From: Nitrospirota bacterium
GTDB taxonomy: Bacteria; Nitrospirota; UBA9217
Assembly: GCA_963818475.1 (NCBI GenBank)
Contig: CAWFSF010000006.1
Span: forward strand, 992,001-1,056,000
Length of the DNA: 64,000 nt
Direction of reading: 5' to 3'
Shown: in pieces, positions 1 through 64,000 of the stretch
Numbering within the stretch: the stretch's first letter is position 1
Layout: each line of letters starts with the position of its first letter
The notes under the pieces: model-generated
What the model saw: the letters and a program-made list of their open reading frames with translations, nothing else
Told to the model about the DNA's origin: nothing
Databases searched by the model: none
Translations under genes and position numbers: made by a program

Positions 1-263
1 AAGGGTGCTATACTAGAACGAGAACGTACATGAATGATCGGCACACTTGCTTTTGCAAAGGGTACTGCTTGGGTATCAGGAATAAATCTGTATGCCTGCG
101 TGGAGACCCTTGCTGACCGTGCTGACGAACTGGTGGGTTTTCCCTAGAAATGCACAAGAGGCGGCCCGACGTCGAGCTTCTTGCCTGGTTCCCATGCAAA
201 AATTTGGCTGTGTATGGTTCATAATGATAGATAACAGATAAGATCAAGGACATAGGTGACACC

Positions 264-1127
264 ATGCGCTGGAGAGGGGAACGGCAGAGCGACAACATCG
301 AAGACCGCCGGGGGATGTCGCTGCGGCGCGGCGTAAAGCTCGGCGGTTTAAGCGGCATTGGCCTGATCATCGCCGTGCTGATCAGCATGTATTTTGGCAT
401 CGATCCTTCTTATCTGCTGCAGGGAGTTTCCGAAACACAACCGCCTGCCGCTTCTGTCGCGCAAAACGGCGGCCCGGCTGTTCACGACGATCAACGTGAC
501 TTTGTCGCTGTGGTTTTGGCCGAGACCGAGGACGTCTGGCACGAGGCCTTCCGCGCCATGGAGCGGTCTTATCAACCGCCGAAGCTTGTGCTTTTTACGT
601 CGGCTGTTGAGTCGGCATGCGGAATAGCCGGTTCGGCAACGGGGCCCTTTTATTGCCCTTCCGATCAGAAGGTCTACCTGGACCTCGGTTTCTTCGAAGA
701 GCTGCATAACCAGTTTGGAGCTTCCGGCGATTTTGCCCAGGCCTACGTCATTGCCCATGAGGTGGGCCACCATGTACAGACCCTTCTGGGCATCTCGCAG
801 GAGGTTCGTGAACATCAGTCCCGCGTCAGCTCTTCCGAAAGAAATACATTATCGGTGATGATGGAATTGCAGGCCGACTGCCTTGCGGGGGTTTGGGCCC
901 ATCAGGCCGAAAAGAGCCGTCATATTCTTGAAACCGGAGACATCGAGGAAGGGCTGAACGCTGCCAGTGCGATCGGGGATGATCGTATCCAGCGGAAGAC
1001 CCAGGGCTACGTGGTCCCGGACGCTTTTACTCATGGAAGTTCGACGCAGCGGGTGCGCTGGTTCAAGCAGGGTTTTGAACTCGGTAATTTTCAAACCTGT
1101 GACACTTTCAAGGCGGAAGGGATGTGA
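264..1127 (+). CDS. ypfJ: YpfJ-family neutral zinc metallopeptidase
   Basis: N-terminal MRW..RQSDNIEDRRG, GPFYCP.D, HEVGH zinc motif, ELQADC and FTHGSS.QR.RWF family motifs. Confidence 0.9.
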   Translation: MRWRGERQSDNIEDRRGMSLRRGVKLGGLSGIGLIIAVLISMYFGIDPSYLLQGVSETQPPAASVAQNGGPAVHDDQRDFVAVVLAETEDVWHEAFRAMERSYQPPKLVLFTSAVESACGIAGSATGPFYCPSDQKVYLDLGFFEELHNQFGASGDFAQAYVIAHEVGHHVQTLLGISQEVREHQSRVSSSERNTLSVMMELQADCLAGVWAHQAEKSRHILETGDIEEGLNAASAIGDDRIQRKTQGYVVPDAFTHGSSTQRVRWFKQGFELGNFQTCDTFKAEGM

Positions 1128-1240
1128 GCTCCGGGCACAGGGGTCTTGAACTTGGAGAGCGGCAGAAAAAAAGGAGGTGAGGAGAGGTGGTAGAGAACGC
1201 GCTAAAGAAGTCGGGCGGGCCTGATGCATGGGATGCGGCA

Positions 1241-1377
1241 CAATACCACGTAGTCGTAAAAGGGGACACTCTCTGGAAGATCGCGGAGAAATTCTACGGG
1301 GACGAAGCTCTATAAAGATATCTTTGAGGCGAACCGGGACATTCTCAAAGACCCCGAGCTCATCAAGGCGGGATAAG
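1241..1377 (+). pseudogene. LysM-domain remnant (Kbp/YgaU C-terminus-like)
   Basis: Manual translation gives QYHVVVKGDTLWKIAEKFYGD, a frameshift, then LYKDIFEANRDILKDPELIKAG*; not shown in the ORF track. Confidence 0.75.
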
Positions 1378-1420
1378 GACGAGGCACATGTTTTGACACT
1401 GCTACCTAAGGAGGAACTGT

Positions 1421-2095
1421 ATGAAAAGGATGGCTGTTATAGTGTTCGCTTTGTGGGCATGTGTTTCTCTGATCGCCCTGCCTGCTTGTAAGACCATTAA
1501 TCCCTATACCGAGGAGAAGCAGACATCCAAAGCCACCGGGGGTGCGGCCATAGGCGGTGTTGTGGGCGCCATGTTAGGCGCGGCGACGGCCAGCAAGGGA
1601 AAACGCACGGAAAGGGCGCTGCTTGGCGCCGGTGTCGGCGCTATTGCCGGCGGAGGCGCGGGGTACTATATGGATGTGCAAGAGGCCAAATTGCGCCAGA
1701 AACTGGAGGGAACGGGAGTGCATGTCGTGCGCAACGGCAACAATATCAGCCTCGTGATGCCGGGCGACGTTACCTTTGAGACCAACAGCTCAAGCCTCGA
1801 TTCAAGGTTCTTTAGTGTGCTGGATTCCGTAGCCACGGTGCTGCAGGAATATAAATCCACGCTGGTCACCGTGGCGGGACATACCGACAACACCGGTTCG
1901 GCCGAGTATAACAATCAACTTTCGGAAAAACGCGCTACCACCGTAGCCCTTTATCTGCACGGCAGAGGGGTGGTCAAAGAGCGTCTGGCGTCCATCGGCC
2001 ATGGTGAAGCAAATCCGGTAGCCGGCAACGATACTGCCGAAGGCCGGGCCAGGAATCGACGCGTAGAGATCACGTTGGACCCCATAACCAAATGA
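1421..2095 (+). CDS. OmpA-family lipoprotein with glycine zipper (YiaD-like)
   Basis: Lipobox LPAC, glycine zipper, GYYMDxQEAKLR, GHTD and NRRVEI motifs; AAGGAGG RBS. Confidence 0.92.
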   Translation: MKRMAVIVFALWACVSLIALPACKTINPYTEEKQTSKATGGAAIGGVVGAMLGAATASKGKRTERALLGAGVGAIAGGGAGYYMDVQEAKLRQKLEGTGVHVVRNGNNISLVMPGDVTFETNSSSLDSRFFSVLDSVATVLQEYKSTLVTVAGHTDNTGSAEYNNQLSEKRATTVALYLHGRGVVKERLASIGHGEANPVAGNDTAEGRARNRRVEITLDPITK

Positions 2096-2114
2096 GCCCT
2101 CAGGAGGGGAACAT

Positions 2115-2457
2115 CAAAGGCCCGGGAAGATCCCAGGCCTTTTTGTTTACGGCTGCGCTTATTGTACGTATCAGGCGGCCTGCGGTCTCGCGATAGGCGG
2201 CGGAGCCATTTCCTTGTAATTGGAATATGCTCAGGGATTCGAGGAAGCGCTGCATAGCTTCCGGAACCAGGGATCCGGCCGGGACCTTGATATCCGGAAG
2301 GCAGGCATTCAGCACCGTCTGGACGAGGTCTCGTGCGCTGAACTCCAGGATCTCCCTGACAGCATTAGGAGACGTGTCCTCGATCAAGAGGGCATTTTCC
2401 TGATACCATCCGTCCCCGTGTTCGCGCTTCGAGTCGCAGGGGATCTCGGCGGTCTTC
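2115..2457. repeat. Copy 1 of a ~345-bp direct repeat: terminator plus 3' half of the 4312-4848 gene (truncated copy)
   Basis: Near-identical to 4268-4615; similarity ends abruptly at ...GGCGGTCTTC. Confidence 0.93.
2116..2148. terminator. Bidirectional intrinsic terminator
   Basis: AAAGGCCCGGGA-AGA-TCCCAGGCCTTTTT hairpin between convergent genes. Confidence 0.75.
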
Positions 2458-2550
2458 TAAAGCGCAGGACCAACTGGAGAGAGAAGACTGCCCTCACCCC
2501 GAGAGGTTCGTCTCAACCGGGGTTATAAAAAATCCCTCTGTATTATTTTA

Positions 2551-4063
2551 TTATTGAACGGTAAGTCCGCTGGGCGGGGAGGGAACAGTGTCGCTCGCAG
2601 GCGAGCCGTTTTCCGGGCTTAAGACAATCAGCGAGACGGCGTTAGGTTGAAGAGTGAATGTTCGAGTTACGCTGGAGGCCGCCGGCAGAACAGTGTCTTC
2701 GACTGTCTCGAGATCTGATTTGGCCGCGTCGTAACTGACATTACTATGGCTCGCATCCACCAGATACCGCTTTAACCTGATCGTTTTGCCAACGAACTCC
2801 GCAGGCAAGTTCGAAACCGCCAAATCGGTGGAGTAGCTCGCAGTTCCGGTATTTTGGTAGTTCCACACCAGCACTGTCACTAAGTTGGGTCCTTTCGACG
2901 CTAAGGCGCGGACGCCTATGCCATTGACATCCATCTGCCCGGAAGCGCTGATCCGAGTGCCAGCCATCATGCTGAGCATCTTAAAGCTGTTGTATTGTGG
3001 AAAAACCTGAGATCCGCCGTCCTGAATGATGCCTTGTACTGTGGGCGCAGGCCGCCTGACCCTAAAATAGAAGATTTCGCTCAACCCGGCGTCAGGCATG
3101 AAGTAGCTCATCGGTCCGATCATGCCAGCAGCGCGAGTGACCTGCCAAGGTTCAGCCTCTTGAACAGTGTCGAACACGCTGACCGCGTTCCATTCAGTAA
3201 GCATCAATTCGGTGTTGGAAAATCCAGCTGCGCTCAACCAGGAACGAACGGTACTTGCTTTGCTGCGAAGTTTCGCTGGCAAAGCTGCACTATATTCATG
3301 CCAGTCCACTATATCAAGTGGAAGATTATTAGTTTTGCAATAATTGATAAATCCTTGGATCCATGTGGAATTAAGACCTGCGGCAGTCGGCCCACCAACC
3401 TTGGCGGAATTGTCGGCGGCTTTCACACCCTGAGCGGTATATTGATATAGTTTTTCATATCCGCCTAGACCGGCAGGATACAACGTATTGGGATGGTCAG
3501 GCTCATTCCAGACGAGGAAGTATTTAATTCCGTACCCTTTTACGACATTCAGATGGGTGACGGTGTCGCTTATCAACTTTTGCCATTTCACATAATCCTT
3601 GGGGGGGGGTAAGCATATACGGATATGCACTATCCCATGCATTCTGACCGTATGTTGTGTCTGCGAGCCACTGGGGCATGAAAGCAAGCACTACGACAGG
3701 CTCCGCGCCGGTTGCTTTGACGTTTTCTATATTGCCGTCGAGCAAGGTCCAATTATAGATGCCCTCCGCTGTGGAAACCACGTGGAGCATGGCATCCAAT
3801 CTTACCAGTCTGGTTCGGACAGACGCGAGCCTGCTCTGCTCATTACTGGTAAATCTGTCGAAATTTCCTTTTCTGGCCTGACCAAAATTAATAAAGGTCT
3901 TTAGGGATCCGCTGGGCTGAGTCACATCGACAGATATGGATGCCGCCTCGGAACTTTTCGCCAAGCCGAGAAGGCCGAAGAAGATGAGCGCGAAAAAAAA
4001 TACTCCGGTGAAATAGAGGCTGTTTTTATTTGCAAAAAATTGTTTTATTTTATTATTATACAT
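2551..4063 (-). CDS. Secreted GH39-family glycoside hydrolase (frameshift at the G9 run, 3601-3609)
   Basis: Signal peptide, WNEPD acid/base, KVGGP and LTEWN nucleophile motifs; ORFs 3524-4063 and 2551-3687 join at the homopolymer. Confidence 0.82.
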
Positions 4064-4267
4064 TGCTCAGATGTTTGTACTGTTTTGGCATAGACACCTA
4101 GGGTACATGGTAACCCTAAGTGATGCACTTATTGAATCGCGATTTTTCCCTGCATATTTCCCACATATCTGCGTGTATTAAACATAGCCGGAGTGGACCC
4201 CTCTGTCAAGACAGCAAGTGTCGAGCTTAATACTTTCGCTATTGTGACACATCTCTCAATGAAATAC

Positions 4268-4615
4268 CAAAGGCCCGGGAAGATCCCGGGCCTTTTTGTG
4301 TTTTTGCCGCACTAACTGTAAGTATCAGGACATGCGGCCTGCGGTCTCGCGATCGGCGGCGGAGCCATTTCCTTGTAATTGGGTATGCTCAGGGATTCGA
4401 GGAAGCGCTGCATAGCCCCGGGATCCAGGGACCCGGCCGGGACCTTGATATCCGGAAGGCAGGCATTCAGCACCGTCTGGACGAGGTCTCGTGCGCTGAA
4501 CTCGAGGATCTCCCTGACAGCATTGGGAGACGTGTCCTCGATCAAGAGGGCATTTTCCTGATACCATCCGTCCCCGTGTTCGCGCTTCGAGTCGCAGGGG
4601 ATCTCGGCGGTCTTC
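4268..4615. repeat. Copy 2 of the ~345-bp direct repeat
   Basis: Matches 2115-2457; contains perfect hairpin AAAGGCCCGGGA-AGA-TCCCGGGCCTTT. Confidence 0.93.
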
Positions 4616-4848
4616 GTCACAATGCCCCGCTGGAGAGCAAAGTAGGAAACATCGGCCCGAAGCTGCTGAAGTCCCTTGAATGCCGCGTTGGAGCAGATAC
4701 CGGTCTTTCCCCAGCAGATGGGGTCGAACCTGGGCAGGCTGATGCCGCTGCAGAAGACGTAGCTCCCGGGACGGTGTTCAGACTCACGAATGACGATGGA
4801 GAAAAAATCATTTTTGTATTCCCATGAAGCGATGGCTGTGGTATGCAT
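4312..4848 (-). CDS. Hypothetical protein
   Basis: 178-aa ORF with AGGAGG RBS and downstream terminator; no family recognised. Confidence 0.7.
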   Translation of the reverse strand: MHTTAIASWEYKNDFFSIVIRESEHRPGSYVFCSGISLPRFDPICWGKTGICSNAAFKGLQQLRADVSYFALQRGIVTKTAEIPCDSKREHGDGWYQENALLIEDTSPNAVREILEFSARDLVQTVLNACLPDIKVPAGSLDPGAMQRFLESLSIPNYKEMAPPPIARPQAACPDTYS

Positions 4849-5344
4849 GATACGCTACCTCCTGTGATGGGGCCAATTTAACACCAATTTAGTCCTGTTT
4901 AGCATCCAGTATAGCCGAAGCCTCTGCCTGGCGCAAGTAAAAAAGAATAATTCTAATCTGAAGTTGTGAATTGACATCTCCTGATAATGCAGGCAATTAT
5001 CCTGCTCAGGTGGGCATGTTAGGTTCGGTCAATACTGTTTGCAGAAGGGGAGTCGAAAGTCAGGAAGATCGAGGGTCATGCTTGATTTCGACGTAAAGGC
5101 ATCGTCAGAAGAGCCAAAGCCAGTTGGACTGAAATCTCACGTGTCATCTTCGGGGAAACAAGAGGGGACGTCGTTTCTAAGTTTACCACTCCCTTATCGT
5201 GAATGGGCGCGGTTGATGCCTCCGGCGCCACGTGCGGGGGGGTGCAACGGACCTTGACATGACGTCAAGGTCGAGGCCGAGGCCCCACCTCATTGGCTCC
5301 GTGCTGGTCGCTGACAAGATCACGATCGGTAATCTACATCTTTA

Positions 5345-6413
5345 TTAACTGTACGTCAGTTTTCGCTCAAGGTCTTTCGAGCGAGAGATGCGCTTTGCCT
5401 CTTCGAGCGTTATGAGTTCCGCTCTGCAGAGCTGAATGAGATGCTGGTCCATTGTCTGCATGTCGTATTCGTCGCGTCCCTTTTCGATATACTGCTCGAT
5501 CTCGTCGAGGTGATTGTCCCTGATGCACGCCTTAATGGTGGAGGTCGCATACATCACTTCAAGGACGGGAATGACCGTGTCGTCTTTTTTCCCTCGTACA
5601 AGCCTCAGAGAGATAATTGCTGATCAGGCTCTCTGCCAGCCTCTGCCTGATATTCTCATGCGCCTGGGGCGGGAAATAACCGACGATACGGTTGATGGAC
5701 GAAGCCGTATTATGGGTATGAAGCGTGGACAATACCAGATGCCCCGTCTCGGCGGCCTTCACACAGGCGTCTATGGTTTCGAGGTCACGCAGTTCTCCGA
5801 CCATGATGACGTCCGGATTCATGCGCATTGCAGACCGTAAAGCAACGCTGAAACTTTCCGTATCGATGCCTACTTCCCTCTGGATGATACAGCTTTTGTT
5901 CGAAGTGAACAGGAACTCGATCGGGTCCTCGATCGTAATGATATTGTAATCGAAATTATCATTGATGAACCTCATCATCGAAGCGAGCGTCGTTGATTTG
6001 CCGTTGCCGGTCGGCCCGGTGACGAGGATCAGGCCGTTCGGGACCTGCGCAATCCTGCCGAGCACCGGCGGAAGGTTCAACTCCTCGAAGGTGCCTATCT
6101 GGTGAGGGATAACGCGCATGACAACGCCGAGATTGCCGCGCTGACGGAAGATGCTCACCCGGAAGCGGCCGACATTCGCCAGAGTATAGGAAGTATCAAG
6201 TTCCTTCAGGTCTTCGGGCAGCTTCCGGTTGTGCTGCGCCATGACCGCGTTTGCGACGAACTCGGTATCCTGTTTCGTCAAGTTCGCGAGCTTGGAGCGG
6301 ATAAGATGGCCGCGTGCCCGGAACATCGGCGGGTTGTCGACCTCAAAATGAATATCCGAGACCTTTTTTTCGAAGGCAATGTTAAGAATCTGATTAAATA
6401 TTGCAATGTCCAT
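5345..6413 (-). CDS. pilT: PilT/PilU-family type IV pilus retraction ATPase (frameshift near 5610)
   Basis: SDIH, GPTGNGKSTT Walker A, TIEDPIE, PDVIMVGE and AETGHLVLSTLHT motifs; C-terminus (MQTMDQ) lies in ORF 5345-5557. Confidence 0.9.
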
Positions 6414-6468
6414 GGCGCCTTTGTACCTCCGCGTTTTATCTTAACCTGAGACAACAACAACCATTTCT

Positions 6469-8267
6469 CTATGATTTTTGAGACGCTTTCGCCATCTGTC
6501 TGCGGAAAAGCGCATATTCCAGAGCAATGCCGACCTGCTGGGCAAGGATCTCGAGTATATCGAGCTGCACCGGGGATGCCTCTTTCTTCCCGAAATCCCC
6601 GTATACGATCGCTACGACCTTTCGATCGCATATCACGGGCAGCAGGACGAACAGCCGGACTCAGGGGCTTGCCTATTTCTTGAAAGAGTCCCTTGAGCGC
6701 TTCATCGCCGCTCTCTCCGTAATACACCAGTCCTTTTTCGAGCACCTCCCGGAAAACCGAAGGTTTTGCAATCGGTATCTTCAGCCTGTCCGCCTGGGTC
6801 GGCCCCATGCTTTTTTCGGAACTCACTCCTATGGCCCTTTCGCCGGTCAATTCCGAAGGACGGACAAAGAACGTGACCGCGCGTTCGAACATCTCGGCAA
6901 CAGCTGCGAGCATCACCAGCGCCGCATCGGAAGGGTTGGTGATCTCGCGAAGCGATTTGATGTCGTCTTTCAGTTCTTTCACGTACCGGTCCGTGGCATC
7001 GAGCCGGTGCTGAAAACCTTTGATATAGGACTTGAAGACGCCGAGAAACTTGATCGTATCCGTGGATGTACGTTTCTCTCCTGACCTCTTTCAACGGCTT
7101 CGGGAGAACGGCCCTGACGCCGTCATGGTACGATTGCAGGATGAAATTAGCTCTCCTGAGGGGAGGCGAGCTGCAGGAGAGGGACCGCGGAGTACTGTCC
7201 CTTCACCCGATCCCGCATGCTGATGATCTTTTCCTCGGAAAACCCGCCCTCCGATCCCGCGGGGCTGTCGAAAACGACCACCGGCATTCTCATGGCAGAG
7301 AGACACTGCGATACGATCCGTTCGAGGTCCTTTTCGTCGTCTGTTGCAAATACGGGTATTCCTTCCTCTTTACAGATGGTCATAACCGAATGCCTGATCA
7401 GTTTATCATTGCTGAACAGGACGACAGCTTTGCCTGCCTGCTGCGCCACAGCGTCGGGCGCAGCCTTGCGATCCATGGATCTCCTGAGGAAAGAAACAAA
7501 TGCCTCCTGCTCTTCGGAAGAAAAACCCGCGAGTATTTCCTTTATGTTCTGGCGATGGATCTCGACCGGATCAAAGATCTCCATTTCGGAAACAGGCCGG
7601 GGTATTTTCTTCTCAAGCCGATCGATATCGGCAAGCCCGAGATCATCCGCGGTAATGGTCGAACGTTCTTCTTTTGTTTCACCGGCGTTTTCCGCTGGAA
7701 GGACATCGGCATAGAGTGCCTCAAAGGACGGAACCTCTTTTCCGGCTCGCGCGGTCACGTTCCCGCTCGTCAAAGATACGAAGTGCATCCATCAAGACCA
7801 TCTGGGCATCGACCCACATCTGTCCAGATCCCGATAGGCTCCGCCTTCCGGAGAGAAACGACGATCGTATCCGTATCGAACGTAAAGGTGCCCTTGGTCC
7901 AGCTCATCAGCTCAACGATCGTCATCTCGACCAGCTTTTTGAGTCCTCTCAGAGCGTCTTCCTGCTTCAGCTTGCCCATCTGCATCAATGTAGCCATAAG
8001 CGGTCTACGGTTCTTGACGGCATCCTTCGTGACGCCCAATGCCTGCTTGAGATCGTCAATGGTTATGGCGCCCGTCTTTACCAGAACGGTCCCGATGCGG
8101 ACGCTGTTGTTGATATGATTTGCACCGACAATATATCCGCTTCTGAAAACAATCTTGCTCTCCCCCTTGCTCCCCTTAACGGAAAAAATGCCCGACTTCC
8201 TCGTTGTGTGGACCAACTGGATAATGTCTACTATATGCAGATGTTCCAGATCTCCGGTAAACGCCAT
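6469..8267 (-). CDS. DUF4388 / receiver-like / GAF-like multidomain signalling protein (several frameshifts)
   Basis: N-terminal MAFTGDLEHLHIVDIIQLV..TRKSG (DUF4388); continues through fragments 7147-7788 and 6278-6982 and ends LEILAQQVGIALEYALFRRQ; this architecture commonly precedes pilT. Confidence 0.75.
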
Positions 8268-8771
8268 GTCTCTCGTATTGCTCCTTGGTAATTATCCGCT
8301 TAGGGTACTGAAATATTTGCCTTGAAAGTACACGTTTCATCAACAATATGCAATCGACTATCGTACAGCCCCAGCCCCAGGTCGACTTCCTCTATTTGGA
8401 ATGGGATTATCCAAATATCCGGTTGGTATGCAGAGGGGATAAGTACGGTGGATTATATAATGATAGAGGATAAGAATCAAGTGCGCTTCTAAAAACATTT
8501 AAGAAGAAACATAATAATTAGGAATTGGCAAAAATCATCAGGTCGTTTTTCTTGATAGTGCATTTTTTTGCTTTCATACTGTCTTGTGGCAATTGCAAGT
8601 AAGCTTACCCGTCCACGTTGAGTTGACAGAGAAGAGAGATTGGGAGCGGGACGGGATGCCTTTATCATACGTTTTCAAGGCATTTTGCAACCCCCCTGGT
8701 TACACCACCGGCCCCCCAGCGTCGATCATTGTCCATCGGCGTATTTCCGGGGGTGAAATTGTTTTTTTCCC

Positions 8772-8801
8772 TTGACAAGTCCGCAAGTTACATGGTATCT
8801 T
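8772..8801 (+). promoter_or_regulatory. Sigma70-like promoter of rplU
   Basis: TTGACA-18 nt-TATCTT with an extended TG. Confidence 0.55.
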
Positions 8802-8848
8802 AGCGACTCTTAAATAAGCTTAGATGGATTTTTGAAGGAGGAGTCAGC

Positions 8849-9160
8849 ATGTACGCAGTTATAGCGACCGGCGGAAAACAGTACAAGGTTTCGCCCGGTG
8901 ATGTGGTAAGAGTGGAAAGCCTTGAGGCCAAGAAGGGCGATACCCTCGAGATAAAGGACGTTTACATGATCGCCGACGGCGACAAGATAAGCGTTGGCAA
9001 GCCGATGCTGGCTTCAGCCAAGGTCACGGTCGAAGTGGTGGACGAGGACCGCGGCGAGAAGCTGCTCATCTTCAAGCACCGGCGGCGCAAGGGGTATCGC
9101 AAGACCATCGGTCATCGGCAGAACTATACGGCAATCAAAATCAAAGAGATCACGGCATAA
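8849..9160 (+). CDS. rplU: 50S ribosomal protein L21
   Basis: MYAVIATGGKQYKV...GHRQ. Confidence 0.98.
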   Translation: MYAVIATGGKQYKVSPGDVVRVESLEAKKGDTLEIKDVYMIADGDKISVGKPMLASAKVTVEVVDEDRGEKLLIFKHRRRKGYRKTIGHRQNYTAIKIKEITA

Positions 9161-9161
9161 T

Positions 9162-9304
9162 AAATCACAAAACACAAATTACAAATAACAAATCACAAAC
9201 AATGTCGAAATCACAAATCCAAGTTTGCAAACCTTTGAAATTTGGTTATTGGAATTTGAAAATTATTTAGGATTTGGCGCTTGGAATTTGGATTTTGTAT
9301 TTCC
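9162..9304. repeat. Heptamer-repeat inverted hairpin element between rplU and rpmA
   Basis: AAATCAC/AAAACAC/AAATTAC/AAATAAC units followed by complementary TTGGAAT/TTGGATT/TTGTATT units. Confidence 0.75.
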
Positions 9305-9316
9305 GGAGGATTTACA

Positions 9317-9577
9317 ATGGCACATAAAAAGGGAGTTGGCAGTTCACGGAACGGCAGAGACAGTAATGCACAGCGCCTCGGCGTAAAGCGCTACGACGGC
9401 GAGCTGATCAATGCAGGCACCATCATCATCAGGCAGCGCGGCACCAAGATCCACCCGGGCACGAACGTGGGCAAGGGAAGCGACGATACGCTTTTTGCCA
9501 AGGTCACCGGCGTGGTGAAGTTCGAGCGCAAAGACAAAACGCGTAAAAAGGTGAGCGTGTACGCAGCAGCAGTGTAA
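9317..9577 (+). CDS. rpmA: 50S ribosomal protein L27
   Basis: [16 protein letters not shown]. Confidence 0.98.
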
Positions 9578-9607
9578 AAACTCATCCTGATTTCAGTATC
9601 CTTTACA

Positions 9608-9640
9608 AGGCGGCATGAAATTTATGCCGCCTTTTCTGTT
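9608..9640 (+). terminator. Intrinsic terminator after rpmA
   Basis: AAGGCGGCAT-GAAATTT-ATGCCGCCTT followed by T-rich tail. Confidence 0.8.
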
Positions 9641-9773
9641 TGCACGTTCGGACCCTCTATGACAGGGGATCGTGGGCTGACGGCTCCACAATGGTCTCCT
9701 GACACGCTTTTTCCGCTCATGCTGCTTGCATTTTAATGCCGTTATCTGTATATTTCTCACAGGGTTAATAACG

Positions 9774-10847
9774 ATGTCAAATTTTATAGACAGGGTAAAG
9801 ATCAACATCAGGGCCGGCCATGGAGGCAAGGGATGCATCGCCTTCCGGCGCGAGGCCTATGTTCCGCGCGGCGGTCCGAGCGGCGGGGACGGGGGAAAGG
9901 GCGCTGACATCATCATCCGTGCCGATTCTCAACTGGGCACGCTCATCGACCTCAGATATCAGCAGAATTATTTTGCCAAGGATGGTCTTCCCGGCAGCGG
10001 AAAAGAGCAGACCGGCGCCGATTCCGAGGATATCATCATCCGCGTTCCCGTGGGCACGCTGGTGTACGATACCGTGACTCCGGGAGTGCTGGTGGACCTG
10101 GACGAGGACGGCAAGGAGTTCATTGCCGGCAAGGGGGGAAGAGGCGGCAAGGGCAATGCCTTTTTCAAGACAGCCACCAAACAGACGCCCCGGTACGCCC
10201 AACCCGGAGAGCCGGGTGAAGAGCGGCAGCTCTTTCTCGAACTGAAGCTTCTGGCCGATGTGGGACTGGTCGGTTTTCCCAATGCCGGCAAATCGACGCT
10301 CATTTCGACGATCTCTGCAGCCAAACCGAAGATCGCGGATTATCCCTTTACGACACTTACGCCGGTGCTCGGTGTGGTGAAGCCTGAGGGCCGAAAAGGC
10401 TTCGTGGTCGCCGACATCCCGGGCTTGATCGAGAATGCCCACAAAGGCGCTGGATTGGGATTCGAGTTCCTGCGCCATATCGAACGGACAACGATCCTGC
10501 TGCATATGGTGGACGTTTCCGGCATGGTGCCGGGCGACCCGGTCGAGAACTTTGAAAAGATCAATAATGAGCTTGCTCTGTACAGTGACAAGCTCTCGGG
10601 AAAGTATATGGCGGTGGCAGCCACCAAGATCGATGCGGCTATCCCTGAGCAGGTAGAGGAGCTGGAGCGGTATTGCCGAGAGCATAAGTATATGTTCTTC
10701 CCCGTATCATCGGCAACGGGCAAGGGTATCGCAACCCTGGTTAACTTCCTGTCTGAAAAAGTGGAAGAGGGGCGTAAAGAGCGCGAAAAAGTCGCCCAGG
10801 TTGTTCCGAAGGAAGCAAAACAGGAAGTAAAAGTAGAAGGTGAATAG
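9774..10847 (+). CDS. obgE: GTPase ObgE/CgtA
   Basis: FIDRVKI..GGPSGGDGG, GFPNAGKS, YPFTTL, DIPG. Confidence 0.97.
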   Translation: MSNFIDRVKINIRAGHGGKGCIAFRREAYVPRGGPSGGDGGKGADIIIRADSQLGTLIDLRYQQNYFAKDGLPGSGKEQTGADSEDIIIRVPVGTLVYDTVTPGVLVDLDEDGKEFIAGKGGRGGKGNAFFKTATKQTPRYAQPGEPGEERQLFLELKLLADVGLVGFPNAGKSTLISTISAAKPKIADYPFTTLTPVLGVVKPEGRKGFVVADIPGLIENAHKGAGLGFEFLRHIERTTILLHMVDVSGMVPGDPVENFEKINNELALYSDKLSGKYMAVAATKIDAAIPEQVEELERYCREHKYMFFPVSSATGKGIATLVNFLSEKVEEGRKEREKVAQVVPKEAKQEVKVEGE

Positions 10848-10963
10848 CTATCTGCAAGTCGCTGTATTTACGGTGAAATAAAACATTAAGATTATCTTGA
10901 ACTATTCGATATGTCTGAATATCTGAAACCAGAAGGGCGTTACACCAGAGAAAACTACTTTTG

Positions 10964-11073
10964 TCCGCAGATTTCGCAGATGGACGCAGATTTTAAAAAA
11001 GACATAATTTAGTGCTTGTTTTAATCTCTGAAATCTGCGTCGCTTAGAGGCGCCTACTTTTGGATTCTGCGGA
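10964..11073. repeat. CGCAGAT...ATCTGCG nonamer-repeat palindromic element
   Basis: CCGCAGATTTCGCAGATGGACGCAGATTT ... AATCTCTGAAATCTGCGTC...ATTCTGCGG. Confidence 0.7.
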
Positions 11074-11152
11074 TAGATATATTGACCTGAGCAGTTAAGA
11101 TTATCCTGAGCTGTGGTTTGCGGATTCAACCATGATCACATTGGGTCTTAGC

Positions 11153-12295
11153 ATGAAGAACGCTTCAGCCGATAAAAAAGCTATCCTGTCCAAAGCGCGC
11201 CGCGTGGTGGTCAAGGTGGGCAGCGCAGTCCTGACCTCCTCGGGCGGGGGGCTTGACCAGAAGAGGATCGAGCAGCTCGCCAAAGAGATCGTTTCGATCA
11301 TGGACGGGCGGCGCGAGGTGGTCCTGGTCTCGTCCGGGGCTATTGCCGCCGGCCTGGCAAAGCTCGGCCTGAAGAAGACCAAAGGCATGCCCCTTCCTTT
11401 GAAGCAGGCTGCTGCTGCCGTGGGTCAGTCGGGCCTCATGTGGATGTATGAAAAGACCTTCGGCGCCCATGGCAAAAAGGTCGCCCAGGTACTCCTTACG
11501 CGCGAGGACCTGTCGAACCGGAGCAGGTTCCTGAACGCCCGCAATACCCTCCAAACTCTCCTCGAATACGGCGTCATCCCCATTATTAACGAGAACGATA
11601 CGGTTGCCGTGGACGAGATCAAGTTCGGGGACAATGACAACCTTTCAGGAATGGTCGTGCAGCTTACCGATGCGGACCTCCTCGTGATACTCTCGGATAT
11701 CGACGGGCTTTATACTGCCGATCCCCGGATTCACCCTGATGCCCGGTTCATTCCCCTTGTTGAAAAAATAACCGCAGAAATGGAACGGGGCGCGGGAGAT
11801 GCACTGTCCGGAGTTGGTACGGGCGGGATGCGCTCCAAGATCATGGCTGCGAAAAAGGTCGGCGCCTACGGTGTGCCGATGGTCATCCTGAACGGTAAAA
11901 AGACCGGCATGCTTGCCGCGTTGTTCGACGGCAGGGAAGCGGGGACGCTGTTCCTTCCCCGGCTTGAAAAAATGGACAGTCGCAAGCACTGGATCGCATA
12001 CACGGCAGCTTCGAAGGGCGGCATCGTGGTGGACGACGGGGGACGCGATGCCCTGGTACATAAAGGAAAAAGCCTGCTGCCGGGCGGGGTGGTCAGTGTT
12101 GAGGGAATGTTCAAGGTGGGCGATTGTGTGAACTGTCTGGACATCAGGGGCACGGTGTTCGCACGGGGGCTGACGAAATATTCTTCAGGAGAACTCGACA
12201 GGATCCGCGGCCTGAAAACATCGCAGATCGAGTCGGTACTGGGTCATAAGGATTATGATGAAGTGATCCACCGGGATGATCTGGTGATATTGTAG
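11153..12295 (+). CDS. proB: Glutamate 5-kinase with PUA domain
   Basis: VVKVGS, SSGA, INENDTV, FGDND, GTGGM and C-terminal PUA domain. Confidence 0.97.
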   Translation: MKNASADKKAILSKARRVVVKVGSAVLTSSGGGLDQKRIEQLAKEIVSIMDGRREVVLVSSGAIAAGLAKLGLKKTKGMPLPLKQAAAAVGQSGLMWMYEKTFGAHGKKVAQVLLTREDLSNRSRFLNARNTLQTLLEYGVIPIINENDTVAVDEIKFGDNDNLSGMVVQLTDADLLVILSDIDGLYTADPRIHPDARFIPLVEKITAEMERGAGDALSGVGTGGMRSKIMAAKKVGAYGVPMVILNGKKTGMLAALFDGREAGTLFLPRLEKMDSRKHWIAYTAASKGGIVVDDGGRDALVHKGKSLLPGGVVSVEGMFKVGDCVNCLDIRGTVFARGLTKYSSGELDRIRGLKTSQIESVLGHKDYDEVIHRDDLVIL

Positions 12296-12311
12296 CGGAG
12301 GGAACAACGGG

Positions 12312-12821
12312 ATGAAAAGGCTGATCCTGTCACTATTGCTGATATTTTTGTTCACGCCCCGTGCCTCTGCTGCGCTCAAGCTGAATGATCCTGCTCCGCT
12401 CTTTTCTCTTCTTGACGTGACCGGGAAGGAGTTCTCTTTAGGGGACGTGGTTGGCGCCGGAAGCACAAAAAAAGGCAACGGTGTTATCGTGAGCTTTTTC
12501 GCCTCCTGGTGCGGGCCCTGCAGGCTCGAACTTCCGATCATGAATTCGCTGGTCAAAGAACTGCGGAGCAAAGGGATCACGGTGGTGCTTATCGACTTCA
12601 AAGAGAGCCTTACTACGATGAGGGCCCTGCTCAAAGAGCTGCAGGTGGACCAGCCCATTGTTCTGAGCGACATTGATGGAAAAACGGGCGAGAAATACGA
12701 GCTCCGGTTCCTGCCGACGACGTTCTTTATCGGGGCTGACGGGAAATTAAAGGACGTCATCTATGGCGGGATAGACAGTGCAAATGAATTGCGGGCCGGT
12801 GCGGATAAGCTTTTAAAGTGA
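12312..12821 (+). CDS. TlpA/ResA-family thiol-disulfide oxidoreductase
   Basis: Signal peptide, [17 protein letters not shown]. Confidence 0.9.
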
Positions 12822-12851
12822 TCATCATGATCGTGCGTGCAGGAGGAATCA

Positions 12852-14110
12852 TTGGACATCAAACAATACGTATCCGATAAGGCAAAAAAGGCCAAGGCCG
12901 CATCGCGGGTCCTGGCGAACTGCTCGACAGAGATCAAGAATAATGCGCTCTTCAAAATGGCGGCCGGGCTCGAGAATGGAAGCCGGGACGCTCATTGCTG
13001 AAAATAAGAAAGACCTGGTTGCTGCCGAACAAAAGGGCCTGTCCAAGGCCATGATCGACCGCTTGACCCTGGATCCGGACAGGATCAAGGCCATGGCTGA
13101 TGGTCTGCGCGAGGTCGCGGCGCTTCCCGATCCCGTAGGCGAAGTGACCAGGATGTGGCGGAGACCCAATGGGATGCAGAGTCGGCAAGATGCGGGTCCC
13201 CATCGGGCTCATCGGGATCATTTACGAATCGCGGCCGAACGTGACCGCTGATTCAGCCGCGCTGTGCCTCAAATCCGGCAACGGCGTACTGCTCCGGGGC
13301 GGCTCCGAAGCCGTCCATTCCAATACCGCGATCGCGAACATTTTGTCACGAGCTGGGGCCGAAGCGGGCATCCCCGAAGGAGCAATATCGTTCATCGAGA
13401 ACCCTGACCGCGCCTGTGTCATGGAGATGCTCAAGCTGAACGGGGTCGTTGACCTCATCATTCCGCGCGGCGGCGAGGGGCTGATCCGCATGGTATCGGA
13501 GAACTCGACGATCCCGGTCATCAAGCACGACAAGGGCGTGTGCCACGTGTATGTGGATTGCAGGGCCGATGCGGCCATGGCAGGCGAGATCTGCTTTAAC
13601 GCCAAGGTCCAGCGGCCGGGAACCTGCAACGCCATGGAGACCATGCTGGTGCACAAGGACCTCAGCGCATCGTTCCTGCCGGCGATGCTCGATCGCTTCA
13701 TGAAAGCAGGAGTGGAGATCCGGGGATGCTCCCGAACGAAGACCTTCGTGCCTGCGGTGAAAGCTGCTACGGACAAGGACTGGGACACGGAATATAACGA
13801 CCTGGTGCTGAACGTGAAGATCGTGGACAGTATGGAGGACGCCATGGAACATATTGCTCTGCACGGTTCCCAGCACTCGGAAGCGATCGTGACCGACGAT
13901 TACGCAAAGGCCCTGCGGTTCCAGCGGGAGGTGGACGCCTCCGCCGTGTTCGTGAACGCCTCGACGCGCTTGAACGACGGGTTCGAGTTCGGGCTCGGCG
14001 CAGAGATCGGCATATCGACCACCAGGATCCATGCGCGCGGGCCCATGGGACTCGAGGAGCTGACCTCGACCAAGTTCATCGTGTTCGGGAATGGGCAGAT
14101 TAGAAAATAA
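12852..14110 (+). CDS. proA: Gamma-glutamyl phosphate reductase (frameshifts near 12975 and 13180)
   Basis: TTG start after AGGAGG; [15 protein letters not shown] and [16 protein letters not shown] motifs; spread over three frames. Confidence 0.93.
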
Positions 14111-14167
14111 CGGTTCATTCGCATTTAAGCAGAAAGACTTGTAAAACCGAAATCCAGGATCAAGAAT

Positions 14168-14262
14168 CTCTTTGGAGGAGAAAGAGGGAAGTGGGCGAAA
14201 AGGGGTAACCGCATTTTAATAAGAGTTAATCCCCATTTCACCATCCTTCTCCATTTCTCCTG
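14168..14262. repeat. Imperfect purine/pyrimidine inverted repeat after proA
   Basis: GGAGAAAGAGGGAAGTGGGCGAAAAGGGG ... CCCCATTTCACCATCCTTCTCCATTTCTCC. Confidence 0.55.
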
Positions 14263-14392
14263 AAAGGTTCTCCTGTGAGTTTCTCTGAAGTAAATCCATG
14301 AAAGAGCCCAAATAATTTCTGCACGGGACGAGTGATGGTTTTAGACATACATCCGCGGTCCGAAATCCGCATCCCGAAAATCCGGAGGTCGT

Positions 14393-15052
14393 TTGTCACA
14401 GAGGATCGGCATTCTCGGAGGAACCTTTAATCCCATTCATTACGGCCACCTTGCCGCGGCAGAGGAAGTATGGAGCCGGCTTGAGCTGGATCAGGTTCTG
14501 TTCGTTCCCTCGTTCTTGCCTCCTCATAAAAAGAACGAGGTCATTCCCTCGGCAGCTCAGCGACAGGAAATGGTTGTACTCGCTATCGCCGGGAATCCTC
14601 ATTTTTCACTTTCCGACATTGAAGTGAAGCGCGAGGGGATGTCCTATTCAATCGACACCGTCCAGGAGCTGCTTCACCTTCACCCGTCAACTGATTTCTA
14701 TTTCATCACCGGGCTCGATTCCTTTCTGGAGATCCAGACATGGAAGGAATGGGAACGGCTGCTTTCACTCTGCAGATTTATCGTGCTTTCCCGTCCGGGG
14801 TATGTCTTTTCCGACCTGGCTTCGATCGACTTCATGAGTACAGCCGCTAAAGAGCTGCATGCGCTGGACCAGGGTGCATTAACGCGGGCAGTGCTGGAGA
14901 CCGGCAGGAGCACGGTTCATCTGGAACAGATACCGCTCTATGATATTTCTTCCACGGATATCAGACAAAGGGTTAGACAGGGGCGTACGATCAAATATCT
15001 CTTGCCTGAGTGCGTGGAAACTTATATAATCAAAAATAAATTATATGGTTAA
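14393..15052 (+). CDS. nadD: Nicotinate-nucleotide adenylyltransferase
   Basis: GGTFNPIHYGH, ISSTDIR. Confidence 0.96.
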   Translation: MSQRIGILGGTFNPIHYGHLAAAEEVWSRLELDQVLFVPSFLPPHKKNEVIPSAAQRQEMVVLAIAGNPHFSLSDIEVKREGMSYSIDTVQELLHLHPSTDFYFITGLDSFLEIQTWKEWERLLSLCRFIVLSRPGYVFSDLASIDFMSTAAKELHALDQGALTRAVLETGRSTVHLEQIPLYDISSTDIRQRVRQGRTIKYLLPECVETYIIKNKLYG

Positions 15053-15422
15053 TTCCCTTGAAATCGCCCAGCTGATGGCTGAGGCGGCAGACGAAAAAAA
15101 AGCATACGATATTCTGATCCTCGACCTCCGGGGCCTGACCTACCTTGCCGATTATTTTGTGATATGCTCGGGAAGTAACACCACGCAGGTTGGGGCGATT
15201 GCTGACCAGATAACGCAGGTTCTTGCCAGGCAGGGGGTCCATACCTCGCACATTGAGGGGCAGGCAGGGTCGAGCTGGGTGCTCATGGACTATGGCGACG
15301 TCGTGGTTCATATCTTCGACGACCAGGCCAGGATCTACTATAGCCTTGAAAAGCTCTGGAATGACGCACCCCGGGTGCGGCACCGGGTCGGCCGTCGCAC
15401 GCTGCAAGGCGCCTCTTCATGA
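15045..15422 (+). CDS. rsfS: Ribosome silencing factor
   Basis: DYFVICSG, WVLMDYGDVVVHIF, Y.LEKLW; nadD-rsfS-rlmH synteny. Confidence 0.96.
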   Translation: MVNSLEIAQLMAEAADEKKAYDILILDLRGLTYLADYFVICSGSNTTQVGAIADQITQVLARQGVHTSHIEGQAGSSWVLMDYGDVVVHIFDDQARIYYSLEKLWNDAPRVRHRVGRRTLQGASS

Positions 15423-15889
15423 GGTTCGGCATCGTCTGCATGGGCAGGACCCGTGAACCCTTCATTCAGGAGGGGATACAGAAATATCTGCGGTACCTGG
15501 GGCCCTATGCAGAAGTAACGCTCAGGGAATTGAAGGAAGAAAAGATCCAGGACCTCCGTGAAGCACCGGTCGTCAGGAAAAAAGAAGCTGAAAAGATCTT
15601 CAAAGCTCTTCCTGCCGGAGCCGTCCTTGTTGCTTTGGATGAACGCGGTGAAGAATACACATCTCATGAGTTCGCTTCTTTTGTGAATGACCTGCTGGAG
15701 TCCGGTGTCCGGGATGTGCTGTTCGTGCTCGGCGGCGCCATGGGGCTTGATGAGACGGTCACCGGGCGGGCAAAAAAAGTGATCGCCCTGTCCCGCTGGA
15801 CCCTGACGCATGAGATGGCCCGGCTGGTATTGCTCGAGCAATTGTACCGGGCTTTTACGATCATCAAGGGAAAGACGTACCATTACTGA
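15419..15889 (+). CDS. rlmH: 23S rRNA m3Psi1915 methyltransferase
   Basis: LDERG, GGA.G, LLEQLYRAFTI...YH. Confidence 0.96.
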   Translation: MRFGIVCMGRTREPFIQEGIQKYLRYLGPYAEVTLRELKEEKIQDLREAPVVRKKEAEKIFKALPAGAVLVALDERGEEYTSHEFASFVNDLLESGVRDVLFVLGGAMGLDETVTGRAKKVIALSRWTLTHEMARLVLLEQLYRAFTIIKGKTYHY

Positions 15890-15957
15890 TCACGCGGCCG
15901 GTTCGGGTGCTGGTGGTTGCAGAAACGTGGTAAAACGCTCATGAGAAAGGGTACCTG

Positions 15958-17265
15958 ATGAGATTTATAGTATCTATTCTGCTTATTGTTGCGGCAATGG
16001 TCATACTGCTGCTCGTTGAATTCAACCAGGGCATGATCACGATCAGCCTCCTGCCCTCCAAGACCTACGAACTATCCAAGTCATCGTTCTTCCTCATCTC
16101 TCTGGCCGCTGGCGCAGGTCTCGTCTTTTTGCTGTATTTTACGCGAGATGTCCGGCGGTTTCTGGGCGGTCTCAAATTCCAGCGGGATCAGAAAAAACAG
16201 GCACGTATCCAGGAACTCTATACCAAAGGGCTGAACTCCCTGCTGGCCAAACGGAACCCGGAAGCGACCTCGTTTTTCCAAAAAGTGCTTTCGATAAATC
16301 CGAACCATGTGGATACGCTGCTTCGCATGGGGATCACGCAGCTCCGTCTGAAGAATCCGCACGAGGCTATCCGGCTGCACCAAAAAGCACTCTCTCTGGA
16401 CAGCAACAATCCTGAAGTACTGTTCTCGCTCGCCGCCGATTATGAAGAGGCGAAGCGTTATGATGATGCGCTGAAGGTGTATAAGGAGATCCTTTCCCGG
16501 GATTCGTCAAACCTGTCCGCGCTGATCAGGATGCGTGACCTCTATCAGCGGCTGAACCAGTGGGAAGAGCTGTATGCGACCCAGCGCCAGCTGTTGTCCA
16601 ATCACTTGTCGGCCTCGGAACAGGAGGTGGAGCATAGAAAATTCGTCGGCTTCAAGTACGAGTTCGGACGCTCCCTGCTCGAGTCTGGAGACCTGGAGCG
16701 GGCAAAAAAGATATTCCGCGGCGTGATCAAACTTGACAAGGATTTTATCCCCGGCTATCTCGGTCTCGGCGAGGTCTATCTGGAGGAGCGGAAACCGAAG
16801 GAAGCCGCTGAATTGTGGGAAAAGGCATACAAAATGACCTCCTCGAACCTGCTCCTGCTCCGTCTCGAGGACCTCTACCTGAAGCAGGGTGAGCCGGGAA
16901 AGGCCATCGAAATTTACACGCAGGCTGTTTCGTGGAAGCCTCAGGACATCGCGCTCAAGTTCTTCCTCGGCAAGCTCTACTATCGTCTTGAGATGATCGA
17001 CGAGGCATTCGACACACTGTCGTCCGTGGACTGGGGAGACAAGGAACTGCCCGATGTCCATAAACTGCTCGGCAACATCTATCTGCGCAGGGGTTCGCTT
17101 GGCCTGGCGGCAACGGAGTTCAAAAAAGCGCTTGGATTCCGCAAGCAGATCATCATTCCCTATGTCTGTTCAAGCTGCGCACTGAAGACGACAGAATGGA
17201 CAGGGCGCTGCCCGAACTGCGGCAAATGGAACACCTTTGAGGTCAATTTGGAGAAAACCTGCTAG
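15958..17265 (+). CDS. LapA/LapB-like TPR membrane protein with C-terminal rubredoxin-like metal site
   Basis: Two N-terminal TM helices, TPR repeats, Y.CSSC...W.GRCPNCGKWNT. Confidence 0.8.
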   Translation: MRFIVSILLIVAAMVILLLVEFNQGMITISLLPSKTYELSKSSFFLISLAAGAGLVFLLYFTRDVRRFLGGLKFQRDQKKQARIQELYTKGLNSLLAKRNPEATSFFQKVLSINPNHVDTLLRMGITQLRLKNPHEAIRLHQKALSLDSNNPEVLFSLAADYEEAKRYDDALKVYKEILSRDSSNLSALIRMRDLYQRLNQWEELYATQRQLLSNHLSASEQEVEHRKFVGFKYEFGRSLLESGDLERAKKIFRGVIKLDKDFIPGYLGLGEVYLEERKPKEAAELWEKAYKMTSSNLLLLRLEDLYLKQGEPGKAIEIYTQAVSWKPQDIALKFFLGKLYYRLEMIDEAFDTLSSVDWGDKELPDVHKLLGNIYLRRGSLGLAATEFKKALGFRKQIIIPYVCSSCALKTTEWTGRCPNCGKWNTFEVNLEKTC

Positions 17266-17436
17266 CTTATTTTGGCGGACCGACTGCCACGCTCCTTGCA
17301 ACTACCCCCCTCTCAGGTATCTCATCGGACAGTTCAGCCGCGCACTGCGATTGCTTCCCGTTGACAGTCTGATGTTTTGCGAGATATGCGGTTCTGCCGG
17401 CATGTCCAGAGCCCGCTTTATTAGTGAGGAAATTTG

Positions 17437-18981
17437 ATGCAAGATAAAAACGTTGTCCTGGTCGTGCTCGACGGATGGGGCATCAACGCACATAAAGACG
17501 GAAATGCCATCGCTTCTGCGCAGGCGCCGGTCTATAAGAAGCTGGTCACGGAGCACCCGCATACTGCGCTCAGCGCCTCAGGAGAGGCTGTTGGGCTGCC
17601 TGACGGCCAGATGGGAAACTCCGAGGTCGGCCACCTGAACCTTGGGGCCGGGAGGGTCGTGTACCAGGACTCCACCCGGATCAGTAAAGCGATCAGGGAC
17701 GGCGAGTTCTTTAAGAATGCGGTTCTCCTTTCCGCCATGGAGCAGGTGAAAAAGAGCGGCGGCGCGCTCCATCTCATGGGGTTGCTCTCTGATGGCGGTG
17801 TGCACAGCCGCATGGACCACCTGTATGCGATGCTTGACCTGGCAAAGTCCCAGGGTATCACAAAAGTATTTTTTCATGCGTTCCTCGATGGCCGGGATAC
17901 GCCTCCTTCGAGCGCTTTGGGCTACATCAGTGCGCTTGAGGAGCACTTGAGCAAGATCGGTATCGGGGCGATCGCGACGATCTCGGGACGGTACTACGCG
18001 ATGGACCGTGATAAACGCTGGGACCGCGTGAAAAAAACATACGAGGCAATGGTCCTGGCAGAGGGGATGCGCCAATTCTCCGCAGCCGAAGCCGTGCAGC
18101 AGAGCTATGAAAACGGCAAGACCGACGAATTTCTGATTCCCACGGTGATCCTGGATAAAAGCTCGCATGGACCGATCGGCCCCATCCAGGACGGCGATGG
18201 GATTATCTTCTGCAATTTCCGTTCTGACCGCGCCCGTGAGATCACCCAGGCGCTCACCGCAGCCGAGTTTCAGGGGTTCAGCCGCGCCAGAGCGCCCAGG
18301 CTCGCAAGCTTTGTCTGCCTCACCACCTATGATGAGTCGTTCGACCTCCCGGTGGCGTTCGCGCCCATGCGTTTGACCCACATCCTGGGCGAGGTTCTGA
18401 GCAGCCGGGGGGTGCGGCAACTGCGCATCGCCGAGACCGAAAAGTACGCCCATGTGACGTTCTTCTTTAACGGCGGGGAGGAGGCCCCCTTTCCCCTTGA
18501 GGACCGTATCCTGATACCGTCACCCCGTGATGTGGCCACCTACGATAAAAAACCGGAAATGAGCGCGCGCGAGTTGACGGACGCACTGGTAAAGAATATT
18601 CTGTCACGCCAGTATGGTTTTATCCTGGCAAATTTCGCCAATCCCGACATGGTCGGCCATACGGGTGTGATGGAGGCTGCCGTAAAGACTGTCGAAGTGC
18701 TGGATGAGTGCTTGGGCCGGGTGTTGCAGGCTGCACACGATACGGGAACGGTGGTGGCCATCACTGCCGACCATGGGAACATCGAACAAATGAAGGACCC
18801 CGAGAACGGCCAGCCTTTTACTGCACACTCCACCAATAGGGTGCCTTTTATTCTGGTCGGAGAGAAGGTACGGCTGAAAGAGGGGGGGCTGCTGGCCGAT
18901 GTAGCGCCCACGGTGCTCGCGCTTAAAAAAATAGTAAAACCGGACGAAATGACGGGCAATAATCTGATCCTTGACGCATAA
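17437..18981 (+). CDS. gpmI: 2,3-bisphosphoglycerate-independent phosphoglycerate mutase
   Basis: LDGWG, QMGNSEVGH, AETEKYAHVT, NPDMVGHTG, TADHGN. Confidence 0.97.
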   Translation: MQDKNVVLVVLDGWGINAHKDGNAIASAQAPVYKKLVTEHPHTALSASGEAVGLPDGQMGNSEVGHLNLGAGRVVYQDSTRISKAIRDGEFFKNAVLLSAMEQVKKSGGALHLMGLLSDGGVHSRMDHLYAMLDLAKSQGITKVFFHAFLDGRDTPPSSALGYISALEEHLSKIGIGAIATISGRYYAMDRDKRWDRVKKTYEAMVLAEGMRQFSAAEAVQQSYENGKTDEFLIPTVILDKSSHGPIGPIQDGDGIIFCNFRSDRAREITQALTAAEFQGFSRARAPRLASFVCLTTYDESFDLPVAFAPMRLTHILGEVLSSRGVRQLRIAETEKYAHVTFFFNGGEEAPFPLEDRILIPSPRDVATYDKKPEMSARELTDALVKNILSRQYGFILANFANPDMVGHTGVMEAAVKTVEVLDECLGRVLQAAHDTGTVVAITADHGNIEQMKDPENGQPFTAHSTNRVPFILVGEKVRLKEGGLLADVAPTVLALKKIVKPDEMTGNNLILDA

Positions 18982-19063
18982 AAATGCCTGTCTGCTGCCT
19001 CTTCTGAAATGGTCTTACGCATGTGTTGCATTATAACGGAAGTTCCACAGAGGAGTGCAGATC

Positions 19064-19786
19064 ATGCATCTGCTCCGTCGCTTTCTCGACCTTGTACTGC
19101 CTTCATCATGCGCCTATTGCAGCTCTCCGGTCGGGGATTCAGGGGTCCCGTTCTTCTGCTCCACCTGCTGGAACGATTTTTCAGTGCTCCCTGGCCCGTT
19201 CTGTCCCTCCTGCGGCAAGCCCTTTGACTCCCCCGAGGCGTTGATCCACAGCCCGGACCACGAGTGCCATGCCTGCAGGCTGGAGCCTCCCCGTTTTGAC
19301 CAGGCGTTGTCCGTTGGATATTTCGAGGGATCTCTCCGGGAGGCGGTCCACCAGTTCAAATATCGGCCCTGTCAGGCTCTTGGCAAGCCACTCGGCGTCT
19401 GGATGTGCGGGAACCTTCGCGTGCTGACCTCCATCGATATCATCATGCCGGTGCCGCTTCACAGATCGAGACTGAGGCAGCGCGGATTCAATCAGGCGCT
19501 TCTTCTTGCCCATCCGCTCAGTATGGCCGGCGATATATCGCTTTGCTATGACAACCTCTGGAGGATACGGCCGACGAGACCGCAGGTGGAGCTTTCCGGC
19601 AAAGACCGCGTCAGGAATGTTGCCGGTGCATTCGCCCTTCGGCGTCCGCTGGATGTCTCCGGCCTGTCCGTTCTTCTTGTTGATGATGTGTTCACCACCG
19701 GCGCTACTTTGAATGAGTGCGCGGATGTCCTTAAAAATGCCGGTGCCGCTTCAGTAAATGCATTGACGCTCGCCCGCGCACTCTGA
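19064..19786 (+). CDS. comF: ComF-family protein (zinc ribbon plus PRTase)
   Basis: CxxC repeats, RGFNQ, LVDDVFTTGAT. Confidence 0.92.
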   Translation: MHLLRRFLDLVLPSSCAYCSSPVGDSGVPFFCSTCWNDFSVLPGPFCPSCGKPFDSPEALIHSPDHECHACRLEPPRFDQALSVGYFEGSLREAVHQFKYRPCQALGKPLGVWMCGNLRVLTSIDIIMPVPLHRSRLRQRGFNQALLLAHPLSMAGDISLCYDNLWRIRPTRPQVELSGKDRVRNVAGAFALRRPLDVSGLSVLLVDDVFTTGATLNECADVLKNAGAASVNALTLARAL

Positions 19787-19858
19787 TCGTTCAACAGAGC
19801 GGTATGCACGAGGTACAGTTTTGTGCACCATAGTTTTTCGAACAGAAGGAGCAGGGTA

Positions 19859-21244
19859 ATGCCAAGAGGTCTAGCGGTTCTTTTTCTGATGTGCCTCATT
19901 GCAGGTTCCATTGGTTGTGCTGCACCGCGTCATGCACCACGTTACTTTGACGCCAGCAATCCGGTTCAGAAGGTTGCCCTTCTTCCCCTGAAGAATGACA
20001 CCTCGGATGTCGACGGGCCCGAGCTTATGAGAAAAAAGATGTCCGATATGCTCTACGAACACGCTTATGTTGTCATGGACACCAGGGAGAGCGATCAGAT
20101 CCTGCGGGACCGTATGGGGATCACGCTCGGCGGCCAACTGGACATGACCACAGCCCAGAAACTGGGCGAAGAACTGGGCGTGCAAGGCGTTCTCTATGGG
20201 ACCCTGATGGACTTTGGTGAAACGACGACCGGGTTCTACAACGTCAGGAAGGTGAGGGCAACGTTCAAGCTGGTTAATACCGTGACCGGTCAACCCGTCT
20301 GGCAGGGCGGACTCGGCGTCAAAAGTGAAGTGCAGATGGCCGGCCGGACCGGCGGAGCGGCTACGTTGCTTGGGCGTGCCTCTGACGCGCGCGACAAGGA
20401 GGTCCCCTGGGTCATCATCGACAGCGTGAGGACCAACGACTCGAATCTGGGGCATAACCTGGCGTTCAATCTGGGGGCAAAGCTTCTGACCAAGACAATG
20501 GGCATTCACCTTGATTTTGAAGCAACCCAGCTGGCGAAACGGGTCACGCAAAACCTGCCCTGGGGGCCCGGACCGGAGGCCGTTGCAATGGCCGGGGCTG
20601 CTCCAGAAGGACGGCTTAATCGGGCGCCCGGGATGAGCATGCCGGAGCCGCCGATATTCACCTATCTCGACTATGGAAAAATGAGTTTCTCCGCAAATCT
20701 CATTTATACTGCTACCAATAATAAGGACAACAATACTTCCCGCATGGAAATCCCCTTTGCGCGGTCAGGAGAAAAACTCAGAATGGAGATGGATCTGGCA
20801 GCCATGGCTCCGAGTGGAACACTGCCGCAAGCCATGAGCAAAATGACGACCATACGCCGTGGCGACAAGAAAGTCAGCTATACCCTGTATCCGAACGCGA
20901 AAAGATACCTTGCCCGATCGGAGGCGGCTGACAATAAGGACCAGAAAGAAATGCCGGTCATTGAAAAGAAAAGGATCGGTAGTGAGGTAATTGACAAACA
21001 CCGCACGGACAAGTATAAAGTAATGATACGCTATCGCAACGGAAGGGTCGAGGAGGGATTTATCTGGAACGCCAAGGACCTGGACGAGTTGACCATCCGG
21101 AGCGAGGTCGAGAACAGCGATTGCCGTACCACCATGGAGTTTAAAAATATTGTACTCAAGACGCCGGCAGCCTCATTGTTCGAGGTCCCGAGCGATTATA
21201 CTGAAGCCCAGAATGCCATGGAACTGATGATGGATGCAAAGTGA
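19859..21244 (+). CDS. Lipoprotein with GNA1162/DUF799-like N-domain fused to DUF4412-like C-domain
   Basis: Lipobox IGC, VALLPL.N...GP, LG..LGV.GVLYG; C-terminal G.E.ID...TDKY...LFEVP.DY. Confidence 0.65.
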   Translation: MPRGLAVLFLMCLIAGSIGCAAPRHAPRYFDASNPVQKVALLPLKNDTSDVDGPELMRKKMSDMLYEHAYVVMDTRESDQILRDRMGITLGGQLDMTTAQKLGEELGVQGVLYGTLMDFGETTTGFYNVRKVRATFKLVNTVTGQPVWQGGLGVKSEVQMAGRTGGAATLLGRASDARDKEVPWVIIDSVRTNDSNLGHNLAFNLGAKLLTKTMGIHLDFEATQLAKRVTQNLPWGPGPEAVAMAGAAPEGRLNRAPGMSMPEPPIFTYLDYGKMSFSANLIYTATNNKDNNTSRMEIPFARSGEKLRMEMDLAAMAPSGTLPQAMSKMTTIRRGDKKVSYTLYPNAKRYLARSEAADNKDQKEMPVIEKKRIGSEVIDKHRTDKYKVMIRYRNGRVEEGFIWNAKDLDELTIRSEVENSDCRTTMEFKNIVLKTPAASLFEVPSDYTEAQNAMELMMDAK

Positions 21245-21287
21245 ACAGCGTGCGCAGGCACGAATCCGCAGGCGGAGGAGAGACATT

Positions 21288-22268
21288 ATGAATAAAATGA
21301 GGCACGTAACCACTATCATGCTGTTGGTCGTATCGCTCGTACTGACACTGAGTACCCAGAGCGGTTGTGCGTCAATGTCGGGTGCGGTGAAGGATGATAC
21401 CACTCGAACCAAGACCTCAAAAGAACTTCCCCAGTCAAGCACGGTATCCGATTATAAAGGCCCGAAACTCAGAGTCGGCGTAGTCAATTTCCAGAACAAA
21501 ACCCCTTCGCGGGTCCTCGGGATCGGTGAAGCTGCTGCTGATGTTCTGGGTACCATCCTGCAGAGAACCGACCGGTTCATCGTCATTCCCCAGCAGGACC
21601 TGGATTCCATCCTGGAACAGCAGCGTATGGGGGCTACGGGTACGATCAATCCGGAGACAGCCGCTGAAATGGGGAAAATTCTTGGGCTGAATGCGATCGT
21701 GACGGGCGCTGTTACGGCTTATTCCGAAGCAGAAGAGGGCAGCGATTTTATCGTCGGCAGGAGCAAGACGCAGATCGCACGGGTGACCGTTGATTACCGC
21801 ATTGTCGACACGACTACGGGCGTCCAGCTGATGGCTGATTCCGGGGCGGGAGAATATCGAAAAAAGGTCATGACCGTGCTTGGTGCCGGAAGCAAAGCCA
21901 GCTATGATTCCGACCTCCGTGACGGTGCGCTCAGGGATGCCCTGAACAAGGCCATGGTCAATATGATGCAGAAACTGGGATCCAGAAAATGGAACGGAAG
22001 GATCGCCCAGGTTGACGGCAACAGCCTCTATATTAACGCAGGCCAAAAAAGCGGTTTGAATGTGGGAGACAAACTTGATGTGTTCAGGCCGGGCAAGGAG
22101 ATCATTGATCCTGTCACCAAAATGAAACTGGGAACAACCGAGAGCAGGATCGGTCAGGCCATTGTTCAGCAGAATGATATCGGCGACTCCGCGGACCTTT
22201 CCATAGCAGCGCCGACCTCCGGAACAGGTTTCAGGGCCGGCGATATCGTAAAGCTTGGGACAAAGTAG
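21288..22268 (+). CDS. CsgG/HfaB-family lipoprotein with FlgT-C-like domain
   Basis: RVGVVNF.NK, TDRF.V, ILEQQ, GKILG, RIVDTTTG; YINAG..GL.VGD. Confidence 0.8.
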   Translation: MNKMRHVTTIMLLVVSLVLTLSTQSGCASMSGAVKDDTTRTKTSKELPQSSTVSDYKGPKLRVGVVNFQNKTPSRVLGIGEAAADVLGTILQRTDRFIVIPQQDLDSILEQQRMGATGTINPETAAEMGKILGLNAIVTGAVTAYSEAEEGSDFIVGRSKTQIARVTVDYRIVDTTTGVQLMADSGAGEYRKKVMTVLGAGSKASYDSDLRDGALRDALNKAMVNMMQKLGSRKWNGRIAQVDGNSLYINAGQKSGLNVGDKLDVFRPGKEIIDPVTKMKLGTTESRIGQAIVQQNDIGDSADLSIAAPTSGTGFRAGDIVKLGTK

Positions 22269-22471
22269 CCTGACGGTCAACGGTGCGGCTGAGAGCAGTT
22301 GGACACGGATACCAGAAGTAGGAGCTTCTAAAACGAAATCGGATAAGAGCCGGATAACGAAGGATTTTTTTGATACGAGGTTCACCTAATAAGTGAATGC
22401 TTTAGAATTTATCCGTGTTAATCAGATATTCATCCGCCTCTTCCGTGTTCAAAAATAGTTGTTTTAGAATT

Positions 22472-22507
22472 GGCCGCCCGTTGCTATCGGGCGGCCTTTT
22501 ATTTTTC
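22472..22507 (+). terminator. Intrinsic terminator
   Basis: GGCCGCCCG-TTGCTAT-CGGGCGGCC-TTTTATTTTT. Confidence 0.8.
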
Positions 22508-22524
22508 TGACAGATGAATTGGGC

Positions 22525-22579
22525 TTGACGCGGGAATGCAGACATGATATAAATGTGAAAATTGAAAATGGTTATCAAT
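22525..22579 (+). promoter_or_regulatory. fur promoter with downstream Fur box
   Basis: TTGACG-17 nt-TATAAA; palindrome ATTGAAAATGGTTATCAAT at 22561-22579 (7-1-7 TGAAAAT-G-GTTATCA). Confidence 0.7.
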
Positions 22580-22587
22580 ATCAAACT

Positions 22588-23028
22588 ATGCGGAAAAAAC
22601 CGACAGAGCATCTGACCGAGTATCTCGCTGTAAAAGGGCTCAAATCGACATCGCAACGCGATAAAATCCTGAAGGTTTTTGTCGATTCCGGACAACACCT
22701 GAGTGCTGAAGAGCTTTTTCTCAGGGTGAAGAAGCTCCATCCCGGCATTGGGTATGCCACGGTGTACCGGACGCTGAAACTTCTTGCTGAAGCGGGGCTT
22801 GCACAGGAACGACGATTCGAAGATGGTTTCACCCGTTACGAACATGCGAACACTGATACGCACCACGACCACCTCATTTGCACACGGTGCGGTGCCATCA
22901 TCGAGTTCGAAAATGAACGAATTGAACAGCTCCAGCAAGACGTAGCCAAAAAGAACCGGTTTAAGGTTCAAACGCATAAGCTGGAACTGTACGGGCTCTG
23001 TGCAGAATGCCAGGAGAAAAAGAACTAA
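22588..23028 (+). CDS. fur: Ferric uptake regulator
   Basis: T.QR..IL, HLSAEE, ATVYRTL, HHDHLIC..CG, LYGLC.EC. Confidence 0.95.
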   Translation: MRKKPTEHLTEYLAVKGLKSTSQRDKILKVFVDSGQHLSAEELFLRVKKLHPGIGYATVYRTLKLLAEAGLAQERRFEDGFTRYEHANTDTHHDHLICTRCGAIIEFENERIEQLQQDVAKKNRFKVQTHKLELYGLCAECQEKKN

Positions 23029-24128
23029 TACAAACGCACTAAGTAATGTTACAAAGTCGCCTGATTTTGTGCTTTGACCACGAGTCAAGCGTCCTCTGGA
23101 CCGTTGCCCAGATTGCATCAAGGTTTTCGAACCACCGGTTGGTGGTTGATTCATAGCGAATCTGTCGCCATATCCGTTCCTGCATATTCAAAGCAGGCTG
23201 ATATGGAGGTAAGTACACAATCCGGAGTCGCTTATGTTTTCGGAGGAACTCCCAGATCGGATCACCCTTATGCCAACGAGCGCGGTCAACATACAGCCAG
23301 ATAGTGTAGCCGCGAAGCTGGCTATAAAGGTGCCGCAGCACTTTGAGAAAGCCTTCTCGGTTGCCACGTTCCGTTTGGATCAAGCCGGCACGACCCAGAA
23401 GAGGAGCCACCCAGCCGGAAACATTCAAACGTTTCTGATGCTGGCTGGTTGTTGGAACTTTCAGCCGTTTTCCGATAAGTGCCCAGACGCGCCCAAGCCG
23501 AGGGTGCAGAGTAAAACCGCATTCGTCCTGAAAGACCACGGTTTCTTTAAGACCCAGCTTTTTGAGTTTTTTTTAGATTCCGGGCGAATTTCTTCGCGTC
23601 TTCTGCCTTTGCCTGGAGATAAACGTGATTTGCACGTTTTAACCGATACCCAAGTTGGTGCATCCAGTATTGGGCCTGACGAACTTTCAGTTTTATCCCG
23701 AACTGGCGCTGTAAATGGGTTGCCAAAGTGGGGCCATCCCATCGAACACGATTTAAGCCAAACTTCTGGGGCGATTCCTCCAGTTGAAGCTCTAGCTGAG
23801 CTACAACCTTAGGAGTCATCCGAACTGGACGGCCTGACTGCTTTTTCGGGACAAGGGCTTCTACTCCGTCCTTGTTTACCGCCCGCGTCCAGCGGTTTAC
23901 ATTCATCCGGGTCTGGCCGAGGACCTCTGAGATCCACCCCGGTCGTTGCCCTTCCAGTACCAAGAGAAGGGTGGCTATCTTTATGCCGATCCATGCGCCC
24001 GGCACCTTCTCTGCAAGTGCCAGTAATTGCTCTTTGGACACCTTGATTGGGCTTAAAGGGGACGTTTTCATTCCCCCAACATAACATAAATGAAGGTTAA
24101 AATGTAACAATATTTACTGCGTTTGTAT
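23028..24128 (-). mobile_element. IS630-family insertion sequence (~1.1 kb)
   Basis: 26-bp terminal IRs (23028-23053 and 24103-24128, 3 mismatches); TA duplication at 23026-27 and 24129-30; reconstructed target CTAG. Confidence 0.93.
23039..24071 (-). CDS. IS630 transposase (HTH orfA plus DDE orfB joined by frameshift at an A8 run near 23567-23574)
   Basis: orfA HTH (SGRP, RWDG); orfB FQDE...DRARWH...LPPYQPALN.QERIW. Confidence 0.92.
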
Positions 24129-24188
24129 TAGATCTACAGGTGAGATGAAATAGGTTTTAAGTTTATTGAAAGCGAGGATGTCTGCCGC

Positions 24189-26174
24189 ATGCATGACCAT
24201 GGCTCTACTAAAAGCGACCACTACCGCAACTCCAACCTGCATAAGGTTCTTCTTATCGGCAATCCGAATGTGGGAAAAAGTGCGCTTTTTGGCCTGCTCA
24301 CCGGGACCTATGTCACTGTTTCCAATTACCCGGGGACTACGGTTGAAGTGACCTACGGGAACGCTGAATTGAACAAAATACGAACACTCGTGATCGACAC
24401 ACCCGGTGTGAACAGCCTGATTCCCATGTCGGAAGATGAAAAGGTCACCCGGGATATTCTTCTCACGGATAAAGCTGGTGTCGTGGTCCAGGTTGCCGAT
24501 ACCAAAAATCTTCGACGAGGTCTTCTGATAACGCTTCAACTTGCGGAGATGTCGGTTCCCTTTATTCTGGACCTGAACATGGATGATGAGGCCAGAAGCC
24601 GCGGCATCGTTATTGACCAGAACAGGCTTTCAGAACTCCTCGGCATCGAAGTGGTCAAAACCGTTGCCATACGGCGCAGCGGCATTGATAAACTGTTAAA
24701 AGGCATCCAGCATCCCCGGCCATCGATCATCGATGTGCGTTATGACGATGCCATAGAGGGGGGAGTGAGGGATATTTCGTCTCTCCTGCCGGAAGCGTAC
24801 ATAGCGCGGCGGGCGCTTGCGCTTATGATCCTGTCAGGAGACGAGAGCCTGAATGCATGGCTCCATGCGAACATGCAGGACCATGTGATCGCCGAGATAG
24901 AAAGGATCAGGCAGGCTGTCCAGTCAAAATTCAATAACTCACTTGGTTATCTGATCAACCAGCGCCGAATGAAAAAAGCCGACGAGATCCTGGCGCAGGT
25001 CCTGACCCGTCACGAAGCCGGAAAGAGTTCTGCTGTTGCTTTCAACATCGGCAGGTGGTCCATGCATCCGGTCTATGGGTTGCCGATCCTTCTGGGGGTC
25101 CTGTATATCGTGTATCAGTTTGTCGGCGTTCTGGGCGCAGGCACTGCTGTCAATTTTCTGGAAAAGACCGTTTTCGGCGTCTATTTGAACCCCTGGGCCA
25201 TCAAGATCGTTCATTTTATTCTGCCGGTCCCGTTCCTGCAGGAAATGATCGTTGGAGATTATGGACTTTTTACCATGGCGCTTACGTATGCCATCGCCAT
25301 CGTTCTGCCGATCGTGGGGTTCTTCTTCATCGCGTTCGGTCTGCTGGAAGACTCGGGATATCTTCCGAGACTCGCCGTTATGGTGAACAGGGTGTTCAAG
25401 ATCATGGGGTTGAACGGCAAAGCGGTACTGCCGATGATCCTCGGCCTGGGATGCGATACCATGGCAACGCTCACGACCCGTATTCTGGAGACCAAGAAGG
25501 AACGAATTCTCGTGACGCTCCTTCTGGCGCTCGGAGTTCCCTGTTCAGCACAACTGGGCGTGATCCTTGGACTGGTTGCCGGGCTTTCGGGCCTGGCAAC
25601 GATTATCTGGCTCGGTACGCTTCTGGCGGTCATACTGCTCGTGGGCTATCTTGCGGCAAAGATCATTCCTGGAGAACCATCGGATTTTGTCCTCGAACTG
25701 CCGCCTATACGAGTTCCGCAACTGGCCAACATCATGGTAAAAACCCTTGCGCGCGTGCAGTGGTACCTGAAGGAAGCTGTGCCGCTGTTTATGCTCGGTA
25801 CGTTCATCCTGTTTATTGCTCATAAAGTGGGTGCTCTCGCGTATATCCAGGCGATGACCGACCCGATCGTGGTCAATTTCCTTGGTCTGCCGAGCAGGGC
25901 TGCAGAAGCCTTTGTCATTGGATTTTTGCGTCGAGATTATGGAGCTGCAGGGCTTTTTATGCTTGCCAAGGAGGGTTTGCTTGACCCCATCCAGATCGTG
26001 GTGAGTCTTACGGTAATGACTTTGTTCGTGCCGTGCATCGCCAACTTTTTCATGATGGCCAAAGAACGCGGCATGAAAACGGCGCTGTATATGGTTGCCT
26101 TTATCTTCCCCTTTGCCTTTGCAGTAGGGGGGGCGCTGAACTGGGTGCTCAGGACCTTCGACATACAATTGTGA
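24189..26174 (+). CDS. feoB: Ferrous iron transporter B
   Basis: GNPNVGKS, NYPGTTV, DTPG, NMDD, LEDSGYLPR, Gate-domain PC motifs. Confidence 0.96.
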   Translation: MHDHGSTKSDHYRNSNLHKVLLIGNPNVGKSALFGLLTGTYVTVSNYPGTTVEVTYGNAELNKIRTLVIDTPGVNSLIPMSEDEKVTRDILLTDKAGVVVQVADTKNLRRGLLITLQLAEMSVPFILDLNMDDEARSRGIVIDQNRLSELLGIEVVKTVAIRRSGIDKLLKGIQHPRPSIIDVRYDDAIEGGVRDISSLLPEAYIARRALALMILSGDESLNAWLHANMQDHVIAEIERIRQAVQSKFNNSLGYLINQRRMKKADEILAQVLTRHEAGKSSAVAFNIGRWSMHPVYGLPILLGVLYIVYQFVGVLGAGTAVNFLEKTVFGVYLNPWAIKIVHFILPVPFLQEMIVGDYGLFTMALTYAIAIVLPIVGFFFIAFGLLEDSGYLPRLAVMVNRVFKIMGLNGKAVLPMILGLGCDTMATLTTRILETKKERILVTLLLALGVPCSAQLGVILGLVAGLSGLATIIWLGTLLAVILLVGYLAAKIIPGEPSDFVLELPPIRVPQLANIMVKTLARVQWYLKEAVPLFMLGTFILFIAHKVGALAYIQAMTDPIVVNFLGLPSRAAEAFVIGFLRRDYGAAGLFMLAKEGLLDPIQIVVSLTVMTLFVPCIANFFMMAKERGMKTALYMVAFIFPFAFAVGGALNWVLRTFDIQL

Positions 26175-26280
26175 AAAAAGTGATTCAGTATATGCAGGAC
26201 GAGCTGATCCCGTGTCATAATACTGATTTTGAACTGATTGATGCATCACTTGTTTCTACGATCATGAGGAGGGATTAGCC

Positions 26281-26989
26281 ATGTCAGAACTTAAAAGAAT
26301 TGACACTCTTGAGGGGAAAGCCGGCCATCCTGCACTCTGCGTATTGCCTGAGATCGAAAAAGAAGATGAACTGTTTGAGATCATATGGACATTAAAAGAA
26401 GAAGGAAATCTTACGTCTAGAGCAGATCATTCAGAGCTGTACGATAAAAGAATGTGAATCCATCCTCGCGGATCTGGCCAAGCATGGATGGATAGAGCTG
26501 AAAGGTCAAACTATTGAACTTCTCCCGAAGGGAGAGCAAAGAGCGCGTGAGCTTGTTCGGAGGCATCGTTTATCGCTTCGATTGTTCTATGATCTTTTTG
26601 CCCTGGATGGTGCAGAAGCAGAGGCATGCAAGTTTGAGCATATCCTTTCGCCCGAAGTAACAGACAGCGTCTGCACGTTGCTTGGACATCCGCCGAATTC
26701 TCCGGACGGCAAGCCGATACCGCGGGGGCAATGCTGTACCATGTTCCGGCAGGAAATGAAGCCGCTCGTAGCGCCGCTTGCTGACCTTATGCCCGGGGAA
26801 CAGGGAAAGATCGTCTTTATTACTCCGGGTTCCCATTCCCGTCTCGACAGGCTATCTGCAATGGGAGTTGTTCCGGGAAGCGTTGTAAAACTGCATCAGA
26901 AAAAACCATCCTATGTGCTGCAACTGGGGGAGACCATGATTGCTGTTGATAAGGACATTACCAAAGAGATATTTGTGAAAAAGGTCTGA
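26281..26989 (+). CDS. DtxR-like metal-dependent regulator fused to FeoA (frameshift near 26416)
   Basis: Manual translation: EDELFEIIW..., VRRHRLS.RLF, EAC.FEH.LS, LGHP...PDGKPIP, then C-terminal FeoA (RL.AMG.VPG). Confidence 0.85.
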
Positions 26990-27137
26990 AGAGATGCGGA
27001 GCGCGGACGAGGCTGAGACTCCAGGGACAGCGATACACTGAAATGAGAGTTCTCTCAGCGACGCCTGTCTGGTTTTCTTTAAAAGAGCAGGGTATTCAAA
27101 AATTGACAGCGAGATGCTTTTATGCTTTAATGAACCA

Positions 27138-27701
27138 ATGAACAACAGCATTACAGGTTTTAATCTGCCCGACATCCTCCTGCTGATCGCCATGCAGGGC
27201 CTGACAGGAGAACTTGAACTGGAGTCAGGGAATAATATCGGCAGCATGCTTTTTTATCAAGGGCGCATCCTTCACGCGTTATCCCCCTATTCGCGTGCTA
27301 TAGGCGACTTACTTGTGGAAGAGGGCCTCGTTACCGAGTCGGAACTGATCGATACGCTGAAGCAGCAGAAGACCCAGACCCATACACCGCTCGGTTGCTT
27401 ATTCCTGAATTCGGGACGGGTAAGCTTCGAGACCATTGAAATGATGGTCCATGCACAGATTCGCGATGCAGTAAAAGAGTTCCTGTCCTGGGAGCGCCTG
27501 TCCTTCGGTTTCGTAAAAAAAGAGATTCAGCCCTATGATAAAATCAACATGGTAGTGCACGAATTCATCCCGCCGGCAGTACTTACGTCTGCAAAACTGT
27601 ACCTGTGCGACGCTTACTGCAAATCAGCAATCCCCACCTGCCGCTTCTTCAACCAAAGCATCCTGAACAGCCGAGAGCATGGTGTACTCAGCGCGATCTG
27701 A
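27138..27701 (+). CDS. DUF4388-domain protein
   Basis: FNLPDILLLI..QGLTGEL, IGDLLV..G, L..Q......LG. Confidence 0.75.
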   Translation: MNNSITGFNLPDILLLIAMQGLTGELELESGNNIGSMLFYQGRILHALSPYSRAIGDLLVEEGLVTESELIDTLKQQKTQTHTPLGCLFLNSGRVSFETIEMMVHAQIRDAVKEFLSWERLSFGFVKKEIQPYDKINMVVHEFIPPAVLTSAKLYLCDAYCKSAIPTCRFFNQSILNSREHGVLSAI

Positions 27702-28236
27702 CTTTCTTAAGTGCAGCCCGCAATAATCCACGAGCTTCATTAAAGAGCTCGACCATGTCCTTCCGGCGAAAATCAGGATAGGTGTGCTCGAGGGCTACGA
27801 ACGTCCTGCCTTGTTCCCGATACTGGAGCGTAACTTCAGCATAGATATGCCGGCCGATATACACCCGGTGCGAAAAATCCTTGGTTGATGCAAGGACCAC
27901 TTTGGCTTCAGTGACATACCCCGGGTCGATGTTGATGCGGCGATTGCCGCTCACTGCGTGGGAAAGACGCTTCTCGATCAGGTTGGTCATGTTCTTTACC
28001 AGGGCAAGCTGTTCAGGATCCAGCAGGAGTTCAAAGAATATGAAGGTTCGCAGGAGGCCTGTGCCCATCTCTTGTTGATAATATTCAGTCTGGTCCCATG
28101 CTACGATTGGCGCACGCATATCCAGAGGGCCAAATTCCGTGCACAGGAGCTCAGCACATTCATCGAAGAGGGGCCGTTCACGAGAAATCATGCCGACGAA
28201 CAATTTAACCGGAATGGGTTGACGTATATTAGCCAT
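27688..28236 (-). CDS. DUF4416-family protein
   Basis: T.YY..EMG, RRINIDPGY, LASTKDFSHR.Y, YPD. Confidence 0.85.
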   Translation of the reverse strand: MANIRQPIPVKLFVGMISRERPLFDECAELLCTEFGPLDMRAPIVAWDQTEYYQQEMGTGLLRTFIFFELLLDPEQLALVKNMTNLIEKRLSHAVSGNRRINIDPGYVTEAKVVLASTKDFSHRVYIGRHIYAEVTLQYREQGRTFVALEHTYPDFRRKDMVELFNEARGLLRAALKKVRSR

Positions 28237-28495
28237 GACGCACTGTTTCTTACTCAATAATGTAGCGGGATAAACCTGCAGGCCCTGTCCCGGCCTACAG
28301 GCAAAGATTAATAGAGACCGCGCTTAATACGATGGTATTTATCCGCATAGTGGACCTTGTCATCTTACCCATCATCATTTTTGGATTATAGCACAGTACT
28401 CTCCTATAATAAACCAGATCTGTATCCAGCTCAGGCTCCTTCATTGGAGACTGTTTTACTCTTGACAAGGATGTAATCTTTGATATAGTAGCGCA

Positions 28496-28903
28496 ATGGA
28501 GATTACTCGAGAAGGTGATTACGGGATACGAAGTGTCCTATATTTGGCACGCCAGCCGTTCAAAAAGATCTGCTTTGTCAACGAGATCTCGGAAGAGTAT
28601 AAAATTCCCCGCAGTTTTCTAGCTAAAATACTTCAAAAACTCGTAAAAGCCAAGATCGTTCGTTCCTACCGCGGGGTGAAGGGCGGATTCTCCCTTGCAA
28701 AACAAGCCAGGGATATCTCCGTTCTGAATGTTCTGGAGGCAATCCAGGGAAAGCTTGCTCTTAATATCTGCCTTGCAGATAAAAAGCTGTGCAACTTTTC
28801 CCGACATTGTCCGGTTTGTTCTGTGTGGGCAACAGCGCAGTCCAAGGTTGTTGAAGTCCTTAGTAAAGCTAATTTTGAAGATATGGCGAGAGGCAAGGGA
28901 TGA
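28496..28903 (+). CDS. Rrf2-family transcriptional regulator with three C-terminal Cys
   Basis: DYG.R, FLAKILQKL, RG..GGF.LA, C-x5-C-x5-C. Confidence 0.93.
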   Translation: MEITREGDYGIRSVLYLARQPFKKICFVNEISEEYKIPRSFLAKILQKLVKAKIVRSYRGVKGGFSLAKQARDISVLNVLEAIQGKLALNICLADKKLCNFSRHCPVCSVWATAQSKVVEVLSKANFEDMARGKG

Positions 28904-29000
28904 GCGGTGTAAGCCAGACAGGGGATCAAAAGACATCGCCTGAGCAGAGCTTCAGACAGTATCGTTCTTGATAGATTTTGGCAGATACACGGTGAAATAT

Positions 29001-29042
29001 AAAAACCGCTCCTCGGGCAAAATGCCGGGAGCGGTTTTTTTT
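29001..29042. terminator. Bidirectional intrinsic terminator
   Basis: AAAAACCGCTCC...GGGAGCGGTTTTTTT between convergent genes. Confidence 0.8.
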
Positions 29043-29052
29043 AACGTAATGG

Positions 29053-29409
29053 TCAGCAGCCGACGGGAGCTTTTTTTACCGCAGCAGGCTTTTTCTCGGC
29101 GGCGAAACTTTTTATATACAATACGAGTGACTGCATATCCTCGGATTTAATATCAAGTGCTTTTCCCTTCAGGTTTTCAGTAATGCAGGAATTAATTATG
29201 ACTTCGAGGTCTTTTTTCGCGGCAGCTTTTTCCATGCCTTTCCCGTCTTTATGACAGGTATTGCACGATTTCTCCGTTGTTCCCAGTTTGGGGTCGTTAA
29301 ACAATGCCTTACCCTTATCGACCGTAGCTTCATGACTTGCAGCGAAAACAAAGCCTGAACTACATACAATAACCAGCACAGCGAGTAGAACGAGTTTAAG
29401 CGCTTTCAT
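29053..29409 (-). CDS. Periplasmic monoheme cytochrome c
   Basis: Signal peptide, GKALFNDPKLG...SCNTCH, IN.CI. Confidence 0.88.
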   Translation of the reverse strand: MKALKLVLLAVLVIVCSSGFVFAASHEATVDKGKALFNDPKLGTTEKSCNTCHKDGKGMEKAAAKKDLEVIINSCITENLKGKALDIKSEDMQSLVLYIKSFAAEKKPAAVKKAPVGC

Positions 29410-29582
29410 AGCATCCTCCTAGCATGATATAAAAAAAATGCTGTTTCTTCCTGTTGTATTTCCCGGGCAGGCATTATACGTGCTGTAAACATAGCATATC
29501 CCGTCGCGATGTCAATGGTGACCGTGATATTTGATTATTCCGCTGTTCGCCGGTTTTGCTACTTAACTGCAATATCTTTGAG

Positions 29583-29611
29583 TTGACAAACCGCAAGTAT
29601 GCTGGTAGTAT
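29583..29611 (+). promoter_or_regulatory. Sigma70-like promoter
   Basis: TTGACA-17 nt-TAGTAT with an extended TG. Confidence 0.55.
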
Positions 29612-29659
29612 TCCTGCGAAAAAAGTTCTAAAAAACAGTGCATTATGTCATGGGGGAAA

Positions 29660-30466
29660 ATGTCCACCATTATTACGCTGACGAGTGATTACGGGACAAA
29701 AGACGCTTTTGCAGCGAGTATGAAAGGCGTGGTATATAAGGTCAATCCCCAGGCTCAGATCGTGGATATAACTCATGAAATCGGCCCGCAGGACGTATGG
29801 GAGGCGGCTTTCACTTTGCGAGCGGCTGCTCAGTATTTTCCGAAGGGCACCGTGCATCTTGCTGTGGTTGATCCCGGCGTCGGGAGCGGCCGCCGGCCGA
29901 TCATCGTGGTAACCGAAAGCTATTATTTTGTCGGACCGGACAATGGTTTGTTCAGCCTTATTTATCAGGAAGCAGAGCGGATCCGGGTGCATCATATCAC
30001 TGCGACGCATTATTTTCTCCCGAATCCCGGCCCGACTTTTCATGGGCGGGACATTTTTGCTCCGGTAGCAGGATGGCTGGCTAAAGGGATTCCTTCGGGC
30101 AACTTTGGCGAAGAAATCACAGACTATGTAAAGTTGAACGTACCCGTACCGAAGATTTCGCAAAGCGCGATCGAAGGCCATGTCGTACATGTCGATCGTT
30201 TTGGAAATATTATCACGAACATTTCGTATAAGCATGTTCAGTCGCTGCTTCCCGAGGGTGCGGTTCTGAACACAATACAGGTCGCGCTCATGGGGAAAGA
30301 GATCAGGGGCCTTAAACATTATTATGCAGAAGCGGCACCAGGAGAGTTGAGTGCGATCGTGAACAGTTCAGGCAATCTTGAGATATTCATGTTCAAACAA
30401 AACGCCCGCGCTGCGCTGTCTGCAAAACGCGGCGAAATCGTCAGGATTTCGGTTGCCAGCGCATGA
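29660..30466 (+). CDS. SAM hydroxide adenosyltransferase (DUF62; chlorinase/fluorinase superfamily)
   Basis: ITLTSDYG, VVDPGVG, GPDNG, TFHGRDIFAP, DRFGN. Confidence 0.9.
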   Translation: MSTIITLTSDYGTKDAFAASMKGVVYKVNPQAQIVDITHEIGPQDVWEAAFTLRAAAQYFPKGTVHLAVVDPGVGSGRRPIIVVTESYYFVGPDNGLFSLIYQEAERIRVHHITATHYFLPNPGPTFHGRDIFAPVAGWLAKGIPSGNFGEEITDYVKLNVPVPKISQSAIEGHVVHVDRFGNIITNISYKHVQSLLPEGAVLNTIQVALMGKEIRGLKHYYAEAAPGELSAIVNSSGNLEIFMFKQNARAALSAKRGEIVRISVASA

Positions 30467-30550
30467 TTCTCCCTCTTATGCCGCGCTCTGTCGTTTGCCG
30501 CCTGCAATATATGCCTTGTTTACCATCACCCGCCGGATTATAATATCGTC

Positions 30551-31861
30551 ATGAAAACATACCACATTATCACCTTTGGCTGCCAGATGAACGAGCACGA
30601 CTCCGAACGAATGGCCGGCATCCTGAAAGGCCAGGAATACGTTCAGGCGACTGATGCTGCGACTGCGGATGTGATCATATTAAATACCTGCAGCATTCGG
30701 GAAAAAGCGGAGCAGAAATTCTACAGCGAACTGGGACGCCTGCGGACCTTAAAGCAGGAGCGGCCTGAACTTACGATCGCGGTTGCCGGATGCATTGCCC
30801 AGCAGGAAGGGAGGAAGATCCTGTCCCGTGCGCCGTATGTGGATATGATCTTCGGCCCATCTGATGTGGCAAGAGTGTCTGAACTGTCACAATTTGCGAA
30901 TACCTGGAAAAATCCGCTTATTGAGGTCGATGGTGATCCGGACTATCACCGGAAACAGATCCCGACGCAGCGCACCGACCGGCAGAAGGCCTGGGTCTCG
31001 ATCATGTATGGTTGCGATAATTTTTGCACCTATTGTATTGTGCCTTATCTGCGGGGGCGGGAACGCTCCCGTCCGCCAGCGGACGTTGTCAGCGAGGTCC
31101 GCGAGTTGGCAGAACAAGGCTATAAAGAAGTGACACTGCTCGGCCAGAACGTGAATTCCTATGGAAAAGGGGGGCACGATTCAGCGGATTTCCCGGGTTT
31201 GCTTGCCATGCTGAATGACGTTCCCGGCATAGAGCGTATCAGATTTGTCACGTCTCATCCCCGCGACCTGTCAGCAGAGCTCATCATGGCACTTCGAGAC
31301 CTGCCAAAGGTGTGCGAGTCCCTGCACCTGCCCGTGCAAAGCGGTGCGGACCCGATTCTGGCTGCCATGAACAGAAAATACACCCGCGCTGACTATCTGG
31401 ACCGCATACAACGGCTCCGTACCGCAGTTCCGCAAATCGCGCTTACTTCCGACATTATTGTGGGTTTTCCCGGTGAAACTGAGCAGGATTTTTCCCTGAC
31501 CCTGCGGATGCTTCGCGAAGTTGAGTATGACGGTGTTTTTGCATTCAAGTATTCAAAACGGCCAGGCACCGCCGCACTTTCCTTGTCCGGCCATCTTCCT
31601 GATGATGTCAAGGAAGCACGGCTGGCTCAGGTGCTGGACCTTCAGAAAGAGATCTCGCGCAGAAAAAATGCCGCTGCTGTCGGCATGATCTTCGAAGTTC
31701 TTGTTGACGGGCAGAGCAGGAAGGGCGGGCAGCTCACGGGCAGGACGCGCGGCAACAAAGCGGTTAATTTTAACGGTCAGGATTCCCTGATAGGACAACT
31801 CGTCATGGTCCGAGTTACTGATGCCGGGGAAAGTTCGCTGAGCGGTGAAGTATGCGCGTAG
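30551..31861 (+). CDS. miaB: tRNA ms2i6A37 methylthiotransferase
   Basis: TFGCQMNEHDSE, NTCSIREKAE, CDNFCTYC, TSHP, TRAM domain. Confidence 0.96.
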   Translation: MKTYHIITFGCQMNEHDSERMAGILKGQEYVQATDAATADVIILNTCSIREKAEQKFYSELGRLRTLKQERPELTIAVAGCIAQQEGRKILSRAPYVDMIFGPSDVARVSELSQFANTWKNPLIEVDGDPDYHRKQIPTQRTDRQKAWVSIMYGCDNFCTYCIVPYLRGRERSRPPADVVSEVRELAEQGYKEVTLLGQNVNSYGKGGHDSADFPGLLAMLNDVPGIERIRFVTSHPRDLSAELIMALRDLPKVCESLHLPVQSGADPILAAMNRKYTRADYLDRIQRLRTAVPQIALTSDIIVGFPGETEQDFSLTLRMLREVEYDGVFAFKYSKRPGTAALSLSGHLPDDVKEARLAQVLDLQKEISRRKNAAAVGMIFEVLVDGQSRKGGQLTGRTRGNKAVNFNGQDSLIGQLVMVRVTDAGESSLSGEVCA

Positions 31862-33120
31862 CCTTTACGACCCTGGGATGCAAGATCAATCAGTATGAAA
31901 CGGATGCAATCCGGCAGGAAATGGTATCGCGCGGAAATACGGTGGTTCCCTTCGAAGCTGAAGCCGATGTTTACATCATTAACACCTGCACGGTAACCGC
32001 AAAGAGCGATTATACCTGTCGACAGGCGATCCGCGCTGCGACACGCAGAAGGAAAGGGGCGAGGGTCGTCGTGACCGGCTGTTATGCCGAGACCCGCCCC
32101 CAGGACATCCTTACCATCCCCGGCGTGGAAAGGGTGATAGGGAACAGGGACAAACTGTCAATTCCTGAATATCTCGCCTCGTCCTCTTCAGAAGGTTTTG
32201 TTCATGCCGCAAAGGACCTTCCCGCGCAGACCGTGCGGGAAAAAACACGCGGATTTCTGAAGATCCAGGACGGATGCAACAACCGCTGCTCCTATTGCAT
32301 CGTTCCCTCTGCCCGCGGCAAGTCACGCAGTGCGGCCCCTGCAGGCATAATGGACGAGTTCGAAAGAATGGTCAATGCTGGTTGTCCTGAAGTTGTGCTG
32401 ACCGGCATCCATATCGGGACCTATGGGGCGGATCTGGAGCCGTGTACGAACCTTACCGGGCTGATAGCCAGGATCGTCAAAGGGCGTGGCACTGCGAGAG
32501 TGAGGCTCAGTTCCATAGAGCCCCGAGAGCTCACCCCGGGAATCATTGAATTGATTGGTAAGGGATTGTGCCGGCATTTGCATATACCGCTCCAGAGTGG
32601 AGACGATACGATCCTGAAGGGTATGAAGAGGGATTACAGCGCCGAATTTTACCATGATCTGCTCGCAGCTATTTCAAAAAAGATCCCTGGCATCGCTCTT
32701 GGCGCCGATGTGATCGTGGGGTTCCCCGGGGAAGGGGAACAGCAATTTCAAAATACCCTTCGTTTCATCGAGGCTTCACCACTTACCCACTTGCATGTTT
32801 TCAGTTATTCACCTCGTCCCGGCACACCGGCGGCTGACATGGCTGATCAGGTGCCTGAAGGAGTGAAGAAAAAGAGAAGTGAGATCCTGCGGCGCCTTGG
32901 TAAGGAAAAGAACTATGTTTTTAGAAAAAAAATGCTCGATACGGAACTCAATGTAGTGGTAGAAGCAGGTACTGATGCCTCAAATGGGATGCTGACAGGA
33001 CTTACCGATAATTACATACGAGTGTTCATCGAAGATATTGACGCTGATCAGATAGGCCGGGAAATTCCGGTGAGGATTACTAAAGTAGACAGCAAATCAA
33101 CTACTTCCGAGGCATTGTAA
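31852..33120 (+). CDS. mtaB: tRNA ms2t6A37 methylthiotransferase
   Basis: TLGCKINQYET, NTCTVT, KIQDGCNNRCSYC, RLSSIEP. Confidence 0.94.
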   Translation: MRVAFTTLGCKINQYETDAIRQEMVSRGNTVVPFEAEADVYIINTCTVTAKSDYTCRQAIRAATRRRKGARVVVTGCYAETRPQDILTIPGVERVIGNRDKLSIPEYLASSSSEGFVHAAKDLPAQTVREKTRGFLKIQDGCNNRCSYCIVPSARGKSRSAAPAGIMDEFERMVNAGCPEVVLTGIHIGTYGADLEPCTNLTGLIARIVKGRGTARVRLSSIEPRELTPGIIELIGKGLCRHLHIPLQSGDDTILKGMKRDYSAEFYHDLLAAISKKIPGIALGADVIVGFPGEGEQQFQNTLRFIEASPLTHLHVFSYSPRPGTPAADMADQVPEGVKKKRSEILRRLGKEKNYVFRKKMLDTELNVVVEAGTDASNGMLTGLTDNYIRVFIEDIDADQIGREIPVRITKVDSKSTTSEAL

Positions 33121-33290
33121 ATCCCGCCATAACCAGTCACTTTATGAAAATAGCGGATGGACTGTTTAAATCAACTAGTTTTCTCTACCAAAAACCAAAA
33201 AATTGATAACGTATTGATATACTTTGAATAAATATGATTAAATAATGTGCAACTTGCATCATATACGCTTAAAAAGCGTCCCAAAAAAAG

Positions 33291-33401
33291 GTTTCCACAG
33301 AGTTAGTAACAGGTTATCCACAGGTTTTGTGAAGATGTATCGTAACTATACAGTAATTAATAGCTTTTAATACTTTACTCTCCCTGATGTTCATATCCAC
33401 G
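33291..33401. promoter_or_regulatory. DnaA-box cluster in an AT-rich convergent intergenic region
   Basis: Perfect TTATCCACA at 33314-33322; degenerate boxes at 33291, 33303, 33328 (reverse) and 33393. Confidence 0.5.
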
Positions 33402-33446
33402 AGATTGTTGATCATCAAACTCGACCTTTCCGGTCGCAACGAATAG

Positions 33447-34541
33447 CTAAAAGTTACTCTCTTCTACTTTTAAAATTTTATATACCGTGTCGCGCTGCGC
33501 GGCGGTGTATCCTGCATCCTTAATTAAATTGATGATTTCCTGCTTTGTCATCCTGAAGGTAATGCCGGCTGCAGCCACAACATTCTCTTCAAGCATGGTA
33601 CTTCCAAAATCATTGGCTCCGAACTCGAGCGCCACCTGGGCTATTTTAGCTCCCTGCGTTACCCAAGACGCCTGGATATTGTCAAAATTGTCGAGCATGA
33701 TCCGCGATACGGCAAGAACCTTAAGATAGTCGATGGCAGTAGCAGATCTGCCGCCTAGTTCAGTATTACCCGGCTGGTAGGTCCAGGGGATGAAGGCGGT
33801 AAAACCCTTCTTTTCGTCCTGGATATCCCTCAGTCTCACGAGATGCTCAATTATTTCCGTCTGAGATTCAATACTTCCGAACATCATGGTGGCTGTTGTC
33901 GGCATATCGAGCCGGTGGGCAGCTCTCATGACATCTGCCCATTCGCTCCAGCGTATTTTGTTTGGACTTACTTTTTCCCTCACACGATCGACGAGGATCT
34001 CAGCGCCGGCACCCGGAATAGAATCGAGGCCTGCTGCTTTCAGGCGTTGCAGCGCCTCGGGTATCGTGATTTGTGCGCGCTTGGCGATATAGGAGATCTC
34101 TGATGGTGAAAGGGAATGGACCTGAATAGTAAATCTTGATTTTATAGCGGAGAAAAGCTCTTCAAAATACTCTATACCGAGATCGGGATGCACGCCTCCC
34201 TGCATCAGGATCTGCGTACCTCCCTGGGCGATCGTTTCTTCTATTTTGCTGAACAGCTCCTGCTTCGAGAGCACATAGGCATCAGGGCTGTCTGCTTCCC
34301 GATAAAATGCGCAGAATTTGCACTTGTTAACGCAGATATTCGTGTAATTGATATTTCTGTCTATGATAAAGGTGACGATCCGATCGGGATGGAGCCTTTT
34401 CCGCACAGTATTTGCCAGCTCTCCCAAGGTTAGGAGATCAACGTGTTGGAGTAAGAAAAGGCCTTCCGAACTATCGAGACGCCTGCCATCGGCCACCTTC
34501 CTGGTTATGACGTTCATACTGTCCATGGAGGGATTTTTCAA
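33447..34541 (-). CDS. mqnC: Cyclic dehypoxanthine futalosine synthase (CofH-like radical SAM)
   Basis: IDRNINYTN.C...C.FC, QGG.HP, TAFIPW, QASWVTQG, DFGSTMLEENVV. Confidence 0.93.
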   Translation of the reverse strand: MKNPSMDSMNVITRKVADGRRLDSSEGLFLLQHVDLLTLGELANTVRKRLHPDRIVTFIIDRNINYTNICVNKCKFCAFYREADSPDAYVLSKQELFSKIEETIAQGGTQILMQGGVHPDLGIEYFEELFSAIKSRFTIQVHSLSPSEISYIAKRAQITIPEALQRLKAAGLDSIPGAGAEILVDRVREKVSPNKIRWSEWADVMRAAHRLDMPTTATMMFGSIESQTEIIEHLVRLRDIQDEKKGFTAFIPWTYQPGNTELGGRSATAIDYLKVLAVSRIMLDNFDNIQASWVTQGAKIAQVALEFGANDFGSTMLEENVVAAAGITFRMTKQEIINLIKDAGYTAAQRDTVYKILKVEESNF

Positions 34542-34542
34542 G

Positions 34543-35616
34543 CTAGTCCCAGACCTTTATTTCGTTATAGAGGGTGTCCCGTTCAACCGGTATACGGCCG
34601 GCCTGCCGGATCAAGTACACGATATCCGTCATCGTCATGCTCCCGTCAGTGGTCCCGCCCGCGGCCTTGGTGATGCGTTCTTCAACTACGGTCCCGTCAA
34701 GATCATCAACGCCGAAGTTCAGCGATACCTGGGCGATCTTTTCCCCGAGCATGACCCAATACGCCTTGATATGGTCGAAATTGTCGAGCATCAGGCGTGA
34801 AATGGAGAGTGTCTTGAGGTCGTCGAAACCCGTGGTATAGGCGGACTTCTTGATCTCCGTGTTTTGTGAATGGAAACTGAGGGGAATGAATGCCTGAAAT
34901 CCGTTGGTTTGGTCCTGCAGTTCTCGCAGTCTGATCAAGTGATCGATACGATGTTCTGAGGTCTCAATATGGCCGTAGAGCATGGTGGCATTTGATTTTA
35001 AGCCGATCCGGTGCGCAGCCTCGATCACTTCAAGCCAACGGGTGCCGCTTATTTTTTCCGCACATAACGTATTTCTGACAGTGCTGTCGAATATTTCGGC
35101 GCCGCCGCCCGGCAGAGACCCGAGCCCGGCATCGCGAAGCTTAAGGAGCGTCTCCTGAAGACTCATCCCGGATAATTTTACCAGGTAGTCGATCTCAACT
35201 GCGGTAAAGGCTTTGATATGGATCAGGGGAAATTCGGCTTTGAGCGCTCGCAGCATGTCCAGGTACCATGTAAAGGGCAGGTCTGGGTGAAGTCCCGAAA
35301 CGATATGCAGTTCACGCACGTTCTTTTCAGCTCCACGTGCCTTGCACAGGATATCGTCTATGCTCATCTCGTACGCGCCCGGTTCGCCTTTACTCCGGCT
35401 GAATGCGCAGAATTTACATCGGTTAACGCAGATATTGGTGGGGTTAATATGCATGTTCTGGACGAAGAAGACCTTGTTGCCGTTCTTTCTTTGCGCAACA
35501 TGGCTTGCCATGCGTCCCAGCGTCAGCAGATCGGCGGATCTGAAGAGCTCAATACCGTCTTCGCGCGTTAGACGGGTGTTGGAAAAGACTTTTTCTTTGA
35601 TCGTATCAAGACTCAT
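34543..35616 (-). CDS. mqnE: Aminofutalosine synthase (radical SAM)
   Basis: HINPTN.C, HIKAFTAVE, SNATMLYGHIE, HIKAYW, DDLDGTV.EE. Confidence 0.93.
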   Translation of the reverse strand: MSLDTIKEKVFSNTRLTREDGIELFRSADLLTLGRMASHVAQRKNGNKVFFVQNMHINPTNICVNRCKFCAFSRSKGEPGAYEMSIDDILCKARGAEKNVRELHIVSGLHPDLPFTWYLDMLRALKAEFPLIHIKAFTAVEIDYLVKLSGMSLQETLLKLRDAGLGSLPGGGAEIFDSTVRNTLCAEKISGTRWLEVIEAAHRIGLKSNATMLYGHIETSEHRIDHLIRLRELQDQTNGFQAFIPLSFHSQNTEIKKSAYTTGFDDLKTLSISRLMLDNFDHIKAYWVMLGEKIAQVSLNFGVDDLDGTVVEERITKAAGGTTDGSMTMTDIVYLIRQAGRIPVERDTLYNEIKVWD

Positions 35617-35690
35617 GGTTCGTTCATTTACCCGGCGGCAGGGGAGACCGCAGTTTTTCAGTTTAAGGTAGCAGGGGGCATATGATTTTG

Positions 35691-36953
35691 TTACGTGCGT
35701 ATGTTGCTTTCGTATATGATCCTGCCGTTCACCATGCTCATGATACAGGATTTTGTCTCCCTGAGCAAGTCATAATGGAAGTCACCGGAACTCCTGTTCG
35801 GTAATGAGACCGCAATGATATCAGCTTTCCTGCCAGGAGTAAGGGACCCGACATTGTCAGCCATGCCAAGGGCCTTTGCTCCGCCTCTGGTCGCCAGTTC
35901 CATGACGGTACGCGCCTGAATCCCGTCTCTCTTGTGGGACTGGAAGGCATACCTCATTTCGTCCCAGAGATTAAGGCTCGGAGAACTGGCCAGGCTGTCT
36001 GTCCCGAGACCGACCGTTATTCCGGCAGCGAGAAATTTATGCAGCGGCATTCTGCCGACGCCTGTTTCACGATTGCTTCTGGGGCAGTGTGCAACGGGGG
36101 TTCCCGATTTCCCGATGAGTTTTATATCACGGTCTGATGCATGAACTGCATGTACTGCCAGAAAGGAGGGGCCGAGCAGGCCCAGGTTGTAGAGATATTC
36201 AAACGGAGACGCCCCTGACGGCGACCAGGAGCGGTCCCAGCCTGCAGCCTTGTAGAGCTTGTCAAACCCGCTTTTTCGTCCCTGAAGCAGGTTTAGCTCA
36301 TCGCGAGACTCGGCTACATGCATGCAAAGAGGCAGGTTTTTCATTCTGGCAACCTTACCGAGATGGAGCAGGACCGCTGTTGAGACCGTATGAGGAGCAT
36401 GGGGTGAGAGTCCCATTCTTATGCAGGCAGTCTCGCGAGAAAGGACATGGTTTATACGGGACAAAAGACCGGGTACGCTGCCACGGACACCCGGAGCAAC
36501 GTTTTGGCTCATATCAATGAACTCATGAAAGATCCGCGCCCTCATGCGCGATCGTTTCAGGATGCCGGGGCTCGCTCCCTGTGTGCATATTTCGCCGACA
36601 CAGGTGGTGCCGCTTTTGATGATGGCCCCGACGTTTTTAGATGCCGTTGTGTAATAGTCTCGATCATGGAGCGATCTTTTTGCTTTGATCAGGTTCAATA
36701 CCCAATCAGGGAAAGCCCTGGCCTGTATAGATTCGAGCAAAGGCGGCAGTTCAAGGTGGGTATGAACATTGATCAGGCCGGGCATAAGAACAGCATTGGG
36801 TAACGCACGGACGGAGTGACCTGAGTATCTCTTTAATAGACGTTTGGCAGGTCCGACAGCGATGATCGTACCGCGGTTTATGACGACAGCACCATTAACC
36901 AGCGGTGCCGTGCCACGCTGCATAGTCAGGATTATTTGAGCAGTTAATATCAT
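35691..36953 (-). CDS. Metal-dependent amidohydrolase (probable aminofutalosine or 5'-deoxyadenosine deaminase)
   Basis: PGLIN.HTHLE, SPHAP, H.AES..E, HCPRSN, LGTDS; co-oriented upstream of mqnE-mqnC. Confidence 0.8.
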   Translation of the reverse strand: MILTAQIILTMQRGTAPLVNGAVVINRGTIIAVGPAKRLLKRYSGHSVRALPNAVLMPGLINVHTHLELPPLLESIQARAFPDWVLNLIKAKRSLHDRDYYTTASKNVGAIIKSGTTCVGEICTQGASPGILKRSRMRARIFHEFIDMSQNVAPGVRGSVPGLLSRINHVLSRETACIRMGLSPHAPHTVSTAVLLHLGKVARMKNLPLCMHVAESRDELNLLQGRKSGFDKLYKAAGWDRSWSPSGASPFEYLYNLGLLGPSFLAVHAVHASDRDIKLIGKSGTPVAHCPRSNRETGVGRMPLHKFLAAGITVGLGTDSLASSPSLNLWDEMRYAFQSHKRDGIQARTVMELATRGGAKALGMADNVGSLTPGRKADIIAVSLPNRSSGDFHYDLLRETKSCIMSMVNGRIIYESNIRT

Positions 36954-37049
36954 TGAGAAGTGGTCAGTTCAGCGGCAGTTACCACAATCCAGCAGACCTG
37001 AAAGAGGGCAACGCCTGCCGATTACAACAAAATAAGCATTTTTTTTACG

Positions 37050-37077
37050 ATTTGACATAATATACAGAGTTAGGGAT
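37050..37077 (-). other. Half-degenerate dif copy (att junction)
   Basis: ATTTGACATAA-TATACA followed by non-canonical GAGTTAGGGAT in place of the XerC arm. Confidence 0.8.
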
Positions 37078-37101
37078 TCCGGAAAAGTAGGGGATCTTTT
37101 A

Positions 37102-37155
37102 CCGTGGGAGACCGGCAGGGGGTCCCGCTTGCGGGTTCCTGCCGGTCTTCCACGG
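37102..37155. repeat. Long GC-rich hairpin
   Basis: CCGTGGGAGACCGGCAGG...CCCGC-TT-GCGGG...CCTGCCGGTCTTCCACGG. Confidence 0.85.
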
Positions 37156-37196
37156 ATGGGTATTTCATGTTTTTGGTTTTTGGTTTATGGTTTTGT

Positions 37197-37248
37197 CTCT
37201 AGGTACACTTGTTCCGGGTAGTAACACCGGAACAAACTGCACCTAGAG
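37197..37248. other. Putative rolling-circle double-strand origin / nick-site hairpin
   Basis: CTCTAGGT..TTGTTCCGG-GTAGTAACA-CCGGAACAA..ACCTAGAG; resembles the Rep_trans (pT181-type) CCGG..T/AA..CCGG dso. Confidence 0.6.
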
Positions 37249-37265
37249 TGCAGTGCCATCAATAA

Positions 37266-37278
37266 AATCAATGACTTA
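37266..37278 (+). promoter_or_regulatory. IHF-binding consensus site
   Basis: AATCAATGACTTA matches WATCAANNNNTTR. Confidence 0.55.
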
Positions 37279-37305
37279 TGCGCTAGTTTTGGGAATTGAA
37301 TTATT

Positions 37306-37611
37306 TCAATTACTTGGCTTTACTTTTTTTTGGTTTCGTTTTTGGTTTTCGACGGCTTTTAGCATCATTTCGTAGTACGGTTTTATGTGATCTGCTGCTG
37401 TCGTGTAGTTGGCGATCACGAGGGCTTTTTCGGGCTCTTCGTTGATCAGCTCAGCGAGTCTGATTGCTACTGCATCATTGCAGGTTGTTTCCTGATGGTA
37501 AACCCTTAGAAGGTAGTTGCCCTGGGCTCCGATCAGCTGCGCTAATTTGGTTGTTGTTTTGATGCCTAGCTTTTTCTTTGCGTCATCGATGTATCGAGTC
37601 ATTGTTATCAT
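37306..37611 (-). CDS. HTH repressor-like protein resembling filamentous-phage repressors (DUF3693-like)
   Basis: YIDDAKKKLGI....LAQLIG...AIRLAELINEEPEKAL pattern; AAGGAG RBS; family assignment is by eye. Confidence 0.65.
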   Translation of the reverse strand: MITMTRYIDDAKKKLGIKTTTKLAQLIGAQGNYLLRVYHQETTCNDAVAIRLAELINEEPEKALVIANYTTAADHIKPYYEMMLKAVENQKRNQKKVKPSN

Positions 37612-37852
37612 ACTTTCTCCTTTTTTGTCAAATTTATTTATCAAAAAATTGGTGGCCTTTTTTTGATTTTATAGTTTACACTCTTAATCGTTGCTTACAG
37701 CTGCCGGGTTTTGCTGCTTCTGCCAGCCGGATTTATCGCTTCCCCGGCTGGCCTTTTTGTCTCTGCTTCTTTGTAGCTTTGCCGAAGTATGACTTGTCAT
37801 ACTTGTATTACGTTCGAGGAACGGTAGCGGGACTTACGCTTGCTTTTTCCTT

Positions 37853-38245
37853 TCACCCTAACTGCGCCGTGGTAGTAGCCGCTTGGTAAAATTTCCGACC
37901 GCTCGAAACATAAATTTTTGCGTCACTATAGCCAATTCCAAAATCTTGCTTGATGCACTGCAGGGCCTTTGCCTTGTCGCCGGCGCATCCGTTGCCCAGG
38001 TGTTCCTGGAAGCGGGAGAATACCTCGAGCGATTTTCGCTTGAAGTTTTCCTGTCTTCGCTTTACGTCTACCTGGTCTCTTGCTGCTTCAACGGCTTTTG
38101 CAAAGACGATCTTTGTACGTATGCCTCTGGAGAGGTCAAGAAGGGTGTTTAAAGCGAAGATAAGGTCTTTGATTATCTCTGGGTCGGCTTGAAGTGTGAT
38201 TTTGCCGTTGTCGCTGCCTAGCGTGAAGATATCGGGGTATGACAT
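37853..38245 (-). CDS. Hypothetical protein of the dif-integrated element
   Basis: 130-aa ORF with GGAGG RBS; no family recognised. Confidence 0.65.
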   Translation of the reverse strand: MSYPDIFTLGSDNGKITLQADPEIIKDLIFALNTLLDLSRGIRTKIVFAKAVEAARDQVDVKRRQENFKRKSLEVFSRFQEHLGNGCAGDKAKALQCIKQDFGIGYSDAKIYVSSGRKFYQAATTTAQLG

Positions 38246-38289
38246 TTTGGGCCTCCAAAGGTTCCGGCCCTGTAACACCTGTCATTACG

Positions 38290-38317
38290 ATTTGACATAA
38301 TATACATTATCAGACAA
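38290..38317 (-). other. dif: Chromosomal dif site (XerC/XerD)
   Basis: Minus strand TTGTCTGATAA-TGTATA-TTATGTCAAAT versus E. coli GGTGCGCATAA-TGTATA-TTATGTTAAAT. Confidence 0.9.
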
Positions 38318-38560
38318 TTAATAAATTAAACCAATACATTTAAATATCACTATTAATATATTGTAATAACGCGGCAATTTATATCTTTAATATGTTAATT
38401 ATCTGGTTTAACTTTACTGCTTTGGTCCTGTGGTAGTCTCGCACTTAGTTTGCCATTGCCCTCATTGTGAGCGCGAATCCGATGATGCTGCCAACGAAAT
38501 TGCTTTGGTATATGAAGGTTTCAGCGGCGTCTCGCAAAACCGCAACTGCGGCGGTCAAGG

Positions 38561-39421
38561 TCAAAATTTAAGGCTTCCCATGCCCATGACCTTGCCTGAA
38601 TCACCGTATCCAGGTCTCGCCTTATGCTGAAACTGGGTGCCGATTGTCAGGTTCACGCTCTCGCTCACCATTCGCAGCCCATACGAAATTGCCGTATAGT
38701 CCAGTCCGTAGACATTGACAACATCCTTGCCGCCGACAAATCCGTACTCTAAGAACAGCTGCAGGTTCCTTTGCTTGCTTATGGGCAGCAGTATACCGGC
38801 ATTCAGGCAGCCATACCTGTCTCTATACCGGGCGTCTGACAGATCGTGAAGGGCGATAGAGGCATCAGCATATATACCGAGGATGCGCTCTTCCCACGAT
38901 ATCTCGCTTCCTGCGGAGATCCCTATGTGTGCGCCCCAATTCTTCACCTGAGTGAACTCGCTCTTATTGTCTTCTGGCGGGAATATAGCCGTTAACATGA
39001 TTGCCACGGCCGGTTTGGCTGAATATTCCTGCTGAGGCATAAAATTCCATTTATATGAGACTTCCGCATTTCCGATGCTGCGCGTTTTTTGGATCGCAGA
39101 GGTTCCTGTTTGCTGAGTAAAATAGGTCGACCTGAAGGAAAGCTCCATATCATGTCCGATCCCGGCAGCGATAACATACATATATTCATTGAGCTTATAG
39201 GCAGGTATGGCACTATCTTCAGATATGGAAGCTAATCCGGTTTCAATAATACCTGGCGCCAGTGTGTAGGGTGTCGTTGTATAAAGGAGCCCCGTAAGAC
39301 CGCTGGTATTGATCGGACGGTTCACCATTTCGAGTTCCTCGGCATGCAGGCCGGCAGCCGGCGTGAGGAATATCCCAAACAGCGCCGTCAGGATGAGAAT
39401 TTGGCGAGAAGAGAAAATCAT
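38561..39421 (-). CDS. Putative outer-membrane beta-barrel protein (YjbH-like N-terminal motif)
   Basis: Signal peptide, GLTGL motif, alternating beta strands, terminal Phe; paralog of 42204-43421. Confidence 0.6.
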   Translation of the reverse strand: MIFSSRQILILTALFGIFLTPAAGLHAEELEMVNRPINTSGLTGLLYTTTPYTLAPGIIETGLASISEDSAIPAYKLNEYMYVIAAGIGHDMELSFRSTYFTQQTGTSAIQKTRSIGNAEVSYKWNFMPQQEYSAKPAVAIMLTAIFPPEDNKSEFTQVKNWGAHIGISAGSEISWEERILGIYADASIALHDLSDARYRDRYGCLNAGILLPISKQRNLQLFLEYGFVGGKDVVNVYGLDYTAISYGLRMVSESVNLTIGTQFQHKARPGYGDSGKVMGMGSLKF

Positions 39422-39580
39422 TATTTACCTATACCTCGAGTTAAGTCTTTTTACACCGATAACGGCGGAGTAGGGAAAAAGAATCAGAGAAACGGATAAA
39501 TGCGGATTTTGTTATGTATGAAGCATCCATGCCGCCAAGTTGACGCAACGGCCAATGAAAATCCCTCACCCTGCCCTGCT

Positions 39581-40702
39581 TCAGCGCTTGTAGTTCTTCT
39601 CGATCCAGTTCAGGTATTCCTTGTTCCTGATGCTGTTCACCCATGCGCCGTTGTTCAGGAACCAGGCGATCGTGTCCTGCAGCCCAGATTCAAAATCGTG
39701 TTTCTGGGTCCACCCGAGCGTTTTTTTGATTTTATCGCAATTGATGGCATATCGACGGTCATGCCCGGGTCGGTCCTTTACGAAGGTAACCAGGTCCCGG
39801 TAGTGCTTGACAGCAGGCATTGCACGCTTGATGTGCGGGTTTTCCTGACTGGGATGCATTTTTTCGAGCAGGCCGCAGACATCCTCTATGATGTCTATAT
39901 TCTTTTTTTCGCATTCACCGCCGATATTGTACGTTTCCCCGATGACCCCTTTCAACAGGATCAGCCAGATGGCTTCACAGTGGTCATCGACATAGAGCCA
40001 GTCTCTCACATTCTTCCCGTCACCGTAGACCGGAAGATCTTTGCCTTCCACGGCATTCAGGATCATCAGGGGGATGAGCTTTTCAGGGAACTGGTACGGC
40101 CCGTAATTGTTCGAGCAGTTCGATATCGTGACCGGCATTCCGTACGTGTGATGATAGGCCCTGACGATATGGTCCGATGCCGCCTTTGAGGCTGAGTAGG
40201 GGCTTCTGGGGTCGTACGGCGTGGTTTCGTAAAAATACCCCTCCTCGCCCAGTGACCCGTAGACCTCATCCGTGCTGATATGATGAAACCGTACGTCGGT
40301 CCTCTCTTTCCAGAACTGCCGCGAGGCTTCGAGCAGCGTGAAGGTGCCGTTGACGTTGGTCTCGATAAAATCTTTCGGCCCGACGATGGAACGGTCCACA
40401 TGGCTTTCTGCTGCAAAGTGCACGATGACATTGATCTCGTAGGTCTTGAGCACGTGCTCCACCCGGGTGTGGTCGCAAATGTCGCCACGCTCGAAGAGGT
40501 AACGGGTGGCGCCGAATTTCCTGTTGATATCCTCGAGGTTCAGCAGGTTCCCGGCATAGGTCAGTTTGTCATAGTTAATGATCCTGCCGCTGAAGTTCGT
40601 ATGCTCCAGGACGTATCGGATGAAACAGGAGCCGATAAAGCCGGCGCCGCCGGTCACCATGATGTTAGCCGAAGGCAGAAAGTTTGCTCTAACCTCATGC
40701 AT
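39581..40702 (-). CDS. rfbB: dTDP-glucose 4,6-dehydratase
   Basis: TGGAGFIGS, DKLTYAGN, AAESHVDRS, STDEVYG, YSASK. Confidence 0.97.
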   Translation of the reverse strand: MHEVRANFLPSANIMVTGGAGFIGSCFIRYVLEHTNFSGRIINYDKLTYAGNLLNLEDINRKFGATRYLFERGDICDHTRVEHVLKTYEINVIVHFAAESHVDRSIVGPKDFIETNVNGTFTLLEASRQFWKERTDVRFHHISTDEVYGSLGEEGYFYETTPYDPRSPYSASKAASDHIVRAYHHTYGMPVTISNCSNNYGPYQFPEKLIPLMILNAVEGKDLPVYGDGKNVRDWLYVDDHCEAIWLILLKGVIGETYNIGGECEKKNIDIIEDVCGLLEKMHPSQENPHIKRAMPAVKHYRDLVTFVKDRPGHDRRYAINCDKIKKTLGWTQKHDFESGLQDTIAWFLNNGAWVNSIRNKEYLNWIEKNYKR

Positions 40703-41552
40703 GAGGGGTATTCCTTTCCCGTATAAATGATGTGACCGCCTCCTGCCACGTAGGGATGCTTATGTTGAGGAGGCGGCATATCTGCTCGTTGCTCATAGCG
40801 GAAAATCCCGGGCGTCGGGCGGGCAGATTGAAACTGTCCATGGAAACCGGCCTGATGAACTTATTGATGCCCGATTCGGCGAGAATGTATTTTGCCCACT
40901 CATAGCGGGAACAATAACCGCTGTTCGTAAGGTGGTAGAGGCCGAAGGCACCCTGCTCCAGCGCCGCCATCGTCACCTTGACGACCGTATGGGTATAGGT
41001 TGGCACGGAGAACTCATCACAGGCGATCTTCAAAAAAGCATTGTTCTGCGACCACTCCGAAAGTTTATGGATGAAGTTCTGCTTCCCCTCCCCAAAAACC
41101 CAGCTCAATCTGAAGAGGAGATGTTTGTCCGTTCCTTCCTGAACAAGCCGCTCCCCTTCCCGTTTGCTCTCGCCGTATACGTTCAGGGGGTTGACCGGGT
41201 CCTGTTCCGTATACAGGCCATTCTCCTTGGCGCCGTCGAAAACGTAGTCCGATCCGAAGTGCACCAGAACAGCATTGTTTTTACTGGCTGCGGCAGCCAG
41301 GATCCCAGGGCCTTCAGCGTTGACGGAGAAAGCTTTTGCGCGGTCTTGCTCGGCTTTATCAACGAGGTTATAGGCTGCGCAATTGATGATCACGTCCGGT
41401 TTATAGGACCCGACGGCTTCAAATACCGCAGCGCGGTTGGTAATATCAAAAGCAGCCTCGTCAGGCGCAAGGAACTCCGCAGCTCGTCGATCGAACTCCT
41501 GCTGAAAGGCGCGTGCGAGCTGCCCGTTTTTTCCGGTGATAAGATATCTCAT
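40695..41552 (-). CDS. rfbD: dTDP-4-dehydrorhamnose reductase
   Basis: TG.NGQL, VDKAE, DYVFDG, YGESK. Confidence 0.95.
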   Translation of the reverse strand: MRYLITGKNGQLARAFQQEFDRRAAEFLAPDEAAFDITNRAAVFEAVGSYKPDVIINCAAYNLVDKAEQDRAKAFSVNAEGPGILAAAASKNNAVLVHFGSDYVFDGAKENGLYTEQDPVNPLNVYGESKREGERLVQEGTDKHLLFRLSWVFGEGKQNFIHKLSEWSQNNAFLKIACDEFSVPTYTHTVVKVTMAALEQGAFGLYHLTNSGYCSRYEWAKYILAESGINKFIRPVSMDSFNLPARRPGFSAMSNEQICRLLNISIPTWQEAVTSFIRERNTPHA

Positions 41553-41564
41553 AGTGGTCGTCGG

Positions 41565-42119
41565 TCAGACCTCAAAGTTGTTGTCTGCATCCTTGAGCAA
41601 GGGAAGGACCTTATCTTTTGTTGAAAGGAGCGGATCGGCCAGCGGCCAATGAATGGCGATATCCGGGTCATTCCATATAATGCCGCGGTCTGCGGCGGGA
41701 TAATATTCGGCAGTACACTTGTAGAAAACTTCGGCAAAATCACTAAGAACCTGGAACCCGTGCGCAAATCCCGACGGCACAAAGAGCAGGTGGTTGTTTT
41801 CTTCCGTAAGCTCGGCGCCGACCCATTTGCCGTAAGTAGGAGAACCTTTTCTGATGTCCACCGCCACATCGAAGATCCTCCCTTTCACGCAGCGCACCAG
41901 CTTGCCCTGGCCATAGGGGTGTTTCTGGTAATGGAGCCCCCGCAGGACCCCTTTTTCCGAGCGGGAGTAGTTGTCCTGCGTAAAGTGTTCCGCTATCCCC
42001 GCCTGTATGAAGTCAGAGTGTTTGTAGGTCTCGAGAAAGAAACCTCTCCCGTCCTGAAAAAACTTTGGTTCGACGAGCTGCACATCGGGAATAGATAATT
42101 TTGTAAAGATAAATGGCAT
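41565..42119 (-). CDS. rfbC: dTDP-4-dehydrorhamnose 3,5-epimerase
   Basis: D.RGFF.E, LRGLHYQ, DVAVDIR, GFAHGF. Confidence 0.96.
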   Translation of the reverse strand: MPFIFTKLSIPDVQLVEPKFFQDGRGFFLETYKHSDFIQAGIAEHFTQDNYSRSEKGVLRGLHYQKHPYGQGKLVRCVKGRIFDVAVDIRKGSPTYGKWVGAELTEENNHLLFVPSGFAHGFQVLSDFAEVFYKCTAEYYPAADRGIIWNDPDIAIHWPLADPLLSTKDKVLPLLKDADNNFEV

Positions 42120-42203
42120 AGGCGGCAAAAATCCTAAATTTTGATTTTAATGCGTATGTTTTGTCAGTGAACAATGAAAGAACGCAGCGCGCACGATCTA
42201 CTA

Positions 42204-43421
42204 TTAAAATTGATAACTGGCTGTGCCGATCCACCGGACCGTATCTTCGTGCCCGTTCGAGTCCTTGCGCAGGAACTGCGCGCCGGCGGTGAAACTCAGC
42301 GTGTCCGTCACATAGCGGAGCGCCGGCGTGATGCCCAGTTGATCTCCTTCAGCCAGGGCGGTCTTGAAATGCGCTCTACGGAGGGTGTCGTTCAATTCTA
42401 TCATCGCCTGGAAACGGTTATCCGTGCTCAAAGGCAGCAGGACACCGGCATTGATCATGCCATATCGGTCTTGCATGCTGGTTGTATGGCCAGCTGAGAA
42501 GCCATCAATGAACACTGCTTGCGCCTCCAGGTAAATGCCAAGAAAGGAGTCATCCGAGATCCTTGTCTCCGACGTCGCCAGAGCCATGACCTTCACACCC
42601 CAGTCCGTTACATCATTCAGGCCTTTTGAATCGCTTGCCGTGGGCATGATCCCTGCCAGGCCGACAGCCAATTCCGGAAACGTTGCGCTATGCGTATCCC
42701 ATCGCCATTTAACGGCTAATTCTGTATCTCCGAAACCGCTTTCACTCGTGTTCGGAGTGGTGCGGCCGTAGTCGACATACTTCGCTTTAATGCCTGCCTC
42801 GAGCGTCTCCGTTATGCCGAACGTAAGCGTTATGGGCGTCTGGATAATGCGATAATCCGGTTTGCTGCTGTCTTCGAACAGGACTGATCCGCCGACTGCG
42901 AGTGTGCCGGCCGGCCGGGTGAAGGCGGAGTTCGTCACCATGAGGCCGGTAAGGCCCTGGATATTGGGCGGGCGGTTAATTACCAGTATAACCTCTTCTG
43001 CGCGTCTTTCCCTGCTGAACAGATCGCTTTCCTGGTCATGCGTATCGATCTTATCCGCTCTCGGGGAGTCCTGGCCTCGTTTCGTCCCGCCATACGTATC
43101 AGCTTCCCTGCCCTTGGAGTCCGGTGATGCTGTAAACGAGCTTTTGTCGCCGCGCCCTACGCCATACAGGTCGGTGCTTTGATCCTTTGAAAGCGGTTCT
43201 GCTCCTGAAGAGGTGTTCTCCCCCCGTCCGGTCCCATACAAATCAGTGCTTTTGTCGCTTGATGTAGACGGCGGCTCTGCATTTGTATTCCGATCGCGTC
43301 CGCTATCGTATAGGTCGGCGCTGTCTGCCCTGTCCTGGGCCAGGGATATGCTGTTCGTTCCGAGGAGACAACTCATGCAGAAGAATAAAAGAACAGCTCT
43401 TGCCGGTATCCTGTCAAACAT
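42204..43421 (-). CDS. Putative outer-membrane beta-barrel protein with N-terminal 24-aa repeats
   Basis: Signal peptide, five DLY/DTY/DLF repeats, GLTGL motif, GFGDTEL..KW, terminal YQF. Confidence 0.62.
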   Translation of the reverse strand: MFDRIPARAVLLFFCMSCLLGTNSISLAQDRADSADLYDSGRDRNTNAEPPSTSSDKSTDLYGTGRGENTSSGAEPLSKDQSTDLYGVGRGDKSSFTASPDSKGREADTYGGTKRGQDSPRADKIDTHDQESDLFSRERRAEEVILVINRPPNIQGLTGLMVTNSAFTRPAGTLAVGGSVLFEDSSKPDYRIIQTPITLTFGITETLEAGIKAKYVDYGRTTPNTSESGFGDTELAVKWRWDTHSATFPELAVGLAGIMPTASDSKGLNDVTDWGVKVMALATSETRISDDSFLGIYLEAQAVFIDGFSAGHTTSMQDRYGMINAGVLLPLSTDNRFQAMIELNDTLRRAHFKTALAEGDQLGITPALRYVTDTLSFTAGAQFLRKDSNGHEDTVRWIGTASYQF

Positions 43422-43662
43422 CTATTCTCCCTCATGGCATAGTGCTATTTATGCCGGATGTTCAATGTGTTGCAGAGCTTACTATATCAAAGGACCTGTG
43501 TAAAATCAATGAGTTTGTTGGTGTTTCTTTGATGTGTGTTTAAGGCGTGTTTTAAGTAATGACCACACCGTCGGATGGGGGGAGAAAGCGGCTTCACGCC
43601 TGATAGCTTGCGCATTGCGCGGTACAGAAGCTTCTGGACAAAAAAGATCTTTCTTTCCTGTC

Positions 43663-46091
<2,429 letters not shown>

Positions 46092-46150
46092 TGCTCATAC
46101 CTTCCTCGCTCAGGAACACTTTGGCATCAAGGGATTTCGAGTAAAGAACG

Positions 46151-47014
46151 TTACAAAGAGATTATTCGTACTTTATCCCACATCACGTGCGCATCGGCTG
46201 TTCTCAGATCGACCATATGAAAATCAGCCAGGAGTTTATCAAGCTTTCCATGAGCTGCCTTCAATCCGTAATATGACTTGAATCTTCTCACAATCGATAG
46301 CTCGGGGATAACCGGCTGTGCGTCGTCAAAATCTCTCGGGTGAAAGTAAGTCATTACATATGGCGATTTATTCATCATATGTTTGATCGCCCGGTAGGGG
46401 AACAACCTAAAATAGCCACCACCCGAAAATACGATCTCCTGATGAATAAACGGATACGTATTGATAGGAAATTCTTTAATTCTCCGGCCCTGTATATCAA
46501 TAATAGCGGGCTCCGAAGAGCCATATGCCGAAAAACCGCCATGTGCCCTCTTGGCGGGAAAGACGGAGCAGTCAATTTCAATACCCAGATCGATCAATAT
46601 CTCCAAGGCCCACTGATCTGCACGGCCAATGGAGAAACCGGGAGCTCTGAATGCACGCACCTTTTCCCCGACACAATCTTCAAGTACTTTTATCGAATAC
46701 TCGATATCATTTCTGAAGTGATCTGGAGTTTGTTCATAGACAAGCTGGTGCATGTGAGAATGCGTCGCGATTTCATGTCCCTGCTGCGCAATGTTACGGA
46801 TAACACCCGGATATTTTTTAGCGACCCAACCGAGGCAGAAAAAAGTTGCCTTCTGATTATGATGGTCGAGTAGTTCCAATATCAGTGAATGATTCCTGAG
46901 AATCCGCCCGTCATATTTTGCCCAATCCGTATCAGTCCTTGTTGAAGCATTGTCGAGGAGATGGAACCACTCCTCAAGATCGAAGGTCAATATATGCAAG
47001 TCGTTACCTGACAT
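46151..47014 (-). CDS. Polysaccharide deacetylase (CE4 plus DUF3473 type)
   Basis: TFDLEEWFH, ATFF.LGW, HE.A.HS..H, FRAPGFS, GGGYFRL, YFHP. Confidence 0.9.
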   Translation of the reverse strand: MSGNDLHILTFDLEEWFHLLDNASTRTDTDWAKYDGRILRNHSLILELLDHHNQKATFFCLGWVAKKYPGVIRNIAQQGHEIATHSHMHQLVYEQTPDHFRNDIEYSIKVLEDCVGEKVRAFRAPGFSIGRADQWALEILIDLGIEIDCSVFPAKRAHGGFSAYGSSEPAIIDIQGRRIKEFPINTYPFIHQEIVFSGGGYFRLFPYRAIKHMMNKSPYVMTYFHPRDFDDAQPVIPELSIVRRFKSYYGLKAAHGKLDKLLADFHMVDLRTADAHVMWDKVRIISL

Positions 47015-47987
47015 CGAAATTAGATAAATTAACGGCCCAATTATTGATGTCGAAGATATTCTTGTCTACCTTGTCATCCAACAATATTTTACCGGCCATG
47101 TGCATTACCCGCGGCTGAAATCGTTTTGGCACCTCATAGAGATTAATCGGCTTAAACGGTAAACGTCCGACATACATGATGATATCGATATTGTGCTTTT
47201 CTTCATCATAAATATGTTTCACGGTGCTTTCGAAAAATATTTTCGACACAGGAGTTACATCAAGAATATAGGCGACTCTCACCCTTTTCTCAGTTTCGAT
47301 CTTGTAAACAGATACACAATCTGCATTAACTTTTATTATCTTAATATCCTCATGGTTATACCTGTACTTCACGAATTGCCCATCGCGCACGATGTGAATG
47401 TTGTGCTTCATATGCGGCCCAATACAGGTGCTCGAGCGAAGTTTTCCGATAGTATTAGGAATAGTATTAATTAATCTTGCATATGCCCTTGGCAGGAAAT
47501 TAAAGGTAGTCATGCCTTTTTTGAGAGCCTGGAACGTGACAGGCAATATGTAAAAGTTAAGCACTCCAATATCGTCCCATTTCAGCAGTCTTTTTCGCAC
47601 TAAATATACTTTGTCGTTGGGGAAGCCAAACACAAAGGGGATGTCTTTTTGTTTCAGCGCGTCATAGACCATACCAGTCATTTTCTTCAAATTGAAAGGA
47701 TTTCCTCTATAGGCTTCATCTATCATCGTGTCAACAGATAAAGCGAAAATAACTTCGCGTTGGAAGTACCGATATTTAAAAGGTATTGATGAGTCACATC
47801 CGACAATAATATCATTATCACTCATAATCCCATGAAATGAATAACCCAGTATTGTGTTTTCATATTTTTTGCGAAAATCTTCAAGGGTCATCGTTTTGCC
47901 AAAGACCCGCCTGAACAAGTCGCAAAAATTCAACTTCTCGTCATAGGTCAATTGGTCTGTTGTTTTGATCATATACTTCATCAGCAT
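47004..47987 (-). CDS. GNAT-family acyltransferase
   Basis: DTM....YRG, F.FGFPN motif of EPS-locus GNATs. Confidence 0.7.
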   Translation of the reverse strand: MLMKYMIKTTDQLTYDEKLNFCDLFRRVFGKTMTLEDFRKKYENTILGYSFHGIMSDNDIIVGCDSSIPFKYRYFQREVIFALSVDTMIDEAYRGNPFNLKKMTGMVYDALKQKDIPFVFGFPNDKVYLVRKRLLKWDDIGVLNFYILPVTFQALKKGMTTFNFLPRAYARLINTIPNTIGKLRSSTCIGPHMKHNIHIVRDGQFVKYRYNHEDIKIIKVNADCVSVYKIETEKRVRVAYILDVTPVSKIFFESTVKHIYDEEKHNIDIIMYVGRLPFKPINLYEVPKRFQPRVMHMAGKILLDDKVDKNIFDINNWAVNLSNFDVR

Positions 47988-48199
47988 TATTTTCCTGTTG
48001 TGACTAGCTTATTCCCGTGCCAGGTGCCAGCGTGTCGCAGACTCATCTGTTAAACCGTTTCATTTTCCAAGTGCATCTTTTTAAAATCATAACGATATAA
48101 TGTAGATACTGTTAACGAAATCCACTCCCGAAGTCTCAGTATTCTCAGCCACATTGCCAAGAGTTGCAGCGGTCTTCTCTGGCAGATAGTGGATTTTAT

Positions 48200-49345
48200 T
48201 CATCGCGATCTTGTACCTTTTTGGGGAATACTTTGCAATAAATCATCATACCTGCTCGCTATTCTGTCCCAATTATAATATTGTTGTACCCTATCAATAC
48301 CGAATTGTTTCACTTTTTTGCGTGAGTCCGTCCTTAATTGGCCGACAGTCTCGATCGCTTCTCGCAAGTCTTCCCTGTTGCTGAAATAGAACATTCGAGA
48401 AGCTGTTACCTCGCGATTGAAGATATTATCATGACAGATGCAGATATTACCAGAACCCAGAGCTTCCAGCAATGATGGGTTGGTACCTCCGACGGAATGC
48501 CCATGAATATAGGCCGAGCATGAATAGCGCAGCGCCTGTAATTCACTGCGATCATATATTCCTCCGAGTAAAACCACCTTATCTGAACGATACTTCAATA
48601 TCTTCCGGACATAATCTGTATCCAAAATAGTACCTACAATCACCAATGGTAGAACGGTCTCGGCATTAAGATAACCTTCAACAATCATTCTAATATTGTT
48701 TTCCGGCTCAAGCCGAGAAACCACCAGATAGTATTCATTATGCATCAATGAGTACTTGTCAAGTATGGCTTGATCATAAAGATTGTTGGTATACGCTCCG
48801 TATTCAATCAGCGCTATTCTGCGAGGATCGATTTTATAAGTGTCCAGCAGATACGTTCTGATTCCCTGCGAATCCGCGATAATAATGTCGGAACAATTTG
48901 CTGCGAGATATTCCGACATCTTTATGTACAGCCTTTTCAACAACGACCACTTTCCCCTTTTCGATTCCAGGCCGTCGATATTAGTAATGATAAATACATT
49001 GAACAGCTTAGGCAAAAAATAGAATAAAGCCCCGCCCGCCCCGGCCACCAATATCGTATTATTCCTCATCACCGCCTTCAGAATCGAATCAAAATAAAAA
49101 AGCAGTGGATTTCGTGACTTGCTAAAATAAGAATAGGCGATTTTAACGCCATTATAGGCAGCTGTCATGTTGCTTGCACGTTCACAATACACCATTATGT
49201 TATAACCTTCATCCGCGAGTCTCCTCGAGACTTCCTCCGCAAAGGTCTCAAAACCGCCATAAGCTGCCGGAATCCCTCGTGTACCCACGATCGCAAGGCG
49301 AATTCCTGCCGCGTTTTGGCCAGGAGTAACGGTTTTTTTCATCAA
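48200..49345 (-). CDS. GT4 glycosyltransferase (DUF1972 type)
   Basis: GTRGIPA.YGGFETF, R.EPENN, HGHSVGGTNPSLLEA. Confidence 0.92.
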   Translation of the reverse strand: MMKKTVTPGQNAAGIRLAIVGTRGIPAAYGGFETFAEEVSRRLADEGYNIMVYCERASNMTAAYNGVKIAYSYFSKSRNPLLFYFDSILKAVMRNNTILVAGAGGALFYFLPKLFNVFIITNIDGLESKRGKWSLLKRLYIKMSEYLAANCSDIIIADSQGIRTYLLDTYKIDPRRIALIEYGAYTNNLYDQAILDKYSLMHNEYYLVVSRLEPENNIRMIVEGYLNAETVLPLVIVGTILDTDYVRKILKYRSDKVVLLGGIYDRSELQALRYSCSAYIHGHSVGGTNPSLLEALGSGNICICHDNIFNREVTASRMFYFSNREDLREAIETVGQLRTDSRKKVKQFGIDRVQQYYNWDRIASRYDDLLQSIPQKGTRSR

Positions 49346-50475
49346 CGCGCACCGGATCGTTCTCGAAGGATCGCCTGCTTTTGATCAGTTATATTTCTCT
49401 TGTAATAACTTCTTAATAATAACCAAGTACTCGTATCGTATCCTTTATACGATAGCTGCCGTTTCGAATCTGCTGAAACAGCCTCATAACGCGGATCCCA
49501 TCCGGTCCATACCGTTTTCCCGCCGAACGCGAAATAAATCCAGCTCCATCCATTTTTCTCGAATATATCTATTGCATCTTTCAGATACTGATCACGGCCG
49601 GGAGCCCAGCGCACCGCACTAAACTCTCCTATATAAACAGGGACTTTGTGTTTTTCCTGAAACTGCTTGAGTGGCAGCACGAACTTCTCCAGCGCGTTTT
49701 TATCCCAGAAGGTCAAATCCATACGGCCCGGGTATGTCAGGGGTTGGTCGCCGAAGTCGGTTATCCCCTGGTGCGTATATTTATGAGGTATATAAACATG
49801 AGCATTATATATTATACGGTTATCGTTCAACAGCGGAAAGTTCTCGTAACCGCCGGGGAACCCCCATGCCCCCGCTGAAACAATCACATACCTTGACCTA
49901 TCGTGTTTTCTCATGGTTTTAAGCATATTGTTAAGTATTTCATTCCACTTTACTGGCAACAGCGATTTATTATCCTTGACCATTACGGGTTCGCTTAAGA
50001 ATTGATAAGCAGACAGTTCCGTGCCTCTTGCTGCAAATTTTTTCGCTGCGAGCGAGACCAGATGGTTTATCTGCTTTATGCATACAGGGTTATCCCAATA
50101 TTCCGGATTCTTTTTGTCGCTGCATTTCGAATCATCCGTAGGAAAGCTGTCGGTCGCAATGATAGCGGTCATTTTATATTTTTTACATTCATTTAATATC
50201 CGGTCGATGAGCTTCAGATTATACAGGAAGGCATCTTCGGACGAAACGTGCAACTGCTCCATGGTTCTCTTTGAAGTGAAATATATTCTCACCGCATTGA
50301 TATTCTGCATGGCCAACTCCTTGACCACGCCGATTTCTTCCTGGGCGATTTCTGCTGGTACGGATATCCCGCGCCATGGCCACATCACAGGATACGATCG
50401 CTCCTGGGCGTATACGTTCCCTGGGAGAACGATCAGGACAACAGCAGAAATAATCATCAGACGTCTTAAACTCAC
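49342..50475 (-). CDS. Secreted GH5-family glycoside hydrolase
   Basis: Signal peptide, N.VRI, SEP acid/base, H.Y.P..YTHQG, YIGEF nucleophile. Confidence 0.85.
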   Translation of the reverse strand: MSLRRLMIISAVVLIVLPGNVYAQERSYPVMWPWRGISVPAEIAQEEIGVVKELAMQNINAVRIYFTSKRTMEQLHVSSEDAFLYNLKLIDRILNECKKYKMTAIIATDSFPTDDSKCSDKKNPEYWDNPVCIKQINHLVSLAAKKFAARGTELSAYQFLSEPVMVKDNKSLLPVKWNEILNNMLKTMRKHDRSRYVIVSAGAWGFPGGYENFPLLNDNRIIYNAHVYIPHKYTHQGITDFGDQPLTYPGRMDLTFWDKNALEKFVLPLKQFQEKHKVPVYIGEFSAVRWAPGRDQYLKDAIDIFEKNGWSWIYFAFGGKTVWTGWDPRYEAVSADSKRQLSYKGYDTSTWLLLRSYYKRNITDQKQAILRERSGAR

Positions 50476-51647
50476 CGTTTACCTCCGGCAGTTAGGAGCA
50501 ATTTACCATAGAGTAATTTTGTTTGCTTGCCTATAAAATCCCAATCATGGTATCTTCGAACATATTCTCTCGCGGCATTTCCCAGAGAAACAGCGCGCGA
50601 TGGATCGCTTAGTATTTCCCGCATCCTTGCCGCCAGATCCTCATTATCTTCCGAGCGAAACAAGAGGCCATTTTCTCCATCACGAATAATCTCTTTCATC
50701 CCCTCAAGGTCGCTCGTAATGACCGGCATTCCGTAGCTCATTGCCATCAGCAGTACACCGCTCTGGTAGATACGTCGATAGGGCAATACTACAACATCGG
50801 ATGCGCCATAATAAAACGGAACCTCCTCATCATGGATATAGCGGATATGGGTGATGCAACGATCGCGAATGCTCTGCCTCTCCATACTCTTCTCATATAT
50901 TGAAAAGTCATTTTTCCAAGGCCTGCCCGCGATCAACAACACCGCATCGGGATGATGCTTCAACACAGTAGGCATCGCATCTATAAGCAAATCCAGGCCC
51001 TTCACCTCTTTGATCTGGCCGAACAACAATAGTACCTTTGCCTGTTCGGGAATATCCAGCACACGACGCGATTCTGCTTGCGAAGGCATGGGGCGATTAG
51101 CGAGCAGGTAATTGCCGTGCGGAATCACCTCAATTACTTCCGGCACCAGCCCGATCCGCTCAATGAGTTCTTTTTTGCTGACCTGGTTGTGCGCGATAAC
51201 CCGATGACCCAAACGATAAACAAAGCGGCTAAGCGTTGGCACCTCCAGTTCTTCCACGAACGATTCCACATCGTGTGCAGTAATCACAACCTTGCGCAGC
51301 AATAACCGCGCAAGCATCACTTGCATCGTTTGTAATGATCCCACATGGAAGAAGTGAAAATGAGCGATGCGACGACCTTCTCGCACTGCGGAAAGCAGTG
51401 CGACCAAGGATCCGTACATGTAGCGCAACCCACGTTTCCACGCGGCATCCGTGCCATAGATGCCGCGAAAAGCATGTCGGACCTCAAACGCAGCATCTTG
51501 GGGAGCAGTTGTTTTCTCACAGGTATATAAGACCACATCAACGCCCGCGCCAGTCAAGCCCTCGCAAAGCCCAAAATCATAATAATCCATGCCACCATGC
51601 CCACCAACAGGCTCAATGATAGCAACTTTCATGCCTCGTCCGCTCAA
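50472..51647 (-). CDS. GT4 glycosyltransferase
   Basis: IPHG, FG.I...KGLD, PY..IYQSGV. Confidence 0.92.
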   Translation of the reverse strand: MSGRGMKVAIIEPVGGHGGMDYYDFGLCEGLTGAGVDVVLYTCEKTTAPQDAAFEVRHAFRGIYGTDAAWKRGLRYMYGSLVALLSAVREGRRIAHFHFFHVGSLQTMQVMLARLLLRKVVITAHDVESFVEELEVPTLSRFVYRLGHRVIAHNQVSKKELIERIGLVPEVIEVIPHGNYLLANRPMPSQAESRRVLDIPEQAKVLLLFGQIKEVKGLDLLIDAMPTVLKHHPDAVLLIAGRPWKNDFSIYEKSMERQSIRDRCITHIRYIHDEEVPFYYGASDVVVLPYRRIYQSGVLLMAMSYGMPVITSDLEGMKEIIRDGENGLLFRSEDNEDLAARMREILSDPSRAVSLGNAAREYVRRYHDWDFIGKQTKLLYGKLLLTAGGKR

Positions 51648-52640
51648 TCAGTACCCCAATGTCTGCATGGTTTCATCGAACATCGGACGCAGTGCCTCAT
51701 GCATTGCAAACTTAGGATGTTGCGGCGTCGGCCGTAACACAGCTTCACCATAGCTCAGGTAAATATCGTCCTTCCCCAGTTGACCGAAAATAGCGATCTC
51801 ACCAAGCATGGCACGCGGATTCGCCACAAGATTCTCATAGTGTATAAGCAGTATGCTCTTGTCATTTTCCTCGACACGACGTAGCCCTTCACGCATGGTG
51901 ACAATCCACTCAACCGCTGCCATATCAGTGTGTTGTGTCAAAGAGGGGATGATTGCCCTAATTCTTGCAAAATATGGATCCGGTTTAAGTAACTCGCTCT
52001 GCATCAATTTCCACTTGCGCTGATTAACTCCCCACCAATCATGAGTTACCTCCCCCTGTTTGTCACCAAGACGCTTTGACCACAACTCTATTGAAGCACA
52101 AGTATCCCAACCATTTCTCACCAGAAAAATGAATTTTGCATCGGGAAAGATTTTCCGCACAAATGGTACGCGAAAAATCAACTCTGGATACTTATCTACA
52201 AGACGATTCGAGAAAACAGTTCTCAAATAGACGCCAAACAGACGATGAGCATTTCGCCGAACCGTGTCGGTCACATGTGTTGCATCCAAGCGGTAGTGTG
52301 CTTCACCCCGGCCGTAACTGCCAATCACGTCCTCGTAAGGATAAATAGAATGCCAAAGCGCCTTGGGTTCATTCAAGAATCCTACGTCGCGATGCATGGA
52401 AAGTACCATACCCAGAACCGTGGTGCCGCTTCGGCCAGTGCCGAGAATGAATATCGGCTTTTCCACACGTTTAATCTGTGGTAAGCTTTTTTCGACAGCG
52501 AAATGCGCAAATACCAAAGGATTCAACCAGCGACCTCGCGTCGTTATCGGTCGACCTTCGAACAAGCCGTAGCTAACAAGTCGGGAAACCGTCTTAGTCG
52601 GCCGCATCCACATATAGTTGAAATCAAGCTGAGCGACCAC
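51648..52640 (-). CDS. Sulfotransferase family protein
   Basis: PIFILGTGRSGTT 5'-PAPS loop, DK.P, FP.AKFIFLVRNG.D..S, YE.LV. Confidence 0.88.
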   Translation of the reverse strand: MVAQLDFNYMWMRPTKTVSRLVSYGLFEGRPITTRGRWLNPLVFAHFAVEKSLPQIKRVEKPIFILGTGRSGTTVLGMVLSMHRDVGFLNEPKALWHSIYPYEDVIGSYGRGEAHYRLDATHVTDTVRRNAHRLFGVYLRTVFSNRLVDKYPELIFRVPFVRKIFPDAKFIFLVRNGWDTCASIELWSKRLGDKQGEVTHDWWGVNQRKWKLMQSELLKPDPYFARIRAIIPSLTQHTDMAAVEWIVTMREGLRRVEENDKSILLIHYENLVANPRAMLGEIAIFGQLGKDDIYLSYGEAVLRPTPQHPKFAMHEALRPMFDETMQTLGY

Positions 52641-52642
52641 AG

Positions 52643-53158
52643 TTAACTCCCCTCCGCATCTTGCCGCATAGCCGGTCGCTCGCCAACTACTCCTGCGGGC
52701 GACCCGATTGCAATGGCATTAGGCGGAATATCGTGCGTTATCACTGCAGCGGCTCCTATCACTGCGCCATTGCCAATTGTTACCGGCTTAGCGATCACAA
52801 CATTCAATCCGATGAAAACATAGTCGCCAATTACCACTTGCCCCTGATAAAAACGGAATGGTCGTTTCATGGTGGGTACATAACTGGTATCGAAATAATG
52901 AGTCAGAATTCGCGCACCAGCTGTAATTCTTACATTCCGGCCAACTTGAATCGCTTCAGGATAAATATCATCGAAAAAGACGTCTTCTCCAAGAAACACG
53001 GAACGCCAATCCACGAAACGCACCCCACGCATCATTTGTAATAAAACACGTATTCTCACGGGAAGCAATGGCATCTTGCGCGCAATAAATTGAAAAAGTT
53101 TACCAGCGAAGCGACGAAGAGTTCGCCGGGGAGACGCGGTTGCTGATGAATTTGTCAT
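52643..53158 (-). CDS. Hexapeptide-repeat acyltransferase
   Basis: V.IGD.VFIG, IG.GAVIGA..V..D.P....G.PA. Confidence 0.88.
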   Translation of the reverse strand: MTNSSATASPRRTLRRFAGKLFQFIARKMPLLPVRIRVLLQMMRGVRFVDWRSVFLGEDVFFDDIYPEAIQVGRNVRITAGARILTHYFDTSYVPTMKRPFRFYQGQVVIGDYVFIGLNVVIAKPVTIGNGAVIGAAAVITHDIPPNAIAIGSPAGVVGERPAMRQDAEGS

Positions 53159-53742
53159 ATACTCTCTATCTCATCTGCCAGTCTAGCATTGCGGCGTTTT
53201 CGAAATTCAACCCAATTTTCGTCAAGAGAAATCTTTTTTACAACCTTACCCGGCACACCCACGACCACACTGCAATCAGGCACATCATGAACTACCACAG
53301 CGCCCGCACCGATGATGCAATTGCTTCCAACAGTAAGCCGCCCCTCGCCCCGCACATTACTGATGATCTGCGCTCCTGCGTTGATCTCCGTGTAATCTCC
53401 TATCGTAACATTGGGGCCGCCAATAGTCACACGTTGCATGATCGAGCAGTAGCGACCAACTCTAGCGGTAGGATTTACCACCAAGCCCCGTGCATGACCA
53501 AGGAACAATCCTGACCCGAATTTCGCCTGGGGTCCTATCCAGACCCCTGCAATTAAATCATTCAGCATAGTCAACAAGTATGCCACGGGGCGTAGTAAGC
53601 GGAATTGATAGCACCATTGGCTAACGCGAAATAAGACAACCGTACGGAAATCCGGATAATACAGATATTTCAGTATCCCTTTGCGATTATGGGCCAGACG
53701 AAACACGCGTATGTCTTCTCGAATGATCTTATAAAACTTCAT
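53155..53742 (-). CDS. Serine-acetyltransferase-like O-acyltransferase
   Basis: G.GL...H..G.VV, VTIG, IGAGAVV..DVP...VVGVP. Confidence 0.85.
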   Translation of the reverse strand: MKFYKIIREDIRVFRLAHNRKGILKYLYYPDFRTVVLFRVSQWCYQFRLLRPVAYLLTMLNDLIAGVWIGPQAKFGSGLFLGHARGLVVNPTARVGRYCSIMQRVTIGGPNVTIGDYTEINAGAQIISNVRGEGRLTVGSNCIIGAGAVVVHDVPDCSVVVGVPGKVVKKISLDENWVEFRKRRNARLADEIESI

Positions 53743-54707
53743 GGCTTTAACCTTATTTTTTCTTTTCGATAATCAATAAGCGCCTTTGCCACGCTCCTTA
53801 GCGCATCAATCCTGTTATGGACTCCCCACTGAAAACATTTCGACGCAAGAAAGAAGGGGAAAATGCATAAAAAAATCAGTTTGTTTTTTCCGCTGGCATG
53901 TAGCCACATATTTAAAAGGCGGTTTTTGACGATGTGATAAACAAAAAAAACAAGATTCGGGTTTCGTGCGTCAAACACACCCTTGAAGTCACTACTATTT
54001 TTTTGACTTCCTTGTCCAATGTGAAGGACCAGAGCCTGCGGCTCATACCAAATATGCCAGCCTTTCTCCTGAACCCTAAGTGAGAGTTCCAAATCCTCCT
54101 CATACATAAAAAAACGCTGGTCAAACCCTTTTTCCTGAATAAGAAGCGTCTTGCGAATAAGCATGGCGCATCCACTGGCAAAAGTAATATAGCGCGGCAT
54201 TATGGCGGGTTCCGCATCCGCTGGCCCCAGTACGCCCGGCACTCTTCCACTGCCCCTCTTCCAGTCCACCTCTCCTCCGCCATACCAGAGTAGTGCGGGT
54301 GACTCAAAAAGTACAATACGAGGGGACACGATGCCTGCTTCCGGATGTTCATCAAGAGCTTTTTCGAGATGCAGAACCGTATCTTCCTGTATGAATGCGT
54401 CATTATTCAGTAGTAGCATAAACTCGCAATCGGTATGGGCCAGCGCCCAATCTATTCCCAGATTATTGCCGCGGCCAAATCCAAGATTTTCTGGGGCACG
54501 CAGAAGCGATACCCCAGGGAACGGTGTAAGCGCCAGTTCCAGATTAGGATCATCCGGGGTATTGTCCACCACCACAACTGAGAGTGGCACAATTGACTTC
54601 AGTAAAGAGGCTACGCACTTCGTGGTAAGTTCAGTACCATGGTAATTCACGACAATAACAGCTGTTCGAGTAGTTGATATCTCCACTATACATTTATCTT
54701 GCGGCAT
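53739..54707 (-). CDS. GT2 glycosyltransferase (rhamnosyltransferase-like)
   Basis: VVNY, VVDN, NLGF..GNN.G, LNND, FD..FFMYEED. Confidence 0.9.
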   Translation of the reverse strand: MPQDKCIVEISTTRTAVIVVNYHGTELTTKCVASLLKSIVPLSVVVVDNTPDDPNLELALTPFPGVSLLRAPENLGFGRGNNLGIDWALAHTDCEFMLLLNNDAFIQEDTVLHLEKALDEHPEAGIVSPRIVLFESPALLWYGGGEVDWKRGSGRVPGVLGPADAEPAIMPRYITFASGCAMLIRKTLLIQEKGFDQRFFMYEEDLELSLRVQEKGWHIWYEPQALVLHIGQGSQKNSSDFKGVFDARNPNLVFFVYHIVKNRLLNMWLHASGKNKLIFLCIFPFFLASKCFQWGVHNRIDALRSVAKALIDYRKEKIRLKP

Positions 54708-55971
54708 TCAAACCATCCTTTGGCTGCAATGTCGCGACATACAAAATGGCAACAAGAAGCAGGCCTATCTCTGCAGAGTTCGCAAATCTCCCTGTCGCAA
54801 TCGAGTGGATGGCATAATAGAGAAGCAAGCCCTTCACAGCGTTGACTAGTGCGAAGTTGCCACCCCCAGACCTTGGAATCCATCCAGCATAGCGCCAGGC
54901 GAATAGAAACTGGATGCTAAACAAGATAAGACCGAACACGCCGTATAAATAGAGCACACCGATGATACCGATGTCCGATGGGTAGAACCGTCCTTTGAAA
55001 ACCACATCCGCCAACCGCCACTGTTTGCTGAGATCTCCGTTGCCCATCAGCCAGTGTTTTTCAATATAAGGCCACGCCAGGCGGGTTTCAAAGATGCGCG
55101 CATTTGCCGAAGCATCTGCTGACTCCTCCCCGGTAACCAACACCGTGATGGCATCATTGAATTTCTCTCCAAGTTTTGCCATGTAATCAGGCTTCACGAG
55201 AAAAAGCATCGAGAGCAGCACTACCGATATTATCAGCGCTTTAGGCACCCATAAGATTATTCGTTGAAAAGAACCCCACCGCCAGATAAAATATACATAG
55301 CTTGCGACCATCGCGACCAGAAGTGATCTCTTCCCAATAAACACAAGAAATAAAAGGAAGGGAAAGGCAAACAGATACTGTCTCCAGTCCTTTTTCAAAT
55401 AACCCAAAAACGCATAATAGATAAAACCGAAAATAATGAAAATAGTGTCAAACTTAAACTGCGTCTCAGTGACGTGGCCGCCGCTAACAAATCCTTCTCC
55501 ATATCCGGCAAAACGGCTGGGATCAAATACAAGGGAAATCACCGTATAGAGCGTCAGACTGAACCAGGCAAGCCCCACCAGGGCTCGATCAACATCATTC
55601 AGGGAAAACGAACCCCGTCGAAAATAGTGGAGGAATATCAATACAGATGCCGTAAGTGTTATGTTGCGCCGAGCAAGAATGCCATACACGAGAGGCTGGC
55701 CGAACTCATGTTTTGCCATAAAGGCTGAGACTACAGGCACACATAAAATCAAAAGAATGACATATAGTTCAAGGCGTGCAAAGCGCAAACCATGTTTCAT
55801 GCTGTTAAAAAAGTAAACCGTGACAAGGAACATAAACACAGCGACGATCCACATGTCCTTTAGCACCATGCCGCCGGGAAAATACCGAAACACTTGTAGC
55901 GATAACATAAAGAACAGAGCAAGAAGGATGACCTTCAATATGTTTTTTTCCCCTGTTCCATGATTTACCAC
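54694..55971 (-). CDS. wzy: Putative Wzy polysaccharide polymerase
   Basis: About 10-12 hydrophobic segments, S...R loop and G.G motif; locus context. Confidence 0.7.
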   Translation of the reverse strand: MVNHGTGEKNILKVILLALFFMLSLQVFRYFPGGMVLKDMWIVAVFMFLVTVYFFNSMKHGLRFARLELYVILLILCVPVVSAFMAKHEFGQPLVYGILARRNITLTASVLIFLHYFRRGSFSLNDVDRALVGLAWFSLTLYTVISLVFDPSRFAGYGEGFVSGGHVTETQFKFDTIFIIFGFIYYAFLGYLKKDWRQYLFAFPFLLFLVFIGKRSLLVAMVASYVYFIWRWGSFQRIILWVPKALIISVVLLSMLFLVKPDYMAKLGEKFNDAITVLVTGEESADASANARIFETRLAWPYIEKHWLMGNGDLSKQWRLADVVFKGRFYPSDIGIIGVLYLYGVFGLILFSIQFLFAWRYAGWIPRSGGGNFALVNAVKGLLLYYAIHSIATGRFANSAEIGLLLVAILYVATLQPKDGLNAAR

Positions 55972-55993
55972 CAGCCTTATAAATCAACGTGCT

Positions 55994-56044
55994 TCATGCG
56001 CTCAAGAATATTCTAAAACAATCTTCCCCAGCTATACCACACAT
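55994..56044 (-). pseudogene. AsnB-type amidotransferase N-terminal remnant
   Basis: Reads MCGIAGEDCFRIFLSA*; MCGIAG is the Ntn-amidotransferase start motif. Confidence 0.5.
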
Positions 56045-56129
56045 TTCCTGCGTAGTTATTTTAAACGCTAAATTACCTTTTAAAGATAATCCACTCCAGT
56101 TTGCACTATCAGCGATTGATAACCGAGAC

Positions 56130-56711
56130 TCATTGAAACGACTTATGAAATCTCAATGTATAACGTAAATCCTTAGTTCTTTCGCCGATTATCTTTGCAG
56201 GAACCCCAGCAACAATCGCATATGGCGGCACATCCTTCGTTACAACGGCCCCCGCTGCGACAACTGCTCCTTTGCCGATCGTAACACCTGGCATAATAGT
56301 CACCCTGCAACTGATCCAGGCATAATCCTCTATTATGACCGGAGCACCTTGGGCCCGAAAATACGGGTCCTGCGGGTCATGCTCCATGGTCCAGATCCAT
56401 ACTCCCATAGAAAGAGAAACATTATTTCCCATAATAATGCCATTTCGAGCATCCATCATAGCATCGTTACCGATGACGCAGTTTCGTCCTATTGACAATT
56501 TCCAAGGCAGAAAGAACCGAGTTCGCCAATGAACGCTTGTTCCTTTCCCTATTCGAATACCAGAACTACGATACACGAGCAAGCGGAACTGATGGAACGG
56601 AACATAGCCCACCATCGTCAGAGTATAAACGAGAATATCTTGAAGCCAGTTTCTGATGATTCGCGCGATTTTACGAGATCGGCTCTGTTGAGGTGGTTTG
56701 ATATTCGCCAT
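56130..56711 (-). CDS. Hexapeptide-repeat acyltransferase
   Basis: [33 protein letters not shown]. Confidence 0.9.
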
Positions 56712-56714
56712 GTC

Positions 56715-57365
56715 CTATTTTTCCCGACGCGCTCCTACAAGCGTCCATTGAACTGTAATGAAATCTCTGCAAAAACCTAAAGTTACAGTGTTAATAATAC
56801 GATCCAGACGTCTTCTGAATTCCCCTGATTCACATCGCAAAATTTTCAGACCAGCCTGCTCGAAGAGGCGAATTGCAGTTTTGCGTGTGAAATAGCGTAG
56901 GTGGGTCCGGTCCATTATGCCATGCGAACTATATTCCCACTCTCCTTTACACAGCAACGGAAGGACCACCCCCCAGTACCGCACATTGGGAATAGAAGCG
57001 ATCAAATGGCCGCCTTCCGTCATGAGCAGACTTAATGATCTCAACACACTCCAAGGGTCTCGCAAATGCTCCAGCACATCTCCGCAAATAATATAATCGA
57101 AGGGGCCATATTCGCGCCCAATGGTCTCTAGATCGATAGATTCAATGTCGTCACAAATGACGTGATCGAGAAAGGACTCGGCTAACTTAGCCACTGTCGG
57201 AATAAGTTCGATGCCTATCACCTTTTGTGCAAGACCAAGCTTCTTCAAGTTAGCGCCGAATGTGCCCTCACCGCATCCTACGTCAAGAACTCTTTCAGCC
57301 CCGTGGCTTATATGACAGATCAATTCGGCACGAGAACACCTATAGTACAGAGCAGCATAATCCAT
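56715..57365 (-). CDS. Class I SAM-dependent methyltransferase
   Basis: VLDVGCGEG, FDYII.GDVLEHL.DP, SIPNV, D.THLR.FT. Confidence 0.9.
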   Translation of the reverse strand: MDYAALYYRCSRAELICHISHGAERVLDVGCGEGTFGANLKKLGLAQKVIGIELIPTVAKLAESFLDHVICDDIESIDLETIGREYGPFDYIICGDVLEHLRDPWSVLRSLSLLMTEGGHLIASIPNVRYWGVVLPLLCKGEWEYSSHGIMDRTHLRYFTRKTAIRLFEQAGLKILRCESGEFRRRLDRIINTVTLGFCRDFITVQWTLVGARREK

Positions 57366-57377
57366 CGAACAGATCCT

Positions 57378-57968
57378 TCAGCGGTTTGTCTTAGTATGAA
57401 TCGCATTATCGTAAATTTTGACAAATGTATCAACATTATTGCTCATTAAAAGGTGAACATGGCTCAATATTCTATCCATGGGCCAATCCCACCATCGAAT
57501 AGCGAGAAGTTTGTCGATCACGGCTGGTTCGAATCGGTACCTAATAGTTACAGCGGGATTGCCAGCAACGATTGCGTAGGGTGGAACGTCTTTTGTTACT
57601 ACTGCACCTGCCCCTACAACCGCGCCGTCACCGATCGTTACCCCTGATAGTATCGTCGCTCCATATGCGATCCACACATCGTTGCCTATACGCACATCAC
57701 CTTTTGTGTGTGGATGCCCAGGGATATTTTTGGCAACAGAGAAAAACTTAGAAAACGGATATGTCGAGATCCAATCAGTATGATGTTCTCCGCCAAGAAA
57801 GATGTGAACATCTGATGAGATCGAACAAAACTTACCGATCGAAAAGGTCGACTTCTCTCCACAGTGAAATACTTGTGGAACGCCATAGGTAAAGTCACCA
57901 ACGCTATGTTGACGTAGAAATTTTCTCCGTCTGTATATTCTGATCATATTTCTTAACAGTTTTATCAT
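57378..57968 (-). CDS. CatB/Vat-related O-acetyltransferase
   Basis: IGKFCSI, H..DW.STYPF, IGNDVWI, G.PA..IRYRF, WWDW. Confidence 0.9.
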
Positions 57969-58068
57969 TATCAGTCACTACCAGAGAACATCATTTAGCT
58001 GCGGATCTGTATAGCCTGTACTTCATTTTTTATGATATGCCATTGTGCCCTCGCCGCATCGGATAGAT

Positions 58069-58998
58069 CTATGATGCTTCATTTGCCGGACCACCTGCGG
58101 CCCATTTCTTGACCCAATAAGGATCAACACCTGTCAACTTCGCAATTATATCCGCATCACGGCGATACAGCTCTTCAAGATCCTCCCTCACCTTTGGAGA
58201 AAGCACAAAACGGTTATCAAGGCCCGTTTTGACAAGTGACCTGTGCAATCCTAACCAGAATCGGACCCGCCTTCGGTATCTTTCAGGCATGATCTTGCCT
58301 AAGAGCCTCAATCTCGTATTGAAACTCAAACGAGCGACGAACGACAGGATCATATTTACATTTGATCCATGATGCCGTCTGCCAAGATCGGGAATAGCGA
58401 AATGCCGGATGCCGAGAAAATCAAAAATTTTAGCCATAAAAAGATCGGGATGATTTTCAAGATCGTCCGTGAACAATACAAGCATTCTATCCTTCGGAAA
58501 GAGCTTATAGAATTGCGCGAGAATTCTTCCATATTCTCCGAAAACGATGAATTCCTTCCAGTAATCGGGAGATTTTCTTGATGCCTCGAATGAATCCGGT
58601 TTTAATTGTGAGGCAATGGCTTCATCAAAAGTCCGAGTTTCATCGCGAACCCGCGTTGCCATATGATAATGCGAGTAGGCCCTTTCAATAGGATCACGAA
58701 GCACCGCGATGATTCTGGCATTTGGAGTCAGCTCTTTCATTCGCTGAGGCACTTTGGGCGACATCATGTAATGAGGGGTTACCGTGCCTAACAACGGGTG
58801 GTCGCCACAGGAACCGAAGAACTCATTAAAATACCACCCGTATCCTTTCTCAAAGGCATCATCATCGGAAAAAAAAGGGGCTTCCTTCTCCTGCGGCATA
58901 CAGATATCAGGGTGTTGTGATAAATGCTTATATAAAGACGTAGTACCCGCCTTCATCGCCCCGATGACAAAAAAATCAAGGCGTTTGTCGCTCTTCAT
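58069..58998 (-). CDS. Sulfotransferase (heparan-sulfate-ST-like motifs)
   Basis: DFFVIGAMKAGTTSL, HP, KE..FF, LRDPIERAYS.Y 3'-PB motif. Confidence 0.9.
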   Translation of the reverse strand: MKSDKRLDFFVIGAMKAGTTSLYKHLSQHPDICMPQEKEAPFFSDDDAFEKGYGWYFNEFFGSCGDHPLLGTVTPHYMMSPKVPQRMKELTPNARIIAVLRDPIERAYSHYHMATRVRDETRTFDEAIASQLKPDSFEASRKSPDYWKEFIVFGEYGRILAQFYKLFPKDRMLVLFTDDLENHPDLFMAKIFDFLGIRHFAIPDLGRRHHGSNVNMILSFVARLSFNTRLRLLGKIMPERYRRRVRFWLGLHRSLVKTGLDNRFVLSPKVREDLEELYRRDADIIAKLTGVDPYWVKKWAAGGPANEAS

Positions 58999-59001
58999 AC
59001 G

Positions 59002-60357
59002 CTATACGCTCTTCCCTTCACGTGTCTGCAGTCCGATCGGCCAAAATCCCAATCTGTTCTTGACCATTATCGTCATCAAGGCATTTTGCACCACCACTCC
59101 GCACGTGACCGCGATTGCCGCGCCGATAGTACTATAGACGGGGATCAACGCAACGCCCAATGCCGCCGTGACAATGGCGCTGCCGATCGTTACATCCCGA
59201 ACGGTCTTCTCATACCCGGTCATCATAAGCAGATTTGCTACCGCACCGGTTGCGGCATTCACGACCACACCAACCAGGAGGATTCGAAGAATGGAACCCC
59301 CCGCTTTAAAGTCTGGTCCGAACATGGTCATTATGATTTGGGCTACGCCAAATACCGTGCCGGCCAGGGGAACCGCTATTATCGTCAGTGCCAGGGAACT
59401 CCGCCTAGCTAATTTACTCATATTCTCAATATCATTCTGCCGATAAAACGCAGCTATCTTTGGCGACAGAATGCTGATCATCGCCATCAGAGGAAACAAC
59501 AGCAGGCCCGACACCCGGTTTGCCACGTTGAAGATCCCAACGTCCGCGGTTGTTCCCCAGATGCCAAGCATCAAAGTGGCGACCTGCTGAATGACCAGAC
59601 CGGTGAGCGCTACGCAGAAAAGCGGCCAGCTCGATCGGAACAGTGATCTCACGGAAGTTCTCTGCCGGCCGTGCGTCTCCGTTGAGTGAACCGAAGCCTC
59701 TCGATAGGCCTTTGACCAGCACATTCGGGCAGCAACAGCCGCCAGCACCGCGGCGACAGCATACGCAGCAACGGCACCGTTGATCCCCCACAGCGCTGAG
59801 AATGGATAAAGAATCACAAGGGTCCCCAGGGAGACTTGGACCGATTTTATCCACTGTGAGAAAGGAATGCTCTTGATCCCGCGGAGGGCCTCGGCATCGA
59901 TCATCGCAAGGGCGGCAGGCACTACGGTCGCCCCTGCCAGCAGCAAAGGAATTTTCAGGTCTGGCTTATTGAATACCTTGTCAGCCATCCATGGTGCGGC
60001 GATAATGAGCGCGAACGACACGACTAAGGAACTCACTCTAACAACTCGAGTTACCGCACGGTGAACGAAATGTACTGAGTTCCACTCATTTGATGCCGCA
60101 TGGGCTGCCGCAAAACGCACCACCGTATTGTCAAATCCCAGTCTAGCGATGGTCGCGGCTATTGTTGCGACCGACAGGGCAAGGTAATAGACACCCGTTC
60201 CCTCTACCCCGAGATTACGTGCGATGAATACGCTGACCGCGAAGCCCAGAAGCGTCCCCAACGTTAAAATCGTCAATGATGAGAGGGTTTCCGTTAAAAC
60301 CTCCTGCATGTGTCCATCCAGCAGGGAAAAGCGTGATTTAATTGCAGTAAATAACAT
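59002..60357 (-). CDS. wzx: Wzx flippase
   Basis: ARNLG.E..G.Y, about 12 TM helices, VG.F.VA, LIP.Y...GAA.A. Confidence 0.9.
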   Translation of the reverse strand: MLFTAIKSRFSLLDGHMQEVLTETLSSLTILTLGTLLGFAVSVFIARNLGVEGTGVYYLALSVATIAATIARLGFDNTVVRFAAAHAASNEWNSVHFVHRAVTRVVRVSSLVVSFALIIAAPWMADKVFNKPDLKIPLLLAGATVVPAALAMIDAEALRGIKSIPFSQWIKSVQVSLGTLVILYPFSALWGINGAVAAYAVAAVLAAVAARMCWSKAYREASVHSTETHGRQRTSVRSLFRSSWPLFCVALTGLVIQQVATLMLGIWGTTADVGIFNVANRVSGLLLFPLMAMISILSPKIAAFYRQNDIENMSKLARRSSLALTIIAVPLAGTVFGVAQIIMTMFGPDFKAGGSILRILLVGVVVNAATGAVANLLMMTGYEKTVRDVTIGSAIVTAALGVALIPVYSTIGAAIAVTCGVVVQNALMTIMVKNRLGFWPIGLQTREGKSV

Positions 60358-61235
60358 CAGTGTGCACCATCAATAAATATCGAAGGGCCGTGAAATGATT
60401 CAGTGGGATGAAATAATTCCGGGGGCGATAACAGCCTATTCAGGAAGTCCCTACCGATCTCTTGTTCAATAATATTCAAACCACTCTCAAGCCAGATCGC
60501 GAGGTTCCGAGCTTTGTGAGCATCAGAGCCGAGATGGTCGTACAGGCCCATTTCAAGCATCCGGAGGGCGCGCATTTTGATCCGTTCTCCGTAAATACCG
60601 GCAAAGCTTCCGATGTTTCCCTGGAACAGGCAGCCCATGGATCGCAGTGAATTTAGCGTTTCCGTATCATCATGAAATGAATATTCCCTCCTGTCGACCA
60701 GGTCAAATGATCTCCATTGCCACGGCCACAGGCCCGATAACCGCCCTTTCCGCCTCTCCGGGAGGATCGCGTCGAACATATCATATCGTTCAGGATGGGC
60801 GATGAGCGGACGTAAATGCTTGACGGTGATTATCCGATATGCTGTTTCCGCCAGGAAGCGGGGCTGGACTTGACGATACGCCTCGATCAGTACGATATTT
60901 TCTTGAAGAGGCAATGGTTTATCAAGGGAGTCCAGCAGGTATTCATCGAGATAGTATTCGGCTGACGCATGGAGCGTGACAGGGCTTCCTATGCTGTCTA
61001 ACGCTGCCTGCAGATCCTGTACAGCATCTTCTATGCGCTCCAGGTTATCATAGGTCCACTTCATTACATGGGGCGTGCAGGATATGTTGGTAAAGCCGAA
61101 ATCGGCAAGGATACGGGCCATTTCCAGTGCTTCACTCATATCACCGGGCCCGTCATCGAGGCCTGGAAGAATGTGGCAGTGGTAGTCCGTAAAAGGGCCT
61201 GGTCTGGTTATTTTTTCAGGAGTCGGTGCATCCAT
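60357..61235 (-). CDS. CpsB/CapC-type PHP protein-tyrosine phosphatase
   Basis: D.HCHILPGLDDG, TPH, AHPERY, GSDAH. Confidence 0.92.
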   Translation of the reverse strand: MDAPTPEKITRPGPFTDYHCHILPGLDDGPGDMSEALEMARILADFGFTNISCTPHVMKWTYDNLERIEDAVQDLQAALDSIGSPVTLHASAEYYLDEYLLDSLDKPLPLQENIVLIEAYRQVQPRFLAETAYRIITVKHLRPLIAHPERYDMFDAILPERRKGRLSGLWPWQWRSFDLVDRREYSFHDDTETLNSLRSMGCLFQGNIGSFAGIYGERIKMRALRMLEMGLYDHLGSDAHKARNLAIWLESGLNIIEQEIGRDFLNRLLSPPELFHPTESFHGPSIFIDGAH

Positions 61236-63576
61236 GCTCGAATTCCTTTGGGTTTTTGTTTGGCAGGCTCTTCGTTGTAATGTCCATAACCGTAATAATA
61301 TCCATAGCGGTAATATTTTTCACCGTAGTAGCCGTACTTCTGGAGCCCCTCTTCCGACTTATCGTTCAGCACGACACCCGCAATGGGAGCGCCTGCATTC
61401 TGAAGCAGTTCTTTCGCATGGACCGCCGCCTTGATCGGCACTCTGCCGAGTTCCAGGACCATGAATACCATATCGGTCATGCTTGAGAGCAGAAGCGCAT
61501 CCGTGACCGCCAGGACCGGAGGTGCATCAAGGAGAATAACGTCGTAACGATCTCTGAACGTCTGGAGCATGTTTTTCATTTTGTCCGAACCGAGCAATTC
61601 TGCGGGATTGGGGGGCGTCGTTCCTGCGCTGATAAAATCGAGTCCCGGGATCTCGGTATTATGAATAATGGCATCCATATTGGTGTCCCCAGCCAGAAGT
61701 TCCGTCAGCCCTGGTGATTTTGTTATGCCCATAGAGTTTGTGCATGGAGGGGCGCCGCAGATCGCAGTCGAGCAAAAGCACTTTCGCGCCGGTCTGGCTC
61801 AGGATGATGGCCAGGTTGCCGATGATGGTTGACTTGCCCTCATAGGGCAATGAACTCGTGACCATCATCACTTGTCTTTTTTTGCTGATACCGGAGAAGT
61901 GGATGCTGGTCCGGAGACTTCTGAAGGCTTCAGAGATCGATGACTTCGGCTCATAGTGGGTAATGAGCGAAGCGTGTTTTTCATTGTCTCCGCCACCTTC
62001 TGCTGCTGGGATACGTGGGATGACGGCAAGGATGGGAAGATTAAGCTCACGTTTGACAATGTCCGCATCTTTGATGGTATTATCAAGATAATCCTTGGTA
62101 AATGCGACGAACATGCCCGACATCCCTGCGGATAAAAAGCCCAGGATGAGATAAAGAGGGATCTTCGGTTTGATGGGATTTTCCGGCGTGACAGCGGGAT
62201 CTACGATGTCGATATTACTGATGGTCGAGGCTTTCGCAATATTGGTCTCTTCCCGCTTTTGAAGCAAAAACGTGTAAATATCGGCATTTACCTTGAAAAA
62301 CCTGGTTAGGCGCGCCAGCTCCCGTTCTGTCGAAGGAAGTTTTCTCATTTTTGCTTCGTAAATGCCAAGCTGTCGGGTGTAATCCTTTTCCTGTTTGACG
62401 AGGTTCCGGAAACTGGTGTCGTAGGTCATGCCGATCTTGTGCTGCAGTTCATTGATCTGTTCCTGGACCGACTTCACCAGAGGATGGGTGACAGTATAAT
62501 CGTTGAGCAGCGCCTGCTTCTGGATCTCGAGGTCCGCCAGTCTGGATGCTATGCCGGCGATGAGCGGGTCCTGCCTGAATACGACCGGTGAATAGGTCTC
62601 GTTTTTGCTTGCGGCATTCTTAAGCGATTCCAGGGAAAATTCCGCTTGTTTTTTCTGGATTGTAATGCTGGCCCGCTCCTTTTCCGTGTCAGAGAGTTTT
62701 TCTATCAGAGCCAGAACTTCTGTATCCAGTTGCATCACCCCGGTGGTCCGTTTAAATGTCTCCAGGTTCCGTTCGGCAAGTTCCAGGTCCTGCTTTCACT
62801 TTCTCAAGCTGCTGTTCAAGGAACAGGACGGTCCTGTTCGCCTCCTCAGCCTTAAAACTGATCGTCTGCTCGAGATAGGACTGCACCAGATTGTTGACCA
62901 CATCCCGCGCCAGCTCCGGATCGGTGTCTTTGTATGACAGCTTGATGATGTTGGTCTGTTTCGGGCTTTCTTCAGCGGTTACATTCTCACGCAGGACATT
63001 GACGGCGGTCCTGAACGGAATAATGTCAATGCGGGCCCGGTCCCCTGTTTCGCCGCGCAGATCTTCGATGAGAAGGGTCAGATTTTCACTTTGAATGAGC
63101 AGACCGCTTTTCCCGTCACCCACGGATTTTTTTTCCATATCCTGGATCCTGTAGGAGCCGGGTCCGGTAATAGTGATGAAATATGTTTTTGCTGCAGGGT
63201 CAGCAGAAAGATCAACGATCTTGAAGGCGGCATTACCCTTCTCAACGGTCATGGCGAACTGCAGATGGAGTCTTTTGGCGACCTTCTCTGCATTTGTCCT
63301 TGATTTAATGATCTCGATTTCCTGAGCTACAGGACTGGTGCTGGTCTGCAGCAGTTCGTCCAATACGGTCCCTTTACCCTTGTCCTCCTTGAGGCGGAGC
63401 GTGGCAGTCGCTTCATAGACCGGATTCATCAAAAACGTATAGGCAGCGACAGCGAGGAATATGGTGAGAAAGGTGATCGTAAACGCTTTTCTGCGGCGGA
63501 TCAGGGCACTGATGTAATCCTGAAGATTGATCACATCGTCCTGGTTGAAGGGGTCGTTCGTGTTGATATTTTGCAT
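61208..63576 (-). CDS. wzc: Wzc polysaccharide co-polymerase / tyrosine kinase (frameshifts near 62770 and 61730)
   Basis: Wzz N-terminus, EAFR.LRT, EGKS, D.DLRRP, DAPP, C-terminal Tyr cluster; spread over three ORFs. Confidence 0.93.
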
Positions 63577-63632
63577 GGAGTCCTTAGATCGAGGCTATCT
63601 TGTTGCCGTGATTTAACGCCGAGATGTTCAGC

Positions 63633-64000
63633 TTAGTCATAATTTCTATTAAGAAACTTGATCTGGACAAAGGGTTGCAATATGGCGCTTACGGTGTGAA
63701 GTGATGGAAGGATCTCTGCAAGGGCGTCGTTCCAGTTGCCGAACCGGTTCTTCGGCACATAAATGATGTCCCCGTCCCTCAAGGGGAACGGCAGTGCGTC
63801 GCCTTGAAGGATCTTCTCGAAATCAACGACGAGCAGTTCGCCCTGGGTTGCCGAGAGAGACCTTATGATGCGCACATGGTTCAGATCATAGTAGGAGTCC
63901 CGCAGCTCTGACGTGGCAATGGCCTGGGCCAGGTTCAAACCGTTCTGCATCATGGGGACCGGGCCGGGCCGTTTTACCGCGCCGAAGATGAACACCTGCT
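63633..64000 (-). CDS. wza: Wza-type polysaccharide export protein (5' part outside window)
   Basis: V.IFGAVKRPG SLBB domain, L..GDIIYVP, C-terminal amphipathic helix. Confidence 0.85.
   Translation of the reverse strand, partial: QVFIFGAVKRPGPVPMMQNGLNLAQAIATSELRDSYYDLNHVRIIRSLSATQGELLVVDFEKILQGDALPFPLRDGDIIYVPKNRFGNWNDALAEILPSLHTVSAILQPFVQIKFLNRNYD

Follow-up and report, generated by a model that had tools for sequence, protein, structure and literature searches.

The stretch of DNA analysed here (the window, 64 kb in full) contains two exact direct copies of the 22-bp sequence TTACGATTTGACATAATATACA, at 37045-37066 and 38285-38306. Their spacing is 1240 bp, and the 1,240 bp that they bracket form an element with only two conserved ORFs. 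The features of the locus, in window coordinates, are as follows.

37045..37066, + strand: left 22-bp repeat copy (attL), an exact repeat
37050-37060, + strand: XerD-type arm ATTTGACATAA within attL, resembling a V. cholerae XerD-arm motif from a 2026 preprint
37061-37066, + strand: 6-bp centre TATACA within attL
37067..37077, + strand: element-borne pseudo-XerC arm, GAGTTAGGGAT, with 4 of 11 positions as in the XerC arm of the host
37085..37096, + strand: motif AAGTAGGGGATC, common to the decayed copy in G076
37102..37155, no strand assigned: hairpin 1, with 18-bp arms that are 94% complementary, then a T-rich tract on the + strand
37197..37248, no strand assigned: hairpin 2, a long imperfect stem
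37266 and 37639: IHF consensus matches within the element, 2 of the 5 in the 64-kb window
37306..37611, - strand: HTH regulator of 101 aa, phrog_638 / phrog_4441 (phrog_638 E 7.6e-8)
37853..38245, - strand: 130-aa protein of a rare family, the dif-adjacent signature gene, with no Pfam family
38285..38306, + strand: right 22-bp repeat copy, an exact repeat
38290..38317, + strand: regenerated canonical 28-bp dif, ATTTGACATAA TATACA TTATCAGACAA, recognised by conservation in the family and by GC skew

What follows the repeat differs between its two copies. The right copy runs on into TTATCAGACAA, which completes the 28-bp dif, and the left copy runs on into GAGTTAGGGAT, where the match to the host XerC arm is the 4 of 11 positions listed above. 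The XerD arm was assigned by means of a V. cholerae motif quoted in the accessible text of a preprint (10.64898/2026.06.12.731946), and the host here belongs to the Nitrospirota. A preliminary description of this DNA had noted a direct repeat of XerD arm and core, completed to a dif on the right and lacking a XerC arm on the left, and this layout proved accurate. The 17-nt core of the repeat (XerD arm plus 6-bp centre) has three sites in the 4.66-Mb assembly, namely the two repeat copies and one CRISPR spacer. Among all fetched loci, motif AAGTAGGGGATC has exact matches only in the host locus (G000) and in G076; one further match, with a single mismatch, falls within a coding region of L033.

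The 17-mer, with up to one mismatch, is present in 51 of 64 genomes of the host's family, as exactly one copy in 46 of the 51, and is followed by the canonical arm in 45 of the 49 sites read (45 other genomes). On contig C6 (2.35 Mb) the cumulative GC skew peaks at 1,030,000, and the site lies at 1,030,290. Because the 28-bp site is conserved, is nearly always single-copy and lies at the skew peak, we take it to be the chromosomal dif at the terminus that the skew defines, and the element is thus inserted there. The sequences that bound it are dif-like: at the right a dif has been regenerated and looks functional, and at the left lies a hybrid site that has no XerC arm. A copy on a metagenome contig (L083) is laid out alike.

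Empty dif sites in related genomes had been proposed at the outset as a check on mobility, and the element is indeed variably present: two congeners of the host, G003 and G005, have a precise empty site, their flanks contiguous around a complete dif. In G003 the match to the left flank ends at C8:983105 and the match to the right flank begins at 983035, with the complete dif between them; the layout in G005, on C127, is the same. One could suppose instead that the two ORFs are chromosomal regulator genes, a pair specific to the lineage, that happen to lie by a locally duplicated dif half-site and do not move. Both proteins do resemble DNA-binding regulators, and movement has never been directly observed, but the empty sites bring this reading close to refutation. 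Among the 64 genomes of the host's family just 3 were found to have the family of the 130-aa gene, and among 401 of the phylum just 4; the independent copy in L083 has a left flank and a pseudo-arm different from those of G000, and the HTH protein falls in a phage family, phrog_638. A non-mobile gene pair is, on this evidence, scarcely credible. The empty sites and the independent occurrences bear out the initial claim of a small mobile element, devoid of a recombinase, at the chromosomal dif.

The terminal gene on the attL side encodes the repressor-like HTH regulator. A profile match over the HTH region places it in phrog_638, and the attL-side gene is a phrog_638 HTH gene in G000, L083, G023 and G002 alike, with profile E values over this region of 6.4e-11 in L083, 4.3e-17 in G023 and 2.5e-10 in G002. 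For a terminal gene of G207, a distant member of the Nitrospirota, the value is 4.9e-17. The regulator shares 69% identity with P0005, also of 101 aa, and 40% with its L083 homologue. ORF, Pfam and phrog searches turned up neither a recombinase in the element nor a gene for Rep, Zot or coat protein. Neither of the two conserved ORFs matches a recombinase family, and every one of the 11 Phage_integrase matches in the host genome lies outside the element. These searches agree with the gene content first described, an HTH ORF and one other ORF with no Rep, integrase, Zot or coat gene. The accompanying proposal that only cis signals and a repressor are kept is not supported, for the second ORF is the conserved signature gene, beside dif in every case.

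This second gene, for the 130-aa protein, adjoins dif in G000, L083, G076 and G058, a Xaf-like position next to attP or dif. In G000 its start codon and the XerD arm are 45 bp apart, and its homologue in G207 lies 69 nt from the contig end. By position alone, the protein is a candidate for an accessory or activation factor of Xer recombination. The position is that of XafT and XafV in Vibrio elements, but there is no DUF3653 and no fold similarity: DUF3653 (PF12375) gave no match at E <= 1 in the window protein and none at E <= 0.01 in any of 35 family members, and when the family profile was compared by hhalign with PM2 gp a, itself a match to DUF3653, the probability was 0.2%. The family includes roughly 45 small members, and the structure of the 130-aa protein is modelled as a beta-hairpin followed by two long helices and a small C-terminal helical domain. 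Foldseek searches of the PDB and BFVD with this model gave no match at E <= 0.001 and just partial, homeodomain-like three-helix matches. A sequence profile search of the PDB yielded nothing below E 0.16, and in the protein Atlas all matches were below 0.9, with no family. No relatives were found in genome contigs (alignment A1) or in IMG/VR viral contigs (alignments A1 and A4). A predicted complex of XerD with the 130-aa protein scored 0.00 and, run without controls, is uninformative either way.

The L083 copy carries both genes at 40-52% protein identity. Its attL consists of ATTTAACATAATATACA and GTGTCCGGATT, followed by the HTH gene and then the 130-aa homologue; at the right end, CG, ATTTGACATAATATACA and TTATCAGACAT are followed by the same right-flank gene as in G000, and the repeats are spaced 1,123 bp apart. 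The XerD arms of L083 differ by one base (A left, G right), as expected from recombination of attP with dif. Because they differ, the two arms would be of separate origin, and we infer that the XerD arm of the right repeat copy is the element-borne one. A third pair of homologues is represented by P0002 (57% identity) and P0005 (69%), each reported on one 10,171-bp contig, presumably the same. G076 and G058, from two other genera, hold clearly decayed copies adjoining dif, making two of the four dif-linked copies decayed. In G207, a PM2-like prophage of about 10 kb has homologues of the two genes as its terminal genes, together with a packaging ATPase, an SLT lysin and a coat protein of the PM2 type (weak matches to P2_N and P2_C). 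It is the sole full-length relative found and has the double jelly-roll type of capsid. One end of this prophage coincides with the start of its contig and the other borders masked sequence. With up to 3 mismatches allowed, the 27-nt dif pattern of the host's family has no match in G207 or G036. The flanking gene has diverged to 46% identity, much as the element proteins have; since element and host divergence are similar, old vertical inheritance with repeated precise loss is a possible history.

The preliminary description had read the element as a filamentous-phage satellite or defective-interfering derivative. On this reading a helper inovirus would package it by way of its hairpins, and the two strong hairpins are real. 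Folded as DNA, the region 37067-37305 has a z of -8.07 at -52.7 kcal/mol, a stability that none of 200 shuffles attained. Short matches to the hairpin region at C2:494465 and C6:2227966 lie within coding sequence and were dismissed as chance. The structure is strong in G000 only: the z of the hairpin region is -1.57 in L083 and -1.46 in G076, neither significant. As to the IHF consensus, two matches do lie within the element, but the window total of 5 was reached in 11 of 100 shuffles, so the signal is weak. Small size, stable hairpins and IHF matches would suit a satellite, and TLCphi and RS1 are precedents (PMC6744903). Such a satellite calls for an available helper and for conserved packaging or origin structures. 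The structures are not conserved, and a search for the helper through Zot and Rep_trans, with no positive control within the family, returned no match in the 91%-complete host assembly. Nor is the G207 gene set inovirus-like, and no relative turned up in IMG/VR viral contigs. With no helper found, unconserved hairpins and a PM2-like prophage as the only full-length relative, derivation from an inovirus is not upheld, and we judge a packaged satellite quite improbable.

The PM2-like prophage of G207 suggests another origin, in which a full-length prophage integrated at dif lost its interior and the element is its dead, immobile stump. The terminal position of both homologues in G207 fits this, yet G000 and L083 each keep two intact ORFs in like order over 1,240 and 1,123 bp, the third pair apparently shares one contig, and independent deletions are unlikely to yield one product or to keep both frames. 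The exact match of the repeat copies along all 22 bp and the empty sites of two congeners also sit poorly with a remnant, even if decay is plain in G076 and G058. Unconserved hairpins, the lack of any replication, packaging or structural gene, and the failure to find a helper in the assembly, whether by a G207-type capsid, Zot or Rep_trans, are all compatible with a stump; on the other side, no G207-type capsid gene was found in any of the 64 family genomes, a search with no positive control within the family. We consider a dead stump unlikely.

The third site of the 17-nt core is spacer 24 of a type I-E CRISPR array, composed of CG, the XerD arm, the centre and 13 foreign nt. Judged by its sequence, it probably records another dif-targeting element, and a spacer that spans a junction of half-dif and foreign DNA is a rare direct record of immunity against an attachment site. 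Its exact pattern matched nothing in IMG/VR viral contigs, an overlapping pattern matched nothing in JGI metagenome contigs, and the other 72 spacers had no match to the element or the fetched loci beyond chance-length words. The seed of spacer 24 is so placed that the host's own dif is spared.

Host XerD is intact (293 aa), and its relatives are named XerD by their sources. A XerC-like gene, on contig C5 at about 26.8-27.7 kb and upstream of an hslV-like gene, is split into overlapping ORFs of 253 aa and 111 aa. This interruption of the frame may be a sequencing error; if it is real, the element would be locked in place. Logan contigs of one public run (share 0.08) placed three short contigs on the stretch and none over the element; one of 151 nt covers 36907-37058, stopping within the XerD arm. 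No joints were seen, nor any sign of a circle, an excision junction, raised coverage or an empty site.

We favour with fair confidence the view that the element is a minimal, non-autonomous IMEX, a stand-alone lysogeny module at dif; it is non-autonomous because it has no replication or transfer gene. The 1,240-bp unit would consist of the phrog_638 HTH regulator, the 130-aa accessory protein and a one-armed mimic of dif. Its circular form, with an attP made up of CG, the XerD arm, TATACA and GAGTTAGGGAT, would have recombined with dif through the XerC and XerD of the host. Exchange is predicted to be initiated by XerD, since the XerD arm is perfect in attP and in dif alike, their 6-bp centres are identical and attP has no XerC arm. 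XerC might be brought to attP cooperatively or by the 130-aa protein, acting as a Xer activation factor. By analogy with LME-1, the crippled attL would lower FtsK-driven excision and the host would keep a working dif. Repression of the module is the probable role of the HTH protein, which may also confer immunity to related phages. The element would be tied in evolution to small PM2-like prophages that have both genes at their termini.

LME-1 is said to be tens of kb long and to have been noticed first as a CRISPR target, in earlier work of the group that described it. According to the accessible text of that description, its att is a 22-bp partial mimic of dif and its modified flanking site reduces excision (PMC9765430). 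A 22-bp att, with one intact dif and one modified site, is thus common to LME-1 and our element, but LME-1 uses a single recombinase, XerL, and its modified site is just 3 substitutions from dif (PMC9765430, same sections).

The statement in the preliminary description that known Xer-exploiting elements are larger holds for those it named; the module itself, however, is already known from Vibrio phages (PMC12715192). There, in the portion of the paper available, a repressor, XafT/P15 and a one-armed 17-bp attP form a module whose genes are terminal (PMC12715192). The element resembles these phages, as far as that portion describes them, in having no integrase, in inserting at dif with one junction regenerating dif, in the terminal placement of a repressor and an attP-adjacent factor, and in an attP that can be a one-armed 17-bp dif mimic; the PM2-like prophage of G207, with the homologous pair at its ends, extends the likeness. 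Unlike them, it is the module alone, with no phage body between the genes (the supplements of the paper may list small or truncated units), its host is one of the Nitrospirota, and its attP-adjacent protein lacks DUF3653.

TLCphi, as presented in the accessible parts of two papers (PMC6744903, PMC9226527), is likewise a non-autonomous IMEX with an attP that misses one proper recombinase arm and with an accessory gene beside attP. TLCphi and the element each have a central region that does not differ from the one in dif, which in TLCphi allows full strand exchange; the degenerate arm is that of XerD in TLCphi (8/11 positions deviate), offset by XafT (same sources), and that of XerC here (7/11 deviate). 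The accessory protein of the element is unrelated in sequence to XafT of TLCphi. TLCphi reportedly measures several kb and has a replication protein, and the element here has neither.

Xaf genes adjoin attP and more than one kind of Xaf exists, according to the accessible text of the preprint from which the XerD motif was taken (10.64898/2026.06.12.731946). XafV (ORF136) of VGJphi is a small protein encoded beside attP, as the 130-aa protein is, but XafV was found by its fold likeness to XafT (same preprint text), whereas the 130-aa model has no Foldseek match at E <= 0.001. In Acinetobacter plasmids, the sections available describe very small, recombinase-free modules with XerC/D-like bounds that are thought to be moved by host XerCD (PMC7399989, PMC5790767). 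Unlike the element, these are plasmid-borne rather than at a chromosomal dif, have cargo such as resistance genes, and are described there without a pair of repressor and accessory factor.

A broader proposal, which we put forward tentatively and regard as possible rather than probable, is that with the 130-aa protein begins a third class of factors for Xer activation or synapsis, one that has no structural relation to the other classes. The protein would let XerCD join dif to an attP with no XerC arm at all, a mirror image of XafT and TLCphi. With the repressor and the 17-bp half-dif it would make up the smallest known self-sufficient integration cassette (about 1.1-1.2 kb), circulating in Nitrospirota both by itself and within small non-tailed phages, where it is the terminal module, and common enough for an attP-type junction to be sampled by CRISPR.

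To our knowledge, experimental work on Xer-exploiting elements is confined to Proteobacteria, and the activation factors in print are from gamma- and beta-proteobacteria. The literature searched held no described IMEX for the Nitrospirota, in line with the preliminary description. Through this locus an environmental phylum that is hard to culture gains a dif site and a family of IMEX, and the integration module is seen reduced to two genes in about 1.2 kb. If the 130-aa protein does aid Xer, FtsK-independent activation would have evolved more than once in phages and their relatives, on unrelated folds, an attP without a XerC arm would be workable, and a compact, recombinase-free integration cassette could become available for bacteria that have no genetic tools.

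The 1,240-bp element of the source assembly (G000; 4.66 Mb, 7 contigs; window C6:992001-1056000) is bounded by directly repeated, identical 22-nt sequences at window positions 37045-37066 and 38285-38306. Our repeat search bore out the length and 1,240-bp spacing given in the preliminary description, as well as its assignment of a complete dif to the right copy and of a missing XerC arm to the left. The repeat reads TTACG + ATTTGACATAA + TATACA. Its right copy runs into TTATCAGACAA, making a 28-bp site in which two partly palindromic 11-bp arms flank a 6-bp centre; its left copy runs into GAGTTAGGGAT, which agrees with the right arm at just 4 of 11 positions. We refer to the retained arm as the putative XerD arm, by likeness to Vibrio cholerae: its reverse complement is one base off the XerD-arm motif in the available text of a preprint (10.64898/2026.06.12.731946). 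An A variant of the arm, ATTTAACATAA, is present exactly in several family members.

The 17-mer formed by arm and centre was found, at ≤1 mismatch, in 51/64 family genomes and is single-copy in 46 of those 51; the reversed pattern, used as a control, gave 0-1 matches per genome. When the flanks of 49 sites in 45 other genomes were read (five genomes with matches were left out), the canonical continuation TTATC(A/G)G(A/T)C... was present at 45 sites, and the family dif consensus is ATTTGACATAA TATACA TTATCAGACAW. Cumulative GC skew along the 2.35-Mb contig C6 has a single maximum at 1,030,000 and falls after it; the site lies at C6 1,030,290, and the window-scale profile agrees. Based on the 17-mer distribution, the canonical continuations and the skew maximum, the 28-bp site is the chromosomal dif. 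Both genes of the left flank (34543-36953) are ordinary chromosomal genes: a minus-strand amidohydrolase (Amidohydro_1, E 1e-47) and an adjoining 357-aa ORF, also on the minus strand, which, judged by eye, resembles radical-SAM enzymes of the futalosine route to menaquinone. In a third family, genome G039 carries two full dif-like sites (…AGTTGACATAATATCTATTATCAGACAATT) in direct orientation, 117 bp apart (C54:17946-18090; fetched locus L068:1940-2100), each preceded by TTAAAAG and one with a 10-nt masked stretch beside it; the pair could reflect a very small insertion at dif or its tandem duplication.

The segment between the repeats is an insertion, given empty sites in congeners and the rarity of both its proteins. 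In the congener G003, the match to the left flank (query 7-1255; 88% identical) stops at C8:983105 and that to the right flank (query 2588-3722; 81% identical) begins at 983035, with a complete dif in between, and G005 has the same layout on contig C127; an empty dif with contiguous flanks, proposed earlier as a check, thus exists in two genomes. Among 5.8 billion proteins, the 130-aa protein has 3 cluster matches and the HTH protein 2, and the 130-aa gene occurs in 3/64 family genomes and 4/401 in a sample of the phylum. The element encodes two proteins:

37306-37611, minus strand: HTH regulator, 101 aa (phrog_638, E 7.6e-8; phrog_4441, E 1.4e-5), with a Shine-Dalgarno-like AAGGAG upstream
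37853-38245, minus strand: 130-aa protein, with GGAGG upstream

No Pfam family matched the 130-aa protein. HMMER run against the full set of 1.84 billion representatives returned 51 proteins at E ≤ 1e-3, of which ~45 are small (75-200 aa); the remainder, large repeat proteins aligning just to the first 40 residues, were left out. The 35 family proteins in alignment A3 share H-L-N-N-G-C-x-G-D-K and a G-R-R motif, and a few have an extra C-terminal HTH (Mor in 2/35; HTH_23, HTH_7 and ISL3-HTH in 1/35 each). A confident AlphaFold2 model built with A3 (pLDDT 95.5) comprises a beta-hairpin and four helices, two of them long and antiparallel; it has no fold match at E ≤ 0.001 in PDB or BFVD, and its best matches are partial, homeodomain-like three-helix folds. 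The HTH gene lies between the arms of a 20-nt inverted repeat with 80% complementarity (37252-37271 and 37663-37682), and an IHF-consensus match adjoins each arm (37266, 37639); these may serve the regulator as operator or DNA-bending sites.

The entire arrangement recurs, with a repeat spacing of 1,123 bp, in L083, a JGI metagenome contig of 2,260 bp, and decayed copies are present in comparison genomes G076 and G058:

L083, left junction: ATTTAACATAATATACA + GTGTCCGGATT, then the HTH gene, then a homologue of the 130-aa protein
L083, right junction: CG + ATTTGACATAATATACA + TTATCAGACAT, then the outer-membrane-like gene that also flanks the window copy
G076, between lipA and dif: 130-aa gene with two stops; HTH gene absent; left half-site lost
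G058, ~0.5 kb from dif: broken homologue of the 130-aa gene

The XerD arms of L083 differ at one position, A in the left and G in the right. This fits attP x dif recombination, with the host arm left and the element arm right, which predicts such a difference where local duplication does not. All four copies (G000, L083, G076 and G058) have CG before the element-borne XerD arm, against only 3/43 of the ordinary chromosomal difs read. The G076 copy retains the motif AAGTAGGGGATC and a hairpin.

A full-length relative is found in G207, from another Nitrospirota family, as a ~10-kb prophage (C77:1-10531; L090):

C77 start: 175-aa homologue of the 130-aa protein
Interior: 376-aa protein weakly matching both domains (N- and C-terminal) of PM2 coat protein P2; also matches phrog_28223 (E 6e-28)
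Interior: packaging-type ATPase (phrog_2666, E 5e-22)
Interior: SLT lysin; small membrane proteins and regulators; a VapC-like pair
~10 kb on: 141-aa phrog_638 HTH gene, just before proS, with a short masked N run at the prophage-proS junction

Judged from these matches, the gene set is that of a PM2-like double jelly-roll phage. Homologues of both window-element genes are its two terminal genes, exactly the Vibrio layout in the available part of Ma and Zhang (PMC12715192), in which a repressor (RstR/P16) and XafT/P15 are terminal and the dif-like attP can be either complete or reduced to one 17-bp arm. PM2 gp a itself matches DUF3653 (E 2.5e-4), whereas the Nitrospirota 130-aa family does not (0/35 members; hhalign of the family profile against gp a, probability 0.2%).

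With such a parent-like prophage in existence and two copies decayed, it is possible that the element is the deleted remnant of a larger prophage, but two intact copies keep the same architecture at 40-52% identity, the repeat is perfect and congeners have empty sites. A third co-occurring gene pair also argues for a unit: P0002 (57% identity) and P0005 (69%), database homologues of the 130-aa and HTH proteins, are each recorded on one 10,171-bp contig, presumably the same. Between L083 and the window, the 130-aa proteins are 52%, the HTH proteins 40% and the host flanking proteins 46% identical. Because element and host divergence are similar, the history of a unit inserted at dif could be either horizontal spread or old residence with repeated precise (Xer-type) loss; site-specific chemistry is implied under both. 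Two strong hairpins had been proposed as retained cis signals. They are strong in G000 (hairpin-region fold z -8.07) but not in L083 (-1.57) or G076 (-1.46), so they are not a family-wide signal; hairpin 1 with its T-rich tract looks terminator-like. The envisaged Rep_trans/Zot helper did not appear: searches of the 91%-complete G000 assembly found no Zot, Rep_trans or G207-type capsid, and no relative turned up in IMG/VR. The one public sequencing run searched showed neither a circular form nor an empty-site variant.

The reconstructed attP would read CG-ATTTGACATAA-TATACA-GAGTTAGGGAT. It would share a perfect XerD arm and an identical centre with dif, so that homology would allow both strand exchanges, and would be without a proper XerC site. 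In TLCphi, by contrast, the degenerate arm is the opposite one, and XafT activates XerD and aids synapse assembly (available sections of PMC9226527 and PMC6744903); VGJphi XafV is a second such factor, also encoded beside attP, according to the preprint text (10.64898/2026.06.12.731946). On position alone, the 130-aa protein is a candidate for a Xaf-type (Xer activation factor) role. The hybrid attL would be expected to support FtsK-driven resolution poorly, as in LME-1, where integration through a 22-bp att produces a modified site on one side and excision is reduced (PMC9765430, in part), and the host would retain a working dif after integration. The host has an intact XerD. Its XerC gene is present but has an interrupted frame in the G000 assembly: the XerC-like sequence, which precedes an hslV-like gene (C5 ~26.8-27.7 kb; L077:1183-2071), is split between overlapping frames of 253 and 111 aa, owing either to an error in the assembly or to a genuine frameshift in the host dimer-resolution recombinase.

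Non-canonical continuations at 4/49 dif sites read (G002, G023, G049 and G076) point to other occupants:

G002: 17-mer, then TTGCCCCGTTT; phrog_638 HTH gene
G023: 17-mer, then GTCTGTAAAAT; phrog_638 HTH gene, contig end soon after
G049, C131 (17-mer 106-122) and C161 (28-44): shared left flank, diverging right after the dif centre
G076, C1:3159951-3159967 (L063): second dif-like site, degenerate, 345 kb from the true dif, opposite orientation

One G049 contig continues into canonical dif and chromosome and the other into TTATGTCCAGT..., which suggests a mixed population. The second G076 site has one centre mismatch and an altered XerC arm, in a single-contig genome. Wherever the attL-side gene is readable (G000, L083, G023 and G002), it is a phrog_638 regulator. 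Fragmented MAGs often have the 17-mer within ~150 nt of a contig end (5 sites: G049:C131:106-122, G049:C161:28-44, G074:C92:62, G075:C117:110 and G077:C45:141), suggesting that coexisting occupied and empty variants cause assemblies to break at dif.

A third genomic copy of the 17-mer, outside the window, is spacer 24 (C6:1999812-1999843) of a CRISPR array (C6:1998384-2002831; 74 repeats, 73 spacers; cas genes C6:2002998-2008720). Cas2 (PF09707, E 4e-38) lies ~170 bp from the high-coordinate end with Cse1 (PF09481, E 8e-94) beyond it, both on the minus strand, and by its sequence matches the array is type I-E. This placement of the cas genes sets the minus strand as the reading direction of the array, in which spacer 24 ranks 50th counting from the leader. 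It consists of CG + XerD arm + TATACA + CAAGCGTCCAATG, and its last 13 nt have no match in the G000 genome or any fetched locus. Its source must be DNA joining a half-dif to foreign sequence. Candidates are the attP of a different dif-targeting element and an attL that such an element left in the host lineage, whose own left flank likewise ends ACG. In type I-E systems the spacer end beside the leader-side repeat is the seed end. The foreign part of spacer 24, in crRNA sense, adjoins that repeat; both host dif and the resident element mismatch it at the seed end and should therefore not be targeted. Near-matches of 21-24 nt to four of the other spacers lie at further genomic positions (C6:913882, C5:594673, C1:187872 and C1:316919).

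[quoted passage not shown] What is new is the phylum, the bare two-gene form, an unrelated protein at the Xaf position, an attP without a XerC arm and a CRISPR spacer spanning the half-dif junction.
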